Shown here piece by piece: positions 1 to 64,000 of a stretch of DNA of 64,000 nt (position 1 is the stretch's first letter; each line of letters starts with the position of its first letter). The position numbers and the translations under genes were made by a program. The stretch comes from the human T2T-CHM13v2.0 reference genome, Homo sapiens: assembly GCF_009914755.1 (NCBI RefSeq), contig NC_060933.1, one strand, 5' to 3'. The notes under the pieces are model-generated. The model had not been told where the DNA came from, ran no database searches, and saw only the letters and a program-made list of their open reading frames with translations.

Positions 1-154
1 TTTGCCACCATCCATATCCATAATGGCAATCACATAGCTATTATGGTATCAGTTCCATATTCATTCAACAATAATTCATTAAGTTCCCATTATGTCCAAG
101 GATGTTTGAATTAACCAGGACCCTGTCCCTGCTCAAGAAATTCGTAGACTAGTT

Positions 155-447
155 CAGGGGTTGGCAAACTACAGTCTGCAGACAAAATCCAGTCTCTATC
201 TGTTTTAATAGATAAAGTTTTTGTTTATGTGCTATTTACAGCTCCTTTCACTTTACAATGGCAGTCGATGATTGCCATAGAGACCATATATTTTGGAGCA
301 TTTCAGATTTCAGATTTCAGATTTTCAGATTAGGGATCAGCCTGCATAAATAGTTTCAGTTTCTTTGGAAAACCCTGACTAATACAGCCTATGATCCTAA
401 AATATTTACTTTCTACCCCTTTATAGCAAAAGTTTGCTGACCCCTGG
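155..447. mobile_element. MER58-like DNA transposon with a Tigger4/MER46-like fragment (TTTCAGA repeats)
   Basis: CAGGGGTTGGCAAAC...GTTTGCTGACCCCTG terminal inverted repeats. Confidence 0.6.
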
Positions 448-1921
448 TGTAGCTGAAAAGATAGAAAAAGTAAACAGGCAATTCTAATGGAATGTGGTAA
501 GTGCACTTCCAAAAATAAAATCCTAGGAATACTCAGAAGGGGCACCTAACACATAGCAGGAAAGATTCCTGGAAGTGGTACCTATGAGTGGAGCTTGACA
601 CCTGGGTAAGGACTCACTGGATAAAGAAGTATAGAAGTGCCTTCTAGAAAGAAGGACAAGTTTATTTATAGATATATCCCCTTTGTGGGACTGCAATATA
701 ATAAAAGCTTCATGAGGGCAGGCATTTTTTTTTACTGTTTTATTCCTTAAAGTATCCAATCACCTGGAACTATTCCTGGCTCATTGAGGGTGCTCAATAA
801 ATATGCACTGAATGAATTCAAAACATTCAAATGGCTGGAGTACTGGGAAGATGAGTTTGGAAGGAAGAAAGTTATATAATCAAGCCAAACAACAAAGTGA
901 GGCCTCAGAAATCATATGCTAGTTTTTGAACATTGATCAGTATTTACATCACTAATGACAGATTAGTTTGGACTTAGAAAACAGTCCTTATCTGCTGGAT
1001 TCTGGCCTCCAAACCCAGTGATTATTACTTGAGGGATTTTAGAGGTTGAGTTGGGAGGGGATTAATGGAGACTGGGAAATTTATGAATTTTCTCTTTGGA
1101 ATGTACTTTGAGACTAGTGCCCAAATCTATAGAAAGGGGAAAGTTTTTGAAATGACAATTATTTTTAACTCAAGCCTGTATCCACTAATGCATCATCTTT
1201 TTTATTTACTTGGATGCAGTAGCTGTGACTAGGGGGTTTAGAGCCAACAGTTTTAATTAGAATGAAATAATGAAACATTGTCCCTATCTTACCTCATTTG
1301 CCAATGGCTGATTGACAAACCTAAGAAATGTTATGAATAGCATGCTCATGGAGGAAATAACTGGCTAGTTTTAAATATGTCAGTATGAAAATACTACTTT
1401 AAATGAGAGATTTCAATTGTATAGTGAAGGAAAAAATGATTTCTGGCTAAGGCATAAGTAAGCTCTATGTTTTACCCTCATTTGGTCACAATGTAGATTG
1501 GTCTTCAATAACACTTATCAATGATTATTCACAACTAAAATTAATCTTCCAGTTATCCTAGAATATTATTTTTCATTTTTGAATCCCAGGAAGTATTTCA
1601 GGACTCTTGTTATAACCTACCACACTGAACTGCTCCTGACTACCTGCCATGCTTAGCAAAAAGGTCTTCTTTTTCCTAACATAAATTTTAGTATCAAATT
1701 AATTTATACCATGTGTCATGTAACATCTCTTATCAGGGAAATTTTACTTTATAGATTGCAATCTTGGAAGTATATTATTGTGCCCATTATAATCTTTTAA
1801 AGTATCTTTTTAAAAAATCTAGAATTACTGACAAAAAGGTTAAAATTTAGGAACATCTGATTGCTTAAGTCATGGATAAGGAGAGGGGAAATGGTAGCAA
1901 AAATAAATGATTTTGCAATGA

Positions 1922-2244
<323 letters not shown>

Positions 2245-2704
2245 ACAATGAAGACTATTCTGATGGTTTAAAGTCACCAGGTATACTTAGGGATTCCATG
2301 AAGTTTCCACATAGCTACAGCACAATCAATGGAAACTATGACTCTTTTTGTGATAGATCCAAGAATGTTCCTAGTCATTAATGGAACCTAAAAAATGTTC
2401 TCCATAAGAAGGGTAAATATAGAAATTGAAGTGTTTCTAGCTGTCCTAAGATAAAAACAATGACGGTGTATGACCAAAATTTATTTCAAATTTCCAGAGA
2501 ACAGAGTTTAATAGACTATGGGAGAAAATCTCAATATAATGGAATGGAGAAAATATAGGGATAAATCCCCGAATTCTAATCCCAGTCCTGCCATTAAATT
2601 AATTGCAAAAAAAAAAAAAAAAATTCAAGGCTCTGTTACTTACCTATGTAATGAGAAGGCTGGCTCTAAACAATATTCAAAAAAGTTACTCGTTAGGTAG
2701 CTAT

Positions 2705-3600
2705 TGTATTTTCCTCTAATTTGGTCTTGAGGTCTCTCTCAGGAACATGGGTAAAAAATCTTGCCCTACCCTGCCAGGGCTCCAGGGATTTGGTCATGAA
2801 TGTTTATAGTGTGTCTTTCATGGGACACTTCTGTATCAGCAGACAGCCTAATGCCTGGGTGTCCAACCCACGACAGGGTGTTCCTCTCACAGAAAACTTG
2901 TTTATACTGGGAGATGCCTTTGGGGCTCTTGTCTGACCTGTGTCCAGTTTATTCCTACCAAGACAGCCCCTCTCTAGGACAGCCCTGATGGAGAAAGAAG
3001 GTAGAAGGTAGATTTGGGTGTGTTGGTCAGGTGAGACACAGAAGAGGCAACTTAGCAAAACACACGAAATAACAGAAGAGCGTATTACTTACAGATCAGA
3101 GAACAGAGGGAAAGAGCACCAACGGGAAGGGGAGAGCTTTCCAGGATATGCACTCAACCAGCATGTGGGGAGCAAGAGAGAGAGAGGGACCTTTGGTCCA
3201 AAGCCTTTATTGGGGTTCAGGGTGTTACCCAAGCAGGTTTCCCGAGGGGAGTTTTAATTGATGGGTTTAGAACAAGCAGGCAATAGTTCCAAGAGGTCAC
3301 AGGCAACTGAGAGGTGGTTGCTGAGCATATCTGCACAGTTCGTATGAGGTGTGGGGGTCAGTGGGCAAGTCAAGTAAGTTGTATCTAGCTGTCCCCTAAG
3401 GAGGTGGTCACAAAAAGGCATTTGTATAAGCAGATATCTGGATCAGCCACAGTGAGGAAGTTGAAAGAGACAGAGAACTAGAAATTGTTGTCAAGGGTGA
3501 CTAAGTCCTGCTTCTGGGATGAGAAAGTTCAACTTATACTCAAAGTGGATACATTTGAGTATACATGCATATAAAGGCAATATAAAATTATAAGAATTCA
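2705..3600. mobile_element. ERV LTR remnant (MER21/MER34-like)
   Basis: Resembles MER21-group LTR sequence. Subfamily and ends are uncertain. Confidence 0.45.
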
Positions 3601-4103
3601 CTATAGTAGCATCTTTTTAATTTTTGCCATATCTGGCTACTCCCTGACCTATTACTTGTAAGGCAAGAATAATATTTAATAATATCTCTCAATGCATTTA
3701 CAATTCTCAGCAATCATTTTATTGTTCTTCTGAAGCTTTATTACATTAAGGCAAAGACCTGGGACTTATTGTCCTAGGGAAGAAGGCAACCCTGCCTAGA
3801 AAGGTCTAGGCCTTGACCAAAGGTGGGAATGGATTATGAAAAACTGAAAATCCCGGAGGAACCTTTTGTTCTATTTCCTGTTTGGAGTTCTGGAAAACAC
3901 AGTAAAATGGGACATTGTGTGTTTAGACAAATAGAGATTCAAAGATAGCACACGCAAGTCTCTTTTTGCTCTCCTGTTCTGTGAAAGGTTTCTGGAAGTT
4001 TCCATATTCTCATAGTGATGGGCTTGGAAGGCAGCTGAGAGTTGAAGGCCAGTAAGTCTCACCTGAAAACATTATGGCAATGGGTGATCTAGGATCACGT
4101 AAC

Positions 4104-6962
4104 TGTCCTTGGCTGCTTTATTTATAAGGAAATAACATAGATTCAGTAATTTATAAGTAATAGAAATTTATTTCTCACAGTTCTGAATACTGAGAAATTC
4201 AAGATCAAGGCACTGGCCGGTTTAGTGTCTGATGAGGGTTTGCTCTCTGCTCCACAGATGGCACCTTGTTGCTGCATCCTCACATGGCAGAAGGAGCAAA
4301 ACCGCTGCCTTCAACCTTTTTAAGGCTGATCCCATTCACGAGAGCAGAGCCTCTGTGATTTAATCACTTCCCAAAAGGTCCCACTTCTTAATACCATTAC
4401 TTTGGGGGTTAGGTTTCAACATATAAATTGGGGGAAACACCAAAATTCAGACCATAGAGTTCTGCTTCTGGCCGTCCGAAATGTATGTTCTTCTCACATG
4501 CAGAATGTATTCATTCCATCCCAGTAGCTCCCCAGGCCTTAACTTGTTCCAGCACCAATTCAAAAGTCTGAGGTCCAAAGTCTCATTTAAATCAAATATG
4601 ACTGAGACTCAAAGGTGTGACTCATCCTGAGGCAAATTCCCCTTCAGCTGTGAGCCTCTGAAATCAAACAAGTTACATGCTTTGAAAATACAATGGTGGG
4701 ATAGGCACAGGGCAGACATTTCCTTTCCAAAAGGTAGAAGTAGGAAGGAAGAAAAAGATAATAAATCCTGACTAACTGTAAAACCCAACAGGGCAAATAT
4801 TAAGGCTCAAGAATAATCTTCGACTTGACATTTTACCTTCTAAACACTTGGGGGGTGGGGGGTAGTCCTGGCCATGACTTTGCTGGGCAAAACCCATATA
4901 GCATTTCTCACATATTGGAGTCACATGCCTATGGCTCTCCCAGGCTGGAATTGCACACTGGTGGCTCTACCAGTCTGGGGTCTTGGGGGTGGCTCTGCTC
5001 CCACGGTTTCACTGGGCATTGCCATACTGGGGTGGGGGCTGTCTGTGGTGGTCCTGCTCCTGTGATAGTTCTCTGTCTGGGCTCTGAGGCTTTCTGGGGC
5101 ATCCTTTGAAATCTAAGTGGAGGCAGGCATGCCCTCATGACTTGTGCACTCTGCACTTTGGTAGAGATAGCACTGCACAGACACCACCAAGATTTACTAT
5201 ATTGCCTTCCAGAGAGTGGCCCAAACTGCACATGGGCCTGCGTGAACCATACCTGGGGCAGGTGAGGAGCATTGCAGCAGAATGCAGGAAGTGGAGATTT
5301 GAGGCCACCTGGCGTCAAGGTCCTACCGGTTTCCAAGCTTCCTCTTTTGATACAGATATGTTGCCCCCAGCCTTGGCAGTCTGTGCCTATGATAGGAAGG
5401 ACAGCACAAATAAACACTGAAAGGCCTTTGGTGTCATTCTTTCATTATCTTGATAAATAGCACCTGATTTCTGCCTCACCGTACTAATCTCCTTATCAAA
5501 CGGTTACTTAGCCACACCCTTGGTGTTCTCTCTTGAACACAGCTTTCCACTCTATACAATATGACCAGGCTGAGAATTTTCCAAATCTTTAAGTTCTGCT
5601 TCCACATTTTATTATAAGTAGTCAAAATCCTCAACATTTTGCTTAGAGATTTCTTCTAGAACATGAACATGATTTGGCCAAGTTCTTTTGCCCCTTTGTA
5701 ACAGAGATCATCTAGTCCTCAGTTGCCAATAACGTGTCCTTCATTTTTGTCTGAGACTTCATCAGAATGGCCTTTACCATCTGTATTTCTGTATTATCAA
5801 CATTTTGATCACAACCACTTAGGTAATCTCTAAGAAGATGGAGGCTATTTCTACAGCTTCTTCAACCTCACCTTCTTCTGAACCCTCACCTGAGTTGCCC
5901 CTAAGGCTCCTTTCATGGCAGTGGACCTGTAAACTCTTTCCATCCTTTATTTATTATGCAGTTCCAAAGCTGCTTTCCCATTTTTAGGTTTTGTTATTAA
6001 CACACCCTATCTCTCTGTGCCTATTTCTGTCTTTGTTGGTCTCTGCTGCTATAATGAAATGCCTTAGACGGGGTAATTTACGATAGAAATGTATTTCTCA
6101 CAGTTCTGGAGCCTGGGAGGTCTAAGATCAAGGAACTAGCAGATATGGTCTCTGGTAAGGGCTACTCTCGGCTCCATAGATAGCATCTTGTTTCTGCATC
6201 CTCACATGGTGAAGGCGGCAAGGCACCTCCCTTCAACCTCTTTTTTATTTTTATTTTTTTATTTACTTTTTTTTTGTTTGAAACTTTAATGAGAAAAAAC
6301 ATATACTATCGAGCTCAAGAATATGGTGTGTTTGGTGTGCCATTGGGCCAAGGGTTGGGGATACATGTAGCAGAATTAGGAAACAGGATATACATCAACA
6401 AAAATTCACACGATCATGAGAAGGAAAACTGGCACTTGGCACAATCAACTCTCAGTTTCCTCATCATTCAGCAGCATATTGGGAACCCTGCGACTGAGGC
6501 AGAACACACGTCTAGACTCTGGGCACTGCAGGGTGCCCTCCAACACATCCACCTCCAGCAGCACATGGTACATCTTCCTCAGAAACTGTTCATCCTCCTC
6601 ATATCCCTCAACTGGCCCTTTAGGCACCCCAGTCAGGTGCAAGGTATGTATCAGCTGCCTCCAGGAGCACTGGTCACTCCTAGGGTATCATACTGTGCCA
6701 CTAAGTGAGGGTTGAACTCCAGAGGGCAGATGCAGACCTCAGTGGCCTGGAGGTGCAGGGGGAAGCCACAGGGCCCCACCCCCACACATGCAAGCTCAGC
6801 AGATTGTCTTCAACCTCTTTCATAAGGGCACTGATCCCAATGAGGGCTTTGCCCATATGGCTTAATCACTTCCAAAAAGGCCCCACCTCTTAATGTCATC
6901 ACCTTGGGGATTAGGTTTTTAAACATACAAATTTTGGGGGCATTAATATTAAGATCATAGTA
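4104..6962 (-). mobile_element. Two-LTR MaLR provirus (MSTD/MLT1A-like): LTR 4104-4458, internal 4459-6027, LTR 6028-6962 split by the TRMT112 retrocopy
   Basis: Two homologous LTRs (TTTCTCACAGTTCTG...AAGATCAAGG...CATCCTCACATGG...TAATCACTTCC) flank a ~1.55 kb MaLR internal region. Confidence 0.8.
6244..6807 (-). pseudogene. TRMT112 processed pseudogene, 5'-truncated, inserted into a MaLR LTR
   Basis: Intronless HNLLSLHV...VPKGPVEGYEEDEQFLRKMYHVLLEVDVLEGTLQCPES...PNMLLNDEETES. Poly(A) appears as a T-tract at 6241-6275. 13-bp TSD CTTCAACCTCTTT at 6231-6243 and 6808-6820. Confidence 0.93.
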
Positions 6963-7199
6963 ATGGGCATATGTGATGTACAAGCCTATCCCTCACATTT
7001 GTGGGACCTACAGCAAGAGCAAAAAATGAAAACCTACATACAATATTATAAATATTTAAAATGAAAATCCAGGCACAGTGACTTATGTCTCTAATCCCAG
7101 TTACTTGGGAGGCTGAGGCAGAAGGATTGCTTGAAGCCAGGAGTTTGAGACCAGACTGGGCAACATAGTAAGACCCTATCTCTAAAACTTTTTTTTCTT

Positions 7200-8198
7200 A
7201 ACAAAAGAAAAAGGTTTAATTGGACTCACAATTCTACATGGCTGGGAGGCCTCACAATCATGATGGAAGGCAAGGGGAGCAAGTCACATCTTACATGGAT
7301 GGCGGCAGGCTAAGAGAGCTTGTGCAGGGAAACTCCCCCTTATAATACGGTCAGACCTCGTGAGACTTATTTACTATCATGAGAACAGCATGGGAAAGAC
7401 CTGCCTCCATAATTCAATCATCTCCCATCAGGTCCCTCCCACACACATGGGAATTATGGGAGCTACAAGATGATATTTGGTTGAGTACACAGAGCCAAAC
7501 TATATCATTCTGCCCCTGGTCCCTCCCAAATCTTTTATCTTCACATTTCAAAACCAATCATGCCTTCCCAACAATCCCCCAAAGGCTCAACTCATTTCAG
7601 CATTAACCCAAAAGTCCAAGTCCAAAGTCTCATCTGAGACAAGGCAAGTCCCTTCTGCCTACAAACCTGTAAAATCAAAAGCAAGCTAGTTATTTCCTAG
7701 ATACAATGGGGGTACAGGCATTGGGTAAATATAGCTATTCCAAATGGGAGAAATTGGCCAAAACAAAGGTGCTACAGGCCCCATGAAAGTCCAAAATCCA
7801 GCAGGGTAGTCAAATCTTAAAGTTCCAAAATGATCTCCTTTGACTCCATGTCTTACGTCTGGGTCACACTGATGCAAGAGGTGGGTTCCCATGGTCTTGG
7901 GCAGCACTGCCGCTATAGCTTTGCAGGGTACAGCCTCCCTCATGGCTGCTTTCACAGGCAGTTGTGGAGTGTCCTGAGTCTTTTCCAGGCCTACAGTGCA
8001 GGCTGTCAGTGGATCTACCACTCTGGGATGTGGAGGACGGTGGCCCTCTTCTCACAGCTCCACTAGCCAGTGCCCCAGTAGGGACTCTGTGTGGGGGCTT
8101 TGACCCCACATTTCCCTTCCACATTGCCCTAGCAGAGGTTCTCCATGAGGGCCCCACCTCTGCAGATTTGGGTGGGGACACAGAACCAAACCATATCA
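7200..8198 (-). mobile_element. THE1 LTR + partial THE1-internal + short LTR end (preceded by an Alu monomer at ~7070-7185)
   Basis: THE1 consensus AAAGGTTTAATTGGACTCACA...CAAACTATATCA followed by THE1-int sequence. Confidence 0.85.
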
Positions 8199-9368
8199 TT
8201 GGGCAAGTCCTATAGGCTGAGAGAAATAGTTAAATAAAGGCCATTTAGAGAAGAGTCAGTTGACCTTAATATCAGAGGGCTCTCAGAAAGATATCTTGGT
8301 AAATACTCTTACACCTTTCCCCTTGACTCATAGCAGGACCACTCTAGGCCGGTCAACAGAAAGAATTGATCCTTTTCCCTGTGTGCTGTTTTACCAGAAA
8401 CTTTACCCTGCTCAGAGCAGGGACACAGATGGGGATATTTTCCAAGCAAATCTCCAGTTTCCCACTTGACTGCTATGTGAGGAACCCCTGTTAAGAGAGG
8501 ATCTGACCACTGAGCATGACTGGCAGTCTGAAGAGGAGTCTGCAGAGGGACCCCATTCCTCACTAAAACCTGAGCATCCCACCCGAAGCCAGTGGCTCAC
8601 TCCAGTTCTTCCCCACTCTTCCTGTGCCACTCCACACTCAGTTCAAATATTGGCCAGCCACGATGGCTCATACCTGTAATCCCAACACTTCGGGAGGCTG
8701 AAGCTGGCAGATTGCTTGAGCCCAGGAGTTTGAGACCAGCCTGGGTAACGTGGCGAAACCCCATCTAGTTCAAAGTGGCTGGGGAGGCTTCACAATTACG
8801 GCGGAAGGCAAGGAGGAGCAAGTCAAGTCATATCTTACGTGGACGGCAGTAGTCAAAACAGCCAAAATTTTTTAAAAAAATATAGCTAGTCAGATGACGT
8901 ACGCTTTTAGTCAGGAATACCATCAGAGGAGGGGTACTGTGAGTTTACTAGCAGACCAAATGAGAACTGTTACTGCTGTCAACTTCTGTGACAACAAAAT
9001 GAACAAAAAAGAAAGGTAAACTTTGTGGTGTCAGCACTGTAGTAAGCAGAAAATCTGTAAGGCTCCTAAGAACATCCTGGTTGCTGGCAGCCATTTCTTT
9101 AAGACTTTATATAGTGTTAAAAACTAAGAAAGCCCTAACCGAAATAATACTACCCACTTAGATACTGCAGCAGTCAAAATTTTTCAGTCCTTGTGGACTT
9201 CTTGTATTCTGGTAACCTTGTACTCACAAGCCAAAATAATGACAGTGGCCTATCTTCAAACAAGTGAAATTTCAAACTTGCTGAAATTTTATTACAGATG
9301 CCTAAATTTATTAAAGATTAAATATAAGCATTAAATCAGAAGTTCCATGGGTCTGCAGTTGTGGACTA

Positions 9369-9685
<317 letters not shown>

Positions 9686-10347
9686 TCAGTTAATAGAGAT
9701 GGTCTGTCTTCATCATTGGATCAAAAAATTGCCAATTTTTGGGCAACATTAAATCTTACCAATTTGGCAAGTAATATAAAAACTGAAAATGATGGCTGTA
9801 ATGTCAACAAGGGCCAAACAGAAAACTACCAAGTGAGTGACAATAGTTGGGTCCAGAATGCATCTCCTGAAATGGCTGAAAACAAATCCAAAGGTCAAAC
9901 AAGTGTTTGCTTGGAATAATATGGGCTCCCAGGGAATTCAAGAAACTGGGAAACACGGAGGAAAAACCAAACTACAAGGAGATTTATTTATAATACATCA
10001 TCTAATAATGAAACAAATTTGGAAGATTACTCAATGATGCAGCCATCTATTGCCTTTTCAGAGGAAAATACGCTACTCATATTTGAGTAGAAATCTTGGA
10101 AGAACCAGATTTGGATGTTGCTCTACTTTCAGGGCCAGATGATGATAAGAATGTATTGGCTGAAGCTGGGTCTAATCAAGATGGAGGTGATGTTAGAACT
10201 TCACATGATTTTATAATAAGTATGGTTTGATGCCTGGCACTTCAAGTGACTTCAAGTATGAATTGATACCAGATACTTTGATTTCAAATATGGATTATTG
10301 CCAGAATCTTGGCCAAAACAAGAAACTTGGGAAAATGGTGAATCATT

Positions 10348-10769
10348 CATGTTAGGTTGTTCTTGTGTTGCTATAAAGAAATACCTGAGACTGGGTAATT
10401 TATAAAGAAAAGAGATTTAATTGGATCATGGTCCTGCAGGCTTTACAGAAGCATAATGCTTGCATCTACTTGGCTTCTGGGGAGGCCTCAGGAAGTTTAC
10501 AATCATGGCAGCAGGTGAACAGCGAGGAGGCATCTCACATGGCGAGAGAGGAGGCAAGAAAGAGTGTGAGGATGGGGAGGAGGTGCCACACACTTTTAAA
10601 CAGTCATATCTCTTGAGAACTCACTCACTATCATACTCTCATGAGGACAGTACCAAGCCATGAGGGTCCACCCCCATGACCCAAACAACTCCCACCAGGC
10701 CTCACCTCCAACACTAGGGATTACATTTCAGCATGAAATTTGGGCACAACAAATATCCAAACCATATCA
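10348..10769 (-). mobile_element. MST-family solo LTR inserted in the ZBTB10 retrocopy
   Basis: MST consensus ends. 5-bp TSD TCATT/TCATC. Splits the GESS/SLIMN codons. Confidence 0.88.
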
Positions 10770-12406
10770 TCATCTCTAATCATGAATAAGTTAAAATGCC
10801 ATCATTGTAGCTATGCAGCCAAATGCAAACAAACACTAAAAAAGCACTTGCTTATTCATACAGGAGTGAGATCATTTAGCTGTGACTTTTTACACTTGGA
10901 GAAAACATGTAAGAAAACATTTCTTGGTGCACAAGAAGGATAAAAATGCAAATGTATGGTATGTAAGATCATGTTAGCAGCCAGTGTTGGAGTAAGACAT
11001 GGATCTTGACCCTATGGTTTTTGTGTAGACTGTTCCAATAAATCACAACCAGGAAGGCCAGCAAGTGTAGATGAGAGACAGGATACAGAATCCCTCATGA
11101 TAAAGACTATGAGGAGAATGAAGTAGGAGAAGCTGATGAAAAGTGGGTGGATGATGGAGATCAGAATGATCCATCTCAATGAGATGAATTAGCAGATGTT
11201 TGTATGTCTCTAGATATTTAACTGACCCACTATATTCCTCAAGGATACTGCATTTGGACATAATACAAATTGGCAGTTTGGAATGTTGAACTTAAAGTCT
11301 TGCAAAATGTGGTACATGCTAGATGGTAGTTATGTTGCTATGAGGACTATATGATCAAAGCCTTATAGCAAAAAAAATTTTTTAATATTTGCAAAGGACT
11401 GTACAGCAAACAACCATGTGGTTGAATTACATGCAGTCCTCATATATTCAGTTGGTTATCAAACTAAAGTATTTTTTATTTATGGGATGTACAGTAACTA
11501 TTGGGTCTTACGGAAATATAGTACCTGTCCTTATAGAGCTCACATTCATGTGCTACTCTAACATGACTGAAGAAATTCATTATGGAAGTACAGTGATAGT
11601 TGACCCAATCACTCAGTTTATCAAACTCCCCAGGCTAGCCTGTACTAGTAGAGTTGTGTTTCTATTTTTATTTTTTACTTTTATTAATTTTATTTTTAAT
11701 ACAGATTTTCAGTAAGGGGCATTTTCAACCTAATTGGTTCTATTTTCTTGTATTTTCCATTTTAATTTGCTTCATAACTTAAACCAAGGCTCTTCCAGTC
11801 TTAGTTATTATGTCTCAGTTATGTGCCAATGGGCATGTTTTTAAGAACTGAAGAGGTAATTTATTGCAATGAACTAACTGACCTCCTCCATTCCTTCTTT
11901 CCTTTTTGACATGAATTTTACTACCCCACAAATGAAAAATGATGTTGCAAAGTTACTGTGGTGAAGTTGAAAAATATCACTAAAATGATTATAATTTAGT
12001 ATTAATTTTCTCCTGCTGCTCTAATCTGATAAATTCTTACTATATAGTGTTTTCTGACATGGTATTTGGTTTTATATCTGTTACTTTGGTGCTATTCTTG
12101 TTTGCCTTTTCTTATTTTTGCCAGTGTACTATACCTCAGTCCTATTTAGAAGACCTGATGGAAAGAAAAGTCATGTAAATAATAAGTAAAATGATTTGTT
12201 TTATGATTTATTCACCATGTCCAGTTTGGTTAGCTTGTTATGCAGTATAAGTGAAATATCAGGTTTTTACCCTATGCTCTTTTTAATCATTAAAATTAAT
12301 ACAAAATGTGTGTGTGGCAGCTGGGGGAGACATTCCGCCATGAAAATTGAGAGAAGGTCCTGGTAAAGAGATTTGCTTCTTTATTTTCTAGGAATATCTA
12401 GTCTTC
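10398..12406 (-). other. BAAT: BAAT 3' UTR (long form) with several candidate poly(A) signals
   Basis: Minus-strand AATAAA at 12212-12207 and 11865-11860. ATTAAA at 10421-10416 lies in an MST LTR. The ~2 kb UTR length is recalled, not shown by the sequence. Confidence 0.6.
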
Positions 12407-12994
12407 TTAGAGTTGACTGGTCACATCTGGAATGAGGTGCTTCCTGAGAAATCTCTGGATCTCCTTCCAAGCATGTTCCTGTGCAGCTGCGTGTGGGATC
12501 ACCTCTCCTCCCCAGTGTAACCTCAAATCGTGGGTCGTTGAGGCACAGCACAGAGGAGAATAGGGAGGTTCTATCAGGTGGCCTGCCCCAGGGTAAGATA
12601 GCAGGGTCCAGTTGTTCTTCCCATGTCTCTTCAGCTGTCCTATGGCTTGTTCAGCGTGTGCTTTGCTGTTGATAGTCTTATCACCTTCTCCTACAATGAA
12701 GAGGAATTGCCCCTGGGCCTCTTCAATAGGAAACAAATATTGACTGGCCCCAACTTGAGTTGTCTCAAAAGTGCGATAGAGCTCTAGTAACCCCAAGGCA
12801 TTGGTGGATATTAATTGTGCAGAATGGGGAAGGGGCTGATGGATCTGACCATGATATACCTGTGGAATGCCAAAAGGAAAGTTGGTCCCATTAATAAGTA
12901 CCGTGGCTGTGACTTGCTTTAGGTAAATAGCCATAGATAGTCCAATCTGTACTCCTTGACATACAGAGACTACCCCAACGCCTGAGCCAAAGAC
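12407..12994 (-). CDS. BAAT: BAAT last coding exon (588 nt): alpha/beta-hydrolase catalytic part
   Basis: Acceptor TTTTTCAG|GTC. Contains SVCQG (Cys235 codon 12961-12959), GEGD and GAGH motifs, and ends ...VTSQL* (PTS1-like). 466+203+588=1257 nt = 418 aa + stop. Confidence 0.98.
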
Positions 12995-13794
12995 CTGAAA
13001 AAAATAATAGAAATGAGAAATTATTCTAGCCTTCATTTAGGAAAACTCCACAATCTCAAACAACCAAAGAACTTCACTGGCTAATGAGAACAAAGCAAGT
13101 ATTAATCCTACCCACATCCCTAGCTATAGAGTTCTGGAATATATAATATGTATTCAAAAGAAATACTCCAAAAATATGTCAAGCTTTACCGACTATATAT
13201 TACGGATTCAGTATTGTGTTAGGTTCTGAGTTTAAAATGCCCTAAAGAAATGCAAATGTCGCAGGGAAAGTAAGAAATGGCACATGACTATTGTGAATAA
13301 TGTGGGTCAGGGTATAGATGATTGGTACACTTTCCTCCCTTCAGAGGAAAGGGCACCTTGTAGGAAGAGACTGAGAAAGAAAGTGAGATCAGTAGGATAG
13401 AGTTGAACAGAGGATTCTAGATTTGCTTTGTTTTTTCCAAAAGTTTTCTCATTGTGGAGAAAAATGTCATAAAGGAGGCTTGGCTCAGCTTCCTCCCTCA
13501 TTGTCAGTCATCAAATAAGCATCCTTAAATTATCTATCCTACGGCAAGCACTGGGAGTCACAGAGAGAAAAGGAACAATCTCTTGTCATTAAGGAACTCA
13601 CTGCCAGATGAAGACACAGGAGGAAAAAAAAAAACACAACAGATGATTGGAGCATCATAAATTCTATGATATGAGAATGTATGTAGGCTAGACTGCCAAC
13701 CCAGATTAGCAGGGAATAAAGGCAGGATCAAAGAAAGGCTCTCAGAGGAAATGGGCTACAAAACAAATGAGTCTTCGTATTAAAAAATGAAAGC

Positions 13795-14000
13795 CAAGCC
13801 TGGTTAACATAGTGAGACCCTATCTCTACAAAACTAAAAAATTAGTTGAATATGGCGGTGTGTGCCTGTAGGCCCAGCTACTCAGGTTGAGGTGGAAGGA
13901 TCACTTGAGCCCAGGAGTTCAAGGCTTTAGTGAGCTATGATTGTGCTATTGTACCCCAGCCTGGGCAATAGAGTGAGACCCTGTCTCAAGAAATAAAAAT
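13795..14000 (+). mobile_element. Partial AluJ
   Basis: Right-arm Alu sequence with AluJ features. Confidence 0.8.
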
Positions 14001-14044
14001 TACAAGAAAGTCAACAAGAAGGAATGGTATTCTATGCTGAGTAT

Positions 14045-14550
14045 AGCAGACTCTGTTAGTTGCCTACACAGGAGCCATTCTCCACAATTTCAAAGCTAAT
14101 ATGACCTTGATTTTGTGTGGCATAGCAATATATCCAGCCCCAAGGGATAAATTCTGATGGATCCTAATCTATTTCCCTTTCTCAGCCTCTCTTCCAAGGC
14201 CAACATATTCTACCTAAGGACTTTTTTTGCCCCCCGTGCAAACTGACACAGAATCATGAAGAGAAAGCCTATGTTTATGATCATTCTTTTCAGACTAGGA
14301 TGCTGGCCTGTTGACTTAATTCCTGAAACTGCCAGAGTCATTTTGTGACCTTCAGAGTAAGGCTAGAAAATTGCAGAAATGTCAATCTAATCTCCTTGAT
14401 TGAAAACTACACTGAGTTTCTAAGCCAAAGTTTGAACCACCTATCACCAAACCTGTTATGTAAGAGAATAAGATACCTTATGCTGATGTTTAAGCCACCA
14501 TCAGCCACTTTTCTGAGAAATGTAGCCAAAACATTCCTAATGTATTCACC
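14045..14550. mobile_element. Old MLT1-type LTR
   Basis: Degenerate MLT1-like sequence ending ACATTCCTAA. Confidence 0.5.
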
Positions 14551-15452
14551 ATAGGAGAAACTCATGCAAAAACTGAGAGGCAATGAAGAGCAAGGCATTT
14601 AGAGGAACCACAAGTCATTCTTCATTATTTTAATTTAGAGTATAAGGTGGGAAATAACATAATAAGTCTGAAACAGAAAACACCAACTTTATGGTGCATA
14701 GCTTTGAAAGATATATTAAGCATCTTCAGTTTTTTTCCTAACTAAGGAGGAAAATTAGGACAAATTTTAAGGATGGGCATAAGATAAGACTGAATAAGTA
14801 TGCAGAAGTCAGATCATAGGAAGTTTTGTCTAACATGCTAGGAAGCCTGGCCTTTATCCTATAATAAATAGGGAGACTCTTAAGCAAGCGAGTAAAATAG
14901 TTGTGTTTACAACTCTGACTTGCATAAATGGAGGCAGAAAAGCCACAGATTAATGCACTGATAAAAGCAGAAAATTATACTGTCCTGAACTAAGGTAACA
15001 GCAGTAAAAATGAAAAGGAAACTACATGTTCATGAGTTATTTTTGAGTATTGAGTGTATTGCTCCCAGTTACCAATTTGGTTGGGAATTCTAAGGAGGAG
15101 TTAAAGAAAATTGTTGTGTCACAAAATAAAGCTCCGATTCTCCTTGAGCACTGGCTCCTGGCAAGGACAGAGTCCTAGAGAGAAGCATCACTTTTCTAAA
15201 ACCTTTGTTGACTTCCTGTATTTATTTTAATTGATCTCCTATATTTTAAAGGCATTTTATAAACCAATGTTTGGGATATTTTCCCTACTACTTAGAAACA
15301 CATGAATCAATATACAACTCATGCCAAGCTGATGAAAATGTGAGAAATTCTTAGGGTAAGAGGGAAAAAAAAAACTAAACAAATGGAATGAGTCATATAT
15401 ACTCTCTATTTCCTACCCTGTATATTTAACAGGGGTGGCTTGAATCAATTAA

Positions 15453-15812
<360 letters not shown>

Positions 15813-16850
15813 TAATTTTTATTTTTAATTGACAAATAATAATTATACATATTTATGGTGCATAATGTGATATTTCAGTGCATATATACATGGTGGAATG
15901 AACAAATCAGGCTGATTAACATATCCATTACCTCACAAACTTACCATTTCTTTGGGGTAAGAACATTTAAAATCTAATCTTTTAGCAATTTGGAAATATA
16001 CAATACATTATTATTAACTATAGTCACCATGCTGTGCAACAGATCACCAGATCTTAGTCTTCTTGTCTAACAGAAACTTTGTACCCTTTGACCTACCTTT
16101 CTCCCCCACCCCTCCCAATCCTATATCTTAATATATAAGATAGAGAGCGACAGTTATGTTAAGGAAAGATGGGAACTCAGAGTGGATTTGGCCATGAAAG
16201 ATAAAGTAAAAGCAAGTATAACATGAAAGAACAAAAAAGCATGACTCATATCTGTGCAGGCTTTTTAATATGTTTCTGTCCCTTGCCAAAACAGTAACTC
16301 TTGTTACAACTTCTACCACAAAATTTGGGATCAGGAAATTATGAGTTCTTAGAAGTTACTTAAAATCAACACATAGAGAAATAAGACCTGCAAGAAAGAT
16401 CTCTGTTCTATCATCCTGCAGAAGAGACAATGTGAAGTAGGTTTAATGGAATTTCTCAGAGTCTGGGGAAAAAAATCTGGTTTCCAGGCCTGGATTAATC
16501 ATTAACTAGCTATCTATGTGACACTGGCAAGAACAGTGATGAAAAAGTCATGCAGCAAATATAAGGGGAACGAGGCAAAGACCGTGAAAAAAGAGAATCA
16601 CATAACCTCTCCACTTCTCATCTAAGCCAAGAAGAAGGCTCACAATGATAATATTGACTGACATTTCGAGGGCAGTTCCATTATATGCATCAAAAATAGC
16701 CATTTAAAATGTTCACTACATCAGTAGATTGTCAGTAATTGTTGCTTATCTTATTTCTGCAAACCTGATTATATTTTGGTGATCCTTATATAAAAAAACA
16801 TGTAGTATGGAGATTTAATTTTATTTCAATTCTTATTAAAAAAAAAAATA

Positions 16851-17128
<278 letters not shown>

Positions 17129-17480
17129 ATATTGGGCAATTAACAAGGTTTAATAAACTCCAACTCTATCCCATATCATAGTAGCAAAGCACATGTTTTA
17201 AAATTTTAAAAGGCATATGGATTGGAAAGCACTAATAGTATTATGTTTAAGGGCTCATGAGTAACTAAAAATTCAGACTCATTCTTCAAAGAAATACAGA
17301 TTATCTGTCCAGTTAAGTATAGTGATGAGAAAAATGATAGCTAGTTAATAATTAGAGCTATAAGATAAGGCTGAAGCAGTATGTAGAAGTCAGATCACAG
17401 AAAGTTTTGTCTAACATTTGTTCATCTTTGAGTGCTTAGTATTGCCAGGTTCTATGATAAGCATTTTGCATGCATTATCC

Positions 17481-17763
17481 TTTTTTTTTTTTTGCTTTGT
17501 CACCCAGGCTGGAGTACAGTGGCAGGAACATGGCTCACCGCAGTCTCAACCTCCCAGGCTCAAGCGATCTTTCCTCCTCAGCCCCTGCTAAGTAAGTGGG
17601 ACTACAGGTGCCTGCTACCACACCCAGCTATTTTTTTAGTATTTATAGAGAAAGAGTTTGGCTATGTTGCCCAGGCTGGTCTTGAACTGTCGGCCTCTAT
17701 TAATCCTCCCATCTTGGCCTCCCAGAGTGCTAGAATTACAGGCTTGAGCCATCACACCCAGCC
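17481..17763 (-). mobile_element. AluJ (part of a duplicated block)
   Basis: AluJ consensus. A truncated sister copy lies at 20299-20546. Confidence 0.9.
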
Positions 17764-18097
17764 AGTCCCTTTTTAAAAAATAACCATAATATCCTATGAC
17801 TTCTCTTAACTTCCAAGTACGATTCTCAGTGAACTTGAAATTCTATTCATGCCCATGTTATTTATAATTCACATGATTTATTTCTCATCCAGTGTCTTTT
17901 GCTCAGAAAGACAAAATGCATAGGAAGTTAGCCTGTGCACATTGTAGTATCAAAAGGCACTGGCTTCTGGCCAAGTGTCAGATCATGCCACTGCACTCCA
18001 GCCTGGGTGACGGAGCAAGACCCTGTCTTTTAACAAAAACAAAAACAGAAACAAAAAAACCCCAGGGACTCAAACCTACTGAAAAGACAAAAATTAC

Positions 18098-18300
18098 CTT
18101 TGGATGTCTCAGGAGAAAGTTGGCAGCCTCCTCAAAATATTCCAAATCTGTTACTTCTGGTTTGCGGGGCAGGTCTTCATAGTTATGGTAAGCCAAGGCC
18201 AAGGAGGCGAAGCCACGACTGGCTAGGAGGCTGGCCCGAAATTCAAGCAGCCCACCCAAACCACCAAACAAATCAATTACCCCTGGGAAGAGACCCTCTC
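18098..18300 (-). CDS. BAAT: BAAT middle coding exon (203 nt)
   Basis: Acceptor TTTTTCAG at 18301 and donor AAG|GTAATT at 18098/18097. Encodes ..[30 protein letters not shown]...LLRHPK. Phases fit the flanking exons. Confidence 0.98.
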
Positions 18301-20754
18301 CTGAAAAATAACAAAACAGAATTGTACATGAAGAGAAGGTGTGGAAAAGATAAGAAAACTTGAAAATACAAAGCAGAAATACAAATGATTAGATAATAAA
18401 AGATAAAATAAATAAATAAAAGATAATAAAAACATGAGAACACAAAGCAGAAATGCAAAATTACATTCAAATGTAATTTTGAAATTAACATTTAAATATT
18501 CAAATACAATTCCAACACTTTCAGCCTTCTACCTGGGGCAGAATTAAGGTCCATTGAATATATAATGGAACACAATATCTAGACGTTTGACTAGGAACTA
18601 CATTCAGAGACATATTTACTCTCTGCAGCTGAGGAAATGGGAATTCACAGTAGTTTCTATACTCTTGTTGTAAAGAAAGGCATATAAATTAGGCCAGGGC
18701 TTCTTAACCTATAAAGAAGTATACAAATAAGCTTTAGGAAATCTGTGAAGATCCTGAAATTACAATATATGCAAAATATGGTATATATATATTTGTAGGT
18801 GAATTTTACTTATGAGAGGTTCCACAGATTTAATTTGGTTCTCAAAGAAATACATGATTCAAAAACATTTTTTAAATGATTGTATTAGCTAAAATCCTGA
18901 CTTAACACTGCTCTGCTACATTCATTTGACTATACAGTGATGAAACCTTACACCTAAGCTTATGTAAATGATGAGCCCCTTTATTCAATAACGCCATGTT
19001 CATTTTTTGCAGGCTGACACGTGGTAAAAAGTAGGGACGGCCAGAGTATCATTCTACAGTCACTCTGTATAGGCAGCTTTTTTCCAAAATAAAGCAGAGC
19101 CCACACACTGAAAGAAACTTACGATGCACTTATTAGGGATATTCTATTCTTTTATAAGTGGTTTTAACTAAGACAGAGTGATCCCATCCATATTTGAAAG
19201 AAGTGGCTTGATTTAAAGGAGTATTGGGAATTTTTAAAAATTACTATAATTAAGTACAATGAATAAATAATAAATAAAGTGAAGTTGAATATATCTTAGT
19301 TTTAAATTATCATTTGCATAAATGAATAAGGATGTTTTTACCATCTGATTGACAAGAATGGGGGAACACTTAAAAGTACTGAGTCTTTTATCTTGGAAGA
19401 ATGTTACAGTCATGAAATATTTGTGATCTGACTCAACCTCCTTATAACCTCACACAACTCAGCTCTCTTTTGTTCCCCCGATAGAAAACACACTTGAAGC
19501 GGGAGACCCAGCACATGCAGTGTTCAAGAGGATTCACAAACAGCACACCCTAAACCAGCACATCATCCCAAGATGGAAGGCCTGTACCAATAAGCAGATT
19601 TTTAACTGGGGTGGGATAATAGAGGCACAGCAATTTGTGCCATTTAATTCTTGGTCCCTATACATAATAAAGTGGTCTATATGCTATTTACTGGGTATTT
19701 TAAAAACTCAAATTTATCCGAACAAGTACATGGGTTATGGTGAATTTGGAAAGGAAAGCTTTTATTGCTTTTTTTTCTTCTGAAAAATTAACTTTGCTTT
19801 ATTTGGCCCCACAATAAACTCTGAGAAATGTACCAAAACATGTTTAAACCACTTATTTATTGGTATTTGGAGATTTCTGTGGGAAACTATGAGCGTTCTG
19901 ATAAGTTTTATAGCCATTAGGAAGCATGCTATATTATTAGATTCATGGAATAGTCTATAAATATGTAATATTTATGAAGCTAGAGGTTACAAAGTTTCTT
20001 GCATCCTCTATATTTGCTGCAATCTTTCAGTCCATCTTATCTCCAGCTTGTTGTGGCAACAAGGTAATAACCCATGCCTAAACTGAAACTCAACCTGACA
20101 GAGCCTGTACAAGGATCTGGGATATGGTTTCCATCACATCAAGATGAGGGTCTTCATATAGCTATAAGATTAGAGCTATAAGATAAGGCTGAAGAAGTAT
20201 GCAGAAGTCAGATCATAGAAAGTTTTGTCTAACATTTGTTCATCTTTGAGTGCTTAGTATTGCCAGGTTCTATGATAAGCATTTTGCATGCATTATCCTT
20301 TTTTTTTTTTTTTTTTTTTTTGCTTTGTCACCCAGGCTGGAGTGCAGTATCAGGAACATGGCTCACTGCAGCCTCAATCTCCGAGGCTCAAGAGATCTTT
20401 CCTCCTCAGCCCCTGCTGAGTAGCTGGGACTACAGGTGCCTGCTACCACACCCAGCTAATTTTTTAGTATTTATAGAGAAAGAGTTTGGCTATGTTGCCC
20501 AGGCTGGTCTTGAACTGTTGGCCTCTATTAATCCTCCCATCTTGGCTTCAGTGCAGAAAAATTTAGCATAAATCCAAAGCTATGTAAAGCCCATAATGTA
20601 GGGACTCCATAAACTATATGTAGTCACATTCTTAGACAAGCTTCAGAATTGTTGAGATGAAACTTGAGCTGGAGTAGAATATTACCACATTCTTGTTCAG
20701 ACCCAAGGTTAACATTGATTGTAAGGCAGGAAGCAGTGCTCTAGGTATTATCCA

Positions 20755-20912
20755 TATTCAAGTTAAATTTCTGGAGGGATAATGCATTTAAGGTGGAAAA
20801 ACAATAATAACAATAACCAGAGTAATTCTACAAGCTATTCAAGCTAAATTTCTAGACGGATAATGTATTTAAAGTGGAAAAACAAGAATAACAATAAGCA
20901 GAGTAATTCTAC
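20755..20912. repeat. 81-bp-period tandem duplication next to the BAAT exon 2 donor
   Basis: TATTCAAG...GAGTAATTCTAC starts at 20755 and at 20836. Confidence 0.9.
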
Positions 20913-20916
20913 TCAC

Positions 20917-21382
20917 CTGGAGGGAGAAAGAGAGCTCCTCGAAGGCGGCCTTCTCGAACCTTAATTCGTGTGACACCAGGTGCCACATACCACCTCTCCA
21001 AAGTCAGGCTGGCCTTTGGAGCACTGGCAACTTTATTGTTCACTATTAACTCTAAGTCATAAAGTTTTACTTGGACCTGGAAAGGCCTATTCATCACATC
21101 TCTTTTCAACAGTCTTGTTAATAGCTTTTCAGGTTTCAGAGACCAGAAGAGACCCATGGGGTGGACTCCCATATAATCCCCTCCAAGTGAAGAAGCATGA
21201 TTCAGGTCCACCTCACCGAATTCATTGGCCCTATAGTGGGCTTGAGAATAAAACATGTCTCCGTTTTCATCTTCCAGTGATGCCTGAAAACTCACCATCT
21301 GAAAGGGAATCAGGCCTGTAGCTTGGATATGCACTGGCTCATCAACAAGTGCACTCACAGGGGTAGCTGTCAACTGGATCAT
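20917..21382 (-). CDS. BAAT: BAAT first coding exon (bile acid-CoA:amino acid N-acyltransferase, residues 1-155)
   Basis: ATG at 21382 gives [19 protein letters not shown]...GALFLPP, the ACOT/BAAT N-terminal domain. 466 coding nt end at donor CAG|GTGAGT (20917/20916). Acceptor at 21441 follows a polypyrimidine tract. Confidence 0.98.
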
Positions 21383-21929
21383 TTTTTTAGTGTGGCACCT
21401 GGGATGATTCTTCAGGAATATCTTCAGCAAAACCTCAAAACCTCAAAAAAGAAAGAAAGAGGAGCAGTAAAATAAAGTAGAGATAAGGGTTGATGAAAGG
21501 TGAATTGAATCAGCAGTCAGACCACTTAGGAGTCAGTTCTAACCCTCTAGTTCTTTAGAAACTTCCTGATATAGTCTTCTAGTACAAGACACCTGAGAGC
21601 TTTCAATGAATTTCCAGAAGACAGTAAGCAAGCTGACAAATTTTATAACAATAATGAACCACTGTTAAAGAAGCAGCAGCCAAAATATGCATGAATGGTA
21701 TCAATACATCTAGGAAGATAACACAATCTGTTATACAGAACCTTTAAAAGAAATCAGGTACAATGGAGGATAAAAATAAGATGTGGGTTTGAAAATATGG
21801 TTATTTATTGAACGTTTATATATATATGAGACATTTGACTTCACGCTAATCCCTTCCCCAAGTCCTGGAAACAGAATGCCTTGCATCCAAGAGTTTACCT
21901 GCAACAGAACATAAAAAAATAGAGGGATC

Positions 21930-22285
21930 ATGGAATAGGAATACTATACAGCCATGAAAAAATGAAACCATGTCCTTTGCAGCAACATGGATGCAGCTAA
22001 AGGCCATTTCCCTAAGTGAACTAATGAAGAAACAGATAACCAAATACCTCATGTTCTCAATTATAAGTGGGAGCTAAACATTGGGTACACACGGACATTG
22101 GGAACAGAAGACACTGGGGACTGCAAGAGGACAGAGAGAGGGATGGGGGCAAGGGCTGAAAAACTACCTATTGGGTACTTAATATCAGGGTGACAGGTTC
22201 ACCTCAGCATCATCACACAATATACCTATGTAACAATCCTGCACATATACCCCCGATCCTAAAATGAAAGTTAAAAAAAAAAAAA
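21930..22285 (+). mobile_element. L1 3' end (L1PA/PB)
   Basis: L1 3' UTR consensus with A-tail. Confidence 0.85.
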
Positions 22286-24972
22286 CCCAGAAGGATCTTC
22301 TCAAAAGAATGAGAATAAAATCTTTGGAAAGAACAAAAGGGGTGGTGTGTGTATTGCTCTTTAGAGAAAAAACATCCATAGCTTTGTACTTAGGATTTAC
22401 CCAAAGGAAAGCAAAACTAGAAGCTGACAGGCCATTCAGGTACATAAAAGTCTTGCTGAGCTTTTTGTAACTTTTTAAAAATTAAGAAATGCCCATCTCC
22501 TTTTGATTAGTGTGAAGAAAGCCACAAGAGTTACCACTGTTCTCTCTCTAACAAACACAACTATCTGCATAAACTACAAAATTAGTTTTGGGGTTGTTGG
22601 TTTTTTTTTTTTTTTTTGGTCTTTATTTTTGTTTTGTTTGTAACTCATTAGATTACTGAGAATGCAAAGAATCTACATGAATTGAACTCCAGCAAGTGAC
22701 AAGCTGCTCCATAGGAAACAGAAAGTTTTCTCTCCTACATGCTGATTTACAATTATGATAAAGCAGCAAAAAATAAACCCAACAGAAAAAAATAAGGAGA
22801 AATCAACAGAAAATTTAATGTACTTTTAATGGATATGTGTGGATTGGTTTGATAAACTAGAATTCCAAGAAACTGTAGCCACAGAGTAAGTCTTTCTCTA
22901 TCTGCCAACTTTCCGTAGAGCTTCACCATGTGCTCAGACCGAGATCAGGGGTGCAAGCTGAAAGAAATCTGAGGCATTGCACACCTTCATGTAAAATAAG
23001 GCAGCTGCCTTTCAATGAATGGGGTCAGAGGAGCAGAGTAGAGAGAGAATAGGGAATAGGAAATGAAAACACCCTTATATCATATTTCACAAACTGTTCT
23101 AAAGACAGCAAATTCTTGCTCAGCTGCTTTTCCTTGCTGTAAAATAAGCTACCAGTAATTCTAAACCAATCTAGAATGCATTGTTTCTGGACCAAATATA
23201 AGCATGCATACTTACAAAAATGCTTGGCAATGAGTACTTGGCCTATTTGTCCCCATAGCCATAAAAAATAATGTGATCATGTCTTTTGCAGGAACAGGGA
23301 TGAGTATCAAATAGCTGAGGAAAGACTAGAATTTATTTTTAAATTCTGTGACTGACTTCCAAAAATCCCTTATCACTAGAAGTACTGGCAAAATATCAGA
23401 TATTAAAGGATCAGATTTAATTCTTTGATATAAGCATGAAATTTTTACTGATAGCTTTCAGGGCTAGCATAAACCATTAAGTAACCCAAGAAGCATGAGA
23501 GACAAGAATGAAGTCTAGTATAAAATGCAAGGCAGGCTGAACGATAACGATGTTTTGTTTTATAGGAAAAGTCAACACTAATAATATACTCCAGAGAAAC
23601 TATCACCTACTTGGATGTTTTTAACATTATAGCAAACTAAAACGTCAAGCTTCAAAATGACTAAACCTGTAACTTATAGCTGGAACATTTTGCTGAATTT
23701 GTCATTATACTATAATTTATAGTGTTCAACATCTGAGGACTCAGCACTATCTTGGCAAACAGACTAACTCCTCCCACCCATCAAAGGTCTCGGGGGTAGG
23801 GGCGAAGCCCTTTTCTCCCCATCAATACTGAGCTTTATACCATACAAGAAATCAGTGAAAGGTAAACAACAAGGTACAATGTAATTCTATTATATATTTT
23901 GCTTCTGTTATTTGTGACATATACAAGTATATTTTTGGTTTTGGAGCTATAAATTAATTTAGCAAGCTTCAAAGCTCATAAATTTTAACTTTTCAAATGA
24001 GAAGTAACTTTTCAAATAAAGTTTAGGACTTTACGCCTATTAATTTTACTATCAAAATGTCTGAAGGACTCCATTTAAATAATTATAATTCTTCTAAATA
24101 TCATTTGAAGAATTATTTGTGGACACTAGACTCAAGACTACACTAAATCCAAACAGTACACATGACCTAAGTTTTGAAGTTTCTCATCTCAGTTACCTGT
24201 CTTTCAACTTGCTACTTGCTCTCATGCTTTCATTCACTAAATACAAACTGTCAGATTCTTAAACTGGACCCTCTCCTCCAAGGCCCTATCAGATTAACTT
24301 TGTAAATATGCATCTTCAGTCTTTAAGCACCAACATTTTAAGCTGAGACTAATGCCTAGAGCCACATTTCTAAGTTCAGCACTAAAAATTCATAATTCTG
24401 GGGTATTAGCCTAAAATGTACCTGAAAAGTGAACCAAGTTTCAGATATTTTCATAAATCTTGAAACTCCGAACTAGAATTCCAATATTTTTAAAAATATC
24501 TCTCATGAAGACAAGGCAACTGTATTTACTGCATCAACACTATTAAAGGATAACTGATAGCAACAAAGGGACCTACCCATATTTCAGAAGGCCAAGATTT
24601 GTCATGATAAAATCTAAAAAAATGGGCAAAGGCAATGAGATCCTAAATACCACTATCATAAAAATAATCAGTTTCTATATTTCTATCTTCCTTCTGCTAT
24701 AAGAGGAACCAAAGAAGTCAAATAGATAATTGTTCTGTCTGAGCCAACAATGAAATCTTTAAGAACAGGTATATTCCCTGTTATTGTCTCAGGGCATTAT
24801 ATCATACCTGCTTTATTTAAAAAAAAAAACCTTCAGAAATAAAAATGAGTTAGCCTTGTGAATGTTTTGAAGCATAGTTTCTTGAATTTCTGTGATGAAC
24901 TCTTCAAGCAATTCAATTTTTCAGCGTCATCACTCAAAATTCCCTTTGATATGGGATCTATCCCATGATTAC

Positions 24973-25329
24973 TGATATGGTTTGGCTGTGTTCCCAACCA
25001 AATCTTAACCTTGAATTGTAATAATCCCCACATGTTAAGGGCAGGGCCAGGTGGAAATAAATGAATCACGGGAGTTGTTCCCCCCCATACTGTTCTCATG
25101 GTAGTGAATAAGTCTCACAAGAACTGATGGTTTTATACATGGGAGTTCCCTGCACAAGCTCTTTTGCCTGACACCATGTAAGACATGACTTTGCTTCTCC
25201 TTTGTCTTCTGCTATGATTGTGAGGCCTCTCCAGCCATGTGAAACTTTGAGTCCATTAAACCTCTTTCCTTTATAAATTACCTACTCTCAGGTATGTCTT
25301 TATTAGCAGTGTGTGAACAGACTAATACA
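24973..25329 (+). mobile_element. THE1 solo LTR
   Basis: TGATATGGTTTGGCTGTG...CAGACTAATACA. TSD ATTAC/GTTAC. Confidence 0.93.
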
Positions 25330-25607
25330 GTTACAAAGCAGCTTCCTCCTTTGTTGTTTGTCAGAGTGGCTCTTTGTTCCTTCAGGATCCTAAACTTCTC
25401 ATTCAAAGTCATCTCTGTCTGTTTTCCAGCACAATTTATGTCAATTGTAGGGTTCCACTTTAGGAACTTTCGTTATGTCAGATTGCTTCCATTTTGTTAA
25501 AAATGAAGATACAACAGTATGAATTAATCCTGATTTCTGTGTTAGGCATTGCACTGCTCCAGGATTGTCCAAAGATAGAGTCAAAATTCCTCCGTTTGTG
25601 GTGAAAG

Positions 25608-25937
25608 TGAGACAGCCAGTGGGAAGGAGTCCATGGAAAAACTCCAACCGCGGGCGAACTGGGAGGAATGCACACTGGGGTGCCACCGAAGTTTCTGCTA
25701 TTTGCAGTAGGGAGGAGCCTGGCCCCTCCTCTTCCTGTGTGGAACCTTGGATTCAAATGGCGAGGCAGGGAGCGCACTAGCTGCGATTCCGGCTTTGCCG
25801 AAAGTAACTGTTCCCCCTTTTCTCCTTTTTGCCCAATAAGTTCCATTTTTCTCACTCCGCAAATTGTGAGCCTAAATTTTTGTGGCCGTGGGACAAGGAC
25901 CACATCTTTAGCTGAACTAAAAAGAAGTCCTGCAACA
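25608..25937 (+). mobile_element. ERV1 solo LTR (MER61/MER52-like)
   Basis: TG...CA ends and the TTAGCTGAACTAA...TCCTGCAACA terminus. Interrupts the FYTTD1 retrocopy. Confidence 0.75.
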
Positions 25938-27529
25938 AAAATCTGCCATTGATGAGTTCTCTTTCCGACTACGTTATCCAGCAGTTGCTGTTGTGTTCAA
26001 CTGGGTCTGAACCTTCACGTCTCTTCTGAAATGAAAAGTTGCCTGACGCATGTGTTTCTGATGGCTTAATTTATTTCCATTCTTGGTAAAATTGGCTGGA
26101 ATGTTTTTTTTTTTCTGTTTAGCTGGTTAGGTCCCTTGAGAACTGCAACTGGTTTTTTTCTGCACTTCATATTTGTCCCAGAAGGTTTGCCTTCCTTTTT
26201 AACACTAGAAAATATCGTTCTATATTCCTGTCACCTAGAGACGGATGATTCATAGGATTAATTTCTTTGTGAATTCCAGTTGCTTTCCTAGATGCAAGGC
26301 CAGTGATAACTCCATAAAGCTGTCTCTTTCCAGGCATTACTCATCCTCTGTGCTCAGACTAGTCTTACCAAAGCCAGAATTCTGTTGAATTCTCCATCAT
26401 ATGCTCATCCTGAATTGCCAGGCTCCAGTTAGAAAATTATGCTTCTTTCCTCCCTGTCAATTTAGTTTGATGATATCATCCAAAGACATACCAATTTTGT
26501 TGAGATTTTCATTGTTGCGGGCTTTCAGTGGCAGCAATGGGGTCACCCTGCCTCCCACCAACCAGGTACCAAAATGGTTCATGGCTGGGGATGCCTCACT
26601 AGAACAGTCAGCAGAGAAGGCCACAGTTGGAGGCCTGCCACCTCCCACTCACGCACAAAGACTAGCTGCATTGTTGGAGGCCTGCCACCTCCCACTCGTG
26701 CACAAAGACTAGGAGCATGTAGGCATGCTGGCCCGGTTTAGTGGTATTTTAAAGATTGTTTCAAAATGAATGGAAGAAATGATATAGATACAAATAAATA
26801 GATCTAAAAGTTAGAGAAAGAGAAACATAGAAAGCAATTTTGTAAGAGGGCATTAATGGGCATTAGGTAGATTCCATGTCTTTGAAACTGTGAAAAGCTA
26901 TTGTGAATAGTGCTGCAATGAACTTTCATATGCATGTGTCTTTATGGTAGAGTGATTTATTTATATTCCTTTGGATAGAGAAAAGCTTTATGGAATTCTT
27001 GTGTGGTCAAAAGCTGAGTGAGAGTCAATGAAATCATTCATAAAATTTTATTAAAATTAGCTTTACTATTGATAATACTCTAATACAAAGCAAAATTTAG
27101 TTTTCTCTTTTGAACAAGATTTTTGGATAGTATTAATGAGAGATAATAAAATTTTTGTTTACCTTTTGAGTCTTAATACAACACTATCAAATGTTGGGTG
27201 GACCAAAGGGAGTCCCTGCTGGTTCCCCAACATTAAAGAGCCCCAAATCAGTTTTCTATATTTACACCAGATTGGGGAAGTTTCAAAAATCAGAAGGCAA
27301 AAATTACAATGAGAAAGCTGATTAATAATTTCCTGGGGCAATGTGGAGACAGACTAATCAGATAAAGATTGACAAAAAGGCCCACATCCCTTGGCTCAAC
27401 TCCTTGCTGGGAACCCAGAGGTTTTTTCACAAGAGAGGGTAAAATGGTCTGGGGGTGGAGTACAGAAGTTCCTGAGACTAGAGCATAAAATATAAGGATT
27501 GATAGGATTATAAAAGCTAAAATGTTTAC

Positions 27530-29186
27530 AACACCCCTTCATGCTAAAAACTCTCAGTAAACTAGATATTGATGGAACATATCTCAAAATAATAAGAGCT
27601 ATTTATGACAAACCCATAGCCAATATCATAATGAATGGGCAAACCTGGAAGCATTCCCTTTGAAAACCAGCACAAGACAAGGATGTCCTCTCTCACCTCT
27701 CCTATTCAACAAAGTATTGGAAGTTCTAGCCAGGGCAATAAGGCAAGAGAAAGAAATAAGGGGTATTCAAATAGGAAGAGAGGAAGACAAATTGTCTCTG
27801 TTTGCAGATGACATGATTCTATATTTAGAGAACCCCATCATCTCAGTCTAAAAACTCCTTAAGCTGATAAGCAACTTCAGCAAAGTCTCAGGATACAAAA
27901 TCAATGTGCAAAAATCACAAGCATTACTATACCAATATTAGACAAGCAGAGAGCCAAAACGTGAGTGAACTCCCAATCACAACTGCTACAAAGAGAATAA
28001 AATACATAGGAATACAGCTTACAAGGGAAGTGAAGGACCTCTTCAAGGAGAACTACAAACCACTGCTCAAGGAAATAAGAGAGGACATAAACAAATGGAA
28101 AAATAATTCCATGCTCATTGATAGGAAGAAGTGATACTGTGAAAATGGCCATACTGCCCAAAGTAATTTATAAATTCAATACTATTCACAGAACTAGAAA
28201 AAACTACTTTAAATTTCATATGGAACCAAAAAAGAGCCCATATAGTCAAGACAATCCTAAGCAAAAAGAACAACACTGGAGGCATCATGCTACCTGACTT
28301 CAAACTATACTACAAGGCTACAGTAAACAAAACAGCATGGTACTGGTACCAAAACAGATATATAGACCAATGGAACAGAACAGAGGCCTCAGAAATAACA
28401 CTACACATCTACAACCATCTGATCTTTGACAAACCTGACAAAAACAAGCAACAGAGAAAGGATTCCCTATTTAATAAACGGTCCTGGGAAAACTGGCTAG
28501 CCATATGCAGAAAATGGAAACTAGACTTCTTCCTTACACCTTATACAAAAATTAACTCAAGATGGATTAAAGACTTAAATGTAAAACCTAAAACTATAAA
28601 AACCCTAGAAGAAAACCTAAGCAATACCATTCAGGACATAGGCACAGGCAAAGATTTCATGACTAAAACACCAAAAGCAATTTCACCAGAAGCCAAAATT
28701 GACAAATGGGATCTAATTAAACTAAAGAGCTTCTGTTCAGCAAAAGAAACTATCATCAGAGTGAACAGGCAACCTACAGAATGAAAGAAAATGTTTGCAG
28801 TCTATCCATCTGACAAAGGGCTAACATCCAGAATCTACAAGGAACTTAAACAAATTTACAAGAAAAAAACAAACTGCCTCATCAAAAAGTGGGTGAAGGA
28901 TATAAACAGACACTTCTCAAAAGAAGACATTTATGCAGCCAACAAACATATTTAAAAAAAGCTCATCATCACTGGTCATTAGAGAAATGCAAATCAAAAC
29001 CACAATGAGATAATATCTCATGCCAGTTAGAATGGTGATCATTAAAAAGTCAAGAAACAACAGATGCTGGAGAGGATGTGGAGAAATAGGAACAGTTGTA
29101 CACTGTTGGTGGGAGTGTAAATTACTTCAACCATTGTAGAAGACAGTATGGTGATTCCTCAAGGATCTAAAACCAGAAATACCATT
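27530..29186 (+). mobile_element. L1PA ORF2 fragment (RT/C-terminal part)
   Basis: [37 protein letters not shown]..., with stops and deletions. Confidence 0.95.
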
Positions 29187-29279
29187 GTTAGGAGGTCTCC
29201 AACTCCTGACCTCAGGTGATCCGCCTGCCTCAGCCTCCCAAAGTGCTGGGATTACAGGCGTGAGCCACCGCATCCGGCG

Positions 29280-30483
29280 AATGTCGCATTTTGACATGCC
29301 CAGGAACCTCCAGTTATTTGGAAATCTTTAGAAGAATTCACCCAATTTATACAGCTATTGCAGCCTGATGGCAAATCCCTGGCTTTGTTAGCCTCAAGGC
29401 TTTAAAAAAATCTGAGATTCTTTATTTAAAAGTTCCAAAAAAGCCAATTTTACAAGAACCTATATGGCCAATCACTATTCTTGCTGCACTTTATGCAAAT
29501 AATCAGGTCAAGCATAATGAGACTAAAATTCATTTTGCAAATAAATTGGTCCTACAATAATTTATCCTTGGTAGAAATAGAGAAACTTAGAAAAAAATTG
29601 TTTCAGAAGAAAACTATTGTACACCCATGATTAGATTCTAGTCTTAACCATTGTTTTTATTACTTGCCTACAATTTGGACTAAATCCTAAATTATTTTGT
29701 GGCTACAAGAAGTCTCTAAAGACAAACCCGGTTTTAATTTTCTTCATGTTGTTTTTAGTTGGCTCCCTAATGGAATAGGTTCTTTTTTGTTGTTGTTGTT
29801 CTGGCATACAAATTCTGTTTTTGATTGTAGTCCCTTGTGTGCATATTAATGTTATTTATCTCTCATTGTTTTACTTCATCCAAGAAAATCAAAATCATGG
29901 TACTCCAAAGACTAGAGATGATTCAAGAAAGCCTATGCATTTTTTCTCATCTGAAATCCCACTGGGCCTGATCTGTTTCCCATTGCCAGTGCACTGCTGC
30001 TAAAGCTGTACAATATCAAGCACCCTTCCTCTAAACTCAAAGACCATTGAAGAAGAGGACAGTGTGTGAGATTCTAAAAGCCCAATTAGAAAGCTGGAGT
30101 GTGGAGGTTATAGCAACTCCATCTTGAATTCTAATCTGCCATGTTGACATCTGATTAATCCCACTTCTAGGAATGCCTTTAAGATTTCTGCCTTATCTAC
30201 TATCTCTTGTATAAGAGCACCTACCATAAATCCTACCCTTAGGCAAATTCCTACATATTCCTGCTGAAGCATGTATATCCTTTCCCTATGGTATATCAAC
30301 CCTGGGTCTGGGGAGTAACAGTGAGGGGATCCTTTGTCTCACAGCTGCCTGAGACACAGCTTCTGTTTGTAAGCCCCTATTAAATGTTTCTCTCTGAGAA
30401 ACTGTTTTGTCACTCTCTTTGTTCAGTGTCTCAGCTCCCTTGGCCTTTGGGGGTAGGTTTGCACAGACCTGCTCACTTACCAC
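29280..30483 (+). mobile_element. ERV1 (MER4-group) internal remnant and LTR (~30100-30483); related remnants at ~26770-27520
   Basis: ERV-internal-like sequence followed by an LTR with ATTAAA. Family is uncertain. Confidence 0.5.
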
Positions 30484-30739
30484 AGAGCAAGCTTACTCAC
30501 AGCATGGTGGCTGGGTTGGAAGGGCAAGCAACACAAGAGAGAAAAAGCTAGGTAGAAGCTGTATCCTTTTTATATCCTAGCACTGGAAATCACATAGCAT
30601 AATCTCTGCCATTTAATAGCAGCCACAAGCTCCCATCACAATTCAAGTGGAGAAAATGTTGATACCTATTAACAGTAGGAGATATGTCAATCACATTGTA
30701 AAATTTTTTTAAGTGGATGAAACGTGTATGTGTATTTGC

Positions 30740-31111
<372 letters not shown>

Positions 31112-31219
31112 TAAAGGAGCAAATAATAAATGGGATGAATGGAAATGGGAGTTTAAACCCACACATATCAATAATTACGTTAAATACAAACAGATCAAAC
31201 ACTCCAATTAGAAGACACA

Positions 31220-31546
31220 GGCCAGGCGTGGTGACTCATGCCTGTAATCCTAGCACTTTGGGAGGCTGAGGTATGAGGACCGGTTGATCCCAGGAGGTTG
31301 AGACCAGCCTGGGCAACATAGTGAGATCCCATCTCTACAAAAAAAAAGTAAAAATTAGCTGGGTGTGGTGGGGCAAACTTGTAGTCCCAGCTGCTTGAGA
31401 GGCTGAGGCAGAAGAATTGCTTGAGCCCAAGAGGTCAAGGATGCAGTGAGCTGTGATCATGCCACTGGGTGAAAGAGCTGACTCCACCTTGGGTGAAAGA
31501 GCTGAAATCCTATCTCTAAAATAAATACATACATAAAAATAAAAAA
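31220..31546 (+). mobile_element. AluJ with a small internal duplication
   Basis: AluJ consensus. TSD AGAAGACA. TGGGTGAAAGAGCTGA is repeated. Confidence 0.9.
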
Positions 31547-32048
31547 GAAGACAGATTGTCAAACTAATTGAAAAAGCAAGTGGTTATTTTTCAGAAACAC
31601 ATTGTCAAAAAAAGACAGATTGAAAGTAAAAGAAAATATATGCAACAGTGTTTGTGTTGCATATATGTGTATATATAGATGAGAGATGAGACAGACACAG
31701 ACATAAATACATGCTGACAAGAATGAGCCTACAGAGAGAGAAGTCCTGAGAATGATAATTCAGTGGTGAGTAAACATTGAATATGTTTCCTGAGAAGCTT
31801 AAAAATAAGTGATACTATAGCTTCCAAGTACCGTATTTCATTTGTTTTCTTGTAATCAAGAAATTGAGTACTTAAGATCATACAGAAATACATGAGAGTC
31901 AGAAATGGAATCTACATTTCCAACTCTTAGTCAAATTGATTAGTACTTCAAAAAGAATTTATCAAGAGTCTACATGTCATAGTCACTGACAGATAAGATG
32001 CAGTTCCTACTCTAAATAAGCTTAAGGTATAGTATTTCTTCTACATAT

Positions 32049-32744
32049 TGTTACAGTAGGTAGCTAGTCATGCATGAGTGGGGCAGGAGAGGGTTGCCCC
32101 CACCCACCAGAATGTCAGGTGACTATCAGGTGATGGTCACTCTGCTTCTCTAAAATAACAATTGGTCACAGCCAGCACCAGGGAGAGGCAGTTTCTCAAC
32201 TGATAAAAACACCTGAAATTGATAATTGGCAGCTTTCAGGAACTGGGCGAATGAGCTCAAACATGCACATTAAGAGTCAAAATGGCAGAGTATGACCTTC
32301 CAGGGGCATTCCACCAGAATTTGAAAGAAAGCCTCAGATAAGCATGCATAAAACTCCAGTAAACACACTGTGCATGCCCACATCCCAAGCACAAGCAGGG
32401 CACCATGCATGTGGGTGGCTCCCCATAACCCTTAAGGGAAGGATGAAGGGAAAGGGGTGCAAGATGCCAGAAGTAGGCCAGCATATAAAATCCTAGGTTC
32501 AAGGATGAACGAGGCACTTGACCTCCAAGATGCCTGCTTGGGTCTCTCCCAAGTGTGTTTTCCTTTCTTTCCTGTTCTAAAGCTTTTTAATAAACTTCTG
32601 CTCCTGCTCTGAAACTTGCCTTGGTCTCTTTTACTGCCTTATGCCCCTCAGTTGAATTCTTTCTTTCGAGGAGGCAAGAAATGAGATTGCTGCAGACCCA
32701 TACAGATTTGCCACCAGTAACTCAGATATTCACCACCCCTAACA
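32049..32744 (+). mobile_element. ERV1 solo LTR (MER50-like)
   Basis: TG...CA ends, 4-bp TSD ATAT, TATAAAA at ~32484 and AATAAA at ~32589. Confidence 0.8.
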
Positions 32745-33449
32745 ATATTATCCATTCAATTTATTTCTATACAAATATCACATGCATCAACCAGCGTGCC
32801 CAAACAGAAATAAGTCAATTAGAAAGTCATTAACTTTAGCTCAAACTTATACTTGCTTTTTTTGGTATTTTTTAACATTACATTTCACTACCAGAAAGCA
32901 TTCCTGAATTGCATAAATAGGTATAACATATATTCAAAGCTTCAAGAAATATTTTCACAGAATCTAATTCTAACATGGCATTAGTCTTACATTAAAAGAA
33001 AATTACCCTTCAAACAAAATATAAATAGGACCACAGTACAGTTTCCCAGAATAGGAGGGCTTATTCTATAAAATTCTAGGCAATAGTCTTTTAAAAGAGG
33101 GAGAAATATTGATGGGGATGGGGAAGACAGAATAAAGAAATTTTAACAAATGACTTCTGATAGCCTTTCATTTTCCTCAGAAATATAAATTTCAGCTCAA
33201 TATCATCATAATAGCAAGTCCCTACTGACATCCTTTCTAAGCAAATCAAAATGAAAAGACACACTTATCTGAGCACTCTGGGCAACTCTACAGCTGAGAT
33301 TATGAAATGAACAAAAAGACTATTTGTCCTCATGAACTGCTAAAATTCCAAACACTGAGGTAAATAAACTCTGATTTAATTCAAGAGCAGAGATTTTAAC
33401 TTATTTCCAATCGGCCCAAATAAATAGTCCTGATTAAAATACAAAGTAC

Positions 33450-33500
33450 CTGGATTCTTCCTCTTGAGCCTTCTTTTCCAGCAGTAGAGGGAAAATGACA
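33450..33500 (-). other. BAAT: Probable alternative non-LTR first exon of BAAT
   Basis: Donor CAG|GTACTT at 33450/33449 in unique sequence, with an HNF1-like site ~110 bp upstream. Consistent with a recalled second BAAT 5' variant ~1.5 kb downstream of the first. Confidence 0.5.
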
Positions 33501-34834
33501 GACACCCTACCAAAACTTGCCCAGAAGGCCAAAACCTCAAATATGCCTTTGGAAGTATAACAGAGCTAACTTAAGTGCTAGGTCACCACATACCTCTTGC
33601 TCTAGTTTCCTATTAATTTTTAACAGTTATTGAACCCAATAAATGTATCACTATTTTCCCTCTTCATTTTCTGTTCTCTCTAAATCCGTCCCTCTTAGGG
33701 ATTGCCACTACATTTTACTCACATTATTTTAATAATTTTCTTTATAGAAGTTGTTTGACCCCTATTGGCACCATTAGGGCATATTTTTCTTCTGCAATAA
33801 AATACTCAAGGTAACTTCTGGAGGGCTCTGCATTTGCAAATGGTTTCTTTCCTGAGACAACAAAAGATGAAAACTACAAATGTGATCACAGTAATGAGTA
33901 ATAAAATACTCAAGCCCCACTTTCAGAATTTGGGGAGGACCAAATCTCCTACTAATCCTCCTCAACTAATTCACATGGTTTCTTGAAATAGCTACAGAAC
34001 GGAGTGTTAGTAGGATTTTACATGACAATAAAAGGACTATCTCCATAAAAGTACTGGATCTTTTTTGAGGTGATAGAGCATTTAAAAAGTGCAAACTTAA
34101 AGGAAACTTAAATTCAACTTAATTTTAAGGAAGTCTGATCAGCCAAATACTCCATAAAAAACTTGAAAACTATTAAGCTACTACCTTGCAAGACTTATGC
34201 TACAGATACAACTGATTAAGAATTATTAACTGGGATACATAAAATATTCCTAAAAAAGTAATGTCTAAAAATCTCAGGTGAATATGAGAAAAAGTCTTAA
34301 ACAGGTACTTAACAGACAATAGGACACAATCATAAGCTTATGGGAAAAGGCTTAATCTCATTATCAAAGAAATGCAAATTAAAATCATGGTGTGTATTTC
34401 ATACCTAAAAGGTTGGCAACAATTAAAAATTCCAAAAATAAGAGTTGGTTAGGAAGTGAATCACTCAGACTCAAGCCCTACTAAGGGAATATAAATTGGT
34501 ACCACCACTTTGGAAAGCAATTGGACATTGTCTAATAAATGTGACAATATGAATAACTTTTGACCCAGCAATTCTTCTTCTAGAGAATAAAAATAAATGA
34601 ATTACAACTACATGCAATAACCTGGATGAATCTTATAAACATAATGTCGTTAGAAACTAGTCATAAATACACATAAATAAATCTTTCAAATTTGTATTTG
34701 CTGAACTAAAACTATAGGCCACATTTTTGGAGTAAATCTTTAAACAAAAGCAAGGAAAGGATTACTGAGAGTCTGGATTGTGGTGAAAAATTACATTAAA
34801 AGAATGGAAGTAAGTAAATGAAAAAAATACATAC

Positions 34835-34990
34835 CTAGCAAGAGAACCTGCCCCCAAAATTTCAGCGTAGGTTCTATTTTCCCTAAGTGTCGGCTGGTCT
34901 GAGAAATAAAGAGAAAGAGTACAAAGAGAGGAATTTACAGCTGGGCCTCCGGGGGTGATGTCACATATCAGCAGGACCGTGAGGCCCCGA
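34835..34990 (-). other. BAAT: BAAT non-coding first exon inside the 3' end of the MER11 LTR
   Basis: Strong donor TAG|GTATGT at 34835/34834 at the LTR end, same orientation as BAAT. An LTR (MER11A) promoter for BAAT is recalled from the literature. The TSS position is approximate. Confidence 0.75.
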
Positions 34991-35980
34991 GCCACAAAAC
35001 CAGCAAGTTTTTATTAAGGATTTCAAAAGGGGAGGGGGTGTATGAACAGGGAGTAGGTCACAAAGATCACATGCTTCAAAGGGCAAAAGGGAGAACAAGA
35101 TCACATGCTTCTGAGGCCAATAAAGATCACAAGGCAAAGGGCAATGCAAAGATCACAAGGCAAAGGGCAAACTTAGAATTACTGATGAGGGTCTATGTTC
35201 CACTGTGCATGTATTGTCTTGATAAACATCTTAAACAACAGAAAACAGGGTTCAAGAGCAGAAAACCGGTCTGACCTCAGATTTACCACAGCAGGATTTT
35301 TTCCCCATCCTAATAAGCCTGAGGGTACCGCAGGAGACCAGGGTGTATTTCAGTCCTTATCTCAACTGCGTAAGACAGACACTCCCAGAGTGGCCGTTTA
35401 TAGACCTCCCCCTGGGAATGCAATTCTTTTCCTAGGGTCTTAATATTTAATATTCCTTGCTACAAGAAGAATTTAGCGATATCTCTCCTACTTACACGTC
35501 TGTTTATAAGCTCTCTGCAAGAAGAAAAATATGGCTCTATTCTGCCTGACCCCACAGGCAGTCAGACCTTGTGGTTGTCTTCCCTTGTTCCCTAAAATCA
35601 CGGTTATTCTTTCTTTTTCAAAGTGCACTGATTTCATATTGTTCAAACACACGTTTTGCAATCAATTTGTACAGTCAGATACAATTACAGTGGTCCTGAC
35701 GTGACGTACATCCTCAGCTTACCAAGATATGAGGATTAAGAGATTAAAATAAGACAGGCGTAAGAAATTATAAGAGTATTATTTGGGAAGTGATAAATGT
35801 CCATGAAATCTTCACAGTTTATGTTCAGAGACTGCAGTAAAGACAGGTGTAAGAAATTATAAAAGTATTAGTTTTGGGAACTGATACATGTCCATATTAA
35901 AATGAAATCTTCACAATTCATGTTCCTCTGCCGCGGCTCCAGCCAGTCCCTCCATTTGGGGTCCCTGACTTCCCGCAACA
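34836..35980 (-). mobile_element. MER11 (HERV-K/HML-8) solo LTR, MER11A-type
   Basis: Minus strand starts TGTTGCGGGAAGTCAGGGACCCC. 6-bp TSD CATACC/CATACT. Inserted in old L1 sequence. Confidence 0.9.
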
Positions 35981-37627
35981 CATACTATGCAACAATAAGC
36001 ATAAGAAACCTAAAGTAGTAATGACTAAGATTATAAAATATATATATATCATATATCTATATGACAAGATCATAAAAACCATAAATCCGAATAATGGATT
36101 TCAAGATTTATGTGGCAAAAATTGACAGAATTAAAAGGAGAAATAGGAAAAATAACAATTCCATAACCATGAGTGAAGGTGTTTAAATCCCTTTTAACAA
36201 TTGGTAGAAAACTTGAAAAAAATCAGTAAAGGCATAGATTTGAACACTATAATGACCTTACCCTAATCGCCTCAACAACTTCAAATGTACACGGCATGTT
36301 CAACAAGATAGGCCATAAGTTAGGCCATAAAATCTCGATACATGTAAAAATACTGAAATCATATATCTCAATGAAATTAGAAATTAATAACATTAAGCCA
36401 TCTAGAAAACTCCCAAATATTTGAAAATCAAACATATTTATGTCATGAGTCAAAAAGAAATCACACTGGAAATTAGGAAATATTTCAAACTGAATGATAA
36501 AGGAAGAATAATATAATTTTTAAAATTATAAAATGAAGCCAAAGCTAAAAAATTGATAAGCCACAACCTAGATTGATTAAATAAAAACAAGATAGGACAC
36601 AAATAACAAATAGCTCAAAATGAAAGTGGGCCTATTATTATAGATCCAACTGACATTAATTAGGGAATATTATGAACAATTTTATGCTAATTAATTTGGT
36701 AACTTACATGAAATCAATTACTTGAAAAAATTTATTGAAGAATAAATGAGACCAAGAAACAATAATTAACGACCAACTCAATAAACCAGGATTGGATCCT
36801 GGATTGGAAGTGAAATTGCTATAAAGGTCATTACTAGGACATTGGTGAAATTTGAATATGGACAGTATATGATTATTGTTACATCAGTGTTACATAGTTT
36901 GAATTTGGTATTTCATGATGGAAAGCAAAACTTTGATGATTGCTCCAGTCTGTTACTGTACAGCTGAGATTAACTTTGGAATTCTATAGGATCAGAGGTT
37001 ACAGACTATTTTTAAATTTGGAAACTTTTCAAGTAAAAGCTTTAGGATTTTTGCACTGTGTAACAACCTAGTGAAAATTTCAAAGTCCTTGTCACTTTGT
37101 GTTTTAGGATTCACAGAATACATGCTAATGGGATTATGAATCAAAGAAGTAGGACCAAATTGTTCATTCTTAGGTTTAGGGTCAAGAAATTTACAGTACA
37201 GTATCTTCTACTTCTGAGTAGAAAGATCTATGGCAGACCAATTCTCTAAGAACTAGAAAAGCAGGATTAAAAAGAACAGAAAAGCAAAACACTGGGAAGA
37301 ATTTAAATATCCAGTTGAATATTGGTTAAATAATTGCATGACATCTAATTATACAATAATATGCTATTAATCAAATTTGTTATTCTTGTCTTTAAAAACA
37401 TGGGGAAATGCTTATAATGTGAAGGGGAGCATGATGCCATAGTAATTGTAAAATACAGGAAAATAATTGTTTTCATTTGGAAATATACCAAAATGTTAAG
37501 TAATTATGAGCGGCAAGATAGTTTTGTTTTTTCATTCTTGTTTTTGCTTTTTTCCTTCCCAATTTTCTAAAAAGAACGTGCTACTTTTGTAATCAGAAAA
37601 ATGACACGTTAAGAAAGGAGGGAGGAG

Positions 37628-37633
37628 TTTATT
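37628..37633 (-). terminator. MRPL50: Candidate distal poly(A) signal of MRPL50 (proximal ATTAAA candidate at 39963-39958)
   Basis: AATAAA on the minus strand downstream of the MRPL50 stop. Usage is inferred. Confidence 0.45.
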
Positions 37634-37938
37634 TTATGCTGTTTAAAACATATATTACATATGTAAAACCATTCTATTGAGTCTGAATCTCTATTTTATT
37701 AGCAGGCTTTATTTAAGCATACCTACTAAGCTTACAGAAGTTCCATCTAAGTAAAATTAGTTAACTGATACCCTTTTTATGTAGCAATCATTAAATTTTT
37801 AAAAATGTAAACCCTTTAAAATTACATCATATGTTTGATTATCTCATTAAACAAGTTAGCAAGCCTAATTTAATCTTTCAGGAAAACTAAAGGCCATTAT
37901 TCTGATATATTCACTGTATTGAACTATAAACCAGTGAT

Positions 37939-37950
37939 GCCCTCTAGTGG
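37939..37950 (-). promoter_or_regulatory. CTCF core motif CCACTAGAGGGC
   Basis: Close match to the CTCF core consensus. Occupancy is unknown. Confidence 0.6.
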
Positions 37951-38485
37951 TACTGATGGACGTACAGTTTACCTTCCCTGTTAGGATGTGTTTACCCTCG
38001 TCGGCTAAATTTACCAAGACTGTTGTTTCAGGTGGCAGTACTTGTCTCCCACCTCAATACCAGCATCTAGATCCATGTTCTCAAAACATAATCAGCTTTT
38101 GAAGCATGCAGAAGCTCAGGACCTACTCCAGACTTACCAAATCAGAATTTGCATTTTTAAAAGATCCCCACATGAAAAAATGAATAAAAGATCCCCAAAT
38201 GATTAACATGCGCATTAAATTTTGAGAATATTGCTCTAGGCTACAAAGGAGAAATTTCTTCTGTCCTAACGATCACATGAAGCTGCTTGGTTTTTGCAGT
38301 TACCACTCCAGTTGTAACTGTTTTTCCACATAGACCTTCTCATCCCTTATTTCCATCTTGCCCTTTGTTTTTCCGTGTCTCTGGATCAGAAGGAAAAATT
38401 GTATAGAAAATGAGATAATGAAATCCTGTACATAAAATTCCAATGATTCCATGCTGAATCTTTTACACAGCAGAAGCAGGACATA

Positions 38486-39285
38486 CAGCAGGCCTTCTGT
38501 ATGTAAACCCTTTAAAATTACATCATATGTTTGATTATCTCATTCAACAACAGCAAGCCTAATTTAATCTTTCAGGAAAACTAAAGGCCATTATTCTGAT
38601 ATAGTCACTGTATTGAGCTATAAACCAGTGATGCCCTCTAGAGGTACTGATGGATGTGCAGTTTACCTTCCCTGTTGGGATGCGTTTACCCTCCTTGTTG
38701 GTTAAATTTACCAAGACTGTGTGTTCCCCATCTGTGGATTCAACCAATTGTGGATCAAAAATGTTCGAGGGGAAAAAAAGATGACTGCATCTGTACTGAA
38801 TATGTATACTTTTTTTCCTTCTCATTATTCCCTAATCAGCATAACAACTATTTACATAGCTATTTACATTGTATTCACTATTTACATAGCTACTTACATT
38901 GTATTCACAATTGTGAAAGCTATTTACATTGTATTCACAATTGTGAATACTATTTACATTCACAACTATAACATATATTATTCACAATAGTTATGTTCAC
39001 AACTATTTACATACTATTCACAATTGTAAATATTATTTTATAGCTATTTACATAGCTACATATTTACATAACTTTAAAATTTACATATTTACATAACTAA
39101 ATACATTGTATTCACAATTGTAAATACTATTTACATTCTATTCAGTATAAGTAATCTAAAGATGATTTAAAGTATATGGGAGGATGTGCATACATAATAT
39201 GCAAATACTACATCATTTTATAAAAGGGGCTTGGGCATCTGTGGACTTTGGTATCCAAGTAGGTGTCCTGGAACCAATCCCCAAG
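38486..39285 (+). mobile_element. MER2 (Tigger) element with a 220-bp insertion and an internal AT-rich minisatellite (38845-39140)
   Basis: TA|CAGCAGGCCTTCTGTAT start, ATCTGTGGATTCAACCAA, and the GGAACCAATCCCC end. Confidence 0.8.
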
Positions 39286-40440
39286 GAATCAACTCTAATG
39301 TCTAAGCTCCAGAGCTCCAGGCACTCTGACACCTGAAGTTCTTGAATGAAGTGCCTGTGGATGATATTTGTAGGGCATGTCTATACTGTTAACTAATTTT
39401 CTTCATGAAGATTCCAGAATTTATATTCCCAACTGAATTTTGCCCTCTTCAAAGGAGTAACCCTGGGAAAGAGAATAAATGCAACTTATTTTGTTAAAAA
39501 CCCTTCTATCACTTTTCTTTAGGAATTGTCAGCAGTCAGAACAATATAAGACATTCCTTCTGTCTCATTACTCTCCAGCCATATCTAAAGCTTGAAAAAA
39601 AAATCCCAAATTTAACACCTTTGTCATTCAGAACCATCTGATAACCTGCTATTTAAGTAATTTCCACAAATTGAGTGCATTAAAGCACAAAGACTTGCCA
39701 CTCTAGTGAATACTCAGCACCACTTTTTAAAAGTTATAGAGAAAAAGGTTTAAAATAAGCATCATCTCCTCTGAAGAGAATATGCAATTAGACATAGAAT
39801 CTGGCACATCTCTTATGAGGAAGAGTCACAGCACTCAATATTTGGCATATATTCTAATTTTTTCAAAATTATACTTACTGGAAAGAAATGGCAAGGCAGA
39901 GCGCAAGCAAATTTCACTTAAAAAATTTACAACACACAATACACTTTAACAAATCTACTTTAATTCTAAAAGAAATTAATCTAGAACTGTCAGTAATACA
40001 CAACATACTTTTATGTTTCTTTTATAGGTATCTATCTAATAAAAGTTTATTTGTGTATGTGCAATGCATAACTCTATCTTAGATATGAATCCTAACAGGA
40101 TGAAAATACTTTCTTGCAACTACTTTATGCTTATGAAAGGTGTGAACTTGCAATGTCCTCCTGTCTTAAACCCAAGTTGACAGTGCCCTCTCAAAACTTT
40201 TCATAAATAATGACCTAATTTCATTTAAAAAATGGTTTCAGCAAATATGAAAATAGAAAGTCCGTTATTTGTCCATTTGTAATATGAGAAAAAAAAAGAT
40301 GATACATTCCTCTACAGAAAAAGTGGGTTTAGAGAACAGTTCTGGTAGTATTTCACATGGTAAAGTATCAAAAGATCTAATGAGCAGCCCCCTTGCTCAG
40401 GGAAAGACAGTGATTTCAATGTGTTTCTCTTCCGAATTGC

Positions 40441-40857
<417 letters not shown>

Positions 40858-43800
40858 TTAATGAAGTTGACAAACACCAGACCAAATCTTGCCTACCAAT
40901 CAAAATCAACAATGGCATGCTGATTACCACTGGGGACTACTGAGAGTAGGAAAGAATATGGTAGGCCCCTGCCCTTAGAACGTTCATGGTTGAACTGAGT
41001 TGGGAGAGACAGAAAGAAACTAAGTACATATTTTACATACTGTAAGAATTCCTAAGAATGGGTGAAGAAGTAAGGTAAATCATTGTCTGGGATTCCCCAT
41101 CCTCCAAGATCCCACCCCAATCTACCTTTCTGGTCTTACCTTTCACTGATTACCTACATATACTCCATGTGATACTCTATATCCTGTGTCCCAAGCACAC
41201 TCCCACTTTCCTGACACAATGTGTTGGCTCAAGTCATATCTTAAAATGCCTGTCTTTTATCTTCACCTATGGAAATCTTGCTTATTCTGTAAGTCTTAGG
41301 ATAAAATTGTTCTCTTCCAAGATGCTTTACCTAATTTCCAGAATCAAATATAATTGTGATTTCATGTGATCTCTTCAGCAGTTTATACTGCTCTCAGAGT
41401 GTATCACATCCTACCTGACTTTTAATTTTACTTACATTCTACTTCACAGAAAGTGAAGAGATGGAAAAAGATATTCCATGCAAACAGAAACCAAAAAGAA
41501 CAGGAGTAGCTATACTTATATCAGATAAAATAAATTTCAAGTCAAAAACTATAAGAGATAAAGAAGGTCATTACATAATCATAATGAGGTCAATTCAGCA
41601 AAAGCATATAACAATTATAAATATATATGCAACCAATATTGGAGAACCTAAACACATAACACAAATATTAATAGATCTAAAGGAAGAGATAGACTACAAT
41701 ACATTAATGGTTGTGGATTTCAACACCCACTCTCAATAACAGACAGATCATCCAGACAAAATCAACAAAGAAAGACTGGAATTACATTCTACACCAAATG
41801 GACTTGACACTTAGAGAACATTTCACCCAACTGCTGCAGAATACATATTCTTCTCATGAGTACATGGTACATTCTCCAGGGTAGACTGTATCATAGAACA
41901 CAAAACAAGTTTTAACAAATTCATAAAACTCAAAATCATATCAAGGACTTTTCTAACGACAATGAAATATAACTAGAAATCAATAACAAGAACTCTAGAA
42001 ACTATACAACTACATAAAAAATAACATGCTCCCAAATGACCAATGAGTCAATGATGAAATTAGGAAGGAAATTTTAAAACGTCTTGAAGCAATAAAAATG
42101 AAAACACAACACATCAAAACCTATGCGATACAGCAGAAGCAGTAGTAAGAGGGAAGCTTATAGTAATAAACATCTACATGAAAAAAGAAAAACTTCACAT
42201 AAACAATCTAAAGATGTACCTTAAATTAGAAAAAGACAAACCAAATCCAAAATTAGTAGAAGGAAAGAAATAAGATCAGTGTAGAAATAAATAAAATAGA
42301 CTAAAAAAGCAATAAAAAGATCAATGAATTAAAAAGTTGGTTTATTGAAAAGTTAAAATCAACAAACCTTTAGCTAGACTAAAAAAAACAGAGAAGACAC
42401 AAATACATAAAATCAGAGGCAAAAAAGGAGATATTACACTGATATCACAAAAATTTAAAGGCTAATTAGAGATTGTTACAAGCAACTATAAGTCAATAGA
42501 TTGGAAAACCTAGAAGAGATGGATTAATTCCTAGACACGGACAACTTACCAGGATTGAATCACGAAGAAAAAGAAAACCCAAACAGAAATAATGAGAAAG
42601 AGGCTGTAATAAAAGTCTCCCATCAAAGAAAAGCTTAAGACCTGATGGCTTCACTACTGAACTCTAGCAAGCATTTAAAGAAGAACTAATGCCAATCAAT
42701 ACGAATTCTACCACAGCTATTCCAAAACACTGAAGAGGAGAGAATACTTCCAAACACACTCTACAAGGCCAGCATTACCCTGAGGCCAAAACCAGACAAA
42801 GACAAAATAAAAAAGGAAAACACATTCTACAAGACCAGCATTACCCCGATACCAAAATCAGACAAAGACAAAATAAAAAAGGAAAACTACAGTTCAATAT
42901 TCCTGATGAGCACAGATGCAAAAACCCTCAACAAAACATTAGCAAGCAGAATTAAACCACACATTAAAATGATCATTCACCATGATCAAGTGGGATTCAT
43001 CCCAGAATGCAAGAATGGTTCAACATATGCAAATCAACAAATTCGATACATCACATTGATAGAATCAAGAACAAGAATCATGTGATCATTTCAATAGATG
43101 CTGAAAAAGCATTTCATACATTTCAACATCCTTTCATGATAAAAACTCTCAATAAACTGGATACTGAAGGAACATACCTCAACATAATAAAGGTCATGCA
43201 TGACAAACCCACCAAACAAGGACACAAAACAAGCTAGCATCATTGAATGGGAAAAAACTCAAAGCCTTTCCTCTAAGATCTTGAACAAGACAAGGATGCT
43301 CACTTTCATCACTTGTATTCAACACAGAACTTGAAGTCCTAGCCACAGCAATTAGACAAGAGAAAGAAATAAAGTACATCAAAATTGAAAAGAAGTCAAA
43401 TTGTTCTTATTTGATATATGATCTTACGTATCATACGTAAGATATATGATCTTATGTATCATACGTAAGATATATGATCTTATATATCTTGTTGATATAT
43501 GATCTTGTATTTAGAAAAACCTAAATATCCACCAAAAAAACTCTTAGAAATTATAAATTCAGTAAAGTTTCAGAATACAAAAATCAACATACAAAATCAG
43601 TAGCATTTCCATATGCCAATAGTAAACAATCTGAAAAAGAAATCAAGAAATCAATTCCATTAACAATAGCCACACACACAAAAAATCTAGGAATAAACTT
43701 CAACAAAGAAGTAAAAGGTCTCTACAATAAAAACTATAAAACACTGATGAAAAAAATTGAAGGGGACACACAAAAAATGGAGATATCCCACGTTCATGGA

Positions 43801-43987
43801 TTGGGAGAATTGATGTTGTTGAAATGCTTATGCTACCCAAAGCGATATACTGTCAATGTAATCTTTATCAAAATACCAATGACGTTCTTCACAGAAATAG
43901 AAAAAAAAATCCTAAAATTCGTATGAAACCACAAAATGCCTTGAATAGCCAAAGTAATGCTAAGCAAAAAAAAAAAAAAAAAAAAAA

Positions 43988-44654
43988 GACCACACCTAAC
44001 TGACCCCACCTTGCTTCTAACCTTTAAGCTGTCCTTGTTCATTCCTGGGCATAGGCCAAACTAACCTTGGGAAGGAAATGAGTTTACAGTTTGACTCTGA
44101 AACAAAATTGGTAATAGCCTTTTTCTGAAAAGACCTCCCTCTTGCCTGGGAACCAGTTTGCTTTTGTAGGACTAACAAATTAGCTACAAGATTAGAAATT
44201 ATGGTTAGGGGTCATTCAGACTCCGGCTGCAAGAGTCTGATCCTCCCCAAATTGCTCCTGGGATAACACTGCTATTGTAAAATTCAAGGTCAGTGCTTGA
44301 GATATTTTGCAGACCCTGCACTCAATGGATTAGCTTACACCACCAAAGCCGGTAATCTGGCTCAATCAGTTCTGTGATCCCACCCAGGATCATAAGTTGG
44401 CAAGAACTCACTTAGACCCCCTATGATTTCATTTCTAACCCAACCAATCAACACTCCCCATTTCCTAGGCCCCTACCTGCCAAATTATCTTTAAAACCTC
44501 CGATTCCCAAGTTTTCGGGGAGACAGATTTGACTAATAATAAAACTCCAGTATCCTCACAGCTGACTCTGCGTGAATTACTCTTTCTCCATTGCAATTCC
44601 TCTGCCTTGATACATCAGCTCTGTCTAGGCAAAGTGAACCCGTTGGGCAGTTAC
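43988..44654 (+). mobile_element. LTR8-like ERV1 LTR nested in L1
   Basis: CTAACTGACCCCACCTTGCTTCTAACC...GAACCCGTTGGGCAGTTACA. Confidence 0.75.
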
Positions 44655-46636
44655 AAAATTATAACCCTACTAGAAGAAAACATTGGGGAGATGCTTCAGG
44701 ACATTGGTCTGGGCAACGACTTCTTGAGTAAGACCTCAAAAGCACAGGCAATAAGAACAAAAATAGACAAATGGGATTATACTAAACTAAAAAGCTTCTG
44801 TGTAGAAGAAAACATTGGGGAGATGCTTCAGGACTTTGGTCTGGGCAATGACCTTTTGAGTTAAGACCTCAAAAGCACAGGCAACAAGAACAAAAATCAA
44901 CAAATGGGATTATATCAAACTAAAAAGCTTCTGCATAGCAAAGGCAACAATAAACAAAGTGAACAGGCAACCTAGAGAATAGGAGAAAAATTGGCAAACT
45001 ATCCAACAAGGGATTAATAACCAGAATATACAAGGAACCCAAACAACTCAGTAACAACAACAAAAAAAACCTGATTTAAAAATAGCAAAAGATCTGAATA
45101 CATATTTCTCAAAGAAGATATACAATGACCAACAGGTATATAAAAAAAATGATCTCTAATCATCAGGGAAATGCAACTCAATAACACAATGAGGTATTAT
45201 CTCACCTGAGTTAAAATGACTATTATTTAAAAGACAAAAAATAACAAATGCTGGCAAGGATGTAAAGGGGAATACCAGTACACTGTTGGTGGGAATGTAA
45301 ATTAGTACAACTGCTATGGAGAAAAGCATGGAAATTTCCCAAAGAAATTAAAAATAAAATTACCATATGATCTGGCAATCCCACTGCTGGGTATACATCC
45401 AAAAGAAAGTTAATCAGTCTAACAGAGATATCTGTACTCCATGTTTATTACAGCACTATTCACAATAGCCAAGATATGGAATCAAACTAAGTTTCTACCA
45501 ATGGATGAATGGATATTAAAAAAACCGTACATATACTCAATGGAATATTATTCAGCCATTAAAAAAGGATGAAATCCTGTCATTTGCAGTAACATGGATG
45601 AAACTGGAGGACACTCTTTAGTGAAATAAGCCAGGTGCAGAAAGACAGATATCGCATGTTCTCGCTCCTATGTGTGAACCAAAAAAAAAAAAAAGACCTC
45701 ATGGAGGTAGTAATAAATTGATGGTTACCAGAGGCTGGGAAGGGTAGTGAGGAGGTAAGGTATGAAGACAGATTGGTTAGAAATACAGTTAAAAGGAGTA
45801 ATACAGTTAGAGAAGAGGACTACAGCTAAAAAGAGTAAGTTCTAGTGTTTGATTTCACAATTGGGTGACTATAGTTAGTAGTAATTTATTTGTATTTCAA
45901 AATAGCTAGAAGTGAAGATTTAGAATGTTCCCAAAACAAAGAGATAAATAACGTGATGGATACGTCAACTATTCAGATTTGGCTATTACACATTGTATGC
46001 TTGCATCAAAATATCACATGTACCCCATAAATATCTACAACTATTATGCATCCATAAACATTAAAAAAAAATTACAAATAAACATCACCTCATACCCATT
46101 AGGATGGTCATTACCAAAAAGACAAGTGTGGTGAGGACATGGAAAAAACGGCACCCTTATATGCTGCTGGTGGGAATGAATATTGGCATAGCCATTATAA
46201 AAAACAGTATTAAGCTTCCTCAAAAGTTATAAACAGAACTATCCTAACTATCCTAAGATCTAGCAATCTTACTACTCGGTATATATCCAAAGGAAATGAA
46301 AGCAGTATCTCAAAGAGACATCTGCACTCTCATCTTCATTGCAGCATGTGTGTATACATGTAAATGTATACATGTATACACACACATACACAATATTTAA
46401 GGCTGAATAAAATGCCATAAGTGTGTCTATATGTATATGTGTACCTATGTATGAATATATGTATATATTATGTGCTTGCATATATACACACACAAAAAAT
46501 GGCATTTTATTCAGCCTTAAAAAAGGATATTTGTAACACATGGATGAACCTGGAAAATATTATGCTAAGAGAAATAAGCCAGACAGAGTAATACCACATG
46601 ATCTCACTTATATGTAGTATCTAAAAAGTCAAATTA

Positions 46637-47014
<378 letters not shown>

Positions 47015-47050
47015 TTAAATTATGTAGAATGAATAAGTTCCAGAGATCTA

Positions 47051-47317
<267 letters not shown>

Positions 47318-48474
47318 TTATCTTGACTAATAATCAACATCAAGTTGTATATCTTAAATATATAAAATTTTTAAAATAGTAAAGAAAATATAATCATCAT
47401 TCTCAGTAATCTATTTCCTCTAGTTTTCTTCATAATTTACCACTTTCTGAAATTACATTACACATTTGTTCATTTCTTCCTCCATTAGAACATATGCCCT
47501 ACGAGAACAAAAATTTGGTCTGTTTTAGTAACCACTGTATTCTTACAACACTTAAGATATAGCCTGGCATATAGTAAACAGCCTAAAAAATATTTGTTGA
47601 GTGAATGAATAAAACAAACTTGGAAGAGATTTGAGAGATAATAACAAATATTGACCAAAGAAGAGGGAAAGCTAATATCTGAACTGATGAAAAAGATCTT
47701 TCCTAATTGTAGTGGTTTTTGTTTTAAACCTAAGAGAGCATACATTGCTCCCTAGGGTTCCTACCATACGTTTTGATTTCCTAAACACTATCTAAGTCAA
47801 ATTAGATTTACCTTCAAACAATTACACATGGTGCAGCCGTGCAGCAGAAAAAGCAGTAGATGGGGAGTTAGGAGACATATGTTCTAGATCCAGCTTTGCA
47901 ATTAACTTGCTTTGTGACTTTGGGAAAATCACTTCCCTCCTGTGGGCCTGTTTCCTCATATGTTGGAGTACCTCGAGGATGAGAATGGATTTTGTTTTTC
48001 CTGCTGTATCCTAGGCGCTTAGAGTAATGCTGGCCCTAAGAAATCTGTTGAATGACTGAATGAATGAACAAACAAAAGGAGGAGGCAGTACTTCATTACT
48101 GAACCTTGCTTGTGAAGAAACACAGCCGGCAAATGAGTTTAGTTTACCAAGCGCTTTCATGTGTTTGCAGACAACACACTCGGTGTCTCGCACACGAGGT
48201 TAATCCTGCTTGCTTAATAAATAAATGAATGAGTGAAGTGAAAAGGAAAGGGGGTGGTATTTCCGTTATAAAATGAGAAAACTAAGGCCGAGAGTGGAAG
48301 AGACTGGGTCCCACCACTCAATGAGTGCTTCTCAACTCGGGACCCTAACCGGACCTCCTTGTCCTTGCTCTGATCAGGCGCGGGACCACGATGGCGTAAC
48401 ACTCTATTTTGAATTCGTCCCTAATCCTCCTTAACTTTCCTTGAACATGACCCACCGTCCACCATAAAGCTTTA

Positions 48475-48600
<126 letters not shown>

Positions 48601-49131
48601 TCAGCCAGCAGTGACGCGCCCAGACCAGCCAATCGGATACAATCCCAGTGGCAAGAGCTTTCTTTTTCCTGTAGGCTCCCTCGCCCTTTGCACGCTGGGA
48701 AATGTAGTCCAGTAGCTGTTGCTGGCGGCGTCTGGACCGCGGCGCTCTTTCCGAGCATGACGGGAGTTGTAGTTGAGGGGGCCTCGGGAAGAATCTGGGT
48801 GACGCCTTCTGGTCCGGGGGCGGGCGGTCATAGCGTTACTTGGCTGAAAGGAGGAGGAACTGGCAGCGGGGAGGAGGCTCTAGCGAGGCCTGAAAGGCTG
48901 CGTAACCAGGCAGGAGTAGGGGTTGGGGTTCGGGGTTGGGGGACAGCCAGGGATCGCGTCTGATATGCTGTTGGGGTCGTGACCGTCTGGGGGCCGAGGC
49001 AGGCACTGGCCAGACCCAGCCAGGGATCCTCGTATTCGTCGAGCCTAATTTCCAGCAGCCGGGTAGGCCTCACCAGAGGCTCCTTTCCGTGAGGCCGCCC
49101 CCAATTCCTGCCCCTATTCTCTGCCTGGGAG

Positions 49132-49164
49132 ATGGCTTCCCCGAGCCCCCCGCCGGAGTCGAAG
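49132..49164 (+). CDS. ZNF189: ZNF189 coding exon 1 (MASPSPPPESK)
   Basis: GAGATGG Kozak context and a perfect donor AAG|GTAAGT. Confidence 0.93.
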
Positions 49165-49783
49165 GTAAGTAAGCACCCCCCCGGGGATCCCGGTTGTCTC
49201 GCCGCTACCCCAGCTAGGCCGCACCACTGCTTTCTCCCCCAGGCCCCCCACCAACCTCCTGACCGCCTCTTTAGGGCCAGCGCCTTGCAAGGAACTCCCC
49301 ACTAGTGCATTGGGGTGCGGTTCGCGAACAAACTGCCCACTGGCTCCCTTTTTTTTTTTCTTTTTCTAGAGAGACTTGATAAATCGGCCTGAGAAAATAA
49401 GTAATGCTCCAGACTAGCTCTCTCATTTGTGAGTTCTCCAGGTGAAGCACCATTTTTGACCTTCCCTTGTGTCTTCTGTTCCTGGCACAGTGCCTGGACC
49501 CCAAGGTACACGCTTAGAGAACCTCAAGGAATTGAATTGAATAGAGTCACAAGCCAGTGCAAATGGAAAATTGAAGTAGGCAATGAGGTGAGGGAAGCTT
49601 GGAGAGGCCTTGGGGCAGTTTACTAAAATTAAACCCTCAGGGCATAATAAATCAGAAAAGCCTTATCCGTAGGTCCTTTCTAGTCTGAGATGTCTGTCAG
49701 TTACAGTTCGTTCCCAGAATTGGGCAACATATGGAACTTTCAGTTATCATGTTCCTCCTAGCCTACTTGGCCACAATAAGTGA

Positions 49784-50005
<222 letters not shown>

Positions 50006-51890
50006 TAATTAAAATATCTAAGAAGGTAGAGAGAAATCAGACTAACAGAACATTTGGACGGAAACCAGTACCAAAACTGCTTTGTTCCAAAGTTCTGATT
50101 CAAACCTTTTAGCCATTAATTGTTTCCATAACTCTCATCCCTAGCTTCCTTGAGGTGACCAAACTGCAAGCCTTTCGGGCATCCTGTCTTCATAATCTCA
50201 TTCCCATATTGTTCTGTACTTTCCGTCCTGGCTCATCCTCCCACAGCTTTCCTCCCACCCCTTTTCACTCTGCGTTCTGGAACCCCTGTTCGTCTTCACA
50301 TAATGTTCCTTCCCTCCTGGCCTTAACTGAAACCTGGCACTATCCCAAGGACAACGTTTCTCTGGCAGTTTTTCAAGTGGGGGCTGCTTATTCTCCCACA
50401 TCCTCCTCCTTCCCCATCCTTTGTCTCAATGTTGGAAGGGGGAAGTTATTGTTCACTCAGCTTTTAAATGCTGTCCCCAAAGCATTAGTTTTCCACCTTC
50501 AAACAAAATCTCTCCTTCTTTGAGGTCTCAGCAGTCTTGCTTTTTCCACTCAATTCCTTTTCACTATCTGTCAACTTTTAGTTTGGTCCTTCACACATAA
50601 CTTTGTCACATGTTTCATAGTCTATTTTAACTCGTGCCATGGATGACCCAGTTAATACTTCAGCCTCAGTGGATCTTCAGGGACCCTGCTTTCCACTTTT
50701 ACTCAGCACCTTACATCATTGATCATACCAGTTTTGTCATAACAGGCAAATCGTAAATCCCAATACCCTATTCTCTGACCAGTTATTCGGAAATGGAAGT
50801 TTATTGACTGTGACTAGACGAGGGTAACCAAAACAGACAGGCTTTCTCCCCTTGTGGAGCTTACTACAACTTCTCTATCTTTCCTACTCCTTTCCACCTA
50901 AACCCATTCATTATTAACGATGTTTCCTGTCCCTTGACGTCTCTGTTTTTTCACTGAGGTGTCCAACCTTTCTGGGCTTGTATCCCCATCTAATCACCAG
51001 CAAGCTCTCTTGCTAGCTTGTCATTATTCTCTACCCATTCTGCAAACTTCAAATCCTGTATTTGTTATAAAATTCACCTTTCTCTCTTTCCTACCCAAAT
51101 TGCTAAACATAGCAGGAGAAATTCTCTAACCAGAAAGATTGATATCCTTTATATAAGTATGGCCTTTTTCTTCCACTCTCCACTGGGTTTTTATATCTTA
51201 GCAATATTTTTTGTCACTGATATGCTCACTGCCCTGTTCTTTTTAGTGACTATTCCAAAAGCTTATCCATCATTAAGTAGTGAAGCTCACCTTCTGTTTC
51301 TCAGAGAAAATAAAGGCCAATAAGCATGAACTCTCAACTTCTCTGCCTCTTATCTACACACTTAAAGCTGCTCTCATCTTCTCACCTTTCCAGAAACTAA
51401 TCAGTCATTCTTTTTTCCCTTTTAGTTTCAGTCACTATTTCTTCTCCCTTGGTACCCTTATTCTGATGATTGGTATGTTCACAACTCTTCAACAGGAGAA
51501 AAGAGAGGAAAAAAGAAAAAATCCCTCCTATGAGTCAGACTCTCCCTCTTGCTGCTGCCTATGATTTACTACTTGTTCTCTTCATAGTCAAGATTTTGTA
51601 AGAGTAGTTAATGTGTGTTCTGTATTTCTTTACCTCCCCTTGTGTCTGAGCCCCTTTGTCTTGCCTCTAATACTCCCTTTAAATTGTTTAACAGTGATCT
51701 GTAACACGTCATTGTCAAATGCAGTAGACTCTTTTGGGACCTTATTTTAGTCTACCTCTCTATGAATATGTGAAACTCTTTATTGTTTCCCTCCATTGGC
51801 TTGCATTCTCAGACTTCCCCTCAGTCTGTACTCTTTCCTTGGGGGACCTTACCTACACTCAGGTCATCAGCTACCGCTCTGTGAAAATAA

Positions 51891-52275
<385 letters not shown>

Positions 52276-53074
52276 TGAGTATAGTGATTTAATCTCTCTT
52301 TGCCTCAATTTATTTTTTTATAAAATGGAAATAATAATAGCACCTACCTCATAGGGTTATTGTGAGCATTGACTGAATTAATGTATGTAAAACACTTGAC
52401 ACACTAACATGTAGTTAAGAACAATATAAATGTTGACTTATATTGTTGTCATCATCTTCTCTGTTGAGTTTCCAATTCCTAGTCATCTTTTGAAGACCAC
52501 ATGAGTAATTCAAACCTGGCAAGTTTCAATCCATTAAAATCAAGGGCCTTCTCTTTCTTTGTTTTACCAGAGCTAAGCACTCCTTTCTTTGTTTTACCTT
52601 GTATATACTCCTGCTATTGAATTTATCATACTATACTACAATCATTCTATATATGTTACTTTTCTAACCTCACTGATTACTGTGAGGATGGTAGATATAC
52701 CTGTTGCATTTGATTTCTCCAGCACTTAGCACAGAGCCAGGCCTATATTATATGCTTCTTAAATATTTATATGACTGAGTAAGTACAGTTAACTTAAGAC
52801 TCAGTATCTCTTAACTGGATTATTACATTAACCCCTAAACTACCCCCTTGCCACTAGTCTCCTTTTTTAAAATATATTCTCTCTACTGCCACCAAAGTGA
52901 TTTTGTATTAGTTAACTGTGTAAAACTTCTGATGGTTCCTGATAGCTTAAATGATAAAAATCTTAATTTCTTATCATATAGGACCTTCCAAGTATAGCCT
53001 CTGCCTATCTTTCTTGCCTCACCTGTTTTTTCCTGCACACCACTTTAGTCTTCAGCCATATCAGCTGCTGATAT

Positions 53075-53100
53075 GTGTGTGTGTGTGTGTGTGTGTGTGT
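53075..53100. repeat. (TG)13 microsatellite
   Basis: Direct reading. Confidence 0.95.
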
Positions 53101-53619
53101 TTTAATATACCATGTTGTCTCTCAGTCACTGCCAGCTTATCCATACATATGGTATTCTGGTTGATAGAACCAAGTAAGTGCCTGGCCCTGCCTTCTCCTA
53201 GAACTGCAGCATGTAAATACCATATGGACAAGGTGTGACAGTGTGCCCACAGATGATCTTCTACTTGTAGGCTGTCTTCTTTATTTCAGCTTAAATACAG
53301 CTTTCCATATTCATCATTTCTCCTCCCACAGTCTTTTCATCCTCCTCAATAAACACTATCTCCATCCCTTTGGTGAGAGCTCCCTTGATGAGAGATCACT
53401 ATTACTCTACTGTTGCAATGCAGTATTCTCTTCTACATCATCTTAACTGCTTTTCATAATGCAACTCTTGTCTAGCTTTATAGTTTTGGCTTTTCATTCA
53501 TACTTTTCCTTTTCAAGCTTATTTTTAAAAAAACTTTAATAGCTACATCGATGATACAGTTGATAGCTTAATTTCTCAGATCTTTGACATCTTCAATTTT
53601 AATGACTCTTTCCGCAATG

Positions 53620-53865
53620 ACTTGCAGATTGCCACCTTATTACTGTGTCTTCACATGGCAGAAGGGGAGAGAGATAGAGCAAACGTTCTGGTCTTTGTTC
53701 CTCTTTTTATAAGAACACTAATCCCATCATGGGGGCCCAACCTTCATGACCTCATCTAAATTTAATTACTTCCCAAAGGCCCCGCCTCCAAATATCATCA
53801 CATTGTGGATTAGGGCTTCACCATATGAATATTTGGTGGGAACACAAACATTCAGTCTATAACAC
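53620..53865 (-). mobile_element. MLT1-type LTR fragment
   Basis: TCTTCACATGGCAGAAG...AACATTCAGTCTATAACA. Confidence 0.75.
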
Positions 53866-55768
53866 TGTCTTATCTCTTTTTTCTCCTTGACGGTTTAGTC
53901 TTTTCTCCTTATGTTCACATTCTTCTGTCCTTTTGGCTTCTGGTTTGATAGGTTACAATTCTAGCTACCTTCCGAATAACTAGCGATTTCAGTTTTAATT
54001 CCAGGTTCTTTGGCGAAACCCACTTTGAGACAACTATCTGTGTAGAAAAATTGGCCATGACCACAGGATGGGAAGATATTGCATAAGCATTGCCAAGCCC
54101 AGATCTAATGGATAGTCACTTCAAGGCTGCTCTGTGTGGAAGCCTTACTCTTGTTTTTTTCACCTGCCTATCCTGTTGACCTATTTATTTTTATGTGAAT
54201 GTCATTGTTTTATTCGCTTTAACAATATATTACATTTTGTGTCTGGTAATATAAGTCATTCTTTAATAATCTTTTTCAGGATGTACTTCACTAGTCTGCC
54301 TTCTTCTAAACTTTAGATTTATTTACTTTTTTATTGGTTCATGTGATTTTTGATTGGAATGATTAGTTTCATAGATTGAAAGGAATTGAGATCCTTATAA
54401 TATTGAATCTCTTTAGCCATTTGGTTGACTCTGTTTAACTGTATCCTTTTGTCTTTCAGAAAAATTGTATGGAATATTTTTATGGATCTTACACATTTCT
54501 TATGTTTATTCCTAGGTTTTATGTTTTTTGTTACTATTGTGAAGCATTTATATCATTTCTGTATAATATTTACTAACTTTTTTTGTACTAAGAACAAGCT
54601 TTTTAATCTTGTTATGATTATATTTTCATTTGCTTCTTCCAGGAATTTTAGGTATATATTCATATCATCTTCAAGTAATGATCATTTTGTCTTATTCATT
54701 TGAATGAAATTGACAGAACAGTATCCACTAATCCAACTAACATAACTGAACAAATATTCTGAAGAGACTGCCTTCTCACAAAGAATTTACAATCTAGTGG
54801 AAGAGACAAATAACGAACAGTTAAAAAATGCAGTGTAATCATAGCAATAATAGAATTATGGTCGAGGGCTGGTAATAAAAAAATAGAACACCTGAATCTG
54901 TCTAGTGGACTTAGTAAAGGCTTTGTAGAGGAACTGTTGCTTTAAACTTAAAGATTGCTTTGAATCTTAAAACCAAAAGTTTGCCAGGTAAACAGTGTTG
55001 AGGGACATTTAGTAAATGAGATATGTGAAGATAAGACATGAAAGACTGTAACACAAACAATTTGCCTACATAAAGTATGATAAAGTAGGTAGGAACATGA
55101 CTTGAGGCTTAGAGACTGTGTCATGAAGAGTTGTATCATAGCAAAGAGCTTGATTCGATCTTAAAGGTGATGGGGAGCTGCTAAATCTACAGGTGATGAC
55201 TTGAGTAGAATTCTGTTTTATAGAGATCTCTTCTAGAATCAGTAAGGCATATATAATGTGTTGGCAGCCTAAAGACTGGAGCCAAAGATTATAAGGCAGC
55301 TACATGATTGTGAGGGATGAAAGATAGGTGCTAGAGAGAAATCCAGGATTTGGATGATTGATTAACGTGAGAAGAAGGGAGAAATACAGGATGATTGCTG
55401 CTTTGAGACTATAGGGTAATGGATGATGGTGCCTTTCAAGAGATAATTAAAGGTGGGGAAAGGCATGAAAGCAGATGATGATGACCATGTTAATTGTGAG
55501 CCCTTTGTGAGGCATTTAACTGGAGATATCTGGAGGGTGTATATACAGAACAAGTAAGGATGTAAATGTGGGTAACAATAACAAAAGTCAGTTGACAAAG
55601 GAAAAGAAATAAATGAGGGAAATTTATCAGAAAAGGCCAAAGAAGTAGGGAAGGAAATAAAAGAATGTGGTAGTGTAGAAACCAAAAACAGATAATGTCA
55701 AGAAATAGGGGTGGTCAACAGTGTTAGATGCTGCTGAATAACATAAGGACTGAAACATGCCCATTTTA

Positions 55769-56047
55769 GGCCAGGCACGGTGGCTCACTTCTGTAATCCC
55801 AGCACTTTGGGAAGCTGAGGTGGGTGGATCACCTGAGGTCAGAGTTCGAGACCAACATGGTGCCCCATCTCTACTAAAAATGCAAAAAAATTAGCTAGGC
55901 ACAGTGGCGGGTGCCTGTAATCCCAGCTACTTGGGAGGCTGAGGCAGGAGAATTGCTTGAACCCGCGAGGTGGAGGTTGTAGTGAGCCAAGATCACTCCA
56001 GCCTGGGCAATAAGAGTGAAACTCTGTCTCAAAAAAAAAAAAAAAAA
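55769..56047 (+). mobile_element. AluSq/Sp-like within L2 remnants
   Basis: TSD ATGCCC(A/G)TTTTA. Internal deletions. Confidence 0.9.
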
Positions 56048-56854
56048 TGCCCGTTTTATTTTTATTTGAGTCATTGGTAATCTAATGAGAAGTTTCTCTA
56101 GATGCTGGAAACAGAAACCAGATTTCGCCACAGGTTGCAGAATAGATTGAATAGGAAGAGGTTGGGCTTGGAAAACATAAGAAATAGAAAACCTCGGTGT
56201 TAAGATTTTTTTTCAATGCTTGGCTTTCATAAAGAGAAGGATTTCAGGTTCAAGATAAAATTGGACATATTTATGTAATGGTAGGAAAGTGTCAATAGAG
56301 AGTGTGTATTGAAGAAAGAGGAAAGACGGGATAATTAAGCAAATGCCCAGAGGTGAGTAGGATCGGTAAGTGATGGATGGATTAGCCTTGCATAAGAATC
56401 AGATATATCTTTATGTACCATTGGCAGATAATTTTATAGGTAGAGGACAGAAAGTTGAGGGAGTTCTTTCATGTTTTTTCATTATGTGAAAGAAAATACA
56501 GCCCACTGAAAAATTTGAGAGGGGACACTAAAAAGCCTTAGAAGAAATAAAATTTCTAGTAGTTTCTTAGGGGAATAGGAAAAGGTTATTTTAGAATAAA
56601 ATAATGAAGTAAGCAAATAGAAAATTCAAAGATGACTCCACAAAAAATTGAGAGAAAAGAGGATGTATGAAAAAGGAGCTTGTTTAGGGCCAAATATAAA
56701 TGTGGTCATTATTGAATCTTCTAGCGGAATTATCTAATATCTATTCCAGCAAGAGATGGAAAATCAGGAAGATGTCCGAAGCAGGCCTAGATGTACTATA
56801 TGACACTCTGTTATATCATAGACCACTGTGCTGTCTTTTCTTCAACACATGCAA

Positions 56855-56954
56855 GATTTTCATTTCTCAGATGTCATGCAGCCTCTCAGTTGGAACAAGA
56901 TGGTGAACCTTGGGTCTTATATTGTTAGAGGGTTTAGAATCACATGTACTTGAG
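56855..56954 (+). pseudogene. Relic (dead) KRAB-B exon in ZNF189 intron 2
   Basis: Translates (G)FSFLRCHAASQLEQDGEPWVLYC*RV*, matching the KRAB-B consensus GF..SKPDLISQLEQGEEPWV. Donor GAG|GTATGA is retained. The in-frame acceptor reads CAA instead of CAG. Confidence 0.7.
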
Positions 56955-57353
56955 GTATGATTTGTGGTAGGTAAAGTCATAAGCTACCACAGACTGCCCT
57001 TTTTGGTTGTTGCTCCCATGAACTCTGACCATGTTTCTTAATACTTATTTTATTCTGCATCTCGATATCATAGACTCTCTGTCACCTAACCCTTTATTAT
57101 TGTTTTTAAAAGCCATTTTGTCTCTTTATACAGGAGCTGCTTTTTACTTAATATTTTCTTTATCATATTATTTTCTTTCCCCATTTTTTACTTAACATCC
57201 ATTCCATTTGGCAGGGGGGCTTCATGTCTTATCTCTGAATCCTGGCTGATTACAATGTTTCTGGAGTGCTTTTGATGGGCAGTGAGTAAATGCTTGTTAA
57301 TGAATGAATTATTGTTTCCCCTGGATCTTTGTCTTTTATCCTTCTTAGCATCT

Positions 57354-57670
57354 TTTTTTATTTTTATTTTTATTTTTTTGAGATTAGGTCTCACTCTATT
57401 GCCTAGGCTGGTGTGCAGCGACGCAAACACAGCTTGCTGCAGCCTCAACCTGTTGGGCTTAAGTGATCAATCCTCCCACCTCAGCTACCTGAGTAGCTGG
57501 GACTACAGGTGTGTACCACCATGTCTGGCTAATTAAAAAAAAATTTTTTTTTTGTAGAGATGAAGTCTCACTGTTGCCCAGGCTGGTCTCAAACTCCTGA
57601 GCTCAAGTGATCCTCCCACCTCACTCTCCCAAAATGCTGGGATTACAGGCATGAGCCACTATGCCTGGCC
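57354..57670 (-). mobile_element. AluJ
   Basis: TSD TTAGCATCT. Confidence 0.9.
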
Positions 57671-57904
57671 ATTAGCATCTGGTCCCTTCTGTTAATTATT
57701 TGGTCTGATCATATTCCAATAATGCTTTCTCATCCTTAATTTTCTTGAACTTAGTGGAGTTTTTTTTCATCCTACCCTGTTTTCCTTGATAGACTGATTA
57801 ATCCCACCTTGACTTTATTTGTTTCTTTGTTTGCCCATCTTACTTTGTTTCTCCTTGCTTCAAAGACCTTGGTTGATCTTTGTATTTCCTTTTTATTATT
57901 CCAG

Positions 57905-59625
57905 ATGTTTTGAACAGAGATAAGGATGAGGAGCCAACTGTAAAACAAGAGATTGAAGAAATTGAGGAAGAAGTGGAACCACAGGGTGTAATAGTTACAA
58001 GAATCAAAAGTGAAATTGACCAGGATCCTATGGGTAGAGAAACATTTGAACTTGTTGGTAGGTTAGATAAACAAAGAGGGATCTTCCTATGGGAAATACC
58101 AAGGGAATCTTTGACCCAGGAACAGAGAATGTTCAGAGAAAACACTAACATTATCCGTAAAAGACCAAACTCAGAAGAGAAATGCCATAAATGTGAAGAA
58201 TGTGGAAAGGGTTTTGTCCGCAAGGCCCATTTCATTCAACATCAAAGGGTCCATACTGGTGAGAAACCTTTTCAGTGCAATGAATGTGGGAAAAGTTTTA
58301 GTCGCAGTTCATTTGTTATTGAACATCAGAGAATTCACACTGGGGAAAGGCCCTATGAGTGTAATTACTGTGGAAAAACCTTTAGTGTGAGCTCAACCCT
58401 TATTAGACATCAGAGAATCCACACTGGAGAAAGACCCTATCAGTGTAATCAGTGTAAACAGAGCTTCAGCCAGAGAAGGAGCCTTGTTAAACATCAAAGG
58501 ATTCATACAGGTGAGAAACCCCATAAATGTAGTGACTGTGGGAAAGCCTTCAGTTGGAAATCACACCTTATTGAGCATCAAAGAACTCACACTGGTGAGA
58601 AACCTTATCACTGTACCAAATGTAAGAAGAGCTTTAGTCGAAATTCATTGCTTGTTGAGCATCAAAGAATTCACACTGGGGAAAGACCCCATAAATGTGG
58701 TGAATGTGGGAAAGCCTTTCGATTAAGCACATACCTTATACAACACCAAAAAATTCACACTGGCGAGAAGCCTTTTCTTTGTATTGAGTGTGGAAAAAGT
58801 TTCAGTCGGAGCTCATTCCTTATTGAACATCAGAGGATCCATACTGGTGAAAGACCTTATCAGTGCAAAGAGTGTGGGAAAAGTTTCAGTCAGCTTTGCA
58901 ACCTTACTCGTCATCAGAGAATTCACACAGGAGACAAGCCCCATAAATGTGAGGAATGTGGAAAAGCCTTTAGTAGAAGCTCAGGTCTTATTCAGCATCA
59001 GAGAATTCACACCAGGGAGAAGACTTATCCATACAATGAAACTAAGGAAAGTTTTGATCCAAATTGCAGTCTTGTTATACAGCAGGAAGTCTACCCTAAG
59101 GAGAAATCTTATAAATGTGATGAATGTGGGAAAACTTTTAGTGTTAGTGCTCATCTTGTACAACATCAAAGAATCCACACTGGTGAAAAGCCCTATCTAT
59201 GTACTGTCTGTGGGAAAAGCTTCAGCCGGAGCTCATTTCTTATTGAACATCAGAGAATCCACACTGGTGAGAGACCCTATCTGTGCAGACAGTGTGGAAA
59301 AAGCTTTAGTCAGCTTTGTAATCTTATTCGACATCAGGGTGTTCACACAGGTAATAAACCCCATAAATGTGATGAATGTGGAAAGGCCTTTAGCCGGAAC
59401 TCGGGTCTTATTCAGCATCAGAGAATACACACAGGAGAGAAACCTTATAAGTGTGAGAAGTGCGACAAAAGTTTCAGTCAACAGCGCAGTCTTGTCAACC
59501 ATCAGAAGATCCATGCAGAGGTGAAAACCCAAGAAACCCATGAATGTGACGCTTGTGGTGAAGCCTTTAATTGCCGTATTTCTCTTATTCAGCATCAGAA
59601 ATTGCACACAGCATGGATGCAATAA
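57905..59625 (+). CDS. ZNF189: ZNF189 zinc-finger exon: 16 C2H2 fingers plus one degenerate finger
   Basis: Acceptor TTCCAG at 57904 and tandem C2H2 fingers with TGEKP linkers. 33+127+1721=1881 nt = 626 aa + stop. Confidence 0.97.
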
Positions 59626-60608
59626 ATGTAGAGCAATACATAAGCTCAATTTGATTTGAGACTAGTACCCAAGTGCAGTTTTAGTATGGCTCAACATGGG
59701 TCAGATTTAGTGATAAAGCAAATTCTCCTTGGCCTCAGGCAAATAGTTTCTAAAGATTCTGTGAATAGTGGACAACTGCCCATGAGCATTTGACTTCCCT
59801 TACTCTTTGATGATCGTAGAGAAAGACTTGGTAATTTATCTAAGTATCTTTAATAAATCTTTCAGCAGAGAGATTAAACCTAGGTTCAGAGCATGGGTGC
59901 TCTGAGGGACAAAGTTGGATTAGTATAAGGGAGCTGGAGCAGCTGATAGTGGAAAACAGAATAATGATTCAAAGAGTCTTCTGTCACCATGTCATATTGT
60001 GGTTCTTTCAGTTCCATGATATGTTTGGCTCTGCATGCCAAAGTCCAGTGATTAAGCATATATAAGTTGTCAAGGAAACAAAGCCCAAATGTTTTTAAAA
60101 CAAGTATACAGTTTTTGTCATTGTTTAAGAAAGCCAGTTGTTTGGCATGTGAGTTAAAGGCAGTTCCAATGCCTGATGGTTCCCAGATCTATGAAATGAG
60201 TGGACCATTAACCTTACATGTAAAGATTATGTTAGTAATTAAGAAACCTAACAAAGGTGTTACCAAGGAACCTTTGGGAGTGCCTTTTTTGTTTTTCAAG
60301 ATGGACCCAAAAAAGTGGAGGAAGATATTGTTCTTTTGTGCCCTCCTACCTGTGAGAGATATTTGTAGTCCTATGTGAATGAGCTTATCCCTCCACAACC
60401 AGGTGCATATGAAAGTGTACATATTATGACTGCCAAGTATTGGAAATGAAAAGACCTGGAGTCTATGCTAGGAAGCTGAGATATTTTGGTATTGCATTGG
60501 TTTTTATGGTAACTAGGTTTTGCATGCAATTAAAAATCCTTATTTCTTGTTCTAGGGCTTCCCTTAGTTAATGGTTATTATAAACCTATTAATTCATCTG
60601 TTTTAACC

Positions 60609-60614
60609 ATTAAA
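60609..60614 (+). terminator. ZNF189: Likely ZNF189 poly(A) signal ATTAAA
   Basis: ATTAAA ~1 kb after the stop, followed by T/GT-rich sequence. Confidence 0.55.
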
Positions 60615-61529
60615 ACCTGTTTTGTTTTTAGCTTTGTGTAAGAGTTGTTACTTTAGTGTAAAACCAATTCTGTCAAACGCATTACTGTGTTTTTAAAATT
60701 AGAATCAAAAATAGGAAGGAAATAGCTGTCATTTGTTCTGTGTGTGACTAGTTAAGCTTTTCTGGAGTAGCTCAATTAAGCCCAGGTTCTTCAGTTTCTG
60801 AGTATAGAATTCCAAATTAGCAGAATTCTGTAATTCCAGCTTCCTAATAGTTTGAGCAAATGACCCCTCCTTCTCCTGTACCTCAGTCATTCCAAAAATT
60901 ACCTCCAGACTTTCATCTTCCCATCTCTTTATGTGTGTACCTGCATGTGAGTGTGGAGATTATGGTACATGTATAGAAAGATACATATCTTTGTGCACTC
61001 CCTTATTCAAATTAGGTACTCATAGTTACTATACAGTTGACATTTCAAAACAATTTGTAGTCCAAGGAAAAGTACAAAAAACAACATACTGCACCTGACT
61101 CATATAAAATTTTCCTGCCCTGGACCTTCCCAGTTGTACTTATTTTACACTAGTGGTTCCCAGATCAGGATCTCAACTAATGAGGTTCTTAGACCTGTTC
61201 TCAGTATTTTAAAAATCTATTGTGTATGTTTTCACTGCATGTACACTGAAACACATTTCTTTGCTTTTTGTTGAAGTCACATCAGTTTCATGTACGGTTA
61301 TATTCCATAGCAGAAGCACTGGCTGCTGTTGACCTCATAGTAGTTTGAGGCTATGGTTGTATGAGGTAGTCCTACATAATTTTTAATATCCTTGGACATG
61401 AATCTGGAATTTATAGAAATTTCTTAATTTTAAAATCCTTGGACAACTCAGAACTCCAGTAACAGTGAACAGTTCTTGACTGCATATACACATCATTGCT
61501 TATAAAAAACATAGAACCCTAAAAAATCA

Positions 61530-62331
61530 TTTTTTTAAAATTATACTTTAAGTTCTGGGATACATGTGCAGAATGTGCAGGTTTGTTACATAGGTATACA
61601 TGTGCCATGGTGTCATTCTGCATAGTGCCATCGCAGAAATTTTCTTCCATTCTGTAGGTTGCCTGTTCACTCTGATGCTAGTTTCTTTTGCTGTGCAGAA
61701 ACTCTTTAGTTTAGTTAGATCCCATTCATCAATTTTGGCTTTTGTTGCTTTAGTGTTTTAGTTAATTTTGGTGTTTTAGTCATGAAGTCTTTGCCCATGC
61801 CTATGTTCTGAATGGTATTGCCTAGGTTTTCTTCTAGGGTTTTTATGGTTTTAGGTTTTACATTTAAATCTTTATTCCATCTTGAGCTAATTTTTGCATA
61901 AGGTGTAAGGAAGGGGTCCAGTTTCCGCTTTCTGCATATGGCTAGCCAGTTTTCCCAGGACCATTTATTAAATAGGGAATCCTTTCCCCATTGCTTGTTT
62001 TTGTCAGGTTTGTCAAAGATCAGATGGTTGTAGATGTGTGCTGTTATTTCTGAGGCCTCTGTTTTGTTCCATTGGTCTATATATCTGTTTTGGTACCAGT
62101 ACCATGCTGTTTTGGTTTCTGTAGGCTTGTAGTATAGTTTGAAGTCAGGTAGCGTGATGCCTCCAGCTTTGTTCTTTTTGCTTAGGATTGTCTTGGCTAT
62201 GTGGTGGGTTCTTTTTTGGTTCCATAGGAAATTTAAAGTAGTTTTTTTCTAGTTCTGTGAAAAAAGTCAATGGTAGCTTGATGGGAATAGCATTGAATTT
62301 ATAAATTACTTTAGGCAGTATGGCCATTTTT
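61530..62331 (-). mobile_element. L1PA 3' fragment with an internal deletion
   Basis: TTATACTTTAAGTTCTGGGATACATGTGCAG end joined to ORF2 sequence ([19 protein letters not shown]). Confidence 0.92.
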
Positions 62332-62362
62332 ACCTAAAAATTCATTTTTAAAAAAAAGCAGT

Positions 62363-62670
<308 letters not shown>

Positions 62671-64000
62671 TTAAGTGTCCATTTCTGTTTCCCAAGAAAA
62701 TTATAAAAGTATGCAGAAGGCTCTAGAGAGGGAAATGAAGTATCTAGAAGAGAAGGGAAGAAAAAAGTTAAATCAAGAGGAGGGTGCTTAAGATGAAGCT
62801 AAAAGATGAGTACCAGGGAAGATAAATAGTATCTGAAGGCGGGGGAATTGTGAGATAACTGGTAGCTACAAATTGAATTCCTGATTGCTTGGTGAATTGG
62901 GAATGTGACAGGAGGTAAGGCTGCCCTTCTGTAAGGGCAGATCAAGAGTTGTCATGCTAGGGAGACTATTCTGCCTAAAATTCTGGGGTACTATTTTGTG
63001 TTTAAGTATGCTATGTATATTAAAAGGGTACATATTTGAAGTGTTCGGCTCTTAGTTTTCACTACTAAACACCTGTGTAACCAGCACTCAGCTTAAGAAT
63101 AACATTACTAGTACTAGAAATACTTCCCTTGTGCAACTTTCCAAATATTAAACCCAAAAATCCTATGTTCCATAGGGAGGGAAAGATTTGGGACCAGGTT
63201 TTTTGGTTGTTTGTGTTTTTTGTTTGTTTTTTAAATTTTCACCTGATTCTTATTAAGTGTGCAAGGACCATGGTTCTTGACCTTCCTTAGATTTGTGGAT
63301 CTTAATTCTCAGAAAATTGCGCATGGAAAATATTGTGCCAGGGCCTTGTTTCTGTGTAAAAACTTCAAGAGGTCTTTAAAGTAGTACAGTTGAGAGATTA
63401 TGGTGCTTCAACTAAGGCAGTGGGAATGTGAGAAAGATGAATTTGAGAAATATTTATAAACAGTGAGATTTGGTTGCTAATTGGATGAGAAAACTAAGGA
63501 AGAGTAAAGATTCAAAGTCAGTTTGGGTTGTTGGTGCTCTTATTCAATGAGACAGGACAAAAAAAAAGTGTACCTTGTATGGAATGAGGAGATCACTAAC
63601 ATTTTGAATGTGTGTTAGTCTGTCTGTGAGATAGTAAAGATGTCCAGAGGCAATTGCAGATATGGATATGGTGCTCAGGAAAAAGAACTGGGCTAGAAAT
63701 TGATTTAGGAATTCACCAGTGTTTAGACATGAATGGATTAAGCTTTAAGGAAAGAATACAGCAAGAAAAGAAGTCCAGAGATGGAATCCTAGGGCCTACT
63801 TTGTTTAGTGGGTAGGCAAGGTGCAAAGGAGACAGGAATAACCAGAAGTATGGGAAACCCAACATGTAGTGATAACTTCTGTCGGAAAGTGATCCAGAAG
63901 CATGCTGCAGAGAGGCTGAGGAAGGGTTGAAGAGTGTCTTTTGGATTTGATAATTAGTCATTAATGGGTTTCTGTAAGAACAGCTTCTGGAGTTAGGAAG

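What the first reader, a model, noticed from the sequence alone, without database searches (positions are those of the whole stretch)
34829..35986. BAAT first-exon splice donor is formed at the MER11 LTR / target-site-duplication junction
Seen: the LTR (34836-35980, -) is flanked by CATACC and CATACT, a 6-bp TSD with one mismatch. On the minus strand the LTR's terminal TA plus the downstream TSD copy reads TAG|GTATGT, a strong 5' splice site. The upstream copy reads AGTATG. The only TSD mismatch is the exon -1 base, and the G state gives the consensus donor. Established (recalled): BAAT uses a MER11A LTR promoter. Inference: the insertion brought promoter and donor together, possibly improved by an A>G change afterwards.
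Basis: partly seen in the sequence, partly recalled or inferred. Interest (0 to 1): 0.72.

Follow-up and report, generated by a model that had tools for sequence, protein, structure and literature searches.

The report
BAAT retroviral-LTR first exon, host-derived donor
An old retroviral LTR supplies the start of the main human BAAT transcript, and its first exon ends one base into host DNA at a splice signal that was already in the host sequence; the LTR promoter is well known and the junction detail is a small addition.

Summary
On the minus strand a 1,145-bp solo LTR (35980..34836, TG...TA) lies between AGTATG and GGTATG, a 6-bp target-site duplication matching at 5 of 6. Twenty other genomic copies fix the boundaries: 19 of 20 end in TA at the same column and 12 of 20 have perfect 6-bp duplications. 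RefSeq's select BAAT transcript starts inside the LTR (34986) and its exon 1 ends at 34835, the first duplicated host base.

- Seven of the nine donor positions, including GT, are host DNA that existed before the insertion. The LTR's terminal TA adds about 0.4 bit.
- The donor is ordinary, not strong: 7.43 bits, 35th percentile of 337 real donors.
- G rather than A at -1 is worth about 3.3 bits, but the direction of that change cannot be tested here. No primate orthologue or paralogue was available.

Print names the LTR MER11A (HERV-K11/HML-8), restricted to Old World primates. My divergence estimate is about 22-25 My. The LTR promoter is already known.

Unexplained: the exon's last 30 bases are unusually diverged and unique in the genome.

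The parts
35981..35986 (-). Upstream copy of the 6-bp target-site duplication (AGTATG on the minus strand). Together with the LTR's first T it reads ATA|GTATGT.
   Evidence: sequence. (register shared with kin). (3.79 bits, 3rd percentile as a donor).
34836..35980 (-). Solo LTR of 1,145 bp with termini TG...TA. Print names it MER11A (HERV-K11 / HML-8).
   Evidence: 39 other long matches at 83-90% identity (2,213 first-look candidates, 40 scored); ends defined against 20 copies. Print.
34830..34835 (-). Downstream copy of the target-site duplication (GGTATG). Its first base is the last base of BAAT exon 1; bases 2-3 are the donor GT.
34829..34837 (-). The 5' splice site TAG|GTATGT. Positions -3 and -2 come from the LTR, -1 to +5 from the duplicated host hexamer, and +6 from the next host base.
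   Evidence: 7.43 bits, 35th percentile of 337 real donors. It ranks 9th of 426 GT sites on this strand in 30000-38000 and is the best of 13 between 34990 and 34700.
34835..34986 (-). BAAT non-coding exon 1 of NM_001701.4 (select): 151 nt of LTR plus 1 nt of host DNA.
   Evidence: RefSeq table. CAGE-supported young TSS over an LTR at BAAT in print (PMC5932608, Fig. 1B legend and text).
35010..35015 (-). AATAAA in the LTR, 29 nt upstream of the RefSeq TSS. It is the only AATAAA in the LTR.
   Evidence: motif positions. (same hexamer in 15 of 20 copies). The reading as poly(A) signal or TATA-like element is inference.
34836..34865 (-). Terminal 30 nt of the LTR and exon 1, unusually diverged and unique in the genome.
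   Evidence: 1 place (itself) at 3 or fewer mismatches; 766 places for a kin 30-mer; 7 of 30 differences; 6 positions shared with 1 or fewer of 20 copies.
33723..33853 (-). Alternative BAAT first exon (NM_001374715.1), outside the LTR. Donor AAT|GTGAGT, 8.56 bits.
   Evidence: Print reports two 'mammalian' (old) TSSs at BAAT (PMC5932608). Equating them with these exons is my inference.
33450..33544 (-). Alternative BAAT first exon (NM_001127610.2), outside the LTR. Donor CAG|GTACTT, 6.00 bits.
20917..21441 (-). BAAT exon 2, the acceptor for all three first exons. It is preceded by a pyrimidine tract and AG; the start codon is at 21382-21380.

Best explanation
A retrovirus of the HERV-K11/HML-8 group integrated in sense orientation about 1 kb upstream of BAAT's older first exons, in an ancestor of Old World monkeys and apes. 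It later collapsed to a solo MER11A LTR.

The main human BAAT transcript now starts inside that LTR, 29 nt downstream of the LTR's only AATAAA. It runs through the last 151 nt of the LTR and one base into host DNA. There it is spliced from a GT that belongs to the downstream copy of the 6-bp target-site duplication, to exon 2 some 13.4 kb away.

The donor is essentially a pre-existing host GTATGT that became useful once a promoter was placed 152 nt upstream of it. The LTR contributes only positions -3 and -2.

Shown: boundaries, duplication, exon ends, donor score.
Inferred: that GTATGT preceded the insertion (from how duplications arise), and that the AATAAA sits where a TATA-like element would.
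Undetermined: whether the G at -1 is ancestral or arose after insertion. I put the odds near even.
For: - Sequence and annotation.
- LTR ends and 6-bp duplication in register with kin: 19 of 20 end in TA and 12 of 20 have perfect duplications.
- Donor scores 7.43 bits, 35th percentile. It is the best GT between the TSS and 34700; the next best scores 4.82.
- The LTR end alone does not make donors: 0 of 20 other copies have a junction donor as good, and the best is 6.04 bits.
- The upstream duplicate also reads GTATGT, which shows that the motif is target DNA.
- Acceptor with pyrimidine tract and AG at exon 2.
- Print: MER11A LTR as BAAT's primary promoter (PMC9684439, PMC6486989, PMC4419796; passages).
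- Print: a young 'Old World anthropoid' CAGE TSS over an LTR, plus two old mammalian TSSs, at BAAT (PMC5932608, passages).
Against: - I saw no RNA reads or CAGE data myself. Exon ends and TSS rest on RefSeq and on a figure legend.
- The matrix was trained on only 337 donors from the 20 most donor-dense chr9 bins, which are gene-dense and probably GC-rich, and it treats positions as independent.
- Subfamily A versus B or C could not be tested against a repeat library.
- The divergence date (about 22-25 My) is younger than the print range for MER11A proviruses (43.5-33.5 Mya).
- No orthologous empty site was seen, so the claim that GTATGT pre-existed rests on the mechanism of duplication alone.
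Confidence: 0.82

Rival explanations
1. One reading: the target hexamer began with A, as the upstream copy still does. The new LTR exon first met a poor donor (about 4.15 bits), and a later A>G change at 34835 was fixed because it improved splicing.
For: - G versus A at -1 is worth 3.28 bits with background correction. The upstream copy as it stands scores 3.79 bits, 3rd percentile.
- The flanks are AT-rich by eye, which mildly favours A as the original base.
- The neighbouring 30 nt of the exon also changed unusually fast, which would fit tuning of this exon end.
Against: - A single mismatch is expected without selection. Two of 20 kin have 5 of 6 and two have 4 of 6. About 46% of duplications are expected to carry at least one mismatch at the measured divergence (arithmetic).
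- A neutral G>A change in the untranscribed upstream copy explains the data equally well.
- No outgroup or paralogue could be examined. Matches to the flanks stop at least 119 nt (upstream) and 168 nt (downstream) short of the junction.
Confidence: 0.45
2. The duplication is only 5 bp (GTATG) and the G at 34835 is the last base of the LTR. The whole exon would then be retroviral and the donor would start exactly at the LTR edge.
For: GTATG/GTATG would be a perfect match. Two kin (L009, L015) look like 5-bp duplications shifted by one base (my reading).
Against: 19 of 20 copies end in TA at the same column. The next base is G in only 6 of 20, and 12 of 20 have perfect 6-bp duplications starting right after that TA.
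Confidence: 0.04
3. The exon end at 34835 is an annotation artefact or a minor isoform. BAAT would mainly use its two older first exons downstream of the LTR.
For: Two other RefSeq first exons exist (33723-33853, 33450-33544). One has a better donor, at 8.56 bits. I saw no expression data directly.
Against: NM_001701.4 is the 'select' transcript. Three papers call the LTR the primary promoter or list BAAT as LTR-regulated. A CAGE-supported TSS over the LTR is shown in PMC5932608.
Confidence: 0.05

Closest known systems
The BAAT MER11A LTR promoter as already described (Cohen, Lock and Mager 2009, seen only as a citation in PMC9684439, PMC4419796 and PMC10703691; Li et al. 2018, PMC5932608, Fig. 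1B)
   Same: It is the same locus and the same element. The LTR gives the main, evolutionarily young TSS of BAAT, and older TSSs persist downstream.
   Different: In the passages I read nothing is said about where exon 1 ends relative to the LTR edge or the target-site duplication. Cohen 2009 is not held, so I cannot say that it is silent on this.
Other LTR-derived promoters with a non-coding first exon: MER21A for CYP19A1 and HSD17B, LTR2 for APOC1, LTR12D for DHRS2 (listed in PMC4419796)
   Same: A sense-oriented LTR supplies the TSS and a non-coding exon 1 that splices to the gene's normal second exon. The effect is tissue-specific.
   Different: Here the LTR part of the exon holds no usable donor; the best GT inside it scores 1.7 bits. 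The donor is the first host GT, inside the duplication. I did not examine the donors of the other genes.
Retroviral major 5' splice donor in the leader downstream of the primer binding site (recalled general retrovirology, not from a call)
   Same: A 5' splice site lies a short distance downstream of U5 and serves transcripts that start in the LTR.
   Different: A solo LTR has lost the leader and its donor. The BAAT donor is host DNA and is unrelated to the viral donor.

Membership tests
MER11A LTR of HERV-K11 / HML-8 (class II, betaretrovirus-like ERV) | Full-length similarity to a multi-copy LTR family in the genome | tested here: met
   2,213 first-look candidates, 40 scored; 39 other long matches at 83-90% identity, most spanning query 1-1137 of 1145; a kin terminal 30-mer has 766 places at 3 or fewer mismatches, and 0 in the reversed control.
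MER11A LTR of HERV-K11 / HML-8 (class II, betaretrovirus-like ERV) | Best match to the MER11A library consensus rather than MER11B, C or D | not testable with these tools
   No repeat library is on hand. The name comes from print for this very LTR (PMC9684439, PMC6486989, PMC4419796). PMC12273786 reports that MER11A/B/C labels are partly inaccurate.
MER11A LTR of HERV-K11 / HML-8 (class II, betaretrovirus-like ERV) | 6-bp target-site duplication (the size for this class is recalled) | tested here: met
   5 of 6 in the window; 12 of 20 kin are perfect at 6 bp.
MER11A LTR of HERV-K11 / HML-8 (class II, betaretrovirus-like ERV) | Canonical retroviral LTR termini TG...CA (recalled) | tested here: not met
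   TG...TA in the window and in 19 of 20 kin. It is a trait of the whole family rather than of this copy, so it does not argue against membership of MER11.
MER11A LTR of HERV-K11 / HML-8 (class II, betaretrovirus-like ERV) | Such LTRs flank an internal region with betaretrovirus-like gag-pro-pol and a primer binding site | not tested
   One attempt was made: 80 nt after an LTR end that has a second LTR end 2.2 kb away (C8). It showed no TGG-type primer site, and I dropped the line. Print: HML8 = HERVK11I/MER11A, class II beta-like (PMC4724089).
MER11A LTR of HERV-K11 / HML-8 (class II, betaretrovirus-like ERV) | Restricted to Catarrhini | not testable with these tools
   No primate genomes are available here. 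Print: no HML8 element in Platyrrhini (PMC10194239); BAAT's LTR TSS is classed 'Old World anthropoid' (PMC5932608).
LTR-derived promoter and first exon of a host gene | TSS inside a sense-oriented LTR | tested here: met
   The RefSeq exon 1 start at 34986 lies inside 34836-35980, on the same strand. CAGE evidence comes from print only.
LTR-derived promoter and first exon of a host gene | The LTR-initiated exon splices to the gene's ordinary downstream exon without changing the protein | tested here: met
   All three RefSeq first exons join 21441 and the coding part is identical. A pyrimidine tract and AG precede exon 2.
U2-type GT-AG 5' splice site | GT at +1/+2 and a score within the range of real donors | tested here: met
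   TAG|GTATGT scores 7.43 bits; the range of 337 real donors is -0.22 to 12.5 with median 8.40. It is average, not strong.

The most novel reading that the evidence does not exclude
The LTR-derived exon was reshaped after insertion to make a marginal host GT usable. On this reading an A>G change at the exon's last base lifted the donor from about the 3rd to the 35th percentile. A burst of locus-specific changes in the last 30 nt of the exon (7 of 30, unique in the genome) dissolved a 9-bp terminal U5 hairpin that most family members keep and that would have ended one base short of the exon end, covering donor positions -3 and -2. Together with a TSS placed 29 nt after the LTR's own AATAAA, so that the transcript starts beyond the viral poly(A) signal, this would be a stepwise, datable maturation of a viral U5 into a host first exon.
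Probability: 0.15. Interest if true: 0.5.

Novelty: already known. Interest (0 to 1): 0.3.

Why it matters
BAAT conjugates bile acids, and its main human promoter is a textbook case of a retroviral LTR taken over by a liver gene.

The detail added here is that the LTR brought only the promoter and a donor-less exon body. The splice signal was a host GT that happened to lie in the six duplicated bases. This shows how little an insertion needs in order to become a working first exon, and that the flank, not the element, can decide which insertions are usable. Zero of 20 other copies have an equally good junction donor.

It also offers a clean, datable test case. Primate orthologues would show whether the donor was ready-made or was improved later.

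Tried and rejected
1. Polarising the duplication mismatch inside the human genome. I searched the 420 nt on each side of the LTR against G000. Apart from self, no match comes closer than 119 nt (upstream) or 168 nt (downstream) to the junction. There is therefore no paralogue or older repeat to show the original base.

2. A larger donor training set. I kept the 340 donors of the first 20 bins.

3. Naming the family by a primer binding site. Among the 99 listed places, I took the one pair of LTR ends 2.2 kb apart (C8) and read 80 nt past the first end. There was no TGG-type site, so I dropped the line and named the family from print. I did not look for pol, because it could not be located without risk of fetching envelope sequence.

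4. The 5-bp duplication reading, rejected.

5. The open-hairpin idea, left weak.
   - Folding the last 45 nt puts the window at mean P(unpaired) 0.80 for the last 8 nt. That is the highest of 21, against 0.06 or less in 10 of 20 kin.
   - However, L011 and L019 reach 0.78.
   - Eight of 20 kin have an equal or weaker minimum free energy.
   - When 15 intron bases are added, the window's minimum-energy fold (-12.0 kcal/mol) pairs the donor region with the start of the 45-nt stretch folded.
   - The clustering of locus-specific positions gives P = 0.0006 (last 30 nt) and 0.002 (last 8 nt) for the fixed terminal window. Allowing any window, 9% and 62% of 5,000 shuffles reach the same count.

6. 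Print.
   - Cohen 2009 is not held.
   - PMC10194239 has no occurrence of TATA, polyadenylation, primer binding, tRNA, target site or lysine.
   - PMC12273786 and PMC10703691 do not mention BAAT in their main text.
   - I found no statement on the donor or duplication in searches. For these I read only the listings and the BAAT passages of four papers, so absence from print is not shown.
   - Supplements are closed. Per-element age tables of PMC12273786, PMC10703691 and PMC5932608 may hold this LTR's oldest orthologue.

7. Rfam over the whole window gave one hit unrelated to the finding.
Full report
**What is in the sequence.** Read on the minus strand, the stretch begins with host DNA ending ...GCATAGTATG. 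A repeat then starts TGTTGCGGGAAG at 35980 and ends ...GGTTCTCTTGCTA at 34836, and host DNA resumes with GGTATGTATTTTTTT. RefSeq lists three BAAT mRNAs. NM_001701.4, marked 'select', has exon 1 at 34835-34986 joined to 21441. NM_001374715.1 and NM_001127610.2 start at 33853 and 33544 and join the same exon 2. The select exon 1 therefore consists of 151 LTR bases plus one host base, and the intron begins with the GT at 34834-34833.

**Is the repeat real, and are its ends right?** A search of the whole reference with the 1,145 bases gave 2,213 first-look candidates, of which 40 were scored. These were the window itself and 39 other long matches at 83-90% identity, most covering query 1-1137. I fetched 20 of those 39, namely those whose match began at query position 56 or earlier. 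The 19 whose match began at position 155 or later were left out. Each was fetched with 60-68 nt of flank.

- Aligned end by end, 19 of 20 start with TG, and 19 of 20 end with TA in the same column as the window copy.
- Similarity stops there. The window's next six bases are shared by only 2 to 10 of the 20 copies per position.
- The hexamers flanking the kin match at 6 of 6 in 12 copies, 5 of 6 in 2, 4 of 6 in 2, 3 of 6 in 1 and 1 of 6 in 3.
- By eye, L009 and L015 look like 5-bp duplications shifted by one base, and L017 is perfect if its LTR has lost its first two bases.

The window's 5 of 6 has a chance probability of 19/4096 at a fixed register (my arithmetic). The boundaries 34836 and 35980 and the 6-bp duplication are thus confirmed. 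G34835 is host DNA, not LTR; the base after TA is G in 6 of 20 kin.

**The donor.** I built a position weight matrix from 337 GT donors. They came from 340 annotated donor positions of select and BestRefSeq mRNAs in the 20 most donor-dense 9.9-kb bins of chr9, three of which were GC donors. Chr9 has 8,109 such positions in all.

- TAG|GTATGT scores 7.43 bits, the 35th percentile of the real donors (median 8.40, range -0.22 to 12.5).
- It ranks 9th of 426 GT sites on this strand between 30000 and 38000.
- It is the best of the 13 GT sites between 34990 and 34700. The next best scores 4.82 bits, and the best inside the LTR part of the exon scores 1.7.
- G versus A at -1 is worth 3.28 bits with background correction (85% versus 7% of donors).
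- The upstream duplicate as it stands, ATA|GTATGT, scores 3.79 bits, the 3rd percentile.

The site is a working, ordinary donor. 'Strong' is not supported. The training set is small and comes from gene-dense regions.

**Who contributed what.** Of the nine donor positions, -3 and -2 (T, A) are the LTR's last two bases, -1 to +5 are the duplicated host hexamer, and +6 is the next host base. A target-site duplication copies sequence that was present before integration, so GTATG followed by T was already in the host. The upstream copy also reads GTATGT because the LTR happens to begin with T. Replacing the older host context at -3/-2 (A, T, as still seen upstream) with the LTR's T, A changes the score by about +0.4 bit (by hand from the table). 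The junction therefore hardly makes the donor. The insertion supplied transcription through a host GT site 152 nt downstream of the new TSS. That this depends on the flank is shown by the kin: 0 of 20 have a donor of at least 7.43 bits with the exon end within -2 to +6 of the LTR end, and the best is 6.04 bits in L002.

**The A/G mismatch.** Both copies were identical at integration, so one has changed. Among kin, 2 of 20 show 5 of 6 and 2 of 20 show 4 of 6. With a pairwise non-CpG distance of 0.098, about 46% of 6-bp duplications of this age should carry at least one mismatch (my arithmetic). The mismatch alone is therefore not evidence of selection. Its direction needs an outgroup. No primate genome is reachable here, and the flanks have no paralogue in the human reference that covers the junction. 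I put the odds near even. If the original base was A, the first donor would have scored about 4.15 bits.

**Family and age.**
- Three papers name this very LTR. [quoted passage not shown] The others are PMC6486989 (passage) and PMC4419796 (passages).
- PMC4724089 files HML8 as class II, beta-like, with Repbase names HERVK11I/MER11A (passage).
- PMC10194239 reports 78 HML8 proviruses and about 500 solo LTRs. It reports none in Platyrrhini and gives the main acquisition of MER11A-type proviruses as 43.5-33.5 Mya (passages).
- PMC5932608 uses BAAT as its Figure 1B example: two old 'mammalian' TSSs and one young 'Old World anthropoid' TSS over an LTR, with FANTOM5 CAGE (legend and text).
- My own dating: the K2P distance without CpG sites between the window copy and the 20 kin averages 0.098 (range 0.084-0.120), the same as among the kin (0.098 over 190 pairs). 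Half of that is about 25 My at 0.2% per My (the rate used in PMC10194239) and about 22 My at 2.2e-9 per year (the rate used in PMC12273786). This is somewhat younger than the print range.
- I could not test subfamily A against B or C, because no repeat library is on hand. PMC12273786 notes that these labels are partly inaccurate.
- The termini are TG...TA rather than the canonical TG...CA (the canonical form is recalled). This holds for 19 of 20 kin and so is a family trait.

**Extra observations around the exon.**
1. The LTR's only AATAAA (35015-35010) lies 29 nt upstream of the RefSeq TSS, and 15 of 20 kin have the same hexamer there. If it is the viral poly(A) signal, exon 1 is roughly U5 and the transcript starts beyond that signal, with the AATAAA in the position of a TATA-like element. 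This is inference. I saw no 5'-end data.
2. The last 30 nt of the LTR are unusually diverged.
   - A 30-mer taken from L009 has 766 places in the genome at 3 or fewer mismatches, and 0 in the reversed control.
   - The window's own 30-mer has one place, itself, and differs from the L009 30-mer at 7 of 30.
   - Positions where the window base is shared by at most 1 of 20 kin number 43 of 1,145 overall, 6 in the last 30 and 3 in the last 8.
   - For the fixed terminal window this gives P = 0.0006 and 0.002. When any window is allowed, 9% and 62% of 5,000 shuffles reach the same count.
3. In 10 of 20 kin the last 9 nt form a terminal hairpin, with mean P(unpaired) of the last 8 nt at 0.06 or less. 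In the window copy the value is 0.80, the highest of 21. Against reading much into this:
   - L011 and L019 reach 0.78.
   - Eight of 20 kin have an equal or weaker minimum free energy.
   - With 15 intron bases added, the window's best fold pairs the donor region again.
4. The LTR-exon 5'UTR has one upstream ATG, followed at once by TGA (read, 34966-34961). Exon 1b has four and exon 1c has none.

**Verdict.**
- The element is a real, old solo LTR of the MER11/HERV-K11 (HML-8) kind, aged roughly 22-43 My.
- The LTR promoter of BAAT is already known.
- The new point is anatomical: the first exon's donor is a host GT inside the target-site duplication.

**Limits.** I had no RNA data, no primate genomes and no repeat library. 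Supplements are closed and Cohen 2009 is not held. The donor matrix is small.

Noticed in passing
window 35010-35015 (minus strand), TSS at 34986: The LTR's only AATAAA sits 29 nt upstream of the RefSeq TSS. Exon 1 would then be roughly the viral U5, and the transcript would start beyond the LTR's own presumed poly(A) signal, which lies where a TATA-like element would. The same hexamer is present in 15 of 20 kin.
   Followed up: partly
window 34836-34865: The last 30 nt of the LTR and exon 1 differ at 7 of 30 from a kin 30-mer that has 766 genomic places at 3 or fewer mismatches. The window's version occurs once. In 10 of 20 kin these bases close a 9-bp terminal hairpin that the BAAT copy lacks. 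Significance is marginal once any window is allowed.
   Followed up: partly
window 34836-34837 and L001-L020 ends: The LTR family ends in TA, not the canonical CA, in the window and in 19 of 20 kin. The start is TG in 19 of 20.
   Followed up: partly
window 35058-35165: Imperfect tandem duplications inside the LTR: a 34-nt unit x2.2 (73% matches) and a 14-nt unit x3.3 (68% matches), just upstream of the AATAAA.
   Followed up: no
window 34961-34966: The single upstream ATG of the LTR-derived 5'UTR is followed directly by TGA, a start-stop pair. The alternative first exons give 4 and 0 upstream ATGs.
   Followed up: no
window 36038-36062: A short (AT)n microsatellite lies about 50 nt upstream of the LTR.
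   Followed up: no
window 62363-62479 (+): The only Rfam hit of the window at gathering score is Metazoa_SRP, 73.5 bits. It spans model positions 1-299 of 299 but only 117 nt of the window. It is probably an Alu-type SRP-derived repeat rather than an SRP RNA gene, which is my inference.
   Followed up: no
L004 (G000 C4:142957424-142958696), upstream flank: This kin has no target-site duplication (1 of 6), and a purine-rich stretch lies directly before the LTR, like a polypurine tract. It may be the 3' LTR of a provirus. I did not extend or translate it.
   Followed up: no
L041 (G000 C8:66673537-66673656) and C8:66675758: Two LTR ends of the family lie 2.2 kb apart in the same orientation. The 80 nt after the first end show no TGG-type primer binding site.
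   Followed up: partly
window 48593 / 48826: MRPL50 (-) and ZNF189 (+) start head to head, 232 bp apart, by the given annotation. This is a likely bidirectional promoter.
   Followed up: no
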